64,000 nt of DNA, from positions 62,001-126,000 of the forward strand of contig NW_027590680.1 of the NCBI RefSeq assembly GCF_964213995.1, written 5' to 3'. Shown in pieces: positions 1-64,000 of the stretch. Origin of the DNA: Mustelus asterias. Its lineage: Eukaryota. Position 1 is the first letter of the stretch. Each line of letters starts with the position of its first letter. The translations under genes were made by a program, and so were the position numbers. The notes under the pieces were generated by a model. It saw only the letters and a list, made by a program, of their open reading frames with translations. It did no database searches and had not been told where the DNA came from.

Positions 1-332
1 CCACTGTGCTACCGTGCCGCCCCTTTTGGGACTCGCTTAGTGGTAAAAACTGAGCTGCATGGACAAGTTGGGCCAAAGGGCCTGTTTCCATGTTCTAAAC
101 CTCTATAACCTCCTAACATCCTGTCACTCTGTGATCCTTGTGAAATCTGAAACCAAGTATTCGCAACAAGACTCAAAGAGAATCAGCCCACTGGAGGCAA
201 AGTCATGAGACCCCAGTCCAGCAGAAAGAAACCCCCCGACCCTCCCCATTGACCAACTGTGAGAATGAACAAAATGCAGTCCTGGATGTAATTGAGAGCA
301 GAAACAATAACAGCAGAATCCAACCTCTGGAA

Positions 333-1007
333 TCACTCGTGAAATTGTTGGTGTCTCAGCAGCTGGGATGAAACTCTGAATCCCTTCCCACACTGAGAGC
401 AGGTGAACGGCCTCTCCCCAGTGTGAACTCGCTGGTGTATCCGCAGGCTGGATGAGTCAGTGAATCCCTTCCCACGCTGAGAGCAGGTGAATGGTTTCTC
501 CCCAGTGTGAACTCGCTGGTGCCTCCGCAGGCGGGATAAACAAATGAATCCCTTCTCACACTGAGAGCAGGTGAATGGTCTCTCCCCAGTGTGAACTCGC
601 TGGTGCACCTGCAGGTTCGATGAACAAGTGAATCTCTCCCCACACTGAGAGCAGGTGAATGGCTTCTCCCCAGTGTGAACTCGCTGGTGTGTCTGCAGGC
701 TGGATAACTGAGTGAATCCCTTCCCACACTGAGAGCAGGTGAACGGTCTCTCTCCAGTGTGAACTCGCTGGTGTGTCCGCAGGACGGATGACCGAGTGAA
801 TCCCTTCCCACACTGAGAGCAGATGAATGGTCTCTCTCCAGTGTGAACTTGCTGGTGTCTCTGCAGGCTGGATGACTGAATGAATCCCTTCTCACACTGA
901 GAGCAGGTGAATGGCCTCTCCCCAGTGTGGCTGCGCCGATGAGCTTCCAGCTCAGATGGGTAACTGTATCTCTTCCCACAGTCCCCACATTCCCATGGTT
1001 TCTCCAT
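333..1007 (-). CDS. C2H2 zinc-finger protein, 8 fingers (7th has CSQR instead of CSQC)
   Basis: ORF from ATG 1007 (MEKPWEC...) with TGERPF linkers; acceptor ttttacag|gata at ~1342; paralog of 15334-16008. Confidence 0.85.
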
Positions 1008-1410
1008 GGTGCAGGTGTCCTTGCCTCTCTCTTGGGTGGACAATCAGTTGAAGCCTCGTCCACGCTCACAACACAAGTACAGTCTCTCCCCGCTGTGAAT
1101 GATGTGATATTTATTCAGGCTGTGGAACTGGTTGAAACTCTTTAGTCCGTGCACTGGAAGACTCTCACTCGAGTGTGGCAGTGTGTTGGTCCTTTTCCAG
1201 TCAAACTGATGTCTGAAATCTTTTCAAATCATTTCTGCTTCTGGATTCAAAGTCCGATGATATTCAGCTCCCAAGGAATATGACTCTGTCAGATCTAGAC
1301 GTGACGTTTGAGATTTCGGCCTGTGATTCCTCTTTCAATATCCTGTAAAATGGGTTTGCAAAAGTCATCAGTGTCAGTACAGGATAGAAATTCAGAACAG
1401 ACAGTTCTAG

Positions 1411-2434
1411 GATTGCTTCTCTGAGTGGAGGCCTGTGACTAGTGGTGTGCCGCAGGGATCGGTGTTGGGTCCATTGTTGTTTGTCATCTATATCAATGAT
1501 CTGGATGATAATGTGGTAAATTGGATCAGCAAGTTTGCTAATGATACAAAGATTGGAGGTGTAGTGGACAGTGAGGAAGGTTTTCAAAGCTTGCAGAGGG
1601 ATTTGGACCAACTAGAAAAATGGGCTGAAAAATGGCAAATGGAATTTAACGCAGACAAGTGTGAGATATTGCACTTTGGAAGGACAAACCAAAGAAGAAC
1701 GTACAGGGTAAATGGTAGGACTCTGAAGAGTGCAGTTGAACAGAGGGATCTGGGAATACAGGTACAGAATTCCCTAAAAGTGATGTCACAGGTAGATAGG
1801 GTCGTAAAGAGTGTCTTTGGTACATTGGCCTTCATAAATCGGAGTATCGAGTATAAAAGTTGGAGCGTTATGGTAAGGTTATATAAGGCATTGGTGAGGC
1901 CGAATCTGGAGTATTGTGTACAGTTTTGCTCACCTAGTTACAGGAAGGATGTTAATAAGGTTGAAAGAGTGCAGAGAAGGTTCACAAGGATGTTGCTGGG
2001 ACTTGAGAAGCTGAGTTACAGAGAGAGATTGAAGAGGTTGCGACTTTATTCCCTGGAGCGTAGAAGATTGAGGGGAGATTTGATAGAGGTGTATAAGATT
2101 TTGATGGGTATAGATAGAGTGAATGCAGGCAGGCTCTTTCCGCTGAGGCTCGGGGAGAAAAAAACCAGAGGGCATGGGTTAAGGGTGAAAGGAGAAAAGT
2201 TTAAAAGGAATATTAGGGGGGGCTTCTTCACGCAGAGAGTGGTGGGAGTGTGGAATGAGCTGCCAGATAAAGTGGTAAATGCTTTTAACATTTAAGAAAA
2301 ACTTGGATGGGTTCATGGATGAGAGGGGAGTGGAGGGATATGGTCCAAGTGCAGGTCAGTGGGACTAGGCATAAAATGGTTCGGCACAGACAAGAAGGGC
2401 CAAAAGGCCTGTTTCTGAGCTGTAATTTTCTATG
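1411..2434 (+). mobile_element. 5'-truncated CR1 (HER1-like) LINE in a ZNF intron
   Basis: ORF 1435-2295 with [10 protein letters not shown] and FANDTK RT motifs; ttctatg tail; gttctag duplicated at 1404-1410 and 2435-2441. Confidence 0.93.
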
Positions 2435-3014
2435 GTTCTAGTTTCTATGGAACATTCTTTCCTATTTCAGTCCCAAAAAGCTGTAAATCTCCATCCCACA
2501 CACTCTCCCTCCATTCTCACTCTGCTGTATCTAATATTCACCCTCCCAATTCTCCTGAAGGTGCTGATTGAGGCTGATTGACAGATCCATGCTCACTGCT
2601 TCCTGTCCTGGACACAGAGACCATAACAAATAGGAGCTGCAGTCGGCCATTTGGCCCATCGAGCCTTTTAAACTATTCAATGAGATAATTTGTTCATCTA
2701 CCTCAGCATCATTCTCCCCACACTAAACCCATATCCCTTGATATCCTCAATATCTGGAAACCAATCAATCTCTCTCTTGAAAATAGTTGATGACTGAGGC
2801 TTCACTGTCCTCAGGGGTTGAGAATTCCAAAGCTTTACCACATCTTGAGTGAAGAAATCCCCCCACATCTTAGCTTTTGCTCCATCTTCTTGTCTGTTCC
2901 CCATAACTCTTGACACCATTGTCAGTCAAAGATCTGTCGAACTGGAATATATTCAATGATCCTCAGCTTCCACTGGTCACTGTGGAAGAGAAATCCTCTG
3001 AGAGAATAGACCTG

Positions 3015-3230
3015 CAGGGTCTATTCGGGCCGTGCGGCCGACAGCGGGTGTTTGTGAAGCCAGAGCTCCCTCCCGACCCCGACTCCCGGCTACATTTCTC
3101 CCGCAGCCCCACCAACTCACCCGCTGAAAAAAGCGTCTCCCCCATTCACAGGACTCCGAGCAAAGTGACACTGCGCATGCTCCAGATACAGCACTGCGCC
3201 TGCGCAATAGGCTCCTGTGGAATGACTAGG
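3015..3230 (-). promoter_or_regulatory. CpG-rich ZNF promoter/exon-1 remnant
   Basis: tgcgcatgc NRF1-like site; actcac (gtgagt donor on minus strand); similar to 19280-19475. Confidence 0.5.
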
Positions 3231-3245
3231 GCACATTCACAACCG

Positions 3246-3780
3246 GGTATCTGTAGCTCTTCCTACAGTCCACACATTTCCATGGTTTCTCCATGATGCA
3301 GGTGTCCTTACCTCTCTCTTGGGTGGACAATTAGTTGAAACTTCGTCCACACACAGAACAAGATTACAGTCTCTCCCCGCTGTGAATGGTGTGATATTTA
3401 TTCAGACTGTGTAACTCGTTAAAGCTCTTTAGTCAGTGCATTGGAACACACTCACCCGAGTGTGGCAGTGTGTTGGTGCTTTTTCATTCACACTGACATT
3501 TCAAATCTTTTCAAATTGACAGGCTGGACAATCACTTCTCCTTCTGGATTCAAAGTCCGATGATCTTGAGGTCCCAAGGAATATGACTCTGTCTGATCGA
3601 GACGTGACGTTTGAGATTTCGGCCTGTGATTCCTCTTTCAATATCCTGTAAAATGTGTTTCCAAAAGTCATCAGTGTCAGTACAGGATAGAAATTCAGAA
3701 CAGACAATTTCTATGGAACATTCTTTCCTCTCTCATTCCCCAAAAGCTGTAAATCTCCATCCCACACACTCTCTCCCCAT
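3246..3780 (-). pseudogene. Partial duplicate of the 5' part of a ZNF coding exon plus intron
   Basis: Similar to 960-1410 and 2440-2520; ends within the first finger. Confidence 0.75.
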
Positions 3781-3968
3781 TCTCAGCAGGTCTGGCAGCA
3801 TCTGTATGGAGAGAAAATAACTGATGTTTCAGAGCTTTGACAAAGGGTCATCCAGACAAGAAACATCAGCTCTTTTCTCTCCTTACAGATGCTGCCAGAC
3901 CTGCTGAGATTTTCCAGCATTTTCTCTCTTGGTTTCAGATTCCAGCATCCGCAGTAATTTGCTTTTAT
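3781..3968. mobile_element. Penelope terminal-repeat remnant (family 2, inverted arrangement)
   Basis: ctcagcaggtctggcagcatct ... agatgctgccagacctgctgag inverted repeat; degenerate hammerhead core ttgacaa...gaaac. Confidence 0.65.
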
Positions 3969-3994
3969 AAGGCTGCAGATACCTCCTCCCAAGT

Positions 3995-4700
3995 AACATG
4001 CGTGTGCCCAAGACATCACCACTTGTTTCCCTTATTTCTTTCGCACCCATGGTGCTCTCCGCAGTAAACACAGAGGAGAAGTATTCATTAAAAATCTCAC
4101 CCATCTCCTGTGGCTCCACACACAGATGGCCATACTGATTTTTAAGGGGATCTATTCGCTCTCTAGCCACCCTTTTACTCTTAATATAGTGATAGAACCT
4201 CTTGGAATTTTCTTTAATCTTACCTGCCAGATCCATATCATAACCTCTTTTTGTCCCCCTGATTTCCCTCTTCAGTATTTTCTTACACTTTTTATAATCA
4301 GAGTGATTCACTTGTCCCCGATTGCCTAAACCCAATGTATGCTTCCTTCTTTTACCTGACCAGAGCCTCAATGTCCCTTGTCTGCCAGAGATCCCTAAAT
4401 TTACCATTCTTTCCCTGCATCTTAACAGGAATATACTGCCCCTGGACTCTTGATATCACACTTTTAAAACCTCCCAATTGCCAGTCATTCCTTTCCCTTC
4501 AAACAAATTCACCTAATCGACATCTGCTAGATCCTGCCCATTGCCCACAAAAGTGGCCCTGCTCCAGTTTAGGGCCTTGACCTGTGGACCTGTCCTATCT
4601 TTTTCCAGAACTATTTTGAAACTATTGGTGCTCCCAATAGTGCTCCCTGACTGACACTTCAGTCACTTGCTCCACCTCATTTCTTAACTGTCTAATAGAA
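3995..4700 (-). mobile_element. CR1 LINE internal fragment (endonuclease-RT linker)
   Basis: ORF 3883-4407 contains KIKENSKRFYHYIKSKR and EIFNEYFSSVFT. Confidence 0.8.
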
Positions 4701-4857
4701 AGTGAGTCCAGGAATTGATAATGAAAAATAAGGAGCTGGGAGATGAATTGAACAAGTATTTTGCTTTGGTGTTCACAATAGAGGATACAGTTAAAACTCA
4801 AAAACAGCTGGAAATCAGAATAGCAATTAATTAATAATAATGAATAATAAAATACAA

Positions 4858-5146
4858 TGTAGAAGGAGGCCATTCAGCCCATCGAGCCTGCACCGACAAC
4901 AATCCCATCCAGGCCCTATCCACATATTTACCTGTTAATCCCCCTGATACCAAGTGACAATTTATCGTGGCCAATCCGTCTAACCGGCACATCTTTGGAC
5001 TGTGGAAGGAAACCGGAACACCCGGAGGAAACCCACACAGACACGGGGAGAATGTAGAAACTCTGCACAGACAGCGATCCGAGGCTGGAATTGAACCCGG
5101 ATCCCTGGCGCTGTTAGGCAGCTGCACTAACCACTGTGCCACCGGG
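4858..5146 (-). mobile_element. HE1-type tRNA-derived SINE
   Basis: Reverse complement reads gtggcacagtggttagtgcagctgcc...gggttcaattcc followed by the V-SINE body and a CR1-like tail. Confidence 0.85.
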
Positions 5147-5199
5147 CCACATGTCAGTGCCATCGCCCAACTCCAGCCCTGTGTCAGCTCATCTGGAAC

Positions 5200-5502
5200 C
5201 CTCACCCATTCCATTGTGATGTCACACTCTGACCAATTCCATTGTGATGTCACACTCTCACCCATTCCATTGTAACATCACTCTCACCCATTCCATTGTG
5301 ACCTCACACCCTCACCCATTCCATTGCGACGTCACAGTCTCACCCATTCCATTGTGACGTCACACCCTCACCCATTCCATTGTGACGTCACACCCTCACC
5401 CATTCCATTGTGACGTCACACTCTCACCCATTCCATTGTGACGTCACACTCTCACCCATTCCATTGTGATGTCACACCCTCACCCATTCCATTGTGACGT
5501 CA
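5200..5502. repeat. 28-bp minisatellite (~11 units) containing CRE palindromes
   Basis: Unit ctcacccattccattgtgacgtcacac(c/t); TGACGTCA at 5355, 5383, 5411, 5439, 5495. Confidence 0.92.
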
Positions 5503-5579
5503 GGGCTTCACCCTCCAATCACAATCCCTGCCGGCCTCCCACATGCAGCCTCAATGGCGGCAGTCAGCCCGGGTCTAAC

Positions 5580-5990
5580 ACTACAAGCTGCCGCTCCATT
5601 TGGTACAAAGGGGGGGACCGGGAAGTTCATTTCCGGGGTTTGGGTTTGAACAACATGTTTACAAAGCCTCTCCACCCACCCGCCACATTTATCATTCCCC
5701 GCACGCCGCCCTCTACCTCGTATTGATCTCGCTTCCAGGTTAAAAGCGTCCGTCCGTCGCCATTACCCGCACTGCGCATGCTTCAGGTCCCGCCCCTCAT
5801 TCACTCCGATTGGTTGGAGGACCAGCCGCTCCCGCTCGGTCCTCCAGCCCCGCCCCCTCTTCCTATTGGTCCGGAGCTGCCGTTAAACAGTCCCCGGGCA
5901 TTGTGATGTGGAGCATGCGCAGTGTCATTGCTGTCCTTGGCGCTTGTTTGTCCCGGAGAAGCGGAGTCAGCGTTAGGCGGTGGCTGGGAG
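5580..5990 (+). promoter_or_regulatory. CpG-island ZNF promoter
   Basis: ctgcgcatgc and gcatgcgcag NRF1-like sites, GC boxes, ATTGG boxes; paralogous to 52840-53250 and (inverted) 44500-44650. Confidence 0.7.
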
Positions 5991-6349
5991 GATTTGGAAA
6001 CACTTTGTGGATCCGCAAACCCTTCAGAATCATTGTCAGCTCCCTGGTTTGCAGCTGCGGGGCTTCTCCCTCCCTCCCTCCCGGGAACAGGCCCAGGTTA
6101 ACGGCCCCATCCTGGCTCAGCCACTGGAGGATGGTTCACATCAGAGGATGGGGGAGGGGGACAATAAATAAGAGGTTACACTTTGGCCTCAAATCAATGA
6201 GGACTCTGATCTCTGGGAAGGAAGGAAACCCTGGGAGGTGGGCGGGGAGGATTCACAAACACCCTCTGGAGGCCCCAACACCCCCAATAAGACCCATTGG
6301 TTTTAGTGTCAGTCTGCAGACAGCAGCTGGAGAACTGAACCCAGTAAGA

Positions 6350-6510
6350 GTTTTAACAACACCAGGTTAAAGTCCAACAGGTTTATTTGGTAGCAAATGC
6401 CATTAGCTACCATTAGGTGTTTGCTACCAAATAAACCTGTTGGACTTTAACCTGGTGTTGTTAAAACTCTTACTGTGTTCACCCCAGTCCAACGCCGGCA
6501 TCTCCACATC
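6350..6510. mobile_element. Penelope terminal-repeat foldback remnant (family 1)
   Basis: aacaacaccaggttaaagtccaacaggtttatttggtagc and its inverted copy gctaccaaataaacctgttggactttaacctggtgttgtt. Confidence 0.7.
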
Positions 6511-7068
6511 AGAACTGAACCCAGACAGAGGAGAGGGAAGGAGCAAACTGGGAGTGGAGAAAAGAAATGGTGAGATGGGTTTGGATTTCAGCCCAGGGAG
6601 GAGGGAGGGTGTGTGGGACAGGAATTTATTGATTTGGGGAACAAGAGAGGAAGAAATGTTCCAGAGAATTAGAATTGCCTGTTCAAAATTTCTATCCTGG
6701 ACTGACAGTGATTAATTTTGTAAACTCCTTTTACAGGTGAGGTGAAGAAACATCACATCAAAATCAGACAGAGTCTCGATTCACTTGGACTTAAATATCC
6801 TCAGACTTTGAACGTGGAAGGAGAAATGTTTGTCTTCTGTCTGGAGGAGAAGATTTCAAACATCAGTGTGACAGAAAAAGCACCAAGATACACGCACACC
6901 CGAGTGAGAGTGTTTCAGTGAGTTGACTGTGGAAAGAGCTTTATCCAGTTACGCAGCCTTAAAAAACATCACACCATTCACAGCAAGGAGAAACTGTACA
7001 CGTGTTGTGTGTGTGGATGAGGCTTCAACTGATCGTTTAACCTGGAGAAACATAAGGACACCAGTATC

Positions 7069-7969
7069 ATGGAGAAACCGTGGAAATGTGGGGACTGTGG
7101 GAAAGGATTCAGTTACCCTTCTCTGCTGGAAAACCATCGGCGCAGTCACACTGGTGAGAGACCGTTCACCTGTTCTGTCTGTGGGGAGGGATTCATTCAG
7201 TCATCGGGCCTTTGGTCTCACCAGAGAATTCACACTGAGGAAAAGCCATTCACCTGCACCTCCTGTGGGAAGAGGTTCAGGCATTCTTCAGCACTCACTG
7301 TGCACCAACACACTCACACCGGGGAGAGACCATTCATCTGCTCCGTGTGTGGGAAGGGATTCACTCAGTCATTCCACCTGCTGTCACACCAGCGAGTTCA
7401 TTCTGGGGAGAGGCCGTTCACCTGCTCCGACTGTGGGAAGTGATTCACTGGGTCATCCCACTTACTGTCACACCAGCGAGTTCACATTGAGGAGAAGCCA
7501 TTCAGCTGCACTGACTGTGGACGGAGTTTCAGACAGGCATCCTCCCTCGTTGCACACCAGCGAATTCACACTGGGGAGAGACCGTTTACTTGCTTTGTGT
7601 GTGGAAAGGGATTCACAGTTTTACCCACCCTGCTGAGACACCAGAAAATTCACACTGAAGAGAAGCCATTCAGCTGCACTGACTGTGGAAAGAATTTCAG
7701 GCAGTCATCCAACCTCACTGCTCACCGACGCACTCACACTGCAGAAAGACCATTCACATGCTCCGTGTGTGGGAAGGGATTCAATCGGCCAACCAACCTC
7801 TCTGCTCACCAGCGAATTCACACAGGGGAGAGGCCATTCACTTGCTCCGTGTGTAGGTGGCTGGCTCACCAACGCACTCACACTAAGAGGCCATTCAACT
7901 GCTCTGTGTGTGGGAAGGGATTCACTCAGTCACAATGACTCCTGAGACATCAGCAAGTTCATAAGTGAC
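7069..7969 (+). pseudogene. C2H2 ZNF pseudogene or truncated gene (~11 fingers)
   Basis: MEKPWKC ORF stops at in-frame TGA 7441-7443; fingers continue in frame; internal deletion at ~7858. Confidence 0.8.
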
Positions 7970-9244
7970 TGCAGGGTTTGGAATCTGCTGTTTTTGCTGC
8001 TGTTCAGTATTGACAGTCTGACAATATTTTATTTCTGCTGGTGTTAACAAACCCTATAACTAGCTGGAATTTAATATTCTGGAAGTGTCACTGATTTTCA
8101 GGGCTGCAATGTCACTTTTTAAAAGCACCACCAGTGATCTTCCCCCTTAATTGAAGAACTCCCAACAGGAACCTGTTTAGAATAAAGTTAAGAACTTTTG
8201 CTTCAATTCTAATTTGATCTTTGGGCAAAATCTACAATTCATTCTCTGAAAGATCCATCTGCAGGGCACAAAGTATTTATTTTCAATGCTTGTATTGAGA
8301 TTTTCTGGAAAGCTACTCATTGATTTTTAAGGGCTATTTTTTGGTTTCCAAGGGATCGTTTTCCATTCTCAGTAACTCCTTTATTAGTGATGTAGTCACG
8401 TAGTAACATTACCTTTTGTGTTTCTGTTAGTTTACTTCTTTGAATAAGATAACACAAATACTGAAGACTGTGTATATATTAAATCTTTTAAATTGGAATC
8501 TATGAATGATATGTTTTGTTAACTCATTTTAAAAATACTCCCATACTCTCTTTCCAAAATGAGAATTCTAACTATTTGACACAAGGTAACTGAATCAGAT
8601 GTTTACTGGTTCAGACGGTGGAGCAGGAAAAATCTCTCCCGATTCTGATCTTCATTGTGTGTGGATTTACATTGATAACCCATCAATAACCTCACTACAC
8701 CAGCTGAGATCAGCTCTGACCGGGGATTCTGTATGTTGTCTGTGAACGTTAAACTGCAAATAAAAGCAGTTTAGAATATGAACCTGGATGAATGGATCTC
8801 AATTTCTAATGTGATGACCCAAGTGATTGGTAAGTACATTCACAATATCTGGTTACTCAAATTCCTGAGTTGTAAACCCCACCTCCTGAGATATATAAAA
8901 ATAATCGAGACTTGTTCAGCAGAATGGGGAAAGGTCTGCCGATGGTTGGATCATTCCTTTTGAGGCTCACACTGCTATGAAACTAGTTCTGTAGCAGGAA
9001 GACACAACTCCTCCACACATCACCGATAGGCTGCTGTGTCAGTGAACTTCTTTTCTCAAAATAGGTGGCAAAGCTGTTCCTCCAATTTGAGACTCTGTCT
9101 CTGCAGATGCAGCAACATTGGGAGAGACAGAAAATCTGTGGTTGGAGGAGATGGTCCTCACAGTTTCTGTCTCTCCCATGTTGAGGATGATTTATTTTTT
9201 CCAGTAGTTCCTCACAAGACTTAATTTCTGCAGGCCTTTTGGCA

Positions 9245-9835
9245 AGTCATGTTGCCGCTTTATAGAACCTCAGATAGGTTGCACTTGGAATATAGTGTTC
9301 AATTCTGGTCGCCACACTACCAGAAGGATGTGGAGGCTTTGGAGAGGGTGGAGAGGGTACAGAAAAGATCTACCAGAATGTTGCCTGGCATGGAGGGCAT
9401 TAGCTATGAGGAGAGGTTGGAGAAACTTGGTTTGTTCTCACTGGAACAACGCAGGTTGAGGGCGATCTGACAAAGTCTACAAGATTGTGAGGGGCTTGGG
9501 CAGAGTGGATAGAAGCTTTTTCCCAGGGTAGAAGAGTCAATTACTCGGGGGCATAGGTTTAAGGTGCGAGGGGCAAGGTTTAAAGGAGATGTACGAGGCA
9601 GATTTTTTACCCAGAGGGTGGTGGGTGCCTGGAACTCGCTGCCGGGGGAGGTAGTGGAAGCGGATACAGTAGTGAGTTTTAAGGGGCGTCTTGACAAATA
9701 CATGAATAGGATGTGAATGGAGGGATATGGTCCCTAGAAGGGTAGGGGGTTTTAGTTCAGTCGGGCAGCGTGGTTGGTGCAGGCTTGGAGGGCTAAAGGG
9801 GGTGTTCCTGTGCTGTAATTTTCTTTGTTTTCTTT
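9245..9835 (+). mobile_element. CR1 3' fragment
   Basis: HLEYSVQFWSPHYQKDVEALERV and a CR1 3' UTR. Confidence 0.85.
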
Positions 9836-11266
9836 TGAGGGTGAATTCACCATCCACAGCCGTTCATTTTGAATACTGGTTCTGAAATATTCTCACTCTG
9901 CGTTTAAGGCTTCCTGGCGTAATACACAGATTTAGATCTTACCACCAAACACCAATTCATATCCTCATCCGAGTCCCAGATTTAAATGTGGTTGTCCAAA
10001 CTAGAAAACATATATAATTTGACTCTTTTTAAACCTGATTCACCACACCCTGCCACACTAACTACAAGAGATCGTGTTTGGGACCAGTTGTTCCATTAAA
10101 GTCTGTGTTGTTCTCAATGATGACAGTTTTAACCTCTCCATAACCTGTCCTAACCCTTCTGCCCTCCAGGGGGCTCTGTTTTTCTGATGGTGACATTCCC
10201 TGTTTACCCAGTCAGCCCTTGAATTGTTTGTGAATCCAGTCACATGTCGGTTAGACTGGATCAGGGCGGCAGATTTCCTTCCTTAAAGGGCATTAGAGAA
10301 CCAGATGTGTTTTTACAACAATTAATTCATGCTCATCAATATTTTTATTGAAACGTGGTGGGATTCAAACCCAGGTCCCAAAATCATTATAATAAATAGA
10401 GAAAATGCTGGATAAACTCAGCAGATGCTGGAGTTCTTTTCAGAACTCCAGCATCTGCTGGATTTTGCTTTACCTCCAAATCATTCTCCTGGATTACTCC
10501 TGCTCTGGCTCTAATTCCAGTCAGCTCAGACAATAAAAACAGGTTTCACAAAATCACAAACATTTAAAAAAGGAGGGAGACAAAAGGCAGGTAACTATAG
10601 GCTGGTTAGCTTAACTTCTGTCGGAGGGAAAATGTTGGATCTATCATCAGGGAAGAAATAGCGAGACATCTGGATATAAATTGTCCCATGGGTAAGACGC
10701 AGCATGGGTTCATGAAGGGCAGGTCATGTTTGACTAATTTGGTGGAATTCTTTGAGAACATTACATGTGCACTGGACAATGGGGAACTTGTGGATGTGGT
10801 GTATCTGGATTTCCAGAAGGCATTTGACAAGGTGCCGCACCAAAGACGCTACATAAGATAAAGGTGCACAGTGTTACGGGTAATGTATTAGCATGGATAG
10901 AGGATTGGTTAACTAACGAAAAGCAAAGTGTGGGGGTAAATGGGTGTTTTTCTGGTTGGCGATCAGTGACTAGTGGTGTGCCTCAGGGATCAGTGTTGGG
11001 ATCGCAATTGTTTACGATTTACATAGATGATTTGGAGTTGGGGACCAAGTGTAGTGTTTCAAAATTCGCAGATGACACTAAGAGAAAAGTGTGCCGAGGA
11101 CGCTGAAAGTCTGCAAAGGGATATAGATAATCGAAGTGAGTGGGCGAGGGTCTGGCAGATGGAGTACAATGTTGGTAAATGTGAGGTCATCCATTTTGGT
11201 AGGAATAACAGCAAAATGGACTATTATTTAAATGGTAAAAAATTGCAGCATGCTGCTGTGCAGAGG

Positions 11267-12117
11267 CCAAGCTGATTGGAGGAGGGAAAGCAATTCCTCC
11301 TCCAAGACTTAATCTCATTTGCATCTCAGCCAAAAGGCCGTGATACTGCTTTTAAAAATTGCTTCATATGAAACATATGAAGCTTCAATGTAACCTAATG
11401 ACCTCAAACAAACCTCTGCAAGATGTGCTGGATCATTGACACGGATGCCATCATCTCACGTGAGAACACCATCTACCAGGTACACGGTACCTACTCTTGC
11501 AACTCGGCCAACGTTGTCTACCTGATACGCTGCAGGAAAGGATGTCCCAAGGCATGGTACATTGGGGAAACCATGCAGACACTACGACAACGGATGAATG
11601 AACACCACTCGACAATCACCAGGCAAGACTGTTCTCTTCCTGTGGGGGAGCACTTCAGCAGTCACAGGCATTCAGCCTTGGATCTTCAGGTAAGCGTTCT
11701 CCAAGGCGGCCTTCACGACACACGACAGCGCAGTCGCTGAGCAGAAACTGATAGCCAAGTTCCGCACACATGAGGACGGCCGAAACCGGGATGTTGGATT
11801 TATGTCACATCATCAGTAACACCCACAGCTTGCCTCCTGGGCTTGTAGAATCTCACTAGCTGTTCTGTCTGGAGACAATACACATTTCTTTAACCTGTGT
11901 TTAATTTTCCCTCCACTCACATTGTCTGTACCTTTAAGACCTGGCTGGCTGGAGGATTCACATTCTAATCAGTATTCTGCAATTTGATTTTGTCTGTTTG
12001 CACTGTTTGAGAGCACATTTCCACTCCATCTGACGAAGGAGCAGTGCTCCGAAAGCTTATGGTATTTGCTACCAAATAAACCTGTTGGACTTTAACCTGC
12101 TGTTGTGAGACTTCTTA
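11267..12117 (+). mobile_element. 5'-truncated Penelope-like element with GIY-YIG endonuclease end and terminal repeat
   Basis: ORF 11423-11740 NVVYLIRCRKGCPKAWYIGET...RMNEH; 13-bp duplication tgctgtgcagagg at 11254-11266 and 12118-12130. Confidence 0.88.
12026..12062 (+). ncRNA. Minimal type I hammerhead ribozyme motif (Penelope)
   Basis: ccat-CUGACGA-a-ggagca/tgctcc-GAAA-gcUU|atgg; stem I ccat/atgg. Confidence 0.75.
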
Positions 12118-13359
12118 TGCTGTGCAGAGGGACAGGGGTGTCCTTGTGCAGGAATCTCAAAGAGTTGGTTTGCAGGTGCAACAGGTAATTAAGAAGGCAA
12201 ATGGAATTTTGTCCTTCATTGCGAGAGGGATGGAGTTTAAAAACAGCGAGATTATGTTGCATCTGTATAAGGTGCTGGTGAGGCCACACCTGGAGTACCG
12301 TGTACAGTTTTGGTCTCCTTACTTGAGAAAGGATATACTGGCACTGGAGGGGGTGCAGAGGAGATTCACGAGGTTGATTCTGGAGTTGAGAGGGTTGGCT
12401 TATGAGGAGAGACTGAGTAAATTGGGGCTATGCTCATTGGAATTCAGAAGAATGAGGGGAAATCTTATAGAAACATATAAGATTATGAAGGGAATAAATA
12501 AGATAGAAGCAGGGAAGTTGTTTCCACTGGCGGGTGAAACTAGAACTTGGGGGCATAACCTCAAAATAAGGGGAAGCAGATTTAGGACTGAGTTGAGGAG
12601 GAACTTCTTCACACAAAGAGTTGTGAATCTGTGGAATTCCCTGCCCCGTGAAGCAGTTGGGGCGACCTCATTGAATGTTTTTAAGGCAAGGATAGATAAA
12701 TTATTGAACAGTAAAGGAATTAAGGGCTATGGTGAGCGGGCGGGTAAGTGGAGCTGAGTCCACAAAAAGATCAGCCATGAGGGCTCGAGGGGCCAGATGG
12801 CCTACTCCTGCTCCTAGTTCTTATGTTCTTCCCACAGTTCCCACATTTCCATGGTATCTCCCTGTGACTGCAATTATGTTCCAAAAGGCCAGATGATTGG
12901 TTGAAGCTTTCACCACACCTGACTAAACCTCTGACTAACCTGACTAAAACTGAGGATGAAGTATTGGTGTCTGTAAGGGCTAAAACAATACCCTTGGTTT
13001 CCTTGTAGATCTGTGGCACCAAGTTCAAGACTCCTTCATGAATCATCCTCTTGGCCTCTTGCCTGTCAACTGTCCATGAGAATCTCATGTTTCAGAATGT
13101 TCACTGCTCATTCTTCCAAACCCAATGAGTATAGGTGCAACCTTTCCCCAAAAGACAACGAGTTGGATTCTGCGGCCTCACTTGCCCCAAAACTGGAGAA
13201 TTCCCCTCGAGGTCAAAGGACCTTTGTGTGGTCCACCCCCCGGCCTGCTACGATTCCTGTGGTGGGCGGGATGGGAGAATTCTCCCCTACACCTTCACAA
13301 CCTTTCCTCAAAAGACAACACCTTCATCTTAGGAATGGGCCGAGTGAACTTTCTCTGAA

Positions 13360-13795
13360 CTCATTCCAATGAAAACATGTCATTCCATAAGTAGGGAGAC
13401 CAAAACCGCACACAGTATTCCAGCTGCTCTCTCAGCAATGTCCTGTGTAGGTGCAGCAAGTTCCCTTTTTCAAACTCCACCCCTTGCAGTAAAGTCCAAC
13501 ACTCCATTTGCCTTCTTCTTTACTTGCTGTACCTTCATCCTATTTGTTCACGATTCATGTACAAGGACACCCAGATTCCTCTCTACGGCAGTATTCTTCA
13601 GTTTCTGTACATTTATAAATTGTTTGCTTCTCTATTCTTCCTGCCAAAGTGGAAAAGCTCCCACTTTCCCGCACTATACTCCATCTGCCATTTTTCTGTC
13701 CATTCAGGTAACTTATCTGTGTCCCTTACAGATTTTTTGTAATAACCTCACAACTTGCTTTTCTACCTATCTTTGTATCATCAATTCTGGCTTCA
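13360..13795 (-). mobile_element. Degenerate CR1 RT fragment
   Basis: Minus-strand translation INDLDE...DDTKIG and similarity to other CR1 copies in the window. Confidence 0.6.
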
Positions 13796-14835
13796 TCCAA
13801 GTCATTGATCAAGGTGGCTGTTTTTCTCTCTCTCAGTTGTGGGTGATATTTGTCCCTATTCTCCTGGAAACTGAATGAATCTTGTTCCAAACTGGGTTCA
13901 ATATCAGACATTTCAGGGAGTCAGGAATCATTCGCCCCTGAACCTACACTGGTAAAACCCCAGGCAGTTCCTCAGTAAGGAGTTTTCTGGTTCCTCACCA
14001 TATATTAGTCAGGATACTGAAACCCAGCTTTTTTACAGTCCACTCCTGGAGGTCCCACTCCCTGAGCCGACAAAATTCAGTAGTGTCAGTGCTGAAGTTT
14101 CACAGTGGGAGTGATTCCCAGAGTAACTGTCAATCATATCACCATTGATGTCCAGGTTTGTGTATTTTTAGTTATCCTGATGTCTAACACACACACATCA
14201 ATAAAACAGGGAATTCCTGCAAACAAACTGCAGCTTCTTCTCTATCTGGAGATCCAATGTTTGTTGAATAATTGTCCCAGTGGTTAACAGGCTCCTGTGA
14301 ACTCATCCAACTCGTATTTTAATACTGACTTTAACAAATATATTTTAAATAGGTTTATTTTAAATGAGTTAAAACCAGCCTTAAAATGGTATATATAGTA
14401 TAACAACCATAGTACTTTTCAGACTGGAAACTTTAACCTGCTGTTTCACTTTCATTTAGGAGCAGATCCCAGTTTTACACCAATCTCTGATTCATGTATC
14501 CAGCATTCACCGTCATTCTAAAAGCAGAAGTTGCTGCAAAATCTCAGTAAGTCTGACAGAATCTGTAAAGACAGGAACAGTTAATGTTTCCAGTTGAATG
14601 TGACTCTTCTTCAGTGTCAAAACATTAGTTCTGTTTCTCTCTCCAGAGATGCTGTCAGACCTGCTGAGTTTTTACAGCACTTCTTGTTTTTATTTACGAG
14701 TTCAGGACTCAGACGAGACAATCCACAATACAAATCTTACAACTGGGCCAGGGTTTATTAACATCAGCAGAAACAGACACCAATGAAAATGGTTGGGACC
14801 TCGATGAGATTAACAGCAAAATTCAGTCCTTGCAG

Positions 14836-15240
14836 TCACTCGTGAACATGATGGTGTTTCAGCAGGTGAGGTGACTGAGTGAATCCCTTCCCACACACGG
14901 AGCAGGTGAATGGCCTGTCCCCAGTGTGAATTCGCTGGTGCTTTACCAGGTTGGATGATTGACTGAATCCCTTGCCACAATCAGAGGAGGTGAATGGTCT
15001 CTCCCTGGTGTGAACTCGCTGGTGCCTCCGCAGGCTGGATGAATCAATAAATCCCTTCCCACAACTGGAGCAAGTGAATGGCCTCTCTCCAGTGTGACTT
15101 GGCTGGTGTTTTAGCAGGTTGAATGACTGAGTAAATCCCTTCCCACACTCGGAGCAGATAAATGGCCTCTCCCCATTATGAATTCTCTGGTGTTTCAGCA
15201 GGTCGGATGAATCAGTGAATCCCTTCCCACAATCAGAGCA
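14836..15240 (-). pseudogene. 5'-less ZNF fragment (5 fingers) abutting the 3' UTR of the next gene
   Basis: ORF 14836-15324; sharp junction at ~15241 with sequence matching the 3' UTR at 241-332. Confidence 0.7.
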
Positions 15241-15333
15241 TCCTCCCCATTGACCAACTGTGAGAATGAACAAAATGCAGTCCTGGATGTAATTGAGAGC
15301 AGAAACAATCACAGCAGAATCCAACCCCTGGAA

Positions 15334-16008
15334 TCACTTGTGAACTCGTTGGTGTCTCAGTAGGTCGGATGAAACTCTGAATCCCTTCCCACACTGAGAG
15401 CAGGTGAACGGCCTCTCCTCAGTGTGAACTCGGTGGTGCGTCCGCAGGTTGGATGACTGAGTGAATCCCTTCCCACACTGAGAGCAGGTGAACGGTTGCT
15501 CCCCAGTGTGAACTCGCTGATGTGCCCGCAGGTTGGATACCCGAGTGAATCCCTTCCCACACTGAGAGCAGCTGAATGGCCTCTCCCCCGTGTGAACTCG
15601 CTGGTGCCACCGCAGGTGGGATGAACAAGTGAATCCCTCCCCACACTGAGAGCAGGTGAATGGCCTCTCCCCCGTGTGAACTCGCTGGTGCCTCCGCAGG
15701 CTGGATGAACAAGTGAATCCCTTCCCACACTGAGAACAGGTGAACGGCCTCTCCCCAGTGAGAACTCGCTGGTGCCTCCGCAGGTCGGATGAAGAAGTGA
15801 ATCCCTCCCCACACTGAGAACACGTGAACGGCCTCTCCCCAGTGTGAACTCGCTGGTGTGTCTGCAGGTTGAATGACCGAGTGAATCCCTTCCCACACTG
15901 AGAACACGTGAATGGCCTCTCCCCAGTGTGGCTGCGCCGATGAACTTCCAGCTCAGACGGGTATCTGTATCTCTTCCCACAGTCTGCACATTTCCATGGT
16001 TTCTCCAT
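15334..16008 (-). CDS. C2H2 zinc-finger protein, 8 fingers
   Basis: ATG 16008 MEKPWKC..., uninterrupted ORF, acceptor at ~16290; segmental duplicate of 241-2990. Confidence 0.88.
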
Positions 16009-17889
16009 GGTGCAGGTGTCCTTGCCTCTCGGTTGGGTGGACAATCAGTTGAAGCCTCATCCACACACAGAACACGGGTACAGTCTCTCCCTGCTGTGAA
16101 TGATGTGATATTTATTCAGGCTGTGTAACTGGTCACACTGATGTTTGTAATCTTTTCAAATCAACAAACTGGACAATCATTTCTCCTTCTAGATTCAAAG
16201 GCCGATGATATTCAGCTCCCAAGGAATATGACTCTGTCAGATCCAGATGTGACGTTTGAGATTTCGGCCTGTGATTCCTCTTTCAATATCCTGTAAAACG
16301 AGTTTACAAAAGTCATCAGTGTCAGTACAGGATAGAAATTCAGAACAGACAATTCTAGTTTCTATGGAACATTCTTTCCTCTCCCATTCCTCAAAAGCTG
16401 TAAATCTCCATCCCACACACTCTCCCTCCATTCTCACTCTGCTGTATCTAATATTCACCCTCCCAATTCTCCTGAAGGTGCTGATTGAGGCTGATTGACA
16501 GATCCATGCTCACTGCTTCCTGTCCTGGACACAAATAGGAGCTGCAGTCGGCCATTTGGCTCATCGAGTCTTTTAAACTATTCAATGAGATAATTCTTTC
16601 ATCTACCTCAGCATCATTCTCCCCACACTAAACCCATATCCCTTGATATCCTCAATATCTAGAAACCAATCAATCTCTCTCTTGAAAATAGTTGATGACT
16701 GAGGCTTCCCTGTCCTCAGGGGTTGAGAATTCCAAATCTTCACCAGATCCTTGAGTGAAGAAATCCCCCCACATCTTAGCTTTTGCTCCATCTTCTTGCC
16801 TGTTCCCCATAACTCTTGACACCCTTGTCAGTCAAAGATCTGTCTAACTGGAATATATTCAATGATCCTCAGCCTCCACTGGTCCCTGTAGAAGAGAAAT
16901 CCAAAAGACTAACAACCCTCTGAGGGAAGAGATGTCTGGAAATATATAACGTAGCTACAGTTCCATATTACAAGATATTCAGATCCCAAGGAATATGACT
17001 CTTTCTAGATGTGACGGTTGAGATTTTTGCCTGTGATTCCTCGTTCAAAATCCTGTGAAATGAGTTTGCAAAAGTCATCACAGTCAGTATAGGATAGAAA
17101 TTCAGAGCAGACAATTCTAGTTTCTATGGAACATTCTTTCCTATTTCATTCCCAAAAAGTTGTAAATCTCCATCCATTTCTATGGATTCTATTTACAAAT
17201 GAAAGTGGATGGGCACTTGAAGGAAATAAACTTTCAGAAGAATGGGGATATAGAGTGGGAATGGGACTGGAATGTTATACAGAGAGTCAGCATGGACTCG
17301 AGTTACCAAATGGATTCCTTCTGTGCTGTAATGACTTTATGACTGGAAATGTATAACATCGCTACAGTATTATATTACAATGCAAGAAATAATAATAAAT
17401 ATATTTTATACAGAAACATAAATAATATATCTAATCTGGGTACCATATAATAACACGAGACATATCTCTGTCCTCTATTAATTTACTGTCCCCTTAAATG
17501 TCAGCCATCTCCTGCCCTTTAATTGTGAACATTTGGAAAGAGACCATCCTTTTAGACAGAAAGAAGATTAACATTTCAGGGTGGGCAGAATGAATTACAG
17601 GGAATAAAAATGTACCAGATTTTGTTGGTCAATATAAGCTCAGAAGTGGAAGGGAAATGATCTCCAGTGGAAGAGAAACAATTCCTGAACATTGTGAGAC
17701 TAAGCTGGTAAATCAGCAGTGAACAGAGTTGTGAAGTGGTAAAAACCTCATCAAGACATAGCTTGCGGAAATAATAGTTAAAATACACCCATTATTAGAG
17801 GCAGAGGAAGGTAGACAATGGCAGAGAGCTGATCAGGGAGGGCAGAGGTGAAACAGAGAAATGGATGGCCGTTTAAAAATCCATAAAAA

Positions 17890-18990
17890 GCATGGTTAGC
17901 AAGTTTGCAGACGATACTAAATTAGGAGGTATCACTGATAACAAAGAGGGTTATGAAAAATTACAGGGGGATCTTGATCAGTTAGGGAAGTGGGCCGATG
18001 ATTGGCAAATGGATTTCAGTACAGATAATACAGAGTACAGAGGCACAACCTCAGGCTAAAGGACGATCCTTTAAAACAGAGATAAAGAGGAATTTCTTCA
18101 GCCAGAGAGTGGTGAATTTATGGAACTCTTTGCCACAGAAGGCTGTGGAGGCCGGGTCATTGACTGTCTTTAAGACAGAGATATATAGGTTCTTGATTAA
18201 TAAGGGGATCAGGGGTTATGGGAAAAAGGCAGGAGAATGGGGATGAGAAAAATATCAGACATGATTGAATGGCGGAGCAGACTCAATGGGCCGAGTGGCC
18301 TAATTCTGCTCCTATGTCTTCTGGTCTTAAGTGTGAATGTTGCATTTTGGAAAGTGAAATCAGGGTAGAACTTATAAAGTGAATGGTAAGGCCCTGGGGA
18401 GTGTTGAGGAACAGAGGAACCCAGGAGTACAAGTATATAGTTTGTTGAAAGTGGCGTCACAGGTAGACAGAGTGGTGAAGAAGGCATTTAGCACACTGGC
18501 CTTCATCAGTCAGGGCACTGAGTATAGGAGTTAGGACATTCTGTTATAGTTGTATGAGTCGTTGGTGAGGCTGCACTTGGAGTATTGTGGACAGTTTTTG
18601 TAACCCTGTTATAGGAAAGACATTGATAAACTGGAATGAGTGCAAAGAAGATTTATGAGGATGTTGCCGGGACTAATGGGTCTGAGTGATCACGAGACGT
18701 TGGACAGGCTAGGGTTGTATCCCTGCGAACGTAGGAGAATGTAAGGCTTTGTTTTCCAAGAGGGTGGCATTACACCCTGTGTGAAAACATTGCCCCTCTG
18801 GACACTTTGTATCTCTCCCCTCTCACCTTAAACCTGTGCCCTCTAGTTTTAGACTCCCCTACCTTTGGGAAAATATATTTACTATCTTGCTGATCTGTGC
18901 CCCTCAGTATTTTATAGACCTCTATAAGATCACCCCTCAGTCTCCTATGCTCCAGAGAAAAAAAGTCCCAGTCTATCCAGCCTCTCCAAA
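17890..18990. mobile_element. Several nested CR1 fragments (17890-18770 plus strand, 18775-18990 minus strand)
   Basis: agcaagtttgcagacgatact (SKFADDT), RNFFSQRVVNLWNSLP, LEHRRLRGDLIEVYK. Confidence 0.75.
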
Positions 18991-19079
18991 GTAGACATGA
19001 TCTTATTGAATGATGCAGCAGGCTCGATGGGCCGAATGACGGGCTCCTGTCCCGAATTCTGATGTTCTTCTTCCGATGG

Positions 19080-19475
19080 TCTTGGATAGTTGCGCATGCG
19101 CCCTGCAACATATTGTCCCTCTGAAGATAGTGGTTCTGAACCAGCCCCCTGAAACCACGCCCATTATGACCAGCCCGAGAGCATGCGCTCTCCTTCCCCG
19201 CTGGAACAAGATGGCGGCCGAAAACCGGGGCCTGTTCTCGGGGAAAAAAACCCGGGAGCTGCAAACCCGGAACCCGCATGGTCTTATTCGCGCCTTGCGA
19301 CCTGGAGCGGGTATTTGTGAAGCCTCCGCTCCCTCCCCACCCCGACTCCATTCCTCCCTCCGCCACACTGACTCTCACCCGCTGAAAAAAACGTCCGCCG
19401 CACTCGCAGGGCTCCAGGCAGTACGCATGCTCCAGATACAGCACTGCACCTGCGCAATAGGCTGCTGTGGAATGA
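19080..19475. promoter_or_regulatory. CpG-island promoter, possibly bidirectional
   Basis: gcgcatgcgc NRF1-like sites at ~19092 and ~19180; YY1-type caagatggcggc at ~19208; probable exon 1 for the minus-strand ZNF at 15334-16008. Confidence 0.6.
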
Positions 19476-20298
19476 ACAGGACACTTTTACACCCGCGGGG
19501 GCACCTGGGAATTAACGGCGCCATTGTCAATCAAAGACATAATGGAAAACTATCTTGTGCAATTGAGATTAATTAATTTTTAAAAATACATTCCTCTGAA
19601 TTTGTGATGAATTGGCCTGTGTACTAAGCAGATATTAAGGTTCCATTTAAAATTAAAAGAAAAGATGCTGATAAAACGCAGCAGGATTGAGAGAGAACCC
19701 ACAGAGGCAAGTTATGAATAGAGTTCAGATTGAAGCAACAATAAAAAAACGCACACGGGGGGCCAGGAACTGAGTTCTGCATCCAACAGACAGCCTGAAT
19801 CATGCCAGCTCCTAACTGTGTTTCTAAACTCGAACCTATAAAACAATAACACAGAAACAAAACTCTGTAGAGACTGTTTCTGGGACAAAGAAAATAAATA
19901 CTGGAGATATTCATCAGGCCAGGCAGCCTGTGAGAGTCACAAACAGAATTGAGGGTTCAGGTTGCTGACCTTCCCTCAGTCTGCAATTAAATATGTATAG
20001 TCAGTCACTGACTAATGGCGGTCACAATTCCCACAATGCTCTGCACCTCAGAAACCCCTCCATTCAAAGGTTGGTCACCGCAATTCACAAATCATAGAAT
20101 CCTGACTGTGCAGAAAGAGGCCATTCGATCCATCGAGTCTGTACTGACTCTACGACAGAGCATCTTTCCCAGGCACACCCCCATCCCCGTAAACCTACGC
20201 ATTTACCCTGCTGATCCTCCTCCTGATCTTTTTCTTCACCCTGCCTGCAACGGCAACAATATACTCTGCACCCTACTCTTTTCCTTTCCCCCTATGTA

Positions 20299-21328
20299 CA
20301 TAGAACATAGAACAGTACAGCACAGAACAGGCCCTTTGGCCCACGATGTTGTGCCAAGCTTTACCTGAAACCAAGATCAAGCTATCCCACTCCCTATCAT
20401 CCTGGTGTGCTCCATGTGCCTATCCAATAACCGCTTAAATGTTCCTAAAGTGTCTGACTCCACTATCACTGCAGGCAGTCCATTCCACACCCCAACCACT
20501 CTCTGCGTAAAGAACCTACCTCTGATATCCTTCCTATATCTCCCACCATGAACCCTATAGTTATGCCCCCTTGTAATAGCTCCATCCACCCGAGGAAATA
20601 GTCTTTGAACGTTCACTCTATCTATCCCCTTCATCATTTTATAAACCTCTATTAAGTCTCCCCTCAGCCTCCTCCGCTCCAGAGAGAACAGCCCTAACTC
20701 CCTCAACCTTTCCTCATAAGACCTACCCTCCAAACCAGGCAGCATCCTGGTAAATCTCCTCTGCACTCTTTCCAGCGCTTCCACATCCTTCTTATAGTGA
20801 GGTGACCAGAACTGCACACAATATTCCAAATGCGGTCTGACCAAAGTCCTGTACAGTTGTAGCATAACCCCACGGCTCTTAAACTCCAACCCCCTGTTAA
20901 TAAAAGCTAACACACGATAGGCCTTCTTCACAGCTCTATCCACTTGAGTGGCAACCTTCAGAGATCTGTGGATATGGACCCCAAGATCTCTCTGTTCCTC
21001 CACAGTCTTCAGAGCCCTGCCTTTGACCCTGTAATCCACATTTAAATTAGTCCTACCAAAATGAATCACCTCACATTTATCAGGGTTAAACTCCATTTGC
21101 CATTTTTCAGCCCAGCTTTGCATCCTATCTATGTCTCTTTGCAGCCTACAACAGCCCTCCACCTCATCCACTACTCCACCAATCTTGGTGTCATCTGCAA
21201 ATTTACTGATCCACCCTTGAGCCCCCTCCTCTAAGTCATTAATAAAAATCACAAAGAGCAGAGACCAAGCATTGATCCCTGTGGCACTCCACGAGCAACC
21301 TGCCTCCAGTCCAAAAATGTTCCATCCA
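20299..21328 (-). mobile_element. 5'-truncated CR1 LINE
   Basis: 291-aa ORF 20377-21252 with KFADDTK; catagaa tail repeats. Confidence 0.92.
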
Positions 21329-21723
21329 TGGGCTCTATCAATTTAGTTTTTTTCTGTATAGCACGCAAGAAATAATACTTTTCACTGTATCCCAGAACAT
21401 GCAAACAATAATAAATCAAATTAGACACTGCATATCTTGGGACACCAAGGACAAATTTACCTAACCTGCATATCTTTGGGCTATGAGAGAAACCCAGAGC
21501 ACCCGGAGGAAATGCCACAGATAGAGGGAGATTGTGCAAACTCCACACATGAGGTTGAGATGCCAGCGCTGAACTGGGGTGAGGTTTATTTGGAACCACA
21601 AGCTTTCAGAACGCTGATGAAGGAGCAGTGCTCTAAAAGCTCGTGATTCCAAAAAACCAAAAGAGAAAATGCTGGAAAACCTCAGCAGATTTGGCAACAT
21701 CTGTAAGGAGAGAAAAGAGCTGA

Positions 21724-23820
21724 GAAAACAGACAGGGAAATGTACAGAAGAAGTGTGGCAAATTTTCAAGGAATATTTGTCTGGAGCTCTACACAGCAAT
21801 GTTCCAATGAGACAGGGGAGTTATGGTAGGTCACAGGAACCATGGTGCATGAAAGCTGTAACGAATTTAGTCAAGAAGAAAAGAAAAGCCTACAAAAGGT
21901 TCAGGGAGCTAGGTAATGTTAGAAATCTAGAAGAGTATACGACTAGTAGGAAGGAACTTAAGAGGGAAATTAGAAGAGCAAGAAGGGGTCATGAAAAGGC
22001 CTTGGCAGACAGGATAAAGGAAAACCCCAAGGCATTCTACAAGTATGTTAAGAGCAAGAGGATAAGATGTGAAGGAATAGGACCTATCAAATGTGATGGT
22101 GGAAAAGTCTGTATAGAACCAGGAGAAATGGCCGAGGTACTCAATGATTACTTTGCTTCAGTATTCACAGTCGAAAAGGATCTTGGTAGTTGCAGTGCAG
22201 ACTTGCAGTGGACTGAGAAGATTGAGCATGTGGATATTAGGAAAGAGGATGTGTTGGAGCTTTTGAAAAGCATCAAGTTAGATAAATCGCCGGGACCGGA
22301 TGGGATGTACCCCAGGTTACTGTGGGAGGCGAGGGAAGAGATTGCTGAGCCTCTGGCGATGATCTTTGCATCATCAATGGAGATGGGAGAGGTTCCGGAG
22401 GATTGCGGATGTGGTTCCGTTATTCAAGAAAGGGAGAAGAGATAGCCTGGGAAATTATAGACTGGCGAGTCTAACTCAGTGGTTGGTAAGTTGATGGAGA
22501 AGATCCTGAAAGGCAGGATTTATGAACATCTGGAGAGGAACAGTATGATCAGAAATAGCCAGCACGGCTTTGTCCAAGGCACATCATGCCTTACAAGCCT
22601 AATTGAATTTTTTGAAGATGTAACTGGACACATTGACAAGGGAAGAGCAGTAGATGTAGTTTATATGGATTTCAGCAAGGTGTTTGAAAAGGTGCCCATG
22701 CAAGGCTCATTGAGAAAGTGAAGGGGCATGGGATACAAGGGGACATTGCTTCGTGGATTCAGAACTGGCTTGCCCACAGAAGGCAAAGAGTGGTTGTAGA
22801 TGGGTCTTTTTCAGCATGGAGGTCGGTCACCAGTGGAGTGCCCCAGGGATCTGTTCTGGGACCCTTGCTCTTTGTGATTTTTATAAATGACCTGGATGAG
22901 GAAGTGGAAGGATGGGTTGGCAAGTTTGCTGATGACACAAAGGTTGGTGGGGTTGTGGATAGTGTAGAGGGATGCCAGCAGTTGCAATGAGACATAGATA
23001 AGATGCAAGACTGGGCAGAGAAGTGGCAGATGGACTTCAACCCAGATAAGTGTGTGGTGGTTCATTTTGGCAGGTCAAATAGGATTAAATAATATAATAT
23101 TAAGGGTAAGACGCTTGGCAGTGTGGAAGATCAGAAGGATCTTGGGGTCTGGGTTCATTGGATGCTCAAAGCAGTGTCGCAGGTAGAGGCTGTGGTTAAG
23201 AAGGCGTACGAAATACTGGCCTTCATCAATAGAGGAATTGAGTTTAGAAATCGGGAGATAATGCTGCAGCTGTATAGGACCCTGGTCAGACCCCACCTGG
23301 AGTACTGTGCCCAGTTCTGGTCACCTCATTACAGAAAGGCTGTAGAAGCCATTGAAAGGGTGCAAAGGAGATTTACAAGGATGTTGCCTGGATTCGGTGG
23401 CATGCCTTATGAGGATAGGTTGAGAGAACTAGGTCTTTTCTCCTTGGAGAAGCGAAGGATGAGAGGTGACCTGATAGAGGTGTATAAGATGTTGAGGTGT
23501 ATTGATAGAGTGGATTCTCAGAGGCTTTTACCCAGGGTTGAAATGGTTGCCACGAGAGCTCACAGTTTTAGGGTGCTGGGGAGTAGGTACAGAGGAGATG
23601 TTAGGCGTAAGTTTTTCACTCAGAGGGTGGTGGGTGCGTGAAATCTGCTGCCGGTAGTGGTGGTGGAGGTGGATTCGATAGGGTCTTTTAAGAGACTTTT
23701 GGATAAGTTCATGGAAGTTAGTAAGATAGAGGATTATAGGTAAGCCTAGTAGGTAGGGACATGTTCGGCGCAACTTGTGGGCCGAAGGGCCTGTTTGTGC
23801 TGTAGCTTTTCTATGTTCTA
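21724..23820 (+). mobile_element. Frameshifted CR1 LINE inserted into a Penelope family-2 foldback (halves at 21655-21723 and 23821-23980)
   Basis: ORFs 21669-22445, 22479-22721, 22718-22990, 23123-23641 cover linker and RT; ttctatgttcta tail. Confidence 0.9.
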
Positions 23821-24693
23821 TTTCGAGTCCAGATGACCCTTTCTCAAAGCTTTGACAAAGCGTCATCTGGACTCAAAGCATCAGCTCTTTTCTCTCCTTA
23901 CAGATCCTGCCATATCTGCTGAGATTTTCCAGCAATTTCTCTTTTTGTTTCAAATCCCAGCAGCCGCAGTAATTTGCTTTGATTCCAAATAAACGTATTG
24001 GAATTTACCCTGGTGTTCTGAGACTTCTTACTGTGCAAACTCCACACAGACAGTCACCCACCGCTGGAATCGAACCCAGACTCAATGAGGCAGCAGTGCT
24101 AACCACTGTGCCACAGTGAAGGTAGTTTGCCGCAAATTTCGGGTGATAACAATGGGCTGGATGTTGCTCAGAATGTGGAGCACTGCAGCAAAGTACAGAG
24201 AGACAGAGACGGAGCAGCAAACTGGACTGAGAAATGGAGTCTGTAGACTGGAACTGGCAGCATGAGGTGAGGTTATTTAGTCTAACACTCACAGCAATCT
24301 ACAACCCACTCCCATTACCGAGACAGTGAGACAGAGATTACAAACACTCACCAACACAGCTCCACTGAAACGTCCCAGGAAAAAGAGGGAATCTGTGGCA
24401 GTTCCTGTCCTGATATAGCCCCAGGGCTGTCACTCAAACCCCCCACCCCGGCCCAGTTCACAGCTCAGCCTCTCAGCTTGCAGCTTCCTGCACCTTGAGC
24501 CAACCCTGCCCAGGTGTGGGAGGGTCTGTGGAACCACAGAGTGGGGGAGGGGTGACCTCCTGCTGTGCCCCAAATAGTTTCTCCTTCCCCTCCCCCTTGG
24601 CGCTCTCAGCTCTCAATGTGGGTGTGTTGATGCAGTAAGAAGTTTAACAACACCAGGTTAAAGTCCAACAGGTTTATTTGGTAGCAAAAGCCA

Positions 24694-24730
24694 CACAAGC
24701 TTTCGGAGCTCTAAGCCCCTTCTTCAGATG
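24694..24730 (-). ncRNA. Minimal hammerhead ribozyme motif in a Penelope end
   Basis: Minus strand: cat-CUGAAGA-a-ggggc ttaga gctcc-GAAA-gcUU|gtg. Confidence 0.7.
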
Positions 24731-25734
24731 TCTGTGTCGATATGCGCGATCTTCTTGGCGATCCTCTCCACTTGGAGCCGGCAGTTTGCGGTGTCGATGG
24801 TAGTCATGATGTGGAGATGCCGGCGTTGGACTGGGGTAAACACAGGTGTGTTGAGGTACATTGCAGAGCCTCACTGAGCTGCGCCTGTCCCTTATCCTGG
24901 GTCACCCCCTCCCCCTGGGTTCAGTGTGTTCAGTTCGCTGCTTCTTTCCCTGCTGAACCTTCAGTTAATCAAAAACAGAAAGTCATGGAAAACCTCAGCA
25001 GGTCTGATCACATCTGTGATCATCCAGACTGGAAACATTAACTCCATTCTCTCTCCACAGATGCTGTCAGACCTGCTGAGATTTTCCAGCATTTTCTGTT
25101 TATGTTTCAGATTCCAGCATCCGCAGTATTTTGCTTTTATCTTCATTTAAACACGCATTCTTTGATGGCCTTTACCCTCCGTGCTCCTTTCCAGAGCTTT
25201 CCACCTTCTGCTATTGTCCCTGACTCCCACATTAACCCTGTCATTCCTCCCCTTTACCCCGCTCACCCTGTCTGAAGTCAGGCTCAGAGTTTTCCCGCCA
25301 TCTCCCCCTCCCCCAGCCTCCACATCCCAACACCCGGAATCTCTAACCCAGCGGTTCCAGTTTGTCTGGTTTGAGTTCAGATTTGCCGCAGCACCGACAG
25401 GATTTCACTTCAAACCAGCCGGAACTGACTGCTCACAAATCCCTAAATGTTTCTCCAGCAGCCCGGGCTTGTTAATGTTGTTTAAAGTCAGCGCCCAAAT
25501 GCAGTTACTCTCCTCAGTTTAAAAAACTTCTCCATTTAATCTAAGGTATTATTCGCGCCAGACACAAATATAAAACAGTGAACTTTATCCCCCCACCCTG
25601 ACCCGAGCTGGGGTCTCCCGAGGAAGAGACATCTATTCCCGGTGTGACAATTCTTACACATTCTCTGTGACATAAAACAGAAAACGCTGGAAATACTCAT
25701 GAATGAAAGCAAATTGTTGCTTTTGTCAAGAGAG

Positions 25735-26053
25735 TCATAGAAACCCTCCAGGTCAGAAGGAGGCCATTCGGCCCATCGAGTCTGCACCGACCACAATCCC
25801 ACCCAGGCCCTACCCCCACATATTTACCCGCTAATCCCTCGAACACATTTTAGGATTCTAAGGGGCAATTTTTAACCTGGCCAATCAACCTAACCCGCAC
25901 ATCTTTGGACTGTGGGAGGAAACCGGAGCACCCGGAGGGGACCCACGCAGACAATGTGCAAACTCCACACAGACAGTGACCCGAGCCGGGAATCGAACCC
26001 GAGACCCTCGAGCTGTGAAGCAGCAGTGCGAACCACTGCGCTACCGTGCCGCC
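25735..26053 (-). mobile_element. HE1-type SINE
   Basis: ggcggcacggtagcgcagtggttcgcactgctgcttcacag head on the minus strand. Confidence 0.85.
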
Positions 26054-26667
26054 CTGGACTCGAAACGGCAGCTCTTTCATCTATTTACCGATGCTGCCAG
26101 ACCTGCTGAGTTTTTCCAGCATTTTCTCTTTTGGCTGGAAACACTCAACAAGTCAGGCAGCCTCTGTGGAGAGAGAAACAGACTGACTGTGACCTGTCAT
26201 CGAACTGGGAAATATATTTCCCGCAACTGAAAGAGGTATCTTACAACCTTCGGAACAAAACTGAGTTCAACAATTTTACACCACATTCTCTGCTCCCTTT
26301 GCGTTCTGTGTTTCGTTGTTGCTTTCTTCGCCTTTTGTTTTATTTACTTCGTATTCAGACTGCTGCTATTCACACCTCATCCAGAACATCTTTTGTGACT
26401 TTACTTGTCCCATTACCACTCGCTTTGGTATTGAGCCGTGAATCATTTTGTCAGTTTGCAGACCTTTCATTTTGTTCTTCTCCATCTCCCTCTCTCCCTC
26501 CTTCACAGGCCTGGCTTTCTCTGTGTGGCACTGGAGAGCGAGCTAGACTTGAGATGTTTGAGACAGAGAGATTGAAATGTTTTTTTCTCTCAGAGGGTCT
26601 TTGGTTTCTCTTCCCCAGAGAGCAGTGAAGACAGAGTCATTGAATGTTTTTAAGACTGAGTAAATGG

Positions 26668-27240
26668 ATAAAAGCAAATTACTGCGGATGCTGGAATCTG
26701 AAACCAAAAGAGAAAATGCTGGAAAATCTCAGCAGGTCTGGCAGCATCTATAAAGTGAGAAAAGAGTGGACGTTTCGACTCCAGATGACCCTTTGTCAAA
26801 GCTAAAAGGCATAGAAAGTGGGAGATATTTATACTGCAGGGTGAGGGAATGAAAAATGAGTCACAGCCACAGAAACTCGGGTAAAGAGCTGCTAATGGCA
26901 GTCCATCGAGAGAATAAAGGGTGTGAATGGCCAACGGCAGAGAAGCTGAAATCAGCTGTGACAGATGAAGATGTGGGGGGAGGGGGAGAGGGAATAGGAA
27001 GGAGAGAGGTAAAATGGGAAAAGGGGGGAAGGGAAATAAAAGGGGGAGAAAAGGTAAGGAAAGGATGGAGGTAGACAGGAAAGTGGAGTTGTGGTCGCAA
27101 TCAGATCAGCCAGGATCTTATCAAATGCTGGAGCAGAGGGGCCACTGCTGCTCCGGATTCATGTGGGTGTTTGACTGTATGTTTCACTCTGTTTCTGCCT
27201 CCACAGAAGCTGCCGGGCCTGTTCACTATTTGGGGCTTTG
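26668..27240 (-). mobile_element. Penelope family-2 terminal region
   Basis: aaagcaaattactgcggatgctggaatctgaaacc end, hammerhead-like core at ~26768-26802, purine-rich tract. Confidence 0.55.
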
Positions 27241-27628
27241 ACTATTTTTATTTCAGATTTGAAACATCTGCAGGATATTCTGTCCATGCAAACCCAACAC
27301 ATCTTTCATTGTTTAATGCAGAGCAGTGTGTGTGCACGGTGCTCCCTGTCAACAGGAGAGAATGTTGTGAATTCCTATCCTGGATTGACAGGGATGGATT
27401 TTGTAAATTAATTTTATCTGGGTTAGAAGGGAAGGATTTACACACACAAAATTCAAAACCCTGTTTCTTATTTCAATATTGGATTTATGAGTCGCTGGTA
27501 AGGTCGCTGCATTTCAAACAGAGCTTGCGAGTGTTTTGAAGTGTTTTCTTTAAAAGTCCCCTTCACTCCTGTGCTACTCAGGAGAAGATTTCACATTCAC
27601 ATTCTCCAGGATAGAGGGGCAAGAGAAC

Positions 27629-28210
27629 GGGCGGCACAGTGTTCAGCACCACTGCCTCACAGCACCAGGGAAATCATAGAAGCCCTACAGTACAGAAAGA
27701 GGCCATTTGGCCCATCGAGTCTGCACCAACCACAATCCCACCCCACCCCTACCCCCTTATCCCTACATATTTACCCGCTAATCCCTCTAACCTACGCATC
27801 TCAGGACACTAAGGGGCAATTTTAGCATGGCCAATCAACCTAACCCGCACATTTTTGGACTGAGGGAGGAAACCGGAACACCCGGAGGAAACCCATGCAG
27901 ACACGAGGAGAATGTGCAAACTCCACACACAGGGGTCCCAGGTTCAATTCTGGCCTCGGGTCACTGTCTGTGTGGAGTTTGCACATTCTCCCCGTGTCTG
28001 CGTGGGTTTCCTCCAGGTGCCCTGGTTTCCTCCCACAGTCCAAAGATGTGTGGGCTAGGCTGATTGGCTATGCTAAATTGCCCTTTAGTGTCAGGGGGAT
28101 TAGCAGGGTAAATATGTGGGGTTATGGGAATAGGGCCTGGGTGGGATTGTGGTCGGTACACACTCGATGGGTCAAATGGCCTCCTTCTGCACTGTAGGGA
28201 TTCTATGATT
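27629..28210. mobile_element. Nested, oppositely oriented HE1 SINEs
   Basis: Plus-strand head at 27629-27670, minus-strand copy at 27675-27930, plus-strand body at 27931-28210. Confidence 0.8.
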
Positions 28211-29589
28211 CAGACCAATTGCAGGTGCTGCTTTCTTCCCACCTCACTCTCACAGACTTCAGTGAAGACAGTGTGGAAAGGCTTTGGGACAAGATCAGAT
28301 CTGTGATGCAGTGAACACCCACTCAGCTCATCGGGTTTGAATTGCTCAGGCCGTCACACTGGCTCAACAAGAATGACAAAGAAGTGAGCAAAATCAGAAA
28401 CTGTCTCTGGATTGAATGGAGTAGTATTCCTCCTATTGAACCATTCACACTGATGTCTCACTGGCTGTACCTGTACCAGCTCTCTACCCTGACACATAGT
28501 CATATTATATGGATAAGTGGGCATAGCCTTTAGGTGTTGGTCTGTTAACTACAAGGGAACCATTTTCTTAATTGATTCATGGACATGGGCAGCGCTGGCT
28601 GGCCAGCATTTATCGCCCATCCCCAGCTGCCCTTGAGAAGGTGGTGGTGAGCTGCCTTCTTGAAACCCTGCAGTCCATGTGCTGTGGGTTCACCCACAAT
28701 GCCGTTAGGGAGGATTATGACCCGGTGACTGTGAAGGAATGGTGATACATGTCCAATTCAGGATGGTGAATGGCTTGGAGGGGAACTTGCAGGTGGTGGT
28801 ATTCCCATGTATTTTCTGCCCTTCTGATGAAGGGTCATCTAGACTCAAAGCATTGGGTCTATTCACTCCCCCCAGATGCTGTCCGACCTACTGAGATTTT
28901 CCACCATATTCTGTTTTTGTTTCACATTCCTGCATCGACAGTATTTTGCTTTTATCTTCTGTCCTTGTCCTTTTAGATGGAAGTGGTCGTGGCTTTGGAA
29001 GGTGCTGCCTAAGGAGCCTTGGTGAATTGCTGCAGTGCACCTTCCTTTAGCAATATACTATATCATCTCTCTGGCTTGTTCCACCAACCAAGATCCATAC
29101 ATTATACATTCAGTAGATTCACTTAATACAATTTTACTTTCTTTAATAATTTGATTGATCATTTGTACGTGAGACTTTAGGGCCTGACCATATGTTGTAA
29201 ATGTATGGTTAAGTTCCGACCTTAAGAGTGGCTAAGTTAATGGTATTAACAACCCTGGTGTTAAAAGCTGTTGAAGCATCATTCATTATACCCCGTTACT
29301 GTCTGACATTTTGGATATTATTCCCCTTCCTAATGTGGTTTTGGATAACATCCAGATGCAGATGCTGAGGGGGATTGAGCTTCCATCTTAACATCCTCCT
29401 GATACAATAGCCATGGTACAGGTGCACTTTTCACTTCTTTTTCATCATTGTCCCAGGTCCGCAGCATATTCTTCACCGTGTACGTAACAGTCCTGATCCT
29501 TCTCAGCTTCTTCCATTATCTGGGACTCTGAGTTTCACCAAGTTATGAGAAAACCATTTGACTTTTTAGCCAAAACGTTTATTATTTTA

Positions 29590-29883
29590 TTTGTGCCACA
29601 AATAGGCTTATATTAACACTGCAATGAAGTTGCTGTGAAAATCCCCTCGTTGCCACACTCCATGCCTGTTCAGGTACACTGGGGGAGAATTTAGCATGGC
29701 CAATTCATCTAACCAGTACGTCTTTCGGACTGTGGGAGGAAACTGGAGCATCCGCAGGAAAGCCATGCAGACACGGGGTGAACGTGCAAACTCCACATAG
29801 ATAGTACCCAAGCCAGGAATTGAACCCGGGTCCCTGGCGCTGTGAGGCAGCAATGCTAACCACTGTGCCCCACCGTGCCGCCC
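29590..29883 (-). mobile_element. HE1-head SINE with an alternative tail
   Basis: gggcggcacggtgggg...agtggttagcattgctgcctcacagc head; tail matches 37560-37630. Confidence 0.8.
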
Positions 29884-30072
29884 GTTTGCATATTCAATAC
29901 AACTGACCTTATCCACCGTAGTCTATGGTCCCTTATACAGGGGTCCAAACACATCTCCCTTTGCACAATTTCTTACCCTCACTTGGTCTCCAATATGACA
30001 CTCCTGTGGTTGGATGGGGCTAATAGGGACCTACTCCAGATACTCATGAGAACCAGTGGAAGTTCTTCAGTC

Positions 30073-32082
30073 CATAAGACCATAAGACATAGGAGCGGAA
30101 GTAAGGCCATTCGGCCCATCGAGTCCACTCCACCATTCAATCATGGTTGATTTCAACTCCATTTACCCGCTCTCTCCCCATAGCCCTTAATTCCTCGAGA
30201 AATCAAGAATTTATCAATTTCTGTCTTGAAGACGCTCAACGTCTCGGCCTCCACAGCCCTCTGTGGCAATGAATTCCACAGACCCACCACTCTCTGGCTG
30301 AAGAAATTTCTCCTCATCTCTGTTCTAAAGTGACTCCCTTTTATTCTAAGGCTGTGCCCCCGCGTCCTAGTCTCCCCTGTTAATGGAAACAACTTCCCTA
30401 CGTCCATCCTATCTAAGCCGTTCATTATCTTGTAAGTTTCTATCAGATCTCCCCTCAACCTCCTAAACTCCAATGAATATAATCCCACGATCCTCAGACG
30501 TTCATCGTATGTCAGGCCTACCATTCCTGGGATCATCCGTGTGAATCTCCGCTGGACCCGCTCCAGTGCCAGTATGTCCTTCCTGAGGTGTGGGGCCCAA
30601 AATTGCTCACAGTACTCCAAATGGGGCCTAACCAGTGCTTTATAAAGCCTCAGAAGTACATCCCTGCTTTTGTATTCCAAGCCTCTTGAGATAAATGACA
30701 ACATTACATTTGCTTTCTTAATTACGGACTCAACCTGCAAGTTTACCTTTAGAGAATCCTGGACTAGGACTCCCAAGTCCCTTTGCACTTTAGCATTATG
30801 AATTTTGTCACCGTTTAGAAAATAGTCCATGCCTCTATTCTTTTTTCCAAAGTGTACGACCTCGCACTTGCCCACGTTGAATTTCATCAGCCACTTCTTG
30901 GACCACTCTCCTAAACTGTCTAAATCTTTCTGCAGCCTCCCCACCTCCTCAATACTACCTGCCCCTCCACCTATCTTTGTATCATCGGCAAACTTTGCCA
31001 GAATGCTCCCAGTCCTGTCATCTAGATCGTTAATATATAAAGAGAACAGCTGTGGCCCCAACACTGAACCCTGCGGGACACCACTTGTCACCGGTTGCCA
31101 TTCTGAGAAAGAACCTTTTATCCCAACTCTCTGCCTTCTGTCTGACAGCCAATCATCAATCCATGTTAGTACCTTGCCTTGAATACCATGGGCCCTTATT
31201 TTACTCAGCAGTCTCCCGTGAGGCACCTTGTCAAAGGCCTTTTGGAAGTCAAGATAGATAACATCCATTGGCTCTCCTTGGTCTAACCTATTTGTTATCT
31301 CTTCAAAGAACTCTAACAGGTTTGTCAGGCACGACCTCCCCTTACTAAATCCATGCTGACTTGTCTTAATCCGACCCTGCACTTCCAAGAATTTAGAAAT
31401 CTCATCCTTAACGATGGATTCTAGAATTTTGCCAACAACTGAGGTTAGGCTAATTGGCCTATAATTTTCCATCTTTTTTCTTGTTCCCTTCTTGAACAGT
31501 GGGGTTACAACAGCGATTTTCCAATCCTCTGGGACTTTCCCTGACTCCAGTGACTTTTGAAAGATCATAACTAACGCCTCCACTATTTCTTCAGCTATCT
31601 CCTTTAGAACTCTAGGATGTAGCCCATCTGGGCCCGGAGATTTATCAATTTTCAGACCTTTTAGTTTCTCTAGCACTTTCTCCTTTGTGATGGCAACCAT
31701 ATTCAACTCTGCCCCCTGACTTTCCTGAATTGTTGGGATATTACTCATGTCTTCTACTGTGAAGACTGACGCAAAGTACTTATTAAGTTCCTCAGCTATT
31801 TCCTTGTCTCCCATCACTAGATTACCAGTGTCATTTTGGAGCGGCCCAATGTCTACTTTTGCCTCCCGTTTGTTTTTAATGTATTTAAAGAAACTTTTAC
31901 TATCATTCCTAATGTTACTGGCTAGCCTACCTTCATATTTGATCCTCTCCTTCCTTATTTCTCTCTTTGTTATCCTCTGTTTGTTTTTATAGCCTTCCCA
32001 ATCTTCTGACTTCCCACTACTCTTTGCCACATTATAGGCTCTCTCTTTTGCCTTGATGCATTCCCTGACTTCCTTTGTCAGC
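30073..32082 (-). mobile_element. Young 5'-truncated CR1 LINE with an uninterrupted RT ORF
   Basis: 625-aa ORF 30153-32030: [40 protein letters not shown]; no endonuclease domain. Confidence 0.95.
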
Positions 32083-33273
32083 CACTTTGTGCTGTTCCAT
32101 CCAGTTATTTTCTGAGAACGAGCTTCATGTGCGGTTCATTCTTTCTACAATTCCCAGCAATTGGTGTGAGCTACTTGCCATCTCCCTCCTTTCAATTTTC
32201 CAATTAAACAAAAGCACGGAGGAACAAACCGTTCTCTGGAGCATTCCACATTGCAATGACTCAGCCAAAGTCAACTTCCCAACCCATCAGCAACCTCTTT
32301 ACACACAGAATAAATTGTTGTTCCCTTTGAAATTTGCTATTCTTGTATCTGTCATGTTAAGTGAAAAAGCTTCTGCAGCATGGCTCATTTTACAGCAATC
32401 CTCTGCACTTACAAAGTGACTATTTAAGAAGCATTGTAAAGAAGGAGAAAGAGGTAGAGAGGCTTATGGAGGGATTTCCAGAGCTTACAGGTGATGACGC
32501 TGAAAGCACCACCACCATCGGTGGAGCAAATGAAATATGGTCACTACAAGAGGCCAGAATTGGAAATGATCTGATATATGAGAGTTGTGGGGCTGGAGAA
32601 GATCACAAAGATAGGGAAGGGCGAGGCCATACAGTGATTGAAAATAAGGATTGAAATTTTAAAACAAGGTGCTGCTTAACCAGGGACTGATGCAGGAGTG
32701 ATGTGTTTGTTATTTTGGGGGGAGTGGGGGGAGATGACAACAGATTTAAAGGAAAGAGGGACAATACCCGAAGAAAGAAGCGAACCACTAACAATGTAAG
32801 CTCACGTGGGGATGTTGTGTAGTCAGCAGTTCAGCGAGAATAGGATAGAAGGTGCAGGAAGTGGGTCTTGAGGGCAGAGGTCATGAGGGGAGGTGGGAGA
32901 ATCTAGAGAAAGATACAGATGCAGGACTCAGATAAGGGGTATTTTAGCTCGGTGGGCTAGTGCATGGGATGGACATGGCAGAGGCAACTGTCACTAAGAT
33001 TGAGATCTTCCAATCAAAGAAGATCCATGAGTTCCTCTCACTTGGAGGTGAGGATGGAGCAGATAGAAAGACGGAGAATCCTTCAGAAGGAATTAACTTG
33101 TGTCAGATATTCAGGCGACTCACATTGTTTAACACAAAGCCAGTTTATTTGACTTTTAGCCAGGAGATTAGCACTTGTATAACTGGACTGGAGGTTAGTA
33201 ACATCAGCAAAAACAGACCCCAAATGAACACAGTTCAATCCCGGACGTGATTAACAATATCCAATCATTGCAA

Positions 33274-33981
33274 TTACTTGTGACCTCGCTGGTGTTTCAA
33301 CACATGGGATGAATGAGCAAATTTCTTCTTACAGACAGTGCAAGTGAATGGTTTCTCCCCAGAGTGAACTCGTTCGTGTAACCGAAGATGGGATGGCTGA
33401 GTGAATTTCTTCCCACACTGGGAGCAGGTGTACGGCCTCTCCCCAGTGTGAGTGCGCTGGTGGAGAGAGGGTTGATACGAATGCTTGAACCCAGCCTCAC
33501 AGTGAGAGCACCTGAACGGTCTTTCATCAGAGTGAATGAGTTGATGGCTCATCAGTTCCCTCGAACTTTTAAAGCATTTCCCGCATTCTGCGCATTTGAA
33601 AGGTCTTTCGTCCGTATGAACCTGCTTGTGTCTCAGCAGGATAGATGAACTAGTAAATCCCTTCTCACACACTGAGCAAGTGAATGGTCTCTCCCTCGTG
33701 TGAACGCGCTGGTGTTGCTGCAGATGCGCATTGCGATTAAATCCCTTCCCACACTCGGAGCAGTTAAACAGCTTTTCCCTGGTGTGACAGCGTCTATGCA
33801 TTTCCAGATCAGATGGGAAATTAAATTCCTTCCCACAGTCCCCACATTTACACAACTTCTTTCCAGTGTGACTGCGTTTGTGTTTCGACAGGCCAGATGA
33901 TCGACTGTAGCCTTGTCCACACACAGCACACATAAACGGTTTCTCTCCACTGTGAACGCTGCTTTTTTCATCCATGTTCAA
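33274..33981 (-). CDS. C2H2 zinc-finger protein, 8 fingers
   Basis: Uninterrupted 235-aa ORF, CAVC through CTVC. Confidence 0.85.
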
Positions 33982-34742
33982 AGTAAAATGATAGTCGGGT
34001 TACGATAAATTGGGTAATTCTGTCAGATTCTGCTGTGGGTTTGAATGTCCCGACTGCAAATCCTTCTCTTCAAATATTCTGAGAGATTTAAAACAGAAAA
34101 AAAGAGAGAATGAGAAAACCCACAGGATCACAAAGGCAGTTTGTAAAATTGAACGGAATGGATCTGCTGATTTATGGAATCAACATGAGGGCAGGAAACT
34201 TGCCACAGCAATGGGATGAGAGAGAAAGAGGTGAGAGAGGCAGAGCGAAGTAGAGTTTTTTTATAGATGTACAACTTGACAGGAACTGTGACAGAATCTC
34301 CCAAACCCTCAATCTCCGCAGTCTAGAATGACTAGGGTAAGCAGCTATATGTGAACATCACCTCCAAGTTGCCCTGCACATCAGCCTGATGTTTAATTTG
34401 TCTGACACCAGTCCTCCAATAATAAACTGGGAAATCTGAAGACATTGTCCAATTCCTGGCTGCTGACTCTTCCTGACAACTGTGGCAGAACCAATCTGTA
34501 TCATTGTGTTTTTTTAAATTAATGGGATGTGAGCATTGCTGGCTGGGCCAATGTTAATTGTCCATCCCTAACCATATTGCCAAATAAGGATGGCAGATTT
34601 CCTTTCCTAAAGGATATTAGTGAATCAAGGTGGGTTGCTACAATTGTCATTAGCCTTTTTAAATTTTATTTTTATTGAATTCAAATGGCCCCCAGATCTT
34701 GCCCTGGGTCTCCGGGCTTCTAGTCCAGCGACAATACCATGA

Positions 34743-35115
34743 TGGGGAGACGATGGCCAAGTGGTCTTGGCACTGGACTATTTAATCCAGAAACTCAGCC
34801 AATGTTCTGGGGACCCAGGTTCGAATCCCACCACGGCAAGTTGCTCTCACTGCCCTCTCTCCCTCTCTCCTACCATGGCAAGTGGTGGAATTTGAATTCA
34901 ATAAACAAAGAATTAGCTGGAATTAAGAATCTACCGATGACCATGTAACCATTGTTGTAAAAGCCTATTTGGAAATCTGCCATCCTTACTCCGTCTGGCT
35001 TACACATGACTCCAGAGCTACAGCTATGTGCTTGACTCTCAACTGCCCTCAGGCAATTAGGGATGGGCAATAAATGCTGGTCAGCCAGCAATGACCACGT
35101 CCCATGAATGAATAA
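34743..35115 (+). mobile_element. Second tRNA-derived SINE family (minus-strand copies at ~10240-10390, 34515-34740, 36060-36335)
   Basis: A box tggccaagtgg, B box ggttcgaatcc, tail gggatgggcaataaatgctgg. Confidence 0.7.
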
Positions 35116-35693
35116 TAACACCACCACCTTCCCTCATATTGGACCCCAAGATGAGTTTCTGACCACATTTCCATGTCATCATTAGAATCCTATTTTGGTC
35201 AGAGTATCATCAAACTTCACCTTTGCCTCATCTCATTGTCCACTGAAACCCTCATCTTACCCTCACAAGCTTCTGGTTAAGACACCACCTTAATTGTTGA
35301 AATGATTTTTCAAATCTCTTCATGGACTTGACTCTCATGATCTCTATAATCTCCTCCAGATGCACAATGCTGACCAAATCGCCACTCCTCTAATTCTGGC
35401 CTCCTCGCTCTCTACAGCTGTGCACCTACCTTTCCTCTTTAAAATCTACCTCTTTGACCAAGCTTTTAGATATCTGCCCAAATATTTCCGACCATGGCTG
35501 ATTGTTAATTGCTAACTCAGCAGGCCGGGTACTGCCTGTGGCGAGAGAAAGAGACAGAATGAACAATTCAGGAAGGTACTGCAGAATGAAATTTGGAGAA
35601 TAAAAATGGTGCAGGATTTGATGGTCAATAAGCTCAGAAGTGGAAGAGAAATTGACTACAGGAAAAAAAAAACGTCCTGATGCTGAAAGATGC

Positions 35694-36015
35694 ACGGTGG
35701 CACAGTGGTTAGCACTGCGGCCTCACAGCACCAGGGATCCGGGTTGAATTCCAGCCTTGGGTGACTGTCAGTGTGCTGTTTGCACATTCTCCCTGTGCTG
35801 GCATGGGTTTCCTCCGGGTGCTCCGGTTTCCTCCCACACTCCAAAAATGTGCAGGTAAGATGGATTGGTCAAACTAAATTGCCCATTACTGTCAGAGGGG
35901 TTAGCAGGGTAAATATGTGAGGTTATGGGGATAGGGCCTAGGTGGGATTATTGTTGGTGCAAGCTTGATGGGCTGAATGGCCTCCTTCTGCACTGTAGGT
36001 ATTCCATGATTCTAT
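35694..36015 (+). mobile_element. HE1-type SINE
   Basis: cacggtggcacagtggttagcactgc head and attctatg tail. Confidence 0.85.
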
Positions 36016-36879
36016 GCTGTGGGAAGATAAAGCTAGTAATTTTTTTAAAAAGTCATTCACAGAAGAAGGACTAGCCAGCATTTATTGCCCATCCCTAACT
36101 GCCCTTGGACTGAGTGGCTTGCTCAGCCATTCCAGAAGACAGATAAGAGTCAACCACATTGCTGAAAATCTGGAGTCACATGTAGGCCAGGCCAGGCCAG
36201 GTAAGGACAGCAGATCTTCTTCCCGAAAGGACATTAGTGAACCAGATAGGTTTTTTACAACAATCGACAATGGTTTCATGGTCATCAGTAGACTTTAAAT
36301 TCCAGATTTTTTGACTGCATTCAAATATCACCATCAATACATAGTCGGGGGAGGGACAACAGTTGAAACTTCATTTCGACAATCTAACAGTAAAATATTA
36401 AACACAGTTAAAACATACCCAGCGTTAGAGACAGAGGGAAGTTAGACAATGACAGAAAGGTGATCAGGGAGGGCAGAGGTAAAACTGAGCAATGGATGGA
36501 CATGGATTCAGATCCAAAGATGTGCGGGTTAGGTTGATTGGCCAGGTTAAAAATTGCCCCTTAGAGTCCTGGGATGCGGAGGTTAGAGGGATTATCGGGT
36601 AAAATATGTGGGGGTAGGGCCTGAGTGGGATTGTGGTCGGTGCAGACTCGATGGGCCGAATGGCCTCCTTCTGCACTGTAGGGTTTCTATGATTCTATGA
36701 TCCACAGTAAAGAAGTCAGACCAGCCACACGTGGAACCTCTCTCAGATAACAGAACACACCACTAAAAACTCTCAGTTTCAGAGGAATGGTCACAAGCAC
36801 TCGCCTCTGAAACAATGCCGCTGTTTTAAAGATAAATCTGCTTCTGGGAGCTGCAGCTGGAAAGATCAGAAACCAGAGA

Positions 36880-37075
36880 GAGAGATTTCAAAACTCCCGC
36901 CACTGTGGGAACCCCGGAAGTGGGCGTGATGACACCACAATGGTGTGCGTGTGATGGCGTCACCGCATGGTTGCGACTGCGCGATTAGCTCAGAATCTGC
37001 ACGTGCGCGAACACGTTGACAGGCTGTTCCAATGACGTCACCCAAGGGAAAACTGCGCTTGCGCTGGCAGTGCAG
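36880..37075. promoter_or_regulatory. CpG-rich putative promoter
   Basis: ccggaagt (ETS), cacgtg (E-box), tgacgtca (CRE), CpG-dense. Confidence 0.5.
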
Positions 37076-37340
37076 AAAAGAAGTCTTGCAGTTGGATGTT
37101 GGGACATGTTGTGTCTGAACAAAGGAGAGTGACCATCCCAACAAACCCTCAACATGATCAGAACCACTTCACTCAGGTTCATTCACTGCAGTCCAGCTTG
37201 TATTTTCATATCGCCTGATGAAGGAGCAGCGCTCCGAAAGCTCATGGTTCCAGATAAACCTGTTGGACTCTAACCTGGTGTTGTGAGACTTCTTACTATT
37301 TTCATATCATCAGTCCTTCTTCCCCACATCCCTCCACCAG

Positions 37341-37635
37341 GGGCGTGGGCACGGTGGTTAGCACTGCTGCCTCACAGCACCAGGGACCCAGGTTCAATTT
37401 CTGGCTTGGGTTACTTTCTATGCAGAGTCTGCATGTTCTCCCCGTGTCTGTGTGGGTTTTCTCCAGGTGCTCCGGTTTCTTCCCACTGTCCAAAAGACAT
37501 GCTGGTTAGGTGCATTGGCCATGCTAAATTCTCCCTCAGTGTACCCGAAAAGGTGCCGGAGTGTGGTGACTAGGGGATTTTAATAGTAATTTTATTGCAG
37601 TGTTAATGTAAGCCGACTTGTGACTAATAAAAAAA
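37341..37635 (+). mobile_element. HE1-head SINE
   Basis: ggcacggtggttagcactgctgcctcacagc head and aataaaaaaaa tail. Confidence 0.8.
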
Positions 37636-37743
37636 ATACTTTTACTTTACCTTCGAATATTCAATCTTTCAAAGTTTATCTTATCCTCTGTGTCTTCAAT
37701 TCTTCCGGGTTAATCATTGTAACAATTCTCTGTTTTGATTTAC

Positions 37744-38070
37744 ATAAGAACATAAGAAATAGGAGCAGGAGTAGGCCATCTAGCCCCTCGAGCCTGCCCC
37801 GCCATTCAATAAGATCATGGCTGATCTGACGTGGATCAGTACCACTTACCCGCCTGATCCCCATAACCCTTAATTCCCTTACCGCTCAGGAATCCATCCA
37901 TCCGCGCTTTAAACATATTCAGCGAGGTAGCCTCCACCACCTCAGTGGGCAGAGAATTCCAGAGATTCACCACCCTCTGGGAGAAGAAGTTCCTCCTCAA
38001 CTCTGTCTTAAACCGACCCCCCTTTATTTTGAGGCTGTGTCCTCTAGTTTTAACTTCCTTACTAAGTGGA
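37744..38070 (-). mobile_element. CR1 3' end
   Basis: cataagaacataagaaataggagc tail; FFSQRVVNLWNSL on the minus strand. Confidence 0.85.
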
Positions 38071-39187
38071 AAAAATTTGATTTATTATTGTCACATTTAT
38101 TGGGATACAGTGAAAGTGTTGTCTCTTGCATGCTGGTCGGACAATAAATACCGTTCATAGAGTACATAGCATAGAAGGAAAGGCTGCAGAATATAATGTT
38201 GCACTTACAGATAGGGTGTAGAGAGAGATCTGCTTATTGTGGTAGGTCCATTCAAAAGTCTGATGGTGGCAGGGAAGAAGCTGTTCTTGAGTCCGCTAGT
38301 ACATGATCTCACCTTTAAAAAAATGATCTCAACTTTAAACTTTAACCTGGCTTTACATGTCCAGATTCAGCACCAATCCAGTATTAAGTTATAACCATAA
38401 CCTTTTCTTCATGGGATAGGAAATTGTGAATTTCTTGTTATAAACCATTCCTGAAATGCTGCTGGTCCTGGAATGTAAAAGGGAAATTTGTGCTGATCTA
38501 GATTAAAGGGAACTGACCAAAATCAGTTTATCCTTTCAGTTGGGTAGATATGGAAAAATGATTTCCTCTGGTGGGGGAATCAAGAACAAGGGAACATTGT
38601 GTGAAAGATTGGAGCTCAGAGTGAAATCGGGCAGTAATTCTTCAACTGTGACGAAAAGTCAAAGGACCAGAAACCTTAACTCTGCTTTCTCTCTTGATAA
38701 ATGCGGGCAGACATGCTGAGTTTTTCCAGTTCTTGTAGCAATTCTTTCCACATGGAAATAGAAAACAAAGGCTGGAAAATCAGCTTTAGGAGAATGATTC
38801 CAGGGATGAGAAACTTCAGTGATGAAGACAGATTGGAGAATTTGGGACTCTTTCACTTGGAGAAAAGACTGAGAGGAGATTTGATAGAAACATTCAAAAT
38901 CATGAGGGGTGCAGAAGAGATTCACTGAGACAATCACAGGGAATAGAGGCTTTAGTTATCAGGAAAGATGATAGAAACTGGGGTTCTTTTCACGAGAACT
39001 GATTGAAAATCTGGGGATGGGTTCAAAATTTTATCAGGTGAATGAGAAAAAACTATTTCTCAAGTCGATGAGTCAGCAACTAATGGACATCAGATTTAAA
39101 TCATCACCCAAAGACTCAGAGCCAAGGATGAAATATTGAACAGATTTGTACAACATTGAATCAGACTCTCACTGTCCCTGTGGATTT

Positions 39188-39393
39188 GTGATGTGGAGTT
39201 GCCAGTGTTGGACTGGGGTAGGCACAGTAAGTAGTCTCACAACACTAGGTTAAAGTCCAATGGGTTTATTTGGTAGCACGAGCTTTCGGAGTGCCGCTCC
39301 TTCATCGGGCACTCACCTGATGAAGGAGCGGTGCTTGGAAAGCTAGTGCTACCAAATAAACCTGTTGGACTTTAACCTGGTGTTGTGAGACTA
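39188..39393. mobile_element. Penelope foldback with two back-to-back hammerhead motifs
   Basis: Minus-strand core at 39277-39309; plus-strand cac-CUGAUGA...GAAAgcUA|gtg at 39314-39348; flanked by duplicated cctgtggatttgtg. Confidence 0.75.
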
Positions 39394-39584
39394 TTTCCTG
39401 TGGATTTGTGTCCACACTGTGCCATTAAACACTGAGGACAGCTACATGGCTGTGTCACCGACACCTCCTCAGGATATCCAGGCTAAGAGAGACACTCTTG
39501 AAGGAATGGGCAGCTGGGATTTGTCCATGAGGGTAACCAGAGGTTTGAAAACTGAAATAATCCACTGTAATGATGAGGTGTTAA

Positions 39585-39950
39585 CCTTGGCTCAGTGATT
39601 GCTTTCTCATATCTGAGTCAGGAGGCTGTGGTTTCAAATCCAGAGAAGTGAACAGAAATTCCAGACTGACATTCCACTGCAGTACTGAGGGAGCCCCGCA
39701 CTGTCAGAGGTCCTATGTTCCAAGTAAGACTGAACAGTCAGGCATAAGAGATCCATTGATGCTATTTCAAAGAGCAGGGGAAGAGTCTTGATCAACCTTT
39801 ATCCCTCAATCAAGATCACTCAAATACATTGTCTGGATTATTTTCCATGGGATCTTGCTGTGCAAATGAGCTGCTGTATTTCCAACATTGTCTGAACTTC
39901 AAAAGAATTTGATTGGCTAGGAAAACTTTGGAACAACCTGATATCATGAA
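39585..39950 (+). mobile_element. DeuSINE (SacSINE1-like) SINE
   Basis: ccttggctcagtg head, gcagtactgagggag, and gggatcttgctgtgc Deu-domain-like text, recognised by eye. Confidence 0.6.
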
Positions 39951-40134
39951 AGGCTCAACACAAATATAAATGTTCCTTCAACTGAGAGAAGACCCAGAAA
40001 TGGAACAGTCGAGAACAGGATTTCAGTTAGTCTCTTAACAAATACGCAACACACTGGGTGTTTGACACTGAGCTGGTTTATTTCATGTGTTTTCAGAATC
40101 TTAAACTCCAGCTCAGTTCTTGGGATTATTAACA

Positions 40135-40540
40135 TAGTCATAGAGGTTTACAGCATGGAAACAGGCCCTTCGGCCCAACTTGTCCCATGCTGACCTTTTT
40201 TTTAAACCCCTAAGCTAGTCCCAATTGCCCACATTTGGCCCTTTTCCCTCTATACACATCTTACCCATGTAACTATCTAAATGCTTTTTAAAAGACAGAA
40301 TTGTACCCGCCTCTACTACTACCGCTGGCAGCTTGTTCCAGCCACTCACCACCCTCTGTGTGAAGAAATTGCCCCTCTGGACACATTTGTTTCTCTCCCC
40401 TCTCACCTTAAACCTATGCCCTCTAGATTTAGACTCCCCGACCTTTGGGAAAAGATATTGACTATCTCGCTGATCTATGCCCCTCATTATTTTATAGACC
40501 TCTATAAGATTACCACTCAGCCTCCTATGTTCCAGAAAAA
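40135..40540 (-). mobile_element. CR1 3' end
   Basis: ORF 40215-40487 ...FFTQRVVSGWNKLP. Confidence 0.85.
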
Positions 40541-40619
40541 GCTGAAAAAGTTAGAATCAACATGGTTCAGTCCAGGATGTGAGTAACAGCAGCATAACAG
40601 CAGAATCCAATCCCTGCTG

Positions 40620-41210
40620 TCACTTGTGAACTCGCTGGTGTCTCAGTAGGTGGGATGAATTAGTGAATCTCTTCCCACACTGGGAGCAGGTGAATGGCCT
40701 CTCCCCTGTGTGAACTGGTTTGTGTCTCAGTAGGTGGGATGACTGAATGAATCCCTTCCCACAATCGGAGCAGGTGAACAGCCTCTCCCGCGTGTGAACT
40801 CGCTGGTGTTTTAGCAGAATTGATGAGTGAATGAATCCCTTCCCACACTCGGAGCAGGTGAACGGTCTCTCTCCAGTGTGAACTTGCTGGTGTGTCTGCA
40901 GGTTGGATGACTGAGTGAATCCCTTCCCACACGCAGAGCAGGTGAACGGTCTCTGCCCGGTGTGAATGTGTTGGTGAGTCAGCAAATCCGGTTTCCTTTT
41001 AAAACTGTTCTCACAGACAGAGCAAGTGAAAAGTTTGTTATCAGAATGAACAAGATGGTGTGTCTGAAGACAGGATAACCGAGTGAATCCTTTCCCACAC
41101 ACAGAGCAGGTGAATGGCCGTTCCCCGGTGTGACTGCGTCGATGAGCCTCCAGATGGGAAGGACAACTGAATCCCTTCCCACAGTCCCCACATTTCCATG
41201 GTTTCTCCAT
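40620..41210 (-). CDS. C2H2 zinc-finger protein, 7 fingers
   Basis: Intact 196-aa ORF MEKPWKC...HQRVHK. Confidence 0.88.
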
Positions 41211-42601
41211 GGTGCCAGTGTCCTTGTGTCTCTCCAGGTTGGATGATCAGTTGAAGCCTCGGCCACACACAGAACACATGTACAGTTTCTCCTCACTGTG
41301 AATGGTGTGATGTTTTTTCAGGCTGTGTAACTGGTTAAAGCTCTTTCCGCAGTCAGTTCACTGGAACACTCCCACTCAGGTGTGTGTGTGTCTCGGTGCT
41401 TTTCTAGTCACACTGATGTTTGAAATTCTTTTCCCACAAACAGAACAGACAAACGTTTCTCCTTCCACATTCAGAGGTTGATGATATTCAGCTCCTGATG
41501 AATCGAGTGAATGTCAGATATTGACGAGTGTTTCCCGATTGTAACTCCCTGTGGAAAAAAGATTTTAGAAAAGCTGTCAATGTAAGAACAGGATAACATT
41601 CAGAACAAACGTTTCTCTTGGTTTGAGTTTGCTGTGTGTTAATCCTCCCCTTTTAACCCCTTAGAAAAGGAGTTTCCAAAATCCATCACTGTCAGAGGAT
41701 ACAAACTCTGAATTTGGTTATCTGAAGGGGATGAATGAACCGGGTTAGACGGAAAAGGCAGGGGAATACCACTCAGTGAATTGCTCATTCTGAGAGCCAG
41801 CACAGACGCAATGGGCCAAATGGCCTCTTTCTGTGCTGTAACAATTCAGAGAAAGTCACAACATTCCCTCCTCCTGGTTCCGAGCCCAGGATGATGACAC
41901 ATTGATTTGATTTATTGTGACATGTGAAAAGTAATGTTTCTGGCAACCGATACAGACAAAACATACCATTTATAGAGTATATAAGGGAGAAGTACAAAGT
42001 CTCACAACACCAGGTTAAAGTCCAACAGGTTTATTTGGTATCACGAGCTTTCAGAGCACTGCTCCTTCATTAGGTGAGCGTGTTCACCTGATGAAGGAGC
42101 AGTGTTCCAAAAGCTCCCAAATTTTTAACAAATTTAACAAAAGAATAACCAATTTTAACAAAAATAACAAACAGAACATAATTTCATTCATGCCTTGTGA
42201 AAAACATGGATCTGAATCTTGTGTTCAGGGCTGGGTGTGTGGAGATATTTTCAGAGGAGCCTTGGTCAACACCACTGAGACCAACTTTAAATTGCAGATT
42301 GTATGAATGGAATGGATTTGAAGCCCTGTCCCCAGAACATTGTGCTGCCTCTCTGGATTATTAATGCAGCGACATTGCCACAAGTTCAGTCTCTGAATTC
42401 AGGGGAATGATCACAGGCACATATTCTTAAAGGGAGACTGCAGGTCCAAGAACATAATCAGCTAATTAACTAGAATCTTAAACTCCAGCCAGTATTATGG
42501 TTGGTAACATCAGAGAAACAAACCTGAATTGTCAGAATGAACATGGTTCAGTCCTGGGTATGATGAACGCCAGCAACATCAGTGGAATCCAAACCCTTCA
42601 G

Positions 42602-43100
42602 TCACTTGTGAACTTGCTGGTGTGTCATCAGGTGGGCTAGCTGACTGAATCCCCTTGCACACACTGAACAGGTGAATGGCTTCTCCCGGGTGTCAACTCG
42701 CTGGTGTGTCAGAAGGTTTGATGAAGTTTTGAATCCTTTCTCACACATGGAACAAACGAATGGTCTCTCACCAGTGTGAACTCGCTGGTGTGTCAGAATT
42801 TTTGATGAATTAGTGTATCTCTTCTCAAACACAGAGCAGGTGAATGGCCTCTCCCCAGTGTGAACTCACTGGTGTGTCAGCAGCTGGGATAACTGAATGA
42901 ATCCCCTCCCACAAACAGAACAGGTGAATGGCTTTTGTCCAGTATGAACTCTCTGATGTATCAGAAGCTCAGATGACTGAGTGAATCCCTTCCCACATAC
43001 GGAACAAGTGAACAGCTTCTCTCCAGTGTGACTGAATTTCCAGCAAGGATGGGTATTTGAATCCCTTTCCGCAATCTCCACATTTACACAGTTTCTCCGT
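42602..43100 (-). pseudogene. C2H2 ZNF pseudogene
   Basis: In-frame TGA at 42866-42868, deletion in the first finger, start codon mutated. Confidence 0.8.
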
Positions 43101-43994
43101 GATGCTGGTGTCCTTATTTCTCTCCAGGTTGGATGATCAGCTCAAGCCTCGTACACAGTACACATGTACGGATTCTCTCTGCTTCAATTGCAATGTTTTA
43201 TACACTATGCAACTGTTAAAACAATCTTCCCTCCATATTCAAAGGGCAATAATACTCACACTCCGATTCATTGAGTATCAGATATTGATGCGATGTTTGG
43301 TTTGCGTTTCCCACCTCCAAATCCTCTGCTTCTAATAACCTGATAAAGGAGTTTGAAAAGTCATCACTGTCAGTACAAGATAGAAATTCTGAACAGACAG
43401 TTCTCATTTGGTGGAATATTTTCCACTTTCATTCCCCCAAATTCATTTGGTCCTGAATTGATCCTAAATTGAATATCTTCTCCACAAATCCTCAGCTTCT
43501 AATATGTTGTCAATGGAATTTACAAATGTAACCAATGTCAGTCCAGGATAGAAATTCTCAACAGACAATTCAAATCTGTATATCCCCATCCCACACACTC
43601 TCCCTCCTCCCTGGAAATCCAAATTAAGTTTTGGATAATTCTTTCGAGATCCTTTTAACAAATTTAACAAAAAAAAACAATTTTAACAAAAATAACAAAT
43701 TGAGCATAATTTCATTCATTACTTGTGACAAACATGAATCTGAATCACTCTGACTGGCCAGACAGAATAACAGACGTTAACAGTTACATGGGTAAGATGG
43801 GTATAGAGGGATATGGACCAAATGCAAGCGATTGGGAGTAGTTTAGGGGTTTAAACAAAAAGGGCGGCATGGACAAGTTGGGCCGAAGGGCCTGTTTCCA
43901 TGCCGTAAACCTCTATGACTCTAACCTTGCGTCCAGAACTGTGTGTGTGGAGATTTTCTCAGAGGAACCTCAGTTACCAGGGGTTTACAATGGG

Positions 43995-44283
43995 TTTGCC
44001 TCACAGCATCAGGGACCCGGGTTCAATTCCCGGCTTGGATCACTGTCTGTGTGGAGTTTGCATTTTCTCCCCATGTTTGCGTGCATTTCCTCCAGGTACT
44101 CCAGTTTCCTCACAGTCCAAAGGTATGCAGGTTAGGTTGATTGGCTGTGCTAAATTGACCCTAGTGTCAGGGGGGATTAGCAGGGTAAATGTGTGGGGTT
44201 ACGGGAATAGGGCCTGGGTGGGATTGAGGTCGGTGCAGATTCAATGGGCCGAATAGTCTTCTGTACTGCAGGGATCCTATGAT
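43995..44283 (+). mobile_element. HE1-type SINE
   Basis: gcctcacagcatcagggacccgggttcaattcc followed by the typical body. Confidence 0.8.
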
Positions 44284-44494
44284 TACCATCACTGAATCTA
44301 ACTTTAAATTGCAGATTGTATTAATTGAATGGATTTGAAGCCCTGTCCCCAGAACATTGTGCTGTCTCTCTGGATTACTAATGCAGCGACATTGTCACTA
44401 GGTCAGTGTGTCCCCCCTGCTCTCTTTATTGGAGGTGGCTTGTGGGGAGAAAACGGAAGCGGTGGATAGTGAGAGTGGAGAATGTTCATTGTAA

Positions 44495-44945
44495 TCCCCC
44501 GGCCCCAGGCACTGACCTCTCACCTCACAATGCCCGGGGACTGATTGACAGCAGCTCCGACCAATAGGAGGAGGGGGCGGGGCTGGCGGACCAATCGGAA
44601 TGAATGAGAGGCGAGGCTGAGTGAGGCATGCGCAGTGTGATTAAGGGCAATGGGGAAGTTTTTTTTCCGATCTGCAATCCGTCCAGGAGAGAATGGCGGG
44701 AGCGATGGATCAGGTCAGTGACTGGATACGCTTCGTAAGCATGTCATATAGATTGCAAATGAGAAAGAATAACTCACCGGTTCCCGGGGACCGTTCCCCC
44801 GCCCTGGAGTGCTTTTCTCACAGAGCTGGGTTAGCGGCCGCCATCCTTATCCGGGCACTCGCAGTAGATAGAGCGCATGCGCAGCCGCCAGTTTTATTCG
44901 GGTACCAGGTAGAGCGCATGCGCAACCGCCATCTTTGTTGGGGGC
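44495..44945 (-). promoter_or_regulatory. CpG-island ZNF promoter region
   Basis: 44500-44650 is the reverse complement of the 5770-5905 promoter; gcgcatgcgc twice, ccgccatctt YY1-type motif, actcac donor at ~44772. Confidence 0.65.
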
Positions 44946-45151
44946 AATAATTTTGATTATTTTTTCCACGAGAAATCAACCTGCTTCACGCTTCCACTTC
45001 CAGTTTCTTATTATTGAGGCAGAACAACGATAAATGGCCAGGGCAGTGACAATCATTTCTATTTATGTAGTGTCTTCAACAAAATAAAAGTTTTAAGGCA
45101 ATTCGGAGAAATGTTACAAAATAACAATTGACACTGAGCCAAATGACGAGA

Positions 45152-45437
45152 TCACAGAATCCCTGTCGTGCAAACCATTGGGCCCATCGAGACTGCATCA
45201 ACAACAATCCCACCCAGACCCTATTCCTGTAACCCCACGTATTTACCCTGCTGACATGAAGGGGCAATGCAGCATAGCCATTCATCCCAACCTGCACATC
45301 TTTGGAGTGAGAGAGGAAACTGGGGCACCCGGAGGAAACTCATGCAGACATCGGGGAAATGTGCAAACTCTGCACAGAGGCTGGAATTGAACCTGAGTCC
45401 CTGGTGCTATGAGACAGCAGTGCTAACCACTGTGCCA
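45152..45437 (-). mobile_element. HE1-type SINE
   Basis: gcagtgctaaccactgtgcc end and typical body. Confidence 0.8.
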
Positions 45438-46649
45438 TCAGTTTTGAGTAGTCTTAACGAAGGAGAGTGAGGTAGAGAATCAGAGCGGCTTAAGGAGGAA
45501 ATTCCAGAGCTTGTGACTTGGACAAATGAAAAAGGTCATTACTGGGAGAGTGATTAAAATCGGAAATGCTTAAGAGCCTGTGTGGCTGAGAAATATTACA
45601 TAAATTTGGATGATTGCAACTATGTAGGTAAACAGGAATGAGAAATTTAAAAATTTGGTGCTTCTTAAAAGGAAGTGTTTGTAGACTGGTAAGCTCTACG
45701 GTGATGGCCGAACAAGATTTGATGCGAGTAAGCACATAACCTTTAAAAAAAAAGTCTGGTTCAGCCTCATTCATTTGGCAGGGACAGGGATAGAGCTGCT
45801 GGTGAGGAACTGAGTGCAATGGGTCCACTCTTCTCAGAATGTCAGACGAATTTGGATGGTGCGTGGCTCAGAGGGGAGCTTGCAGGTGATGGTGTCCACA
45901 TACTCCTGCTGCCCTGGTCCATCCAGGTGGTGGAGGTTGAGGGTTTCGGAGATTCTATCAAATTGTGGCTCTGTTCTAGGTCTATAAAATGCCTCTCCAT
46001 TGCCCATGTCTCTCCCACCCACTTCTCTCATTCTTACTCTTTCTGTCTCTTTTGTCACATTGAATTCTCTAGCCCAGGGTGGTAGATGTTCCATCGTTGG
46101 TTAAGTTTAAGGATGGGATGGAGAGATTTTTGGTTTCCTGGGCGGGGTGGGGAGAGGGGGGGGGTGGCTGGAGGTGGAGGTGAAAGATATGGGGAGCTGG
46201 CGGGAAAGTGGAATTGAAGACCAACACCAGCCATGATCATGTTGAATGGCTGGAGCCGGCTCGACAGGCCAAATGTTCTACTCCTGCTCCTATTGCTTGT
46301 GTTCGTGCAGATCTATGTGTAGACTCAGACCGGGTGGCAGGCTCCCTTCCCTGAAGGAGCTGATTGAACCTGATCACTTTTCACAAAAGATCCAACAGCT
46401 TTCATGGTCACCTTTCCCTCCGGGTCAGCCCCATATAACACCAAATTCATTCACCTCAATTTCACAACCTGTTTTTGTGAGTTCTCTCTCGCTCCCATTT
46501 TACTGTCTGAGATCAATTCCACGGGGTATCAGAAGGGGAGGATTTGCAGTCAGAAAACTCAAACCAAACATCCCATCAGATTCAAATGAAGTCACCTAAT
46601 TTATCGGAACCTGAATATTTGTGAATCGTGAAAATAGAAGGATAAAGCG

Positions 46650-47660
46650 TCATTCACAGTGGGGAGAAACGATGGGAATGTGGGGAGGGATTCAGATCTC
46701 TATGTGAACTGGAAACTCATCAGCCCAGACACACCGGGGAGAGGTCATTCATTTGCTCCAAGTGTGGGAAGGGATTCTCTCGCTCATCCAGCCTGCTGCA
46801 ACACCAGCGAGTTCACACTGGAGAGAGACCTTTCAATTGTTCCAACTGTGGGAAGGGATTGGCTCAGTCAGGCAACCTGCTGAGACACCAGCGAGTTCAC
46901 ACTGGGAAGAGACCATTCACTTGCTCAGAGTGTGGGAAAGGATTCGCTCGGTCATCTGACTTGATGGCGCACCAGCGAGTTCACACTGATGAGAGACCAT
47001 TTAAATGTCCAGACTGGGAAGTGGTATAAAGGTTCCCGGGACCTGATACTCCATCAACGTGCTCACAGTGATGAGAGGCCATTCAGATGCTCTCACTGTG
47101 GGACTGGGTTCAAACAATCATCTCAACTCATTGAACACCAGTGTAGTCACACCGGGGAGCGGCCATTCACCTGCTCTGTGTGTGGGAATGGGTTCAGTTG
47201 GTCATCTAACCTGCGGACACACCAGCGAATTCACACTGGGGAGAGACCTTTCACCTGTTCTGAGTGTGGGAAGGGATTCACTCAATTATCCACTCTGCTG
47301 AATCACCAGAGTGTTCACAATGAGAAGAGACCATTTCAATGTCCAGACTGCAGGAAGTGCTACAAAAGTTCCCGATAACTGCTCCACCATCAACGAGTTC
47401 ACACTGAGGAGAGACCTTTTAAATGTCCAGACTGTGAGAAGTGCTTTAAAACTTCAAGAGAACTGATGCGCCATCAACGTGTCCACACTGACGAGAAACC
47501 ATTCAGGTGCTCTCACTGTGACGCTGGGTTCAAGACATCATCTGACCTCACTGTACATCAGCGAGTTCACACTGGGGAGAAACCATTCACCTGCTCCCAG
47601 TGTGGGAAGGGCTTCACTCAGTCATCCCCTCTGCTGACACACCAGCGAGTTCATAGGTAA
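46650..47660 (+). pseudogene. C2H2 ZNF pseudogene (~12 fingers)
   Basis: Fingers spread over several frames; frameshift at ~47015 and TAA at 47376-47378. Confidence 0.8.
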
Positions 47661-48039
47661 CTAAGGTGATTAGATTTTACTGTTAATAAGATCAGGACTG
47701 ATCCATGTTCATTGGGGTCTGTTTCTGTTCATGTTGGTAAACTTCAAACCAAAAGAGAAAATGCTGGAAAATCTCAGCAGGTCTGGCAGCATCTTTAAAG
47801 AGAGAAAAGAGCTGACGTTTCAAGTCCAGATGACCCTTTGTCAAAGCTTAGTTGGTAAACTTCAACCCAGTTACATGGGCTAATACTCTGGATAAAAGTT
47901 AAATAAGTCAACATTGTGTTCGCACATTATGTTGAATCTTTAACACCTCAAACATTAGTTAGTTCCTTCTGAAGGTCTCTTTCTCGCCCATCTCCTCTAT
48001 TCTCACCTCAACAAGTGTGAGGAGTTCATGAAGCTTCTT

Positions 48040-48860
48040 TGTTACTAAGATTGAGATAATTCGATCAGCTGCCGCTGCTGTATCCCTCCCTTCCACTCGC
48101 CTACTGGGACAAACCATGTCTAAAGTTCCCTCTTGACCAAGCCCAGAACAGACATCTTTCTCCAGTTTCTCTCCTATCTCCCCTCGTGCCCGCTCCATGT
48201 TTATCTTGTCCATGAGACCCACCCCGTGCTCCATCGACCCTATTCTCACTAAATTGCTGATCATCCAACTTCCCCACATTTGGTGATATTGTTAATGGTT
48301 CTCTCTTTTCCCTGGTACTGTCCCCCTCACTTTTGAATCCTCTGAAATCACCCACCCTGAAAAAAACACTCAATCCCACAGTCTTTGCCAACTATTGCCC
48401 CATCTCCAATCTCCCTTTCCTCTCCAAACCCCCTGAACTCGGTGAGCCCCAAGGATCTATCCTTGGCCCCTCCTAGTTCTCATCCACATGCTGCCACTGA
48501 ATGACATCATCCAAAAGCACCGTGTTAGTTTTCCCATCTACACTGACAACACCCAGCTCTACCCATCCCTCTCCATTCCTCCACTGTTACTAAATTATCA
48601 AACTGCTTATCCCACATTCAGTACTGGATCAACAGAAATTTCCTCCAATTAAAAATTGGGAAGACCAAAGTCATTGTCTTCAGTCACCACTACAAATTCT
48701 GTTCCCGAACTGCCAAGTCCATCCCTCTCCCTGGGAGCTGTCTGAAGCTGAATCACACTCTTCACAATCTCCATGTCAGATTTGACCCCAAGATGAGTTT
48801 CTGACCACATATCCACACCATCACTAATACCAGATATTTCAATCCCCGTAACGTCACCTG
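48040..48860 (+). mobile_element. Degenerate L2 LINE
   Basis: gtgagccccaaggatctatccttggccc (PQGSILGP) and tacactgacaacacccagctctac (YADDTQLY-like). Confidence 0.7.
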
Positions 48861-49257
48861 ACCCCACCCCACCCCACCCCAGCTCATCTGCTGTAGCTCC
48901 TTACCCAGCAGCCCACTGTGGAGGCACTGTGCTGGTCCCATTGGCCTGAGCCAACTGAGCATGTGTGGTGCTGGCAGGTGATCTGCATATTTAAAGGGAC
49001 ACTGTCCCTCTGTGCTGTTGTCATTTGAACAGGACAAAAGTATTGTGAGAGAGGCTCATTTCAACAAAGAGGAGGGAGAGTGGGATTCAAGGGAATAAAA
49101 ATAATGTAAAGTTATAAAACTGTCCACCCTGAAATGGTCCTTTTTTCTTTACAGTAATTACTAATATAAATAGTTAAATGAACAGGAAGCTCAGACCAGA
49201 CATCACATCAATCTCACCGAGTCGCTCGATTCATCAGGACTGAATATCATTGGCATC

Positions 49258-50019
49258 ATGGAAGGGGAGAGCAGCAGTCACAGCGAAGACAAACTGTACA
49301 CGTGTTCCATGTGTGGATCTGGATTCAACCAATCGACTGATATGGGAAGGCACAAGTGTAACCGAAACAGGGAGAGTCCATGTGGACAATGTGGGAATAC
49401 TGGGAACAGATTCCATTATCCGTCTGATCAGGAAACGAATCGATTTGGTCACACTGGGGAGAGTCCATGTGGACAATGTGGGGATACCAGGAAGGGATTC
49501 TGTTATCCCTCTGATCAGGAAATTCATCAATGCAGTCACACTGGAATGAGTCCATTCACCTGCCCCTTGTGTGAAAAGCGATTCACTCGATTTTCAAACA
49601 TGTTGCGACACCAGCAGGTTCACACCGGGGAGAAACCCTTCACCTGCTCCCAATGCGGAAAGGGATTCACTCAGTCATCCCACCTGCTGACACACCAGCG
49701 AGTTCACACTGGAGAGAGACCGTTCACCTGCTGGGTGTGTGGAAAGAGATTCACTGAGTCATCGGCCCTGCTGAGACACAAGCGAGTTCACACCGGGGAG
49801 AGACCATTCCCCTGCTGTGTGTGTGGGAAGGGATTTGCTGAATCATCAATCCTGCTGCGACACCAGCAAGTTCACACCGGGGAGAGGCCATTCAGCTGCT
49901 CAGTGTGTGGGAAGGGATTCACTCAATCATCCAACCTTGTGAGACACCAGCGGGTTCACAAGCAACTGCACTGTTCTGATTCAGCAGTTATTACTGCTGT
50001 TAATCAGATTCGGGGGTGA
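49258..50019 (+). CDS. C2H2 zinc-finger protein, 5 intact fingers plus 3 degenerate N-terminal fingers
   Basis: 253-aa ORF; internal 84-bp duplication (ESPCGQCG twice); extension past the usual VHK stop. Confidence 0.75.
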   Translation: MEGESSSHSEDKLYTCSMCGSGFNQSTDMGRHKCNRNRESPCGQCGNTGNRFHYPSDQETNRFGHTGESPCGQCGDTRKGFCYPSDQEIHQCSHTGMSPFTCPLCEKRFTRFSNMLRHQQVHTGEKPFTCSQCGKGFTQSSHLLTHQRVHTGERPFTCWVCGKRFTESSALLRHKRVHTGERPFPCCVCGKGFAESSILLRHQQVHTGERPFSCSVCGKGFTQSSNLVRHQRVHKQLHCSDSAVITAVNQIRG

Positions 50020-50664
50020 ACCTTGTTCGTTATAAAACAGGGGAGTCTTGATGCTGTTGCTGATAACCACAGCAACTGGGCTGCAGTTGGAAGAATTTTC
50101 ATTTATATAGTGCCTTTCACAACCTCAGGGTACCTCGATGCGCAGACAGAAATGTGATGCTGATCAGAGGTGATCTGTTTTTAGTGAGGTTGGCTGAGAG
50201 CGAAATATATAATAAATTTATAATAGAATTTTACACTAAGTTTGAAAACAATGTTACTCAATCTGAAACAGGAGTCTTAAATCCTAACAGAAGTAACCGT
50301 GAAGTTATGAGGAGGCAACTGGATTGTGGTGTATTAGGAAAATACCGAAAAGCAGTGGATCCGTTGTCAACAAATGTATTCCCACAAACAAAGCAGATAA
50401 ATGACTGAGTCAATCTCTTCCCACACACACAACCACCATCATCTAGAAGGACAAGGACAGCAGACACATGGGAACACCACCTGCTGGAAATTCCCCTCCT
50501 AGCCACACACCTTCCTAACTTGGAAATACATCACCGTTCCTTCATTGTCACTGGATCAAAATCCTGTAATTCCCTCCCTAACAGCACTATGGGTGTACCT
50601 ACAACACATGGACTGAAGGAAGGCAGCTCACCACCACCTTCTCAGTAAATTTATGCAAAAGTCT

Positions 50665-50888
50665 GAAAACATGTACCAAACGACTCAAGAACAACTTCTT
50701 CCTTACTGTCATGTTTGAATGGTCCTATCATATATTAAGCTGATCTTTCTCTTCACCCTACCTGTACCTGCACCCTATCCTTTCCTTCTCCCCATGTACT
50801 CCATGAAAGGTATGCTTTGTCTGTATAGCGTGCAAGAAACAATACTTTTCAGTGGATCCCAATACATTTGACAATAAATCAAATCAAA
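50665..50888 (+). mobile_element. Rex/Babar-like LINE 3' end (minus-strand copies at ~38075-38310, 41905-41995, 53420-53615)
   Basis: Recurrent gcaagaaacaatacttttca...gacaataaatcaaatcaaa tail; clade assignment is tentative. Confidence 0.45.
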
Positions 50889-51711
50889 ATTTAATGTACA
50901 TGTTGTGAAGTAGAAATCATGCAGGGCAATTGCAACACTTGTGAGGGACAGTGCAAGGCTCCCTCTACACTTTCCCATCAAACACTCCTAAGGTATGTAC
51001 AACCCATCTAAGGTACAGAGGAAAGTTCTCTCTAAATCATCCTGTGAAAAACTCCCAGGGGAAGCACTGCCCAAGCTCGGTACAAAGGAAAACTCCCATT
51101 ACATGCCACATCAAACAGTGCCAGAGAGGAGGAACACTTTGGATAAGAAAAACTCCATCTGCACTGCCCCACCAAACACTCCCAGCCCATAATGAGCTGG
51201 GTTCCAGGAGGTTAGTTACCAGGCGATTAAATTATGTCATAAAGCAACACCATTTAATCCAGCTGGTCCTCTCTTTGACCTTTTAAAAATGGAGAATTGG
51301 GACATCCTTTCCCCAAACAGCGCCAGAGAGTCGGCACAGTTTTCATAAACTCCCTCTACACCGCCCCATCAAACACTCCCAGCCCAGAATGAGCTGAGCT
51401 CAAGGAGGTTAGTTACCAGGCAATGAAATTATGTCTTTGGTGGAGGTAGGCACGCTGACATCGTTTAAGACTTATCTGGATTGTCACATGAGCAGCCTGG
51501 GAATGGAGGGATACAAACGATTGGTCTAGTTGGACCAAGGAGCGGCACAGGCTTGGAGGGCCGAAGGGCCTGTTTCCTGTGCTGTACTGTTCTTTGTTCT
51601 TTGTCTTAAAACATCCCCATTCGATCAAGCATCTTGTTCATACTGGGAATGTCAGGGTGAAAACTGGGACATTCTGTCTCCAAACACATCCCCTCCTGTT
51701 CACACCGAGAA

Positions 51712-52574
51712 TGATGTGGAGATGCCGGCATTGGACTGGGGTAAACACAGTAAGAAATCTCACAACACCAGGTTAAAGTCCAACAGGTTTATTTGGTAGC
51801 AAAAGACACTAGATTTCGGAGCGCTGCTCCTTTGTCAGGTGAATGGGATTTCAGTTCACAAACAGGGCATATAAAGACACAAACTCAATTTACAAAATAA
51901 TGGTTGGAATGCGAGTCTTTATAGGTAATCCAGTCTTAAAGGTACAGACAATGTGAGTGGAGAGAGGGTTAAGCACAGGTTAAAGAGATGTGTATTGTCT
52001 TCAACCAGGACAGTTAGTGAGATTTTGCAAGCCCAGGCAAGTCGTGGGGGTTACACATGGTGTGACATGAACCCAAGATCCTGGTTGAGGCCGTCCTCAT
52101 GTGTGCGGAACTTGGCAATCAGTCTCTGCATTCTCCAAGGTGGCCTTCACGACAACGCAGAGTCGCTGAGCAGAGACTGATAGCCAATTTCCGCGCACGA
52201 GGACGGCCTCAACCGGGATCTTGGGTTCATGTCACACTGTCTGTAACCCCAACGACTTGCAAAATCTCACTAACTGTCCTGGCTGGAGACAATACACATC
52301 TCTTTAACCTGTGCTTAACCCTCTCTCCACTCACATTGTCTGTACCTTTAAGACTTGATTACCTGTAAAGACTCGCATTCTAACCATTATTTTGTAAATT
52401 GAGTTTGTATCTTTATATGCCCTGTTTGTGAACAGAACTCCCACTCACCTGAAGAAGGGGCTTGGGGCTCTGAAAGCTCGTGGCTTTTGCTATCAAATAA
52501 ACCTGTTGGACTTTAACCTGGTGTTGTGACACTTCTTACTGTGTTTACCCCAATTCAACGCTGGCATCTCCACA
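51712..52574. mobile_element. ~860-bp Penelope foldback with inverted terminal repeats and hammerhead motifs on both strands
   Basis: Starts gatgtggagatgccggcattgg and ends caacgctggcatctccacat; centre matches the GIY-YIG end at 11700-11810; cores at ~51810-51840 (minus) and 52446-52483 (plus). Confidence 0.82.
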
Positions 52575-52839
52575 TTTTGGAAATATATCGCCGTTCCTTC
52601 ACAGTCGCTGGGTCAAAATCCTGGAATTCCCTCCCTATCAGCAGGGTGGATGTACTTGCACAACATGGACGGCAGTGGGTTCAGGTCCCATACATCACAA
52701 AGGTAGACACTCCTGCGCCCCCTACAAACATGGCGATCCCTGCTGCACATTGCCCCTTACAAAGATGCCGGCCGCACATGCGCACTGATAGACATTGCCA
52801 CCAACAGATTGGCGGCCGTCAGCCCAGCCCAACACGACA

Positions 52840-53250
52840 AGTTGCGCCTCCAATTTGGTACCAACAGGGTGCCCGGGAAGTTATTTTCCAGGGTTTGGAT
52901 TTGAACAACATGTTTACGAAGGCTCTCCACCCACCCGCCACATTCATCGCTCTCCGCGCGCCGCCCTTTACCTTGAACTGATCTTGGATCCGAGTTAAAA
53001 CCGTCCGTCCGCCGCCATTACCCGCACTGCGCATGCTTCAGACCCCTCCCCTATTCACTCTGGTTGGAGGACCAGCCTCTCCCGCTCGGTCCTCCAGCCC
53101 CGCCCCCTTTTCCTCTTGGCCCGGAACCGCCGTCAATCAGTCCCCGGGCATTGTGACGTTGGGCATGCGCAGTGCGGCTCATGCCCAGGGACCGGCGCTT
53201 GTTTGATCTTCAGGCGGGAAGGAGGCGGATAAGCGGAGGCAGCGTTAGGG
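52840..53250 (+). promoter_or_regulatory. CpG-island ZNF promoter, paralog of 5580-5990
   Basis: Extended similarity including ccattacccgcactgcgcatgcttcag and cagtccccgggcattgtga. Confidence 0.7.
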
Positions 53251-53617
53251 GCAGTGGGTGGGAGGGGAGGCTCCACACACCCAGTGGAGGCTTCAACACC
53301 CCCAATAAGGAACTAGCGGCACCGCCTCAACACCCAACACAACGGCAGCTGCAGCGCTTCCTCCCGGGGCCAGGCCCCAGTGGACAAATGTGGCTTCAGG
53401 AAGGAAATGCAGCAATGGGTTTGATTTGAATTATTATTGTCACATGGACTGGGATACAGTGAAAAGTATTGTTTCTTGCGCGGTGTACAGACAAAGCATA
53501 CTGTTCATAGAGTACATAGGGGAGTAGGAAAGGAGAGAGTGCAGAATGTAGTGTTACAGTTACAGAAAGGGTGAAGAGAAAGATCAGCTTAATATGAGGT
53601 AGGTCCATTCAAAAGGA

Positions 53618-54712
53618 GGAAGCTTTGGAGAAGGTACAGAAAAGATTTACCAGGATGTTGCCTGGTATGGAGGGCATTAGTTATGAGAAGAGGTTGGAGA
53701 AACTTGGTTTGTTCTCACTGGAACAACGGAGGTTGAGGGGTGAACTGATAGAATTCTACAAGATTATGAGGGGCATGGACAGAGTGGATAGTCAGAAGCT
53801 TTTTCCCAGGATGGAAGAGTCAATTACTAGGAGGCACAGGTTTAAGGTGTGAGGGGCAAGGTTTAATGGAGATGTTTGAGGCAAGTTTTTTACACATAGT
53901 CATAGAGGTTTACAGCGTGGAAACAGGTCCTTTGGCCAACTTGTCCATGCCACCCTTTTTTTTAAAAAACTTCTCAGCTAATCCCAATTGCCCGCATTTG
54001 GCCCATATCCCTCTATGCCCATTGTACCCATGTAACTATCTAAATGCTTTTTAAAAGACAAAATTGTACCCGCCTCTACTCCTACGTCTGGCAGCTTGTT
54101 CCAGACACTCACCACCCTCTGTGTGAAAAAATTGCCCCTCTGGACACTTTTGTATCTCTCCCCTCTCACCTTAAACCTATGCCCTCGAGTTTTAGACTCC
54201 CCTACCTTTGGGAAAAGATATTGACTATCTAGCTGATCTGTGCCCCTCATTATTTTATAGACCTCGACAAGATCAACCCTCAGCCTCCGACGCTCCAGAG
54301 AAAAAAGTCCCAGTCTATCCAGTCTCTCCTTATAACTCAATCCATCAAGTCCTGGTCGCATCCTAGTAAATCTTTTCTGCACTCTTTCTAGTTTAATAAT
54401 ATCCTTTCTATAATAGGGTGACCAGAATTACACACAGTATTCCAAGTGTGGCCTTACCAATGTCTTGTCCCACTTCAACAAGACATTCCAACTCCTGTAT
54501 TCAATGTTCTGACCGATGAAACCAAGCATGCCGAATGCCTTCTTCACCATTCTGTCCACCTGTGACTCCATTTTCAAGGAGCTATGAACATGTACCCCAA
54601 GATCTCTTTGTTCTGTAACTCTCCCCAACGCCCTACCATTAACTGAGTAAGTCCTGCCCTGGTTCAATCTACCAAAATGCATCACCTCGCATTTGTCTAA
54701 ATTAAACTCCAC
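53618..54712. mobile_element. Two CR1 fragments (53618-53895 plus strand, 53896-54712 minus strand)
   Basis: ORFs 53625-53852, 53978-54382, 54428-54718. Confidence 0.88.
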
Positions 54713-55194
54713 CCACAAGTGGTTCTGATGTTACAGAAAAATAACTTGGCAATAATAGTCAATTACAGCAAATCAGAAACCAGGAATGTTTCTAATCCTT
54801 CGTTGACGGACACATTCGCCAATTAAATCCTACCTTTTCACCCTTTCGCATTCGATGAAAAATTGACTTCTGCTAATCCTTTATTTGCATAGCATATCCC
54901 CATATCTCGCCTTTGGTATTTGCTATGGAGAAATCTGGCCTTGCTCACCCTCTGGTGAAGGCTGAAAAGCAGAATGTTATGGGGCCTACGCAGGTGAAGA
55001 TTATCCTGTTCATGCTGAAATAGCAGACACTGACTCCTTTGAAGGTCTGCAAGCCGATAAACATTTTCACTCGCTGTTGAAGAGAAGGCAGGAAACTTTA
55101 ATCTGAGCATTTCCACATAGTCAGCACTGCTTCGTGCATGTGTTAGAGTGGGCCAAGGCTGAGGCAGCTGTCCTATATATATTTATAGAGTGAG

Positions 55195-55370
55195 AATAGA
55201 CTAACATTTCGAGTCTGGATGACCCTTTGTCAGAGCTCTGATGAAGGGTCATCCAGATTTAAATGATGGCTCTATTCTCTCTCCACAGATGCTGTCAGAC
55301 CTGCTGACATTTTCCAGCATTTTCTGTTTTTGTTTCAGATTCCAGCATCTGCAATATTTTGCTTTTATAT
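55195..55370. mobile_element. Penelope family-2 foldback remnant
   Basis: tttcgagtctggatgaccctttgtcagag|ctctgatgaagggtcatccaga palindrome. Confidence 0.65.
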
Positions 55371-56400
55371 GTATTTATATATCCAAATGTGCTATGTTAA
55401 CAAAATGGACAGTTACTAACCGAAATATAAAGCATCATGTGATTTAGCTGACTTGACCATATTCCTATCGTTATTCAGTCATTAAAGACACAGTCATGGA
55501 ACATTAAACTTGCCGAGCAGGGCCCCTCGTATCAACACACAGGCAGCTGCTTTGTGAGACTGCGAGCAGCACAGACAAGTCAGAGATAAGTGTCTTGAGA
55601 AGAGAGATTCATTGTGATGGCTCAAAAACAGTTGATAAGGTGTAGCAATTCTATGATTCTAATGAACATTCTTTCCTCTCATTCCCCAAAAGCTGTAAAT
55701 CTCCATCCCACACACTCTCCCTCCATTCTCACTCTGCTGTATCTAATATTCACCCTCCCAATTCTCCTGAAGGTGCTGATTGAGGCTGATTGACAGATCC
55801 ATGCTCACTGCTTCCTGTCCACCACACACAAATCATAAGAAACAGGAGCTGCAGTTGGCCATTCAGCCCATCGAACTGCCTCAACCATTCATTGAGAATT
55901 GGCTGATCTATCGCAGCATCATTTCCCACGCTATCCCCCAGATAGAGAGAGAATAGAGCCAATGTTTCGAGTCTGGAGAGAGGAAAGAATGTTCCATAGA
56001 AACTAGAATTGTGTGTTCTGAATTTCTATCCTGCACTGACACTGATGATCTCTGCAAACATGTTTTACAGGATACTGAAAGAGGAATCACCGGCTGAAAT
56101 CTCAAACATCACATCTAGATCTGACAGAGTCATATTCCTTAGGACCTGAATATCATCGGCATTTGAATCGAGGAGAAATGCTTGTCCGGTCTGATGACTT
56201 GAAAAGATTTCAAACATCAGTGTGACTGGAAAAGTGCCAACACGCTGCCAGACTGGAGTGAGTGTGTTCCAGTGCACTGAGCTTGAACCAGTTACACAGC
56301 CTGAATAAATATCACACCATTCACAGTGGGGGGAGGGGTGAGGGGACTGTTCTGTGTGTGGATGAGCCTTCAACTGAAGAGAGGAAAGGACACCTGCACC

Positions 56401-57395
56401 ATGGAGAAACCATGGAAATGTAGGGACTGTGGGAAGGGATACAGAGCCCCATCAGAGCTGGAAGCTCATCGGCGCAGCCACACTGGGGAGAGACCAGTGT
56501 GGGGAGGGATTCAGTCATTTATCCAGCCTGCAGACACACCAGCGTGTTCACACTGGGGAGAGACCATTTATTTGCTCTCAGTGTGGGGAGGGATTCACTC
56601 GATTATCCCAACTGCAGACACACCAGCGAGTTCACACTGGGGAGAGGCCCTTCAGCTGCTCTCAGTGTGGGAAGGGATTCACTCAGTTATCCGTCCTGCA
56701 GACACACCAGCGAGTTCATACTGGGGAGAAACCGTTCACCTGCTCTCAGTGTGAGAAGGGGTTCAGTCAATTATCTAACCTGCAGACGCACCAGCGTGTT
56801 CACACTGGGGAGAGACCGTTCACCTGCTCTCAGTGTGGGAAGGGATTCACTCGGTTATCCAGCCTGCAGTCACACCAGCGAGTTCACACTGGGGAGAGGC
56901 CATTCACCTGCCCTCAGTGTGGGAAGGGGTTCAGTCGATTATCTGACCTGCAGATGCACCTGCGTGTTCACACTGGGGAGAGACCGTTCACCTGCTCTGT
57001 GTGAGAAGGCATTCACTGATTCATCCACCCTGCGGAGACACCAGCGAGTTCACACTGGGGAGAGGCCGTTCACCTGCTCTCAGTGTGGGAAGGGATTCAC
57101 TCATTTATCCACCCTGCGGAGACACCAGCGAGTTCACACTGGGGAGAGGCCGTTCACCTGCTCTCAGTGTGGGGAGGGGTTCGGTCAATTATCTAACCTG
57201 CAGAGACACCAGCGAGTTCACACTGGGGAGAGACCATTCACCTGCTCTCCGTGTGGGAAGGGATTCAGTCAATTATCTGACCTGCAGATACACCAGCACA
57301 TTCACACTGGGGAGAGACCATTCACCTGCTCTCAGTGTGGGAAGGGATTCAGTCAATTATCTAACCTGCTAAAACACCAAAAAGTTCATGAGTGA
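56401..57395 (+). pseudogene. C2H2 ZNF pseudogene (~12 fingers), same subfamily as 333-1007
   Basis: Fingers split over three frames by deletions at ~56496 and ~56998; 3' UTR is the reverse complement of 124-332. Confidence 0.82.
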
Positions 57396-58844
57396 TTCCA
57401 GGGGTTGGATTCTGCTGTTATTGTTTCAGCTCTCAATTACATCCAGGACTGCATTTTGTTCATTCTCACAGTTAGTCAATGGGGAGGGTCGGAGGGTTTC
57501 TTTCTGCTGGACTGGCCGGTCTCACAACTGCCTCCAGTGGGCTGATGCTCTTTGAGTCTTGTTGCGAATACCTTGTTTTAAATTTCACAAGGATCACAGA
57601 GTGACAGGGTGTGAGGAAGTTAAGCGATATTTAATCAGCATTTCTGTTTGAAACCTCCCAATGCCCATCCAATTTCCTTTGTTCTTGTTTATTGTCTCCA
57701 CTTCCTCCACCCTCGTAGGCAGCGAGTTCCAGGTCATTACCATTCACTGCATCAAAATATTCTTCCTCACATCCGCGCCCCCCTGCCCCCTGCATCTCTG
57801 ACCCAAAACCATAAATCTGTGTCCCCCCTCGTCCCTTCTCCTGTCAGCTAATGGGAACAGCTTTTCTTTGTCCACCTTATCTAAACCTGTCAGAATCTTG
57901 TCCACATCTATCAAATCTCCCCTCAACCTCCTTTGCTCCAAGAGGAACAACCCCAGCCTGACATTGACAATAAAGAACAAACTAACAGAATATGTTAATA
58001 CCTGAAATCAAATGGGAATGTTCAATTTCTGTTTTTAAGAAATTATGAATATATTGTCCTGGACAATAAAGGGATTTGAATAACTCAGCTTGGGTGCAGT
58101 TGAATGAAATGTACCAATCTCGTATCCACCCACAGTCTAGAGGAAATGTGGAATGTGTAGCTGGAAATCCCTCCCTAACAGCTCTGTGGGTGTACTTACA
58201 CCTTAGGCATTGTAGCAGTTCAGGAAGGCAGTGTTGGCGCTGATCGTGGCCGAGGCAGCTACATACAGCCACATATTCTGTTATAATTGAAGGACAGCAG
58301 ATTGAATGTGAGGCATTATGGGACTGCACTATCTTGACCACATTCTTGTGACTGCTCAGTTTCTGCAATCATGAACCATTCCGAACAGTATATCTAAATC
58401 TCTAACCACAGAATGTGTGGCTGCTTTGATTTAGAAATCTCCAGGCCCACCAAGTTCAAACCAGGCAGATCAGCAGTCAGAAATAGTGGCAATAGCCAAA
58501 CTGTGAATCGTCTTACTGAATTTCAATGGGAACAGAGGACCAGGTGAGAATATTTACTCAGAATGAGTTAGAATTAAACTTATTCCAGGACGGGCTGGTG
58601 TTCAGTGGCTGAGATTCCCGAATCTGTTAAAAGGGGGTCTGACCAATCAACAAACAGTGGTCGGTAGTTCGGTAAGAAGCGTTCTCATGCATTATTTGAA
58701 TTATTTTATCATAAATTTGTGATCAGAACTGTGAGGGACTTGTAACCCAATAGTTGTTGAATTGACGGTAAACTCCAAGTAGCACTGGACTGAAAAGGGG
58801 GTCTGACCAAGAAGTGAAGTGATCTCAGGCATTGTTTAAATTAC

Positions 58845-59283
58845 ATCATCATTGGCCAACTTCCCCTTTGTGACGTCACAGTGGAGTCGTCCCTGAATCA
58901 GCCAATAGGAATCACTCTGCTCCGCGGTGACACCCCGGGTTCCAGTGAGCAGGCCCGGGCGCGCGGACCTGGGAGCCCCGCCCCCACCCATTGTTCCCCT
59001 CCCCCTACACCACATTGAGCCAAGGTTTCCAGGCAACCGGCTGACGGCTCCGGCCAGAGTGAGAAGCCACTCGGTGAGCTCCCCCTCCCCCCGGCCCGGG
59101 ACTGCGCATGTCCAAGGGAGAGGGAAGCTGCGAATTGCAGGGCAGATCCCACCCCCCGACCTTCTTTGGGATTGACGAACGAGTTGGAGGACTGGAAGGA
59201 GTTTGGCCAATCAGAGCGCGGGCTTTGTGTGAATGAAGATTGAGCTTCAGACAGACTCAAACTTCCTCCTGTCGCCAACATCT
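58845..59283 (+). promoter_or_regulatory. CpG-island promoter and putative non-coding exon 1
   Basis: gtgacgtcac CRE at ~58870, CCAAT boxes, actgcgcatg, then ...ccaacatct|gtgagt donor consensus at 59284. Confidence 0.6.
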
Positions 59284-59289
59284 GTGAGT

Positions 59290-60529
59290 GGGAAAGATTG
59301 GATTGTCCAGCCAGTCCACCATGTTGGCCGTTCGCTTTGCGTGTTGGCCAGTATAGTGTGCTCCAGGCAGGGGGCGAGCAGAGGATAAGGAGTTCAAGGC
59401 GGGCTTAATGCGCGCCTTGCGGTGAGCTTTTGGAAATGTGGCCGCTGGGAGGAACGCCTTGGTCGGCGTGAAGTTTCTGTTTCAAGTGCTTGGGTTCGTG
59501 ACTTGTGCAAGAACTTTTTGTTTCGGCTGGGGCTTGTTGAATGCTGCTCTCGCTGGGATTCCTGTGCCTTGAAAGGCGTGGCCCAGGGAGATGCAATCTC
59601 GGAAGACCCAAGCCAGGGAGGAGCCATTTTGGAACTATGGTTTCGGAAGGTTCAGCCGCGGAAGGTGTGACCCCAGACGGTGCAGCCCCAGTGGGTGTGA
59701 TTTTGGAAGATCTGGCCCGGAGTGGTGGACTTTGGAGGACTGCAGTTGAGCGTTGTCGACTTCGGACGGTGGAATGTTGATGGGCGAAGCTCTGGAAGGC
59801 GATGCCTCCGAAATGTTTCACAATTGTATGGTTGTTCATGGATTGTTTGTTATTGTAATATGTGGTTTTCCTGTTATGGTAGTTGGTGGTTTGTTCCGGC
59901 CCCCGTCTATTTTCTTGCGTTATTTGTGGCCTGGGGGGCATCCCCCCCTGGATAAAGTCACCCCCGGGGGGTGTGACATCCACTTGGGGAAAGTTCTGGG
60001 TGGTGAAGCCCCGGATATAGTAACACCAGAGGGATTTTTATTCTCCGGGAGAAAAATTGGGAAGGCAGGCCCGAACTGAGTACCCTGGAGAGACTCTCCC
60101 ACCGCCCCGGCTGAAATTCCGGAAGGGATTCCGGATTGAGTAGGCGGGGTGGTCTCCCCGATTTCCCCCCTCCGGCTGAACATCCGTAAGGTGTAACCCC
60201 CGGATATGAGTACCACTGGAGGGTTGCATCCCCCGGCAGGTGGACAAACCCAGGGGACGGTGCCCTTATGCTTCAGTGTTTATTTTTTGTTGTGTACAGT
60301 TGTAGTGTTGTGTTAATGTTTGTAGATTTGTAGATTATGATTTGTAAATGGAGGTGTATTTTGAGGGCAATGCCCTGGAAAACTGTAATTGACGATGAAC
60401 CCTTCCGAAATGGAAGGTAGTAACTGATAAATGGATGGCGTTAGCCATTGGTAATGTATTTTTTCACATTTGTTCTTTGTGCATTTGTAATTGTTTTGTA
60501 TTAACGTATTTGTAATAAACAAAAAGAAA
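59290..60529 (+). mobile_element. Unclassified non-coding A-tailed element, copy 1 (one structured module)
   Basis: Bounded by ccaacatctgtgagt at 59275-59289 and 60530-60544; ends aataaacaaaaagaaa. Confidence 0.6.
59928..60455 (+). ncRNA. Predicted structured RNA module with five GAA/AGUA loop E-type hairpins
   Basis: GAA/AGUA pairs at 60005/60019, 60051/60079, 60113/60139, 60178/60209, 60397/60419 inside stems; pairing-preserving substitutions in module B. Confidence 0.65.
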
Positions 60530-60544
60530 CCAACATCTGTGAGT

Positions 60545-62397
60545 GGGAAAGATTGGATTGTCCAGCCAGTCCACCATGTTGGCCGTTCGCTTTGCGTGTT
60601 GGCCAGTATAGTGTGCTCCAGGCAGGGGGCGAGCAGAGGATAAGGAGTTCAAGGCGGGCTTAATGCGCGCCTTGCGGTGAGCTTTTGGAAATGTGGCCGC
60701 TGGGAGGAACGCCTTGGTCGGCGTGAAGTTTCTGTTTCAAGTGCTTGGGTTCGTGACTTGTGCAAGAACTTTTTGTTTCGGCTGGGGCTTGTTGAATGCT
60801 GCTCTCGCTGGGATTCCTGTGCCTTGAAAGGCGTGGCCCAGGTAGATGCAATCTCGGAAGACCCAAGCCAGGGAGGAGCCATTTGGGAACTATGGTTTCG
60901 GAAGGTTCAGCCGCGGAAGGTGTGACCCCAGACGGTGCAGCCCCAGTGGGTGTGATTTTGGAAGATCTGGCCCGGAGTGGTGGACTTTGGAGGACTGTAG
61001 TTGAGCTTTGTCGACTTCGGACGGTGGAATGTTGATGGGCGAAGCTCTGGAAGGCGATGCCTCCGAAATGTTTCACAATTGTATGGTTGTTCATGGATTG
61101 TTTGTTATTGTAATATGTGGTTTTTCTGTTATGATAGTTGGTGGTTTGTTCCGGCCCCCGTCTATTTTCTTGCGTTATTTGTGGCCTGGGGGGCATCCCC
61201 CCCTGGATAAAGTCACCCCCGGGGGGTGTGACATCCACTTGGGGAAAGTTCTGGGTGGTGAAGCCCCGGATATAGTAACACCAGAGGGATTTTATTCTCC
61301 GGGAGAAAAATTGGGAAGGCAGGCCCGAACTGAGTACCCTGGAGAGACTCTCCCACCGCCCCGGCTGAAATTCCGGAAGGGATTCCGGATTGAGTAGGTT
61401 CGGGGTGGTTTCCCCATTTCCCCCCTCCGGCTGAACATCCGTAAGGTGTAACCCCCGGATATGAGTACCACTGGAGGGTTGCATCCCCCGGCAGGTGGAC
61501 AAACCCAGGGGACGGTGCCCTTATGCTTCAGTGTTTATTTTTTGTTGTGTACAGTTGTAGTGTTGTGTTAATGTTTGTAGATTTGTAGATTATGATTTGT
61601 AAATGGAGGTGTATTTTGAGGGCAATGCCCTGGAAAACTGTAATTGATGATGAACCCTTCCGAAATGGAAGGTAGTAATTGATAAATGGATGGTGTTAGC
61701 CATCGGTAATGTATTTTTCAGATTTGTTCTTTGTTCATTTGTAATTGTTTTGTAATATCGTGTTTGTACTAACCAACGGAAAATCTTTGCATTGTTTGTG
61801 GCCTGGGGGGTATCCCCCCCCCTCCCCTCCCCTCCCCTGGATAGAGTGACCCCCGGGGGGTGTGACATCCAGTTGGGGAAAGTGTCTGGGGCACCCAGAG
61901 GGGTAACACCGGGGGGGGTTTTGTTCTCCGGGAGAAAAATTGGGAAGGCAGGCCGAATTGAGTATCCCGGAGAGCTTTTCCCACCGCCCCAGCCGAAAAT
62001 CCGGAAGGCAGTCCGGATTGAGTAGGTTCGGGGTGGGTTTCCTGTCCCCCCGCCTCCAGTCGAACATCCGTCAGGTGGAACCCCCGGACCTGAGTACCTC
62101 TGGAGGGTTGCATCCCCCGGCAGGGGAAAAACCCGGGAGGCGGTGCCCTGGAGGGCGGCGGATATGCTGCAATGTTTATTCTTGTTGTGTTGTACTAATG
62201 TTTGTCACTTTGTAGATTATGATTTGTAATTGGAGGTGTATTGAGAGGGCAATGCCCTGGAAAACTATGACCGTTAGTGAACCCTTCCGAAATAGAAGAT
62301 AGTAACTGATAAATGGATGGCGTTAGCCATTGGTAATGTATTTTTTGTGTATTTGTAATTGCTTTGTATTAACGTATTTGTAATAAACAAAAAGAAA
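60545..62397 (+). mobile_element. Same element, copy 2 (modules A ~61180-61790 and B ~61797-62397)
   Basis: Near-identical to copy 1 plus a second diverged ~610-bp module; followed by ccaacatctgtgagt at 62398-62412. Confidence 0.6.
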
Positions 62398-62412
62398 CCA
62401 ACATCTGTGAGT

Positions 62413-64000
62413 GGGAAAGATTGGATTGTCCAGCCAGTCCACCATGTTGGCCATTCGCTTTGCGTGTTGGCCAGTATAGTGTGCTCCAGGCAGGGGGCGA
62501 GCAGAGGATAAGGAGTTCAAGGCGGGCTTAATGCGCGCCTTGCGGTGAGCTTTTGGAAATGTGGCCGCTGGGAGGAACGCCTTGGTCGGCGTGAAGTTTC
62601 TGTTTCAAGTGCTTGGGTTCGTGACTTGTGCAAGAACTTTTTGTTTCGGCTGGGGCTTGTTGAATGCTGCTCTCGCTGGGATTCCTGTGCCTTGAAAGGC
62701 GTGGCCCAGGGAGATGCAATCTCGGAAGACCCAAGCCAGGGAGGAGCCATTTTGGAACTATGGTTTCGGAAGGTTCAGCCGCGGAAGGTGTGACCCCAGA
62801 CGGTGCAGCCCCAGTGGGTGTGATTTTGGAAGATCTGGCCCGGAGTGGTGGACTTTGGAGGACTGTAGTTGAGCGTTGTCGACTTCGGACGGTGGAATGT
62901 TGATGGGCGAAGCTCTGGAAGGCGATGCCTCCGAAATGTTTCACAATTGTATGGTTGTTCATGGATTGTTTGTTATTGTAATATGTGGTTTTCCTGTTAT
63001 GGTAGTTGGTGTTTTGTTCCGGCCCCCGTCTATTTTCTTGCGTTATTTGTGGCCTGGGGGGCATCCCCCCCTGGATAGAGTCACCCCCGGGGGGTGTGAC
63101 ATCCACTTGGGAAAAGTTCTGGGTGGTGAAGCCCCGGACATAGTAACACCAGAGGGATTTTTATTCTCCGGGAGAAAAATTGGGAAGGCAGGCCCGAACT
63201 GAGTACCCTGGAGAGACTCTCCCACCGCCCCGGCTGAAATTCCGGAAGGGATTCCGGATTGAGTAGGCGGGGTGGTTTCCCCCATTTCCCCCCTCCGGCT
63301 GAACATCCGTAAGGTGTAACCCCCGGATATGAGTACCACTGGAGGGTTGCATCCCCCGGCAGGTGGACAAACCCAGGGGACGGTGCCCTTATGCTTCAGT
63401 GTTTATTTTTTGTTGTGTATAGTTGTAGTGTTGTGTTAATGTTTGTAGATTTGTAGATTATGATTTGTAAATGGAGGTGTATTTTGAGGGCAATGCCCTG
63501 GAAAACTGTAATTGATGATGAACCCTTCCGAAATGGAAGGTAGTAATTGATAAATGGATGGTGTTAGCCATCGGTAATGTATTTTTCAGATTTGTTCTTT
63601 GTTTATTTGTAATTGTTTTGTAATATCGTGTTTGTACTCACCAACGGAAAATCTTTGCATTGTTTGTGGCCTGGGGGGTATCCCCCCCCCCCCCCTGGAT
63701 AGAGTGACCCCCGGGGGGTGTGACATCCAGTTGGGGAAAGTGTCCGGGGCACCCAGAGGGGTAACACCGGGGGGGGTTTTGTTCTCCGGGAGAAAAATTG
63801 GGAAGGCAGGCCGAATTGAGTATCCCGGAGAGCTTTTCCCACCGCCCCAGCCGAAAATCCGGAAGGCAGTCCGGATTGAGTAGGTTCGGGGTGGTTTTCC
63901 TGTCCCCCCGCCTCCAGTCGAACATCCGTCAGGTGGAACCCCCGGACCTGAGTACCTCTGGAGGGTTGCATCCCCCGGCAGGGGAAAAACCCGGGAGGCG
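62413..64000 (+). mobile_element. Same element, copy 3 (two modules, cut by the window edge)
   Basis: Near-identical to copy 2. Confidence 0.6.

Follow-up and report, generated by a model that had tools for sequence, protein, structure and literature searches.

A young non-coding retroposon probably stacked at the first splice donors of multicopy ZNF genes, with Tx1-clade LINEs as its likely mobilisers

[quoted passage not shown] This reading was drawn from comparisons of sequences.

The array comes after a region (58850-59232; all features are on the plus strand) with the putative promoter and the beginning of exon 1 in a gene of a multicopy C2H2-ZNF family, with TGACGTCA at 58871 and CCAAT at 58902 and 59207. 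The 3′ part of exon 1 (59233-59283) contains the start of a short upstream ORF (ATG at 59233). The original prediction described a unique CpG-island promoter, but this promoter is a member of a multicopy family, with 72-99% matches at most fetched loci, where they also precede arrays, and it is only moderately rich in CpG (o/e 0.59, GC 0.61). In addition, five contigs of public run X1 leave the window after 59284 and continue in exon-2-type sequence of paralogues; the type of this run is not on record, and these exon-joined contigs may be processed copies in DNA. Because they join CATCT to exon-2-type sequence, we place the splice donor inside the 15-mer CCAACATCTGTGAGT, at CATCT/GTGAGT (GT at 59284-59285). 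The left copy of this target 15-mer (59275-59289) is supported by sequence, contigs and empty sites. The exact 3′ junction of the element lies 9 nt before the GT of the donor, and we infer a bottom-strand nick opposite 59274/59275.

The 15-mer occurs at 59275, 60530 and 62398 of the window. These are three matches at ≤2 mismatches against 0.25 expected, and three were reached in 0 of 100 shuffles, which bears out the recurrence claimed earlier. It was also correct that AATAAACAAAAAGAAA directly precedes copies 2 and 3 and that all copies start at the common point GGGAAAGATTGG. However, the supposed A tail is in fact a fixed AAAAAGAAA and not a variable poly(A). Unit 1 is composed of a non-coding 5′ module A of 625 bp (59290-59914) and a 3′ module B of 615 bp (59915-60529), in which GC-rich stems are followed by a U-rich part, AATAAA at 60514 and the tail. 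After the second target copy (60530-60544, by motif match), unit 2 (60545-62397) includes A, an internal B that has lost its poly(A) signal, and a diverged terminal B2 (61787-62397, AATAAA at 62382). Unit 3 (A, B and B2; 62413-64000) follows the third target copy (62398-62412, by motif match) and continues beyond the window. Together with the sequence beyond, the array has four units with periods of 1255, 1868, 1858 and 1255; unit 3 ends at window-equivalent 64255, where the fourth unit begins. The units differ in length because they carry one or two copies of the ~615-bp 3′ module, which are 79% alike. The end of the array was predicted to lie past 64000 as a tail, a 15-mer and ordinary intron, and it was found there: the last 15-mer, at window-equivalent 65511, runs into an AAAACAC intron that leads to an intact 7-finger ZNF exon 2 (C648 from ~129104). 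The last two 15-mers of the array are a variant (CCACC...). Furthermore, contigs of run X1 span the promoter-head junction (59259-59437) and contigs of run X2 span the tail-15mer-head junction (60394-61119). Since these contigs come from public runs of two studies and cross both junction types, the objection that the junctions are an assembly artefact fails.

In the whole genome, there are 168 exact heads of the element, and among the 100 heads listed, 99 directly follow the 15-mer, in agreement with the proposed targeting of the exon-1 donor in a multicopy ZNF family. Exon-1 sequence precedes all 60 array starts fetched outside LTR loci (two further rows were dropped as tail variants). The predicted empty paralogous sites also exist, with at least 82 exact cases against 0 in the control. 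A large share of the ZNF-family donors is occupied by the element, Tx1 copies or tRNA-headed passengers; one head match, on C11, has no element behind it. The target specificity is strong, but it is not strict, as 22 dispersed copies and LTR-resident arrays were found. Moreover, the 70-nt leaders upstream of arrays vary between loci, and thus a long RNA leader would seldom take the place of the host exon. Of 13 single-unit loci, three have a left 15-mer that is unlike the right one. As to whether the left 15-mer derives from the donor RNA, the variant CCAACC is common to four loci, where the far promoters are ~50% alike in five of six pairs; the A modules of these loci form no cluster, with 7-13 mismatches between them and 1 in the related pair.

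All 22 dispersed copies examined are truncated at the 5′ end and intact at the 3′ end. Nine of them have exact target site duplications (TSDs) of 13-16 bp, such as a retroposon was predicted to make, and the other 13 have no short TSD. The truncations and the exact duplications together indicate that target-primed reverse transcription was the route of insertion. The dispersed junctions begin with CCA in 11 of 22 copies and with TCC in 8, and in L058, L222 and L225 an A-run lies 2-4 nt past the tail, which speaks for read-through transcription.

The element is ~1.2-2.5 kb long and has no small-RNA head. No ORF of more than 130 aa was found on its plus strand, and neither of the two frames tested matched Pfam; the claim that no RT or transposase is encoded holds. 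Meanwhile, the Rfam search gave nothing at the gathering score, and L001 contains no tRNA, that is, no small-RNA-derived head of the kind known from SINEs (tRNA, 7SL or 5S) or SINEU. Module B folds better than its shuffles (z −3.8), and among the nine variants compared, two-sided changes were seen in 4 of 150 predicted pairs.

A long RT-encoding element sharing both ends was also predicted. None of those found shares either end, but a Tx1-like LINE shares the target, and this subfamily and the tRNA-headed passengers use the 3′ junction of the element. For instance, there are 348 purine-tail/15-mer-intron junctions, and among the 100 listed, 7 have the tail of the element and 93 have Tx1-type tails. 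The non-canonical junctions of the donor-site Tx1 subfamily start with CC in 96 and with CCA in 85 of the 100 listed, and its TSDs are 9-16 bp in 12 of 30 cases. One repeat was struck at the identical site by the element (L220) and by Tx1 (L286). The Tx1-like ORF2 contains an APE endonuclease (EN) and RT, and across residues 1-700 it has 55% identity with YTX2_XENLA. This protein identity and the domains support a place for the candidate autonomous partner in the Tx1 clade, with Tx1L of Xenopus laevis as the closest named relative. Because the nick is the same and the duplications are of similar length, Tx1-like LINEs are likely the mobilisers of the element.

Three types of Tx1 tail were seen, and none aligns with the tail of the element; no autonomous element with this tail was found among the top candidates scored, via the diverged module, non-canonical tails and ORF scans of fetched loci. 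The sampled donor-site Tx1 copies differ from their majority state by 3.3%, and for the element the figure ranges from 0.8% in module A to 1.8% across the last 110 nt. By this measure, the former are older than the element, a timing gap that speaks against the mobiliser reading. Frames are broken in the best matches (91-95%) to the older type of endonuclease, which was seen at CCAAC as well as at GCAAC junctions. Intact Tx1 copies fall in two subfamilies other than the donor-site one. Of 30 loci of the intact young subfamily, 26 have it ~50 bp upstream and none has it at the donor nick. Between subfamilies, roughly a dozen endonuclease residues vary, and L189 is a mosaic.

In the LTR-resident copies on C3, C19 and C26, the head is preceded by 26 nt from exon 1, which indicates that this leader was transduced. 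This is indirect support for transcription of the element by read-through from the host ZNF promoter, which is likely. Neither a transcript of the element nor splicing of an occupied gene was seen. A second Tx1 subfamily, which is intact, is found at the insertion site of these copies, and the dispersed offspring of this sub-lineage are at sites resembling the LTR flank (6/6 vs 0/4). These data indicate that one sub-lineage has switched to a different landing site. As for array growth, the original account by re-insertion stood in part: the divergence of unit 4 is 0.2% against copies elsewhere in the genome and 0.9-1.3% against its own neighbours, and site variants recur at adjacent junctions in C648, L071, L076 and L079. 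It is not the sole route: crossover or duplication appears to add units, for example in C140 and L052/L088. Thus, arrays appear to grow by re-insertion plus unequal crossover or segmental duplication.

We propose the following mechanism. RNA polymerase II at the ZNF promoter would make an unspliced RNA with the exon-1 leader, the 15-mer, the element and a few bases from the 15-mer that follows it. The Tx1 ORF2 protein would nick the bottom strand, the primer end would pair with the last bases of the RNA, and the target would pair with the 15-mer at the RNA 5′ end. Pairing at both RNA ends would give an invariant full-length junction and regenerate the site on both sides, so that repeat insertion would be possible. 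The stack would be removed by splicing as part of intron 1, because the first donor is intact, and some arrays would then be expanded by unequal crossover and segmental duplication. More tentatively, and with some doubt, the landing site may be inherited via the RNA, with read-through bases from the 3′ flank of the master selecting the matching Tx1 cut. If this is true, a single jump to a new promoter could redirect a ZNF-donor passenger, as happened to the LTR sub-lineage, and the passenger could use more than one Tx1 enzyme without a common tail; the element and several Tx1 lineages would then form a natural target-switch series around a protein-coding splice donor.

The element could instead be an internally deleted or 3′-derived passenger of some other autonomous LINE, of another Tx1 family or clade, unsampled or extinct, with which it shares the 3′ module. 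This explanation would fit the timing gap to the donor-site Tx1, the lack of tail homology to any Tx1 found and the structured, 3′ UTR-like module B, and the genome searches scored only the best candidates. However, all 22 dispersed tails lead upstream only into modules of the element, an ORF was joined to module B at none of the fetched loci, and the element uses the sites of two different Tx1 subfamilies. We therefore consider such a passenger improbable. Less probable still is a single ancestral insertion that reached the other paralogues through segmental duplication, together with gene conversion and unequal crossover; site specificity would then be mere inheritance. It is true that L052/L088, L059/L092 and L141-143 look like segmental duplicates, that the 12 units of C140 show a dimer period of 3746 bp, and that the promoters of the window and L075 are 99% identical. 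Nevertheless, dispersed truncated copies have their own TSDs, occupied promoters go down to ~50% identity, unit 4 is nearer to other loci than to its neighbours, and other families (Tx1 and tRNA-headed) use the same nick. Inheritance accounts for part of the array growth, but not for the targeting.

It is hardly credible that the element is a Dada-like DNA transposon with a specific target sequence, or that it integrates by a tyrosine recombinase with the 15-mer as core site. The fixed 15-mer at both ends would suit this reading, as would a neighbouring passenger with a 6-bp duplication, within the 6-7 bp range of Dada; but that passenger ends in a Tx1 tail, and no transposase or recombinase is found in the element. 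Dada has a DDE transposase and targets small-RNA genes, whereas the element targets ZNF genes. The reading was rejected on the 5′-truncated dispersed copies, which keep intact 3′ ends and have variable TSDs of 13-16 bp at unrelated sites.

Among known systems, R2 is autonomous, is targeted to rDNA and has a different type of endonuclease. In comparison with R2/R1, no ribozyme was found in the element by the Rfam search. The element would resemble R2/R1 in its dependence on host transcription and in the pairing of 3′ read-through bases with the nicked primer, both inferred here (PMC6530143, in the part considered).

In the part of PMC4494074 considered, the nearest precedent to the preferred retroposon reading is crocodilian SINEU-3 with Tx1-Mar, which is a precedent for mobilisation without a common tail and for tandem copies around the TSD. 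Like the element, SINEU-3 and SINEU-1 are non-coding, target-specific and tandem around the TSD (16 bp in SINEU), and no LINE with the same 3′ end was found for SINEU-1. They also have no internal promoter, carry 5′ extensions from the target and were attributed to Tx1 via the common target. However, SINEUs have U1/U2 heads, are mostly <500 bp and target a Mariner transposon, whereas the element is longer and headless and has a splice donor in protein-coding ZNF genes as its target. The Tx1 clade (Keno, Kibi, Koshi) has a sequence-specific APE endonuclease, and some crocodilian families favour LTR elements, like one subfamily here; unlike these LINEs, the element encodes nothing. The Tx1-clade targets named in the parts of PMC4494074 and PMC1950540 considered are transposons, snRNA/5S genes, satellites and microsatellites, with no Pol II first exon among them. 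Sadhu and the 5′-transducing groups of SVA are long non-coding passengers like the element, and in one SVA subfamily a host gene promoter drives the element and part of the gene is carried along (PMC4494074). SVA is mobilised by L1, and its return to the gene family of the promoter is not described in that part of the article, whereas the element sits in the gene family whose promoter likely drives it.

Described target-specific retroelements in the sources considered use rRNA, snRNA and tRNA genes, microsatellites and other transposons. In the open literature, outside Repbase, subscription journals and the supplementary Tx1 target lists of PMC4494074, we found nothing on Tx1 or passengers targeting ZNF first exons, and no precedent for a protein-coding splice-donor target. 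Here, a large protein-coding family offers its first splice donor as the safe haven: duplication preserves this donor, transcription of the element likely starts from the host promoter, and the element would lie hidden in intron 1. Occupancy of the donor could alter ZNF expression and recombination in the clusters. Furthermore, the lineage-linked target switch offers a vertebrate test of endonuclease against RNA-primer pairing in LINE target choice, and intact Tx1 ORF2 copies exist for two different targets.

The 15-mer CCAACATCTGTGAGT was present at 59275, 60530 and 62398 of the window, exactly where the original prediction had placed it, against 0.25 occurrences expected. Each unit consisted of a 625-bp module A and one or two copies of module B (about 615 bp), the B copies being 79% alike. 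Past position 64000, a fourth unit was followed by the 15-mer and then by intron sequence starting with AAAACAC, so the array closes as foreseen, with periods of 1255, 1868, 1858 and 1255 bp. An acceptor and an intact seven-finger ZNF exon lay downstream, at about C648:129104 of the same contig, of which the window covers G000:C648:62001-126000. In addition, contigs from two public studies spanned the left junction and one internal junction, which answers the doubt that these junctions might be an assembly artefact.

The element's target proved to be a genuine splice donor present in many copies. The anticipated empty paralogous sites exist, and the exact empty-site pattern had 82 matches in the 3.68-Gb genome, to which all genome-wide counts refer, versus none for a control pattern. 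Furthermore, five contigs of one public sequencing run (run type unstated) departed from the window sequence after 59284 and then matched exon 2 of paralogues, located behind TTTTACAG. This departure into exon-2-type sequence places the donor between CATCT and GTGAGT. Searches of the accessible literature found no report of a ZNF first splice donor as target of such elements. Several ZNF coding exons occurred on both strands at 1-57400; no further exon-1 donor match was found elsewhere in the window, and the first exons of these coding exons are diverged or elsewhere. ZNF promoters often stood back to back, flanked on either side by an exon-1/intron unit (many loci, such as L053, L061 and L067). 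A 28-bp tandem repeat (10.9 copies, 5201-5502) contained the motif TGACGTCA, also present in the ZNF promoter at 58871.

There were 168 exact element heads in the genome. Among the 100 listed, 99 came after the 15-mer or one of its close variants, the remaining one being a chance match; 10 of the 99 sat in LTR-type flanks (contigs C3, C19 and C26). Among the loci fetched, exon-1 sequence preceded 60/60 array starts outside LTR loci, a count that takes in segmental duplicates and from which two tail-variant rows were dropped. Both counts bear out a strong preference for the predicted site. Arrays contained 1 to 12 units.

The tail pattern, excluding the canonical site, had 58 genome matches, of which the 22 located on large contigs were analysed as dispersed copies. 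None adjoined ZNF promoter or intron sequence, and all 22 were 5′ truncated; exact TSDs of 13-16 bp were found in 9, a long duplication in 1 and none in 12. Truncated copies with such TSDs are the signature of target-primed reverse transcription, as had been proposed. Their junctions started with CCA in 11 and TCC in 8, the others being CCC, CCG and GCT, and fix the 3′ boundary of the element between AAGAAA and CCAAC. The 5′ junction was invariant at the ZNF target while the dispersed TSDs varied, so the 15-mer is probably present at the 5′ end of the element RNA itself. We conclude that the element is a genuine and young non-coding retroposon with a preferred target; it is probably a Tx1 passenger, and the target is an unusual one.

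Unit 4 differed by 0.2% from copies at other loci versus 0.9-1.3% from neighbouring units, units 1 and 3 differed by 0.4%, and 15-mer site variants recurred at adjacent junctions. These divergences and repeated variants fit sequential insertion at a regenerated site. Crossover and segmental duplication contribute as well, as shown by duplicated loci and by one array of 12 units whose dimer period is 3746 bp. The left and right 15-mers were identical in 10/13 single-unit loci. At five loci (L051, L059, L067, L072 and L080) the tail joined the next head directly at its position 18, 26 or 38; the fusions fell at short repeats of the target start and represent either deletion or insertion into the head. 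At L058:944-1018 and L094:6353-6266, the tail was followed by an A-run, a second exon-1 copy (54-70 nt) and the next unit. An older subfamily (L137, L141-L143, L145 and L146) had a different leader, ending with a diverged target copy, in place of the first 118 nt.

Tx1-like LINEs occupied the same ZNF exon. Their ORF2, a 1304-aa stop-to-stop frame with endonuclease and reverse transcriptase, was 55% identical to that of Xenopus Tx1 over residues 1-700. Of 348 junctions joining a purine tail to the 15-mer and intron, 100 were listed, 93 of Tx1 type and 7 of the element. The Tx1-type junctions included truncated LINEs and forms headed by tRNA-Arg, Gly/Asp or Val: Gly/Asp-like and Arg tRNA-headed passengers and a Tx1 with a tRNA-Val head, which shared this donor (L015:~685-757, L190:8861-8935 and L086:2902-2976), had fixed apparent duplications of 6, 14 and 8 bp, all with the Tx1 tail. 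For the donor-nick Tx1 subfamily, 96 of 100 listed non-canonical junctions started with CC (CCA in 85), TSDs of 9-16 bp were found in 12/30, and one repeat site was struck by both this subfamily (L286) and the element (L220). However, the predicted long element encoding a reverse transcriptase and sharing both ends did not emerge, as the element tail was found on no Tx1 LINE seen in the genome. The donor-nick Tx1 copies sampled are older (3.3% divergence versus 0.8-1.8% for the element), and the frames are broken in those that have the older endonuclease. The young intact subfamily was located about 50 bp upstream of the donor in 26/30 loci, and in none of the 30 did it sit at the donor nick. 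The unshared tail, the age gap and this other site counter a simple pairing of the element with one Tx1. The accessible text of PMC4494074 likewise describes crocodilian SINEU-1 without a LINE having its tail, and SINEU-3 with tandem copies around a 16-bp TSD.

The young family (L151:2646-6557, G000:C108 and many others) had many open 1304-aa frames and carried an exon-1-like leader. Its insertions lay at a (TC)n stretch some 50 bp before the donor, and older copies occupied the donor nick. A turtle gene model (P0022) fuses a Tx1-like reverse transcriptase with KRAB and C2H2 domains, a possible hint that ZNF genes elsewhere also harbour Tx1.

LTR-resident copies had 26 nt of exon 1 and LTR sequence ahead of the head and TCCTTGATTGAG behind; this leader points to two steps at which transcription started in host sequence upstream. 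A short module B deletion marked 12/12 informative LTR-resident tails versus 6/144 ZNF-site tails and, with a linked T, 6/6 dispersed copies with a TCCC junction versus 0/4 informative CCA copies. These six, one lineage rather than six independent tests, shared 4-8 of their first 9 bases with the LTR flank, although only one had LTR-like surroundings. Another intact Tx1 subfamily, with 88% ORF2 identity and a tail of another type, inserted into the LTR family at the homologous site, close to the CCAAT box (L314-L318, on C1, C14, C2, C11 and C69). It had 117 non-canonical junctions; among 100 listed, 85 started with CTAC and 5 read CTCCCTGATT, as in the element, and many ran on into a similar TRATT motif; the exact register of these junctions is ambiguous within a microhomology. 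Thus, the new target was set by the enzyme of this subfamily, by pairing with the read-through flank, or by both. Endonuclease sequences differ among Tx1 subfamilies, so an enzyme-set and a pairing-set target are both compatible with the data. According to the accessible text of PMC6530143, R2Ol insertion is raised when read-through RNA anneals to the target.

At L044:~3900-6900 (C3), the target duplication around an element in an LTR spanned roughly 270 bp and took in a locus-specific insert; the 5′ junction of this element lay within LTR homology. At L045-L047 (C19), behind the units came 1-3 tail fragments of 151 nt in tandem, each set apart by a 15-bp duplication of the LTR site.

Follow-up and report, generated by a model that had tools for sequence, protein, structure and literature searches.

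The last part of the window (the whole 64,000-nucleotide stretch analysed), from 59290 to 64000, is an array in which copies of a young, non-coding retroposon, 1.24-1.85 kb long, follow one another head to tail. Between the array copies lies a 15-nt target-site duplication, which spans the putative splice donor at the end of exon 1 in a C2H2 zinc-finger gene. We infer that 58800..59289 holds exon 1 of that gene; stretches 73-98% similar to it are found upstream of many other element copies, and a zinc-finger ORF lies on the same strand 1.9 kb beyond the array end. The features of the locus are:

58800..59289, plus strand: presumed promoter of a C2H2 zinc-finger gene together with its presumed non-coding exon 1, GC-rich, with CCAAT boxes and a GTGAGT donor-like hexamer at its end
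59275..59289, plus strand: target-site duplication 1, 15 nt, CCAACATCTGTGAGT
59290..60529, plus strand: element copy 1 (segment X and module A), with AATAAA at 60514-60519 and then an A-rich fixed 3' end
59290..59914, plus strand: segment X, the non-coding 5' part of the element, with no Pfam match
60530..60544, plus strand: target-site duplication 2
60545..62397, plus strand: element copy 2 (X, module A' and module B)
from 61180, plus strand: module A' of copy 2, with a degenerate AATAAA at 61768-61773
from 61797, plus strand: module B of copy 2, with AATAAA at 62382
62398..62412, plus strand: target-site duplication 3
62413..64000, plus strand: element copy 3 (X, A' and B), which ends 255 nt past the window (locus L021)

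Outside the window, locus L021 continues after copy 3 with a fourth copy (X and A), a last duplication and the intron. The feature, which the initial annotation had begun at 59928, starts at 59275 and continues beyond the window. Locus L240 is an empty site, where the target runs directly into the intron. Segment X contains a low-complexity repeat, and its first 133 nt are swapped for other heads in other subfamilies. The modules are duplicated up to three times per element. Runs of T4-T6 occur in the element from 59427 onward.

The element is abundant and recent. The best 40 of 408 candidate matches in the genome are 99-100% identical to it, all 150 scored matches to segment X are at 96-100% identity, and the element is also present in independent public sequencing runs. 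Exact 3' ends number 245 (control 0), and the zinc-finger target follows directly in 124 of them (control 0); about half of the 3' ends lie outside the zinc-finger site, which counts against the explanation favoured below. Every one of 25 dispersed copies is 5'-truncated, and scripted detection found a duplication of 9-17 nt (about 15 nt) in 12 of the 25. The first four bases of the 3' flank include CC in 48 of 50 distinct flanks away from the zinc-finger target, showing that insertion prefers nicks just before CC. In full-length copies off zinc-finger genes (L296, L299 and L301), a head derived from an LTR is joined to the end of zinc-finger exon 1, which favours the borrowing of promoters. 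A fixed 3' end, variable 5' truncation and target-site duplications are the hallmarks of non-LTR retroposons, and the absence of a reverse transcriptase or endonuclease ORF from the element marks it as non-autonomous. The hairpins previously read as an unclassified structured RNA are no stand-alone RNA gene but almost certainly form the 3' half of this high-copy, target-preferring, non-coding retroposon. The element class itself is of an already known kind, and the family may already have a Repbase or Dfam entry.

Several other classes were considered. Split repeats of the DIRS/Ngaro type and LTR status were rejected because of the 5' truncations and duplications. A Pol III SINE was rejected, as Rfam identifies no tRNA, 5S or 7SL head and the element has internal T runs. 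Penelope-like pseudo-LTRs are characterised by an associated RT-GIY-YIG ORF and a hammerhead ribozyme; no ORF lies beside any fetched copy, and Rfam finds no hammerhead. In line with the initial annotation, which recognised no described family, the RNA has no Rfam match at gathering score across the window. In 59200-62450, a relaxed search (E up to 5) gave seven matches, all under gathering score and treated as chance; the best was SNORA64 on the minus strand (24.9 versus 35 bits gathering).

The structured part of the element is a series of hairpins with GAA on the 5' strand and AGUA on the 3' strand. In copy 1 these are:

59994..60031, plus strand: hairpin 1, GAA at 60005 and AGTA at 60019, without an inner 5' arm and lost in module B
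60041..60092, plus strand: hairpin 2, GAA at 60051 and AGTA at 60079
60101..60153, plus strand: hairpin 3, GAA at 60113 and AGTA at 60139, z -6.16
60168..60223, plus strand: hairpin 4, GAA at 60178 and AGTA at 60209, z -1.75
60364..60376, plus strand: small 5-bp hairpin before hairpin 5, with the same five pairs in 7/7 subfamilies
60392..60427, plus strand: hairpin 5, GAAC/UAGUA 4x5 loop, AGTA at 60419
60434..60449, plus strand: terminal 6-bp hairpin with a GUUA loop

The five AGTA positions of module A agree with those first reported, and module B keeps four hairpins (AGTA at 61961, 62021, 62093 and 62301). Folding of the plus strand, also proposed earlier, is favoured by the z-score of 59928-60270 (-3.13 for the plus and -1.74 for the minus strand) and by a bracket test, which requires GAA..AGTA and an outer arm in which six or more of its 7 positions pair. 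This test gives three sites in A1, four in B1 and none on the reverse strand; the count was reached by 1/1000 dinucleotide shuffles of A1 and 0/1000 of B1, and 110 background windows of 540 nt average 0.1 sites.

The loop E pattern that had been read into the hairpins is present in hairpins 2, 3 and 5, in which predicted fold and alignment set GAA against AGUA within a 4x5 internal loop between two helices, as in the sarcin-ricin loop and eukaryotic loop E (PMC8450098 and PMC6164485). Hairpin 4 is ambiguous, forming partly in prediction (pair probability 0.43-0.45 for module A, but 0.14 and 0.00 for module B), and hairpin 1 lacks the arrangement and is predicted not to fold (z -0.68; pair probability 0.00 in A). 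Competing folds exist for hairpin 3 (in older copies) and hairpin 4, since their CCGG arms are self-complementary. The lower tSH pair is U.C in hairpin 5, G.A in hairpins 2 and 3 and A.C in older hairpin 4, all listed variants of the sarcin-ricin motif (PMC8450098), and flanking C.C, U.C and C.A pairs are allowed (PMC8450098 and PMC6164485). At the lower non-canonical pair, hairpin 4 of the young A and B modules sets G against C, which PMC8450098 describes as never seen and destabilising, and here it differs from known loop E motifs. Other differences are that the GAA strand is 5' in the element, that each module has four or five motifs, and that an RNA can contain as many as three modules. 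As modelled, hairpin 5 is the best sarcin-ricin/loop E candidate, its helices being recovered by RNAalifold, and it is likely that the hairpins have true sarcin-ricin geometry.

The element has four layers of subfamilies, which reach an identity as low as about 66-70% and are all non-coding. Older subfamilies carry the same hairpins at LTR-like and Harbinger sites, and in older copies hairpins 1-4 share GAA-x-A-TCCG..CGGAC-xx-AGTA, which supports the earlier suggestion that hairpins 1-4 derive by duplication from one unit. Hairpin 5 is unlike the others in sequence, with the same loop kept and both stems rewired across subfamilies. In hairpins 2-5 of seven subfamilies, GAA/AGUA is more conserved than the neighbouring loop bases, as had been predicted: 1/28 motif columns are variable versus 22/51 other loop columns (Fisher P 9e-5), and stem columns are variable in 20/108 cases versus the same 22/51 (P 0.001), both P values being optimistic because motif columns are non-independent and the seven subfamilies are related. 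Private mutations after insertion fall equally on motif (8.3%) and other loop positions (6.9%). Selection on the GAA/AGUA motif is very probable from these comparisons.

The case for covariation is more limited than was first claimed, reaching significance in one of the four hairpins tested. Hairpin 5 scores 0.217 versus 0.157+-0.013 in shuffles (0/500), in an alignment of 22 gap-free older copies with no young ones, whose kinship inflates the score. Covariation is weak in hairpin 2 (94% of cells paired; 25/500 shuffles; 20 of 26 rows plus 2), and absent in hairpin 3 (89% paired; 267/500; 18 of 30 rows plus 2, with mis-matched, truncated or deleted rows dropped) and hairpin 4 (85% paired; 432/500; 29 of 35 listed rows plus 2 window copies, with a mis-matched row and near-duplicates dropped). 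The pair changes from A to B that had been cited are all present in the alignment; however, only favourable ones had been listed, and in the inner stem of hairpin 5 module B also has C.A where two C-G pairs stood. The exchange of gatggt/gccatc for gatggc/gccatt gains one pair but weakens another, and module A of copy 1 already has the "B" form. Among subfamily pair changes, 11 keep and 7 break pairing, compared with 100 and 124 in post-insertion decay (P 0.14).

The zinc-finger target is shared with a LINE clade. Tx1 3' ends are joined to it at 104 junctions (control 0), a Tx1-type ORF2 terminating at 6 of 30 inspected. A reverse transcriptase-bearing element (PF00078) lies directly behind an older hairpin copy in the same Harbinger site, and further tandem pairs occur at loci L248 and L316. 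In all, Tx1 shares the zinc-finger site with the element and Harbinger and LTR targets with its older relatives. We take the partner to be Tx1 from its ORF1 and ORF2 end motifs and its target behaviour; a reverse transcriptase domain was found. Given Tx1 3' ends at the same site and older relatives with common LTR and Harbinger targets, it is likely that Tx1 mobilises the element in trans. Elements without hairpins occupy the same zinc-finger site. Since hairpins also occur at LTR-like and Harbinger sites, and hairpin-less elements at this one, DNA target choice explains the location, and the TFIIIA/C2H2 connection that had been speculatively drawn from the placement of the hairpins in a zinc-finger cluster is not supported.

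The 3' end of the oldest subfamily, AAAAGAG, is identical to that of Tx1, with agreement restricted to this subfamily and to the last 7 nt or so. BLAST of the element against the recovered Tx1 3' UTRs gave no match, and other passengers at the zinc-finger site share more of the Tx1 tail than the hairpin element does. Against the assignment, all six Tx1 copies fetched at the zinc-finger site are 5'-truncated and frameshifted, leaving no active partner among them. A Keno-type Tx1 family is present in the same genome and was rejected as the partner: its full-length copies, located via PF23057 and PF13966, are directed at U2 and have no sequence in common with X, A or B. The idea that segment X is what remains of an ORF1 was likewise rejected, its 48-aa frame having no Pfam match and matching only the element itself, with no match to the recovered Tx1 proteins.

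On balance we favour the interpretation that the retroposon is copied in trans by a Tx1-clade reverse transcriptase, with the conserved, predicted loop-E loops as repeated protein-binding sites for enzyme capture. At the zinc-finger site, a copy would lack a promoter of its own and depend on RNA polymerase II starting at the promoter of the host gene, its transcript being terminated at the element's own AATAAA. The duplication would preserve an intact donor upstream of the copy, so that splicing would remove the element from the host mRNA. As each insertion recreates the target, arrays would grow by repeated insertion, with unequal crossover adding to them, and loss of AATAAA from internal modules would give two- and three-module RNAs. 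Since only the last few bases are shared with the Tx1 tail, the hairpin array would give the element another way of reaching the enzyme, most probably via a host factor at the ribosome. Recruitment of a reverse transcriptase or RNP, already suggested in the initial annotation, is a plausible role for the hairpins; that the loops act in capture through protein binding has, in our view, a little under an even chance, and capture is a candidate purpose of the kept motifs. By analogy only, 5S RNP proteins such as RPL5 would be the lead candidate binders. We regard as speculative and on the whole unlikely the fuller picture of a class of vertebrate Pol II retroposon, without ancestry from a known RNA gene, that evolved a multivalent array of loop-E mimics by which it docks on 5S-RNP proteins or ribosomal factors and catches the ORF2p of Tx1. 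In this picture the exon-1 donors of hundreds of zinc-finger genes would be a safe harbour where a promoter is supplied and the element is spliced out, and which Tx1 LINEs and several SINEs would use as well.

The strongest alternative, itself improbable, is that of an internally deleted LINE, where the module would be a 3' UTR inherited from an autonomous Tx1/L1 family, now lost or still to be found, whose own ORF1p or ORF2p would bind the loops directly in stringent tail recognition. The T-rich, AATAAA-ended tail does resemble other Tx1 tails in the genome, and the low-complexity repeat in X could be a decayed ORF end. However, every subfamily layer is non-coding, the 3' UTRs of the two recovered Tx1 families are short and unrelated and contain no AGTA hairpins, and X matches no Pfam family or recovered ORF. 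Searches for a parent covered the best 40-150 candidates each, among which no autonomous element with these hairpins or tail, or with matching 5' and 3' ends, was found, and older modules and tails retrieved only non-coding relatives.

It is rather doubtful that the hairpins serve survival of the RNA instead of enzyme capture, by helping the intron-1 transcript to leave the nucleus or to resist decay, or by setting the balance between its splicing and its early polyadenylation. The RNA would be an unspliced, intron-derived Pol II product that has to escape splicing and decay, its modules are multiplied, and viroid loop E motifs serve trafficking and splicing-factor binding (PMC6164485); but the hairpins are older than the move into zinc-finger introns, and no U-rich triple-helix-type loops are seen in the sequence. 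We consider it very unlikely that stems and motifs are an unselected by-product of duplication of a CCGG-rich unit. The common origin of hairpins 1-4, the lack of covariation in hairpins 3 and 4, the non-significant keep/break ratio and the alternative folds would fit this, yet the motif columns are near-invariant between subfamilies while mutating normally after insertion, and hairpin 5 has kept its loop in a different, rewired sequence. A self-cleaving ribozyme of hairpin or hammerhead type trimming co-transcripts is barely credible: co-transcribed retroelements often use ribozymes (PMC8216279) and the outline of the larger loops recalls loop B of the hairpin ribozyme, but Rfam gives no such match at gathering or relaxed thresholds, a hairpin ribozyme requires a docking loop A in addition to U41, U42, A38 and C25 in loop B where these loops carry G at U41 throughout, and the module is 3', not at the 5' junction, with captured 5' heads retained.

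Capture of a Tx1 enzyme by a passenger RNA, as we propose, can be set beside known systems. Alu is derived from 7SL and transcribed by Pol III and, in the docking model, is placed on the ribosome with SRP9/14. As in that model, the passenger would mimic a ribosome-associated RNA, in dimeric form, to catch a foreign ORF2p; unlike Alu, the element has no ancestry from a known RNA gene, and the likeness is by analogy only. Dewa and Mutsu, target-specific Tx1 families, resemble the element in using multicopy transcribed targets and in capturing target 5' sequence, but are autonomous, with RNA genes, microsatellites or transposons as targets. SVA of primates, in contrast to the element, relies on L1 for its mobilisation, ends in a poly(A) tail and shows no site preference, and kinship by sequence is not expected. 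It is nevertheless alike in being about 2 kb, composite, non-coding and of Pol II type, in its GC-rich repeated structured domain, and in that an SVA subfamily uses a host gene promoter and captured exon sequence (partly after PMC4494074). The target-specific Tx1 families Keno, Kibi and Koshi compare with the element as Dewa and Mutsu do (PMC4494074).

The closest parallel is crocodilian SINEU with Tx1-Mar, alongside Tx1-9_AMi in Harbingers and Tx1-8_Crp in LTR elements (PMC4494074). According to the same source, SINEU too is a non-coding retroposon assigned to Tx1 by shared target, with tandem copies sandwiching a duplication, 5' truncation, flank-captured 5' extensions, no internal promoter and no LINE with a common 3' end, and related Tx1 families there also target Harbinger and LTR elements. 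The element differs in having no U1 or U2 snRNA head (no Rfam match in 59200-62450), in its length (1.2-2.5 kb versus <500 bp) and AATAAA end (PMC4494074), in its target, the putative splice donor of a host gene family, and in its body, a 530-nt hairpin array. What is new relative to SINEU/Tx1-Mar is the target and the multi-loop-E body; the working principle is the same.

Capture of LINE reverse transcriptases by non-coding passengers without a shared tail is understood in few cases. The element provides a dated subfamily series in which one RNA motif was kept and targets were switched between LTR-like elements, Harbinger and zinc-finger exon 1, and which therefore supplies ready-made mutants for testing reverse transcriptase capture. 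If Tx1 is indeed directed at the splice donors of a family of protein-coding genes, this would be a target type that our search of main article texts for Tx1 families targeting zinc-finger gene exons did not return. Through early polyadenylation, the element may shape expression of zinc-finger clusters in sharks.

The window contains a vertebrate C2H2 zinc-finger cluster and CR1-like LINEs, repeats that suggest a shark. The repeat at the window's 3' end, which the initial annotation had started at 59928, in fact begins at 59275. Each repeat unit consists of a 625-nt segment X, followed by at least one module of 610 nt (type A, A' or B) and a fixed end with AATAAA, and the units are separated by a 15-mer.

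15-mer CCAACATCTGTGAGT between units (window positions)
59275: target-site duplication
60530: target-site duplication
62398: target-site duplication

Just past the window lie a fourth unit, a final 15-mer, and sequence known from the 3' side of an empty site elsewhere. Module duplication took several forms, the AATAAA inside multi-module units having decayed or been lost by deletion, and no coding capacity was found in the element. There are 245 exact 3' ends genome-wide (control 0), 124 of which are joined directly to the zinc-finger target (controls 0), and young copies (A and B types) are 95–100% identical. All 25 dispersed copies stop short of the 5' end, 12 of the 25 are flanked by a 9–17 nt duplication, and CC is found in the first four bases of 48 of 50 distinct 3' flanks other than the zinc-finger target. 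Fixed 3' ends, 5' loss, duplications and CC preference are marks of target-primed reverse transcription. As the element is also present in public sequencing runs of two organisms (one run possibly being the source sample), it is not an assembly artefact. Individual copies elsewhere in the genome show a duplication of more than 100 nt (L022 junctions), a perfect inverted repeat (L023 5' junction) and possible inverted extra sequence (L002 5' junction). An array within an LTR-like element (L296-L297, G000:C19:82812987-82832936) carries repeated 150-nt 5'-truncated stubs with a 16-nt duplication between each pair, that is, many successive insertions at one site.

The 15-mer terminates in GTGAGT, and is accompanied by a conserved CCAAT-box region upstream, a conserved pyrimidine-rich stretch downstream and a zinc-finger ORF 1.9 kb downstream. 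GTGAGT is present in 25 of 33 distinct insertion contexts, and we infer from sequence that it is the putative exon-1 splice donor of the zinc-finger gene. Upstream of a zinc-finger gene in the window, a 28-bp tandem repeat of 10.9 copies (5201-5502) includes the word TGACGTCA.

This target also adjoins a second, different 3' end in 104 cases. Among 30 of those loci, six terminate an ORF2 of the type found in Tx1, the LINE clade presumed to mobilise the element, and the others hold one of two short elements, the first of them tRNA-headed, or 15-nt stubs. Where zinc-finger exon-1 sites carry the end of a Tx1-type ORF2, it is 5'-truncated to about 1.3 kb (L205, L212, L217, L223-L225, L235-L240), and no full-length member was recovered. 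The element of about 120 nt with a tRNA-like head, which we take to be tRNA-Arg, and a Tx1 3' tail (position ~1400-1520 of L207, L210, L211, L214-L216, L219-L221, L226, L229, L230, L232 and L233) is likely a Tx1-dependent SINE. The second short non-coding element with a Tx1 tail occupies the same site in L206, L208, L218, L222, L228, L231 and L234 (position ~1270-1520). A Tx1 family of Keno type, its 5' ends derived from U2, was also seen (L081-L100), with a tandem array of 8035-bp period on C24 (G000:C24:44816019-44936387). No autonomous element bearing the hairpin module was found among the best-scoring candidates of each search, and the Tx1 3' UTR has no AGTA hairpins.

Older relatives are found at 66–88% identity. 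Some are inserted at TCCCCTAAT, immediately upstream of a Myb/SANT ORF that is presumably Harbinger-type, where an RT-bearing element stands in tandem with them, and others at TCCCTGATT within LTR-like elements. The terminal AAAAGAG of the oldest subfamily is the same as that of Tx1 elements. The 5' heads vary by subfamily and match former insertion places, with LTR-derived heads and, on copies found far from zinc-finger genes, the end of zinc-finger exon 1. Two copies (L009, L020) are inserted just upstream of what we take to be tRNA-Val-like sequences, and a tRNA-like retrocopy, presumably Tyr, lies at the same LTR site as the oldest subfamily (L328:1235-1360).

AGTA occurs at all five positions where the initial annotation had placed it in the first copy of module A (60019, 60079, 60139, 60209 and 60419), module B has the four claimed, and the quoted A/B differences were all found in the alignment. 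A bracket test for GAA..AGTA hairpins gave three in A1 and four in B1, the first copies of each module, and none on the reverse strand; these counts were matched in 1/1000 and 0/1000 shuffles, respectively. The plus strand, proposed as the folded RNA, does fold better than the minus (z -3.13 vs -1.74). Folded alone, hairpin 3 gives a strong signal (z -6.2 and -5.5); hairpin 2 does so in B (z -4.8) but is modest in A (z -1.8), hairpin 5 is modest (z -2.3 and -2.4) and hairpin 4 weak (z -1.8 and -0.8), with no structure for hairpin 1. The suggested amplification of one unit is borne out by the shared single-unit origin of hairpins 1–4. An extra stem at 59950-59980 (hairpin 0) has a 5'-side AGTA opposite GTAA in older subfamilies and is altered in A and B. 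One copy carries an in-place inversion of hairpin 5 (L159:1820-1850), which would fit a stem that promotes template switching.

Conservation was assessed in 80 copies sorted into seven subfamilies. GAA/AGUA is more conserved than neighbouring loop bases (hairpins 2–5), with between-subfamily differences in 1 of 28 versus 22 of 51 columns (P 9e-5), and the stems show such differences in 20 of 108 columns (P 0.001 relative to loops), these P values being optimistic because columns and subfamilies are not independent. Private post-insertion changes are equal in motif and other loop columns (62/749 vs 90/1296). Pair-level evidence is mixed: 38 of 54 pairs are invariant, and subfamily-level changes kept pairing 11 times and broke it seven times, the private changes numbering 100 and 124 (P 0.14). 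The claimed covariation held in hairpin 5, was borderline in hairpin 2 (25/500 shuffles) and was not seen in hairpins 3 and 4, which keep 89% and 85% of pairing and have competing folds. For hairpin 5, covariation in 22 older copies was 0.217 vs 0.157 (0/500 shuffles; slid controls 0.04–0.13), RNAalifold recovers the same helices, and the outer stem was rebuilt following a 10-nt deletion in young subfamilies.

A hairpin ribozyme is rejected, as the GAA/AGUA loops are without the U41 and U42 that loop B requires according to PMC8216279. For the sarcin-ricin geometry proposed initially, the published motif variants in PMC8450098 allow the lower pairs of hairpins 2, 3, 5 and the older hairpin 4, but not that of the young hairpin 4, a disallowed G.C.

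At the zinc-finger site, the host promoter would drive transcription and the element's own AATAAA would end the RNA; host mRNA would splice the element out, since the duplication preserves a donor on its upstream side. Pol III transcription was ruled out by T runs. The head of segment X carries weak words resembling the A-box and B-box, on the consensus we assume, at 59346-59404, with T runs within 30 nt and nothing in Rfam. Tx1 protein nicking before CC would reverse transcribe the element RNA in trans, and the target would be recreated at each insertion, yielding arrays, to which higher-order periods in arrays L027 and L028 point to unequal crossover as also contributing. Since this element, unlike other passengers at the site, does not copy the Tx1 tail, the loop array may be its route to the enzyme, via a host factor. 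The use of SRP9/14 by Alu is a parallel for reaching an enzyme in this way. According to PMC6164485, viroid loop E is bound by RPL5 but not by TFIIIA.

Known shark SINEs, as listed in PMC3747384, are tRNA-headed and partnered with CR1. Of the systems described, crocodilian SINEU with Tx1-Mar comes closest: PMC4494074 reports Tx1 families that target Harbinger and LTR elements, copies in tandem around a duplication, and transcription from the flanks. The element resembles SINEU in its way of working, but having no snRNA head it is not a SINEU. The literature listings searched and the papers cited here gave no description of this family, of a zinc-finger exon target or of loop-E arrays in a retroposon.
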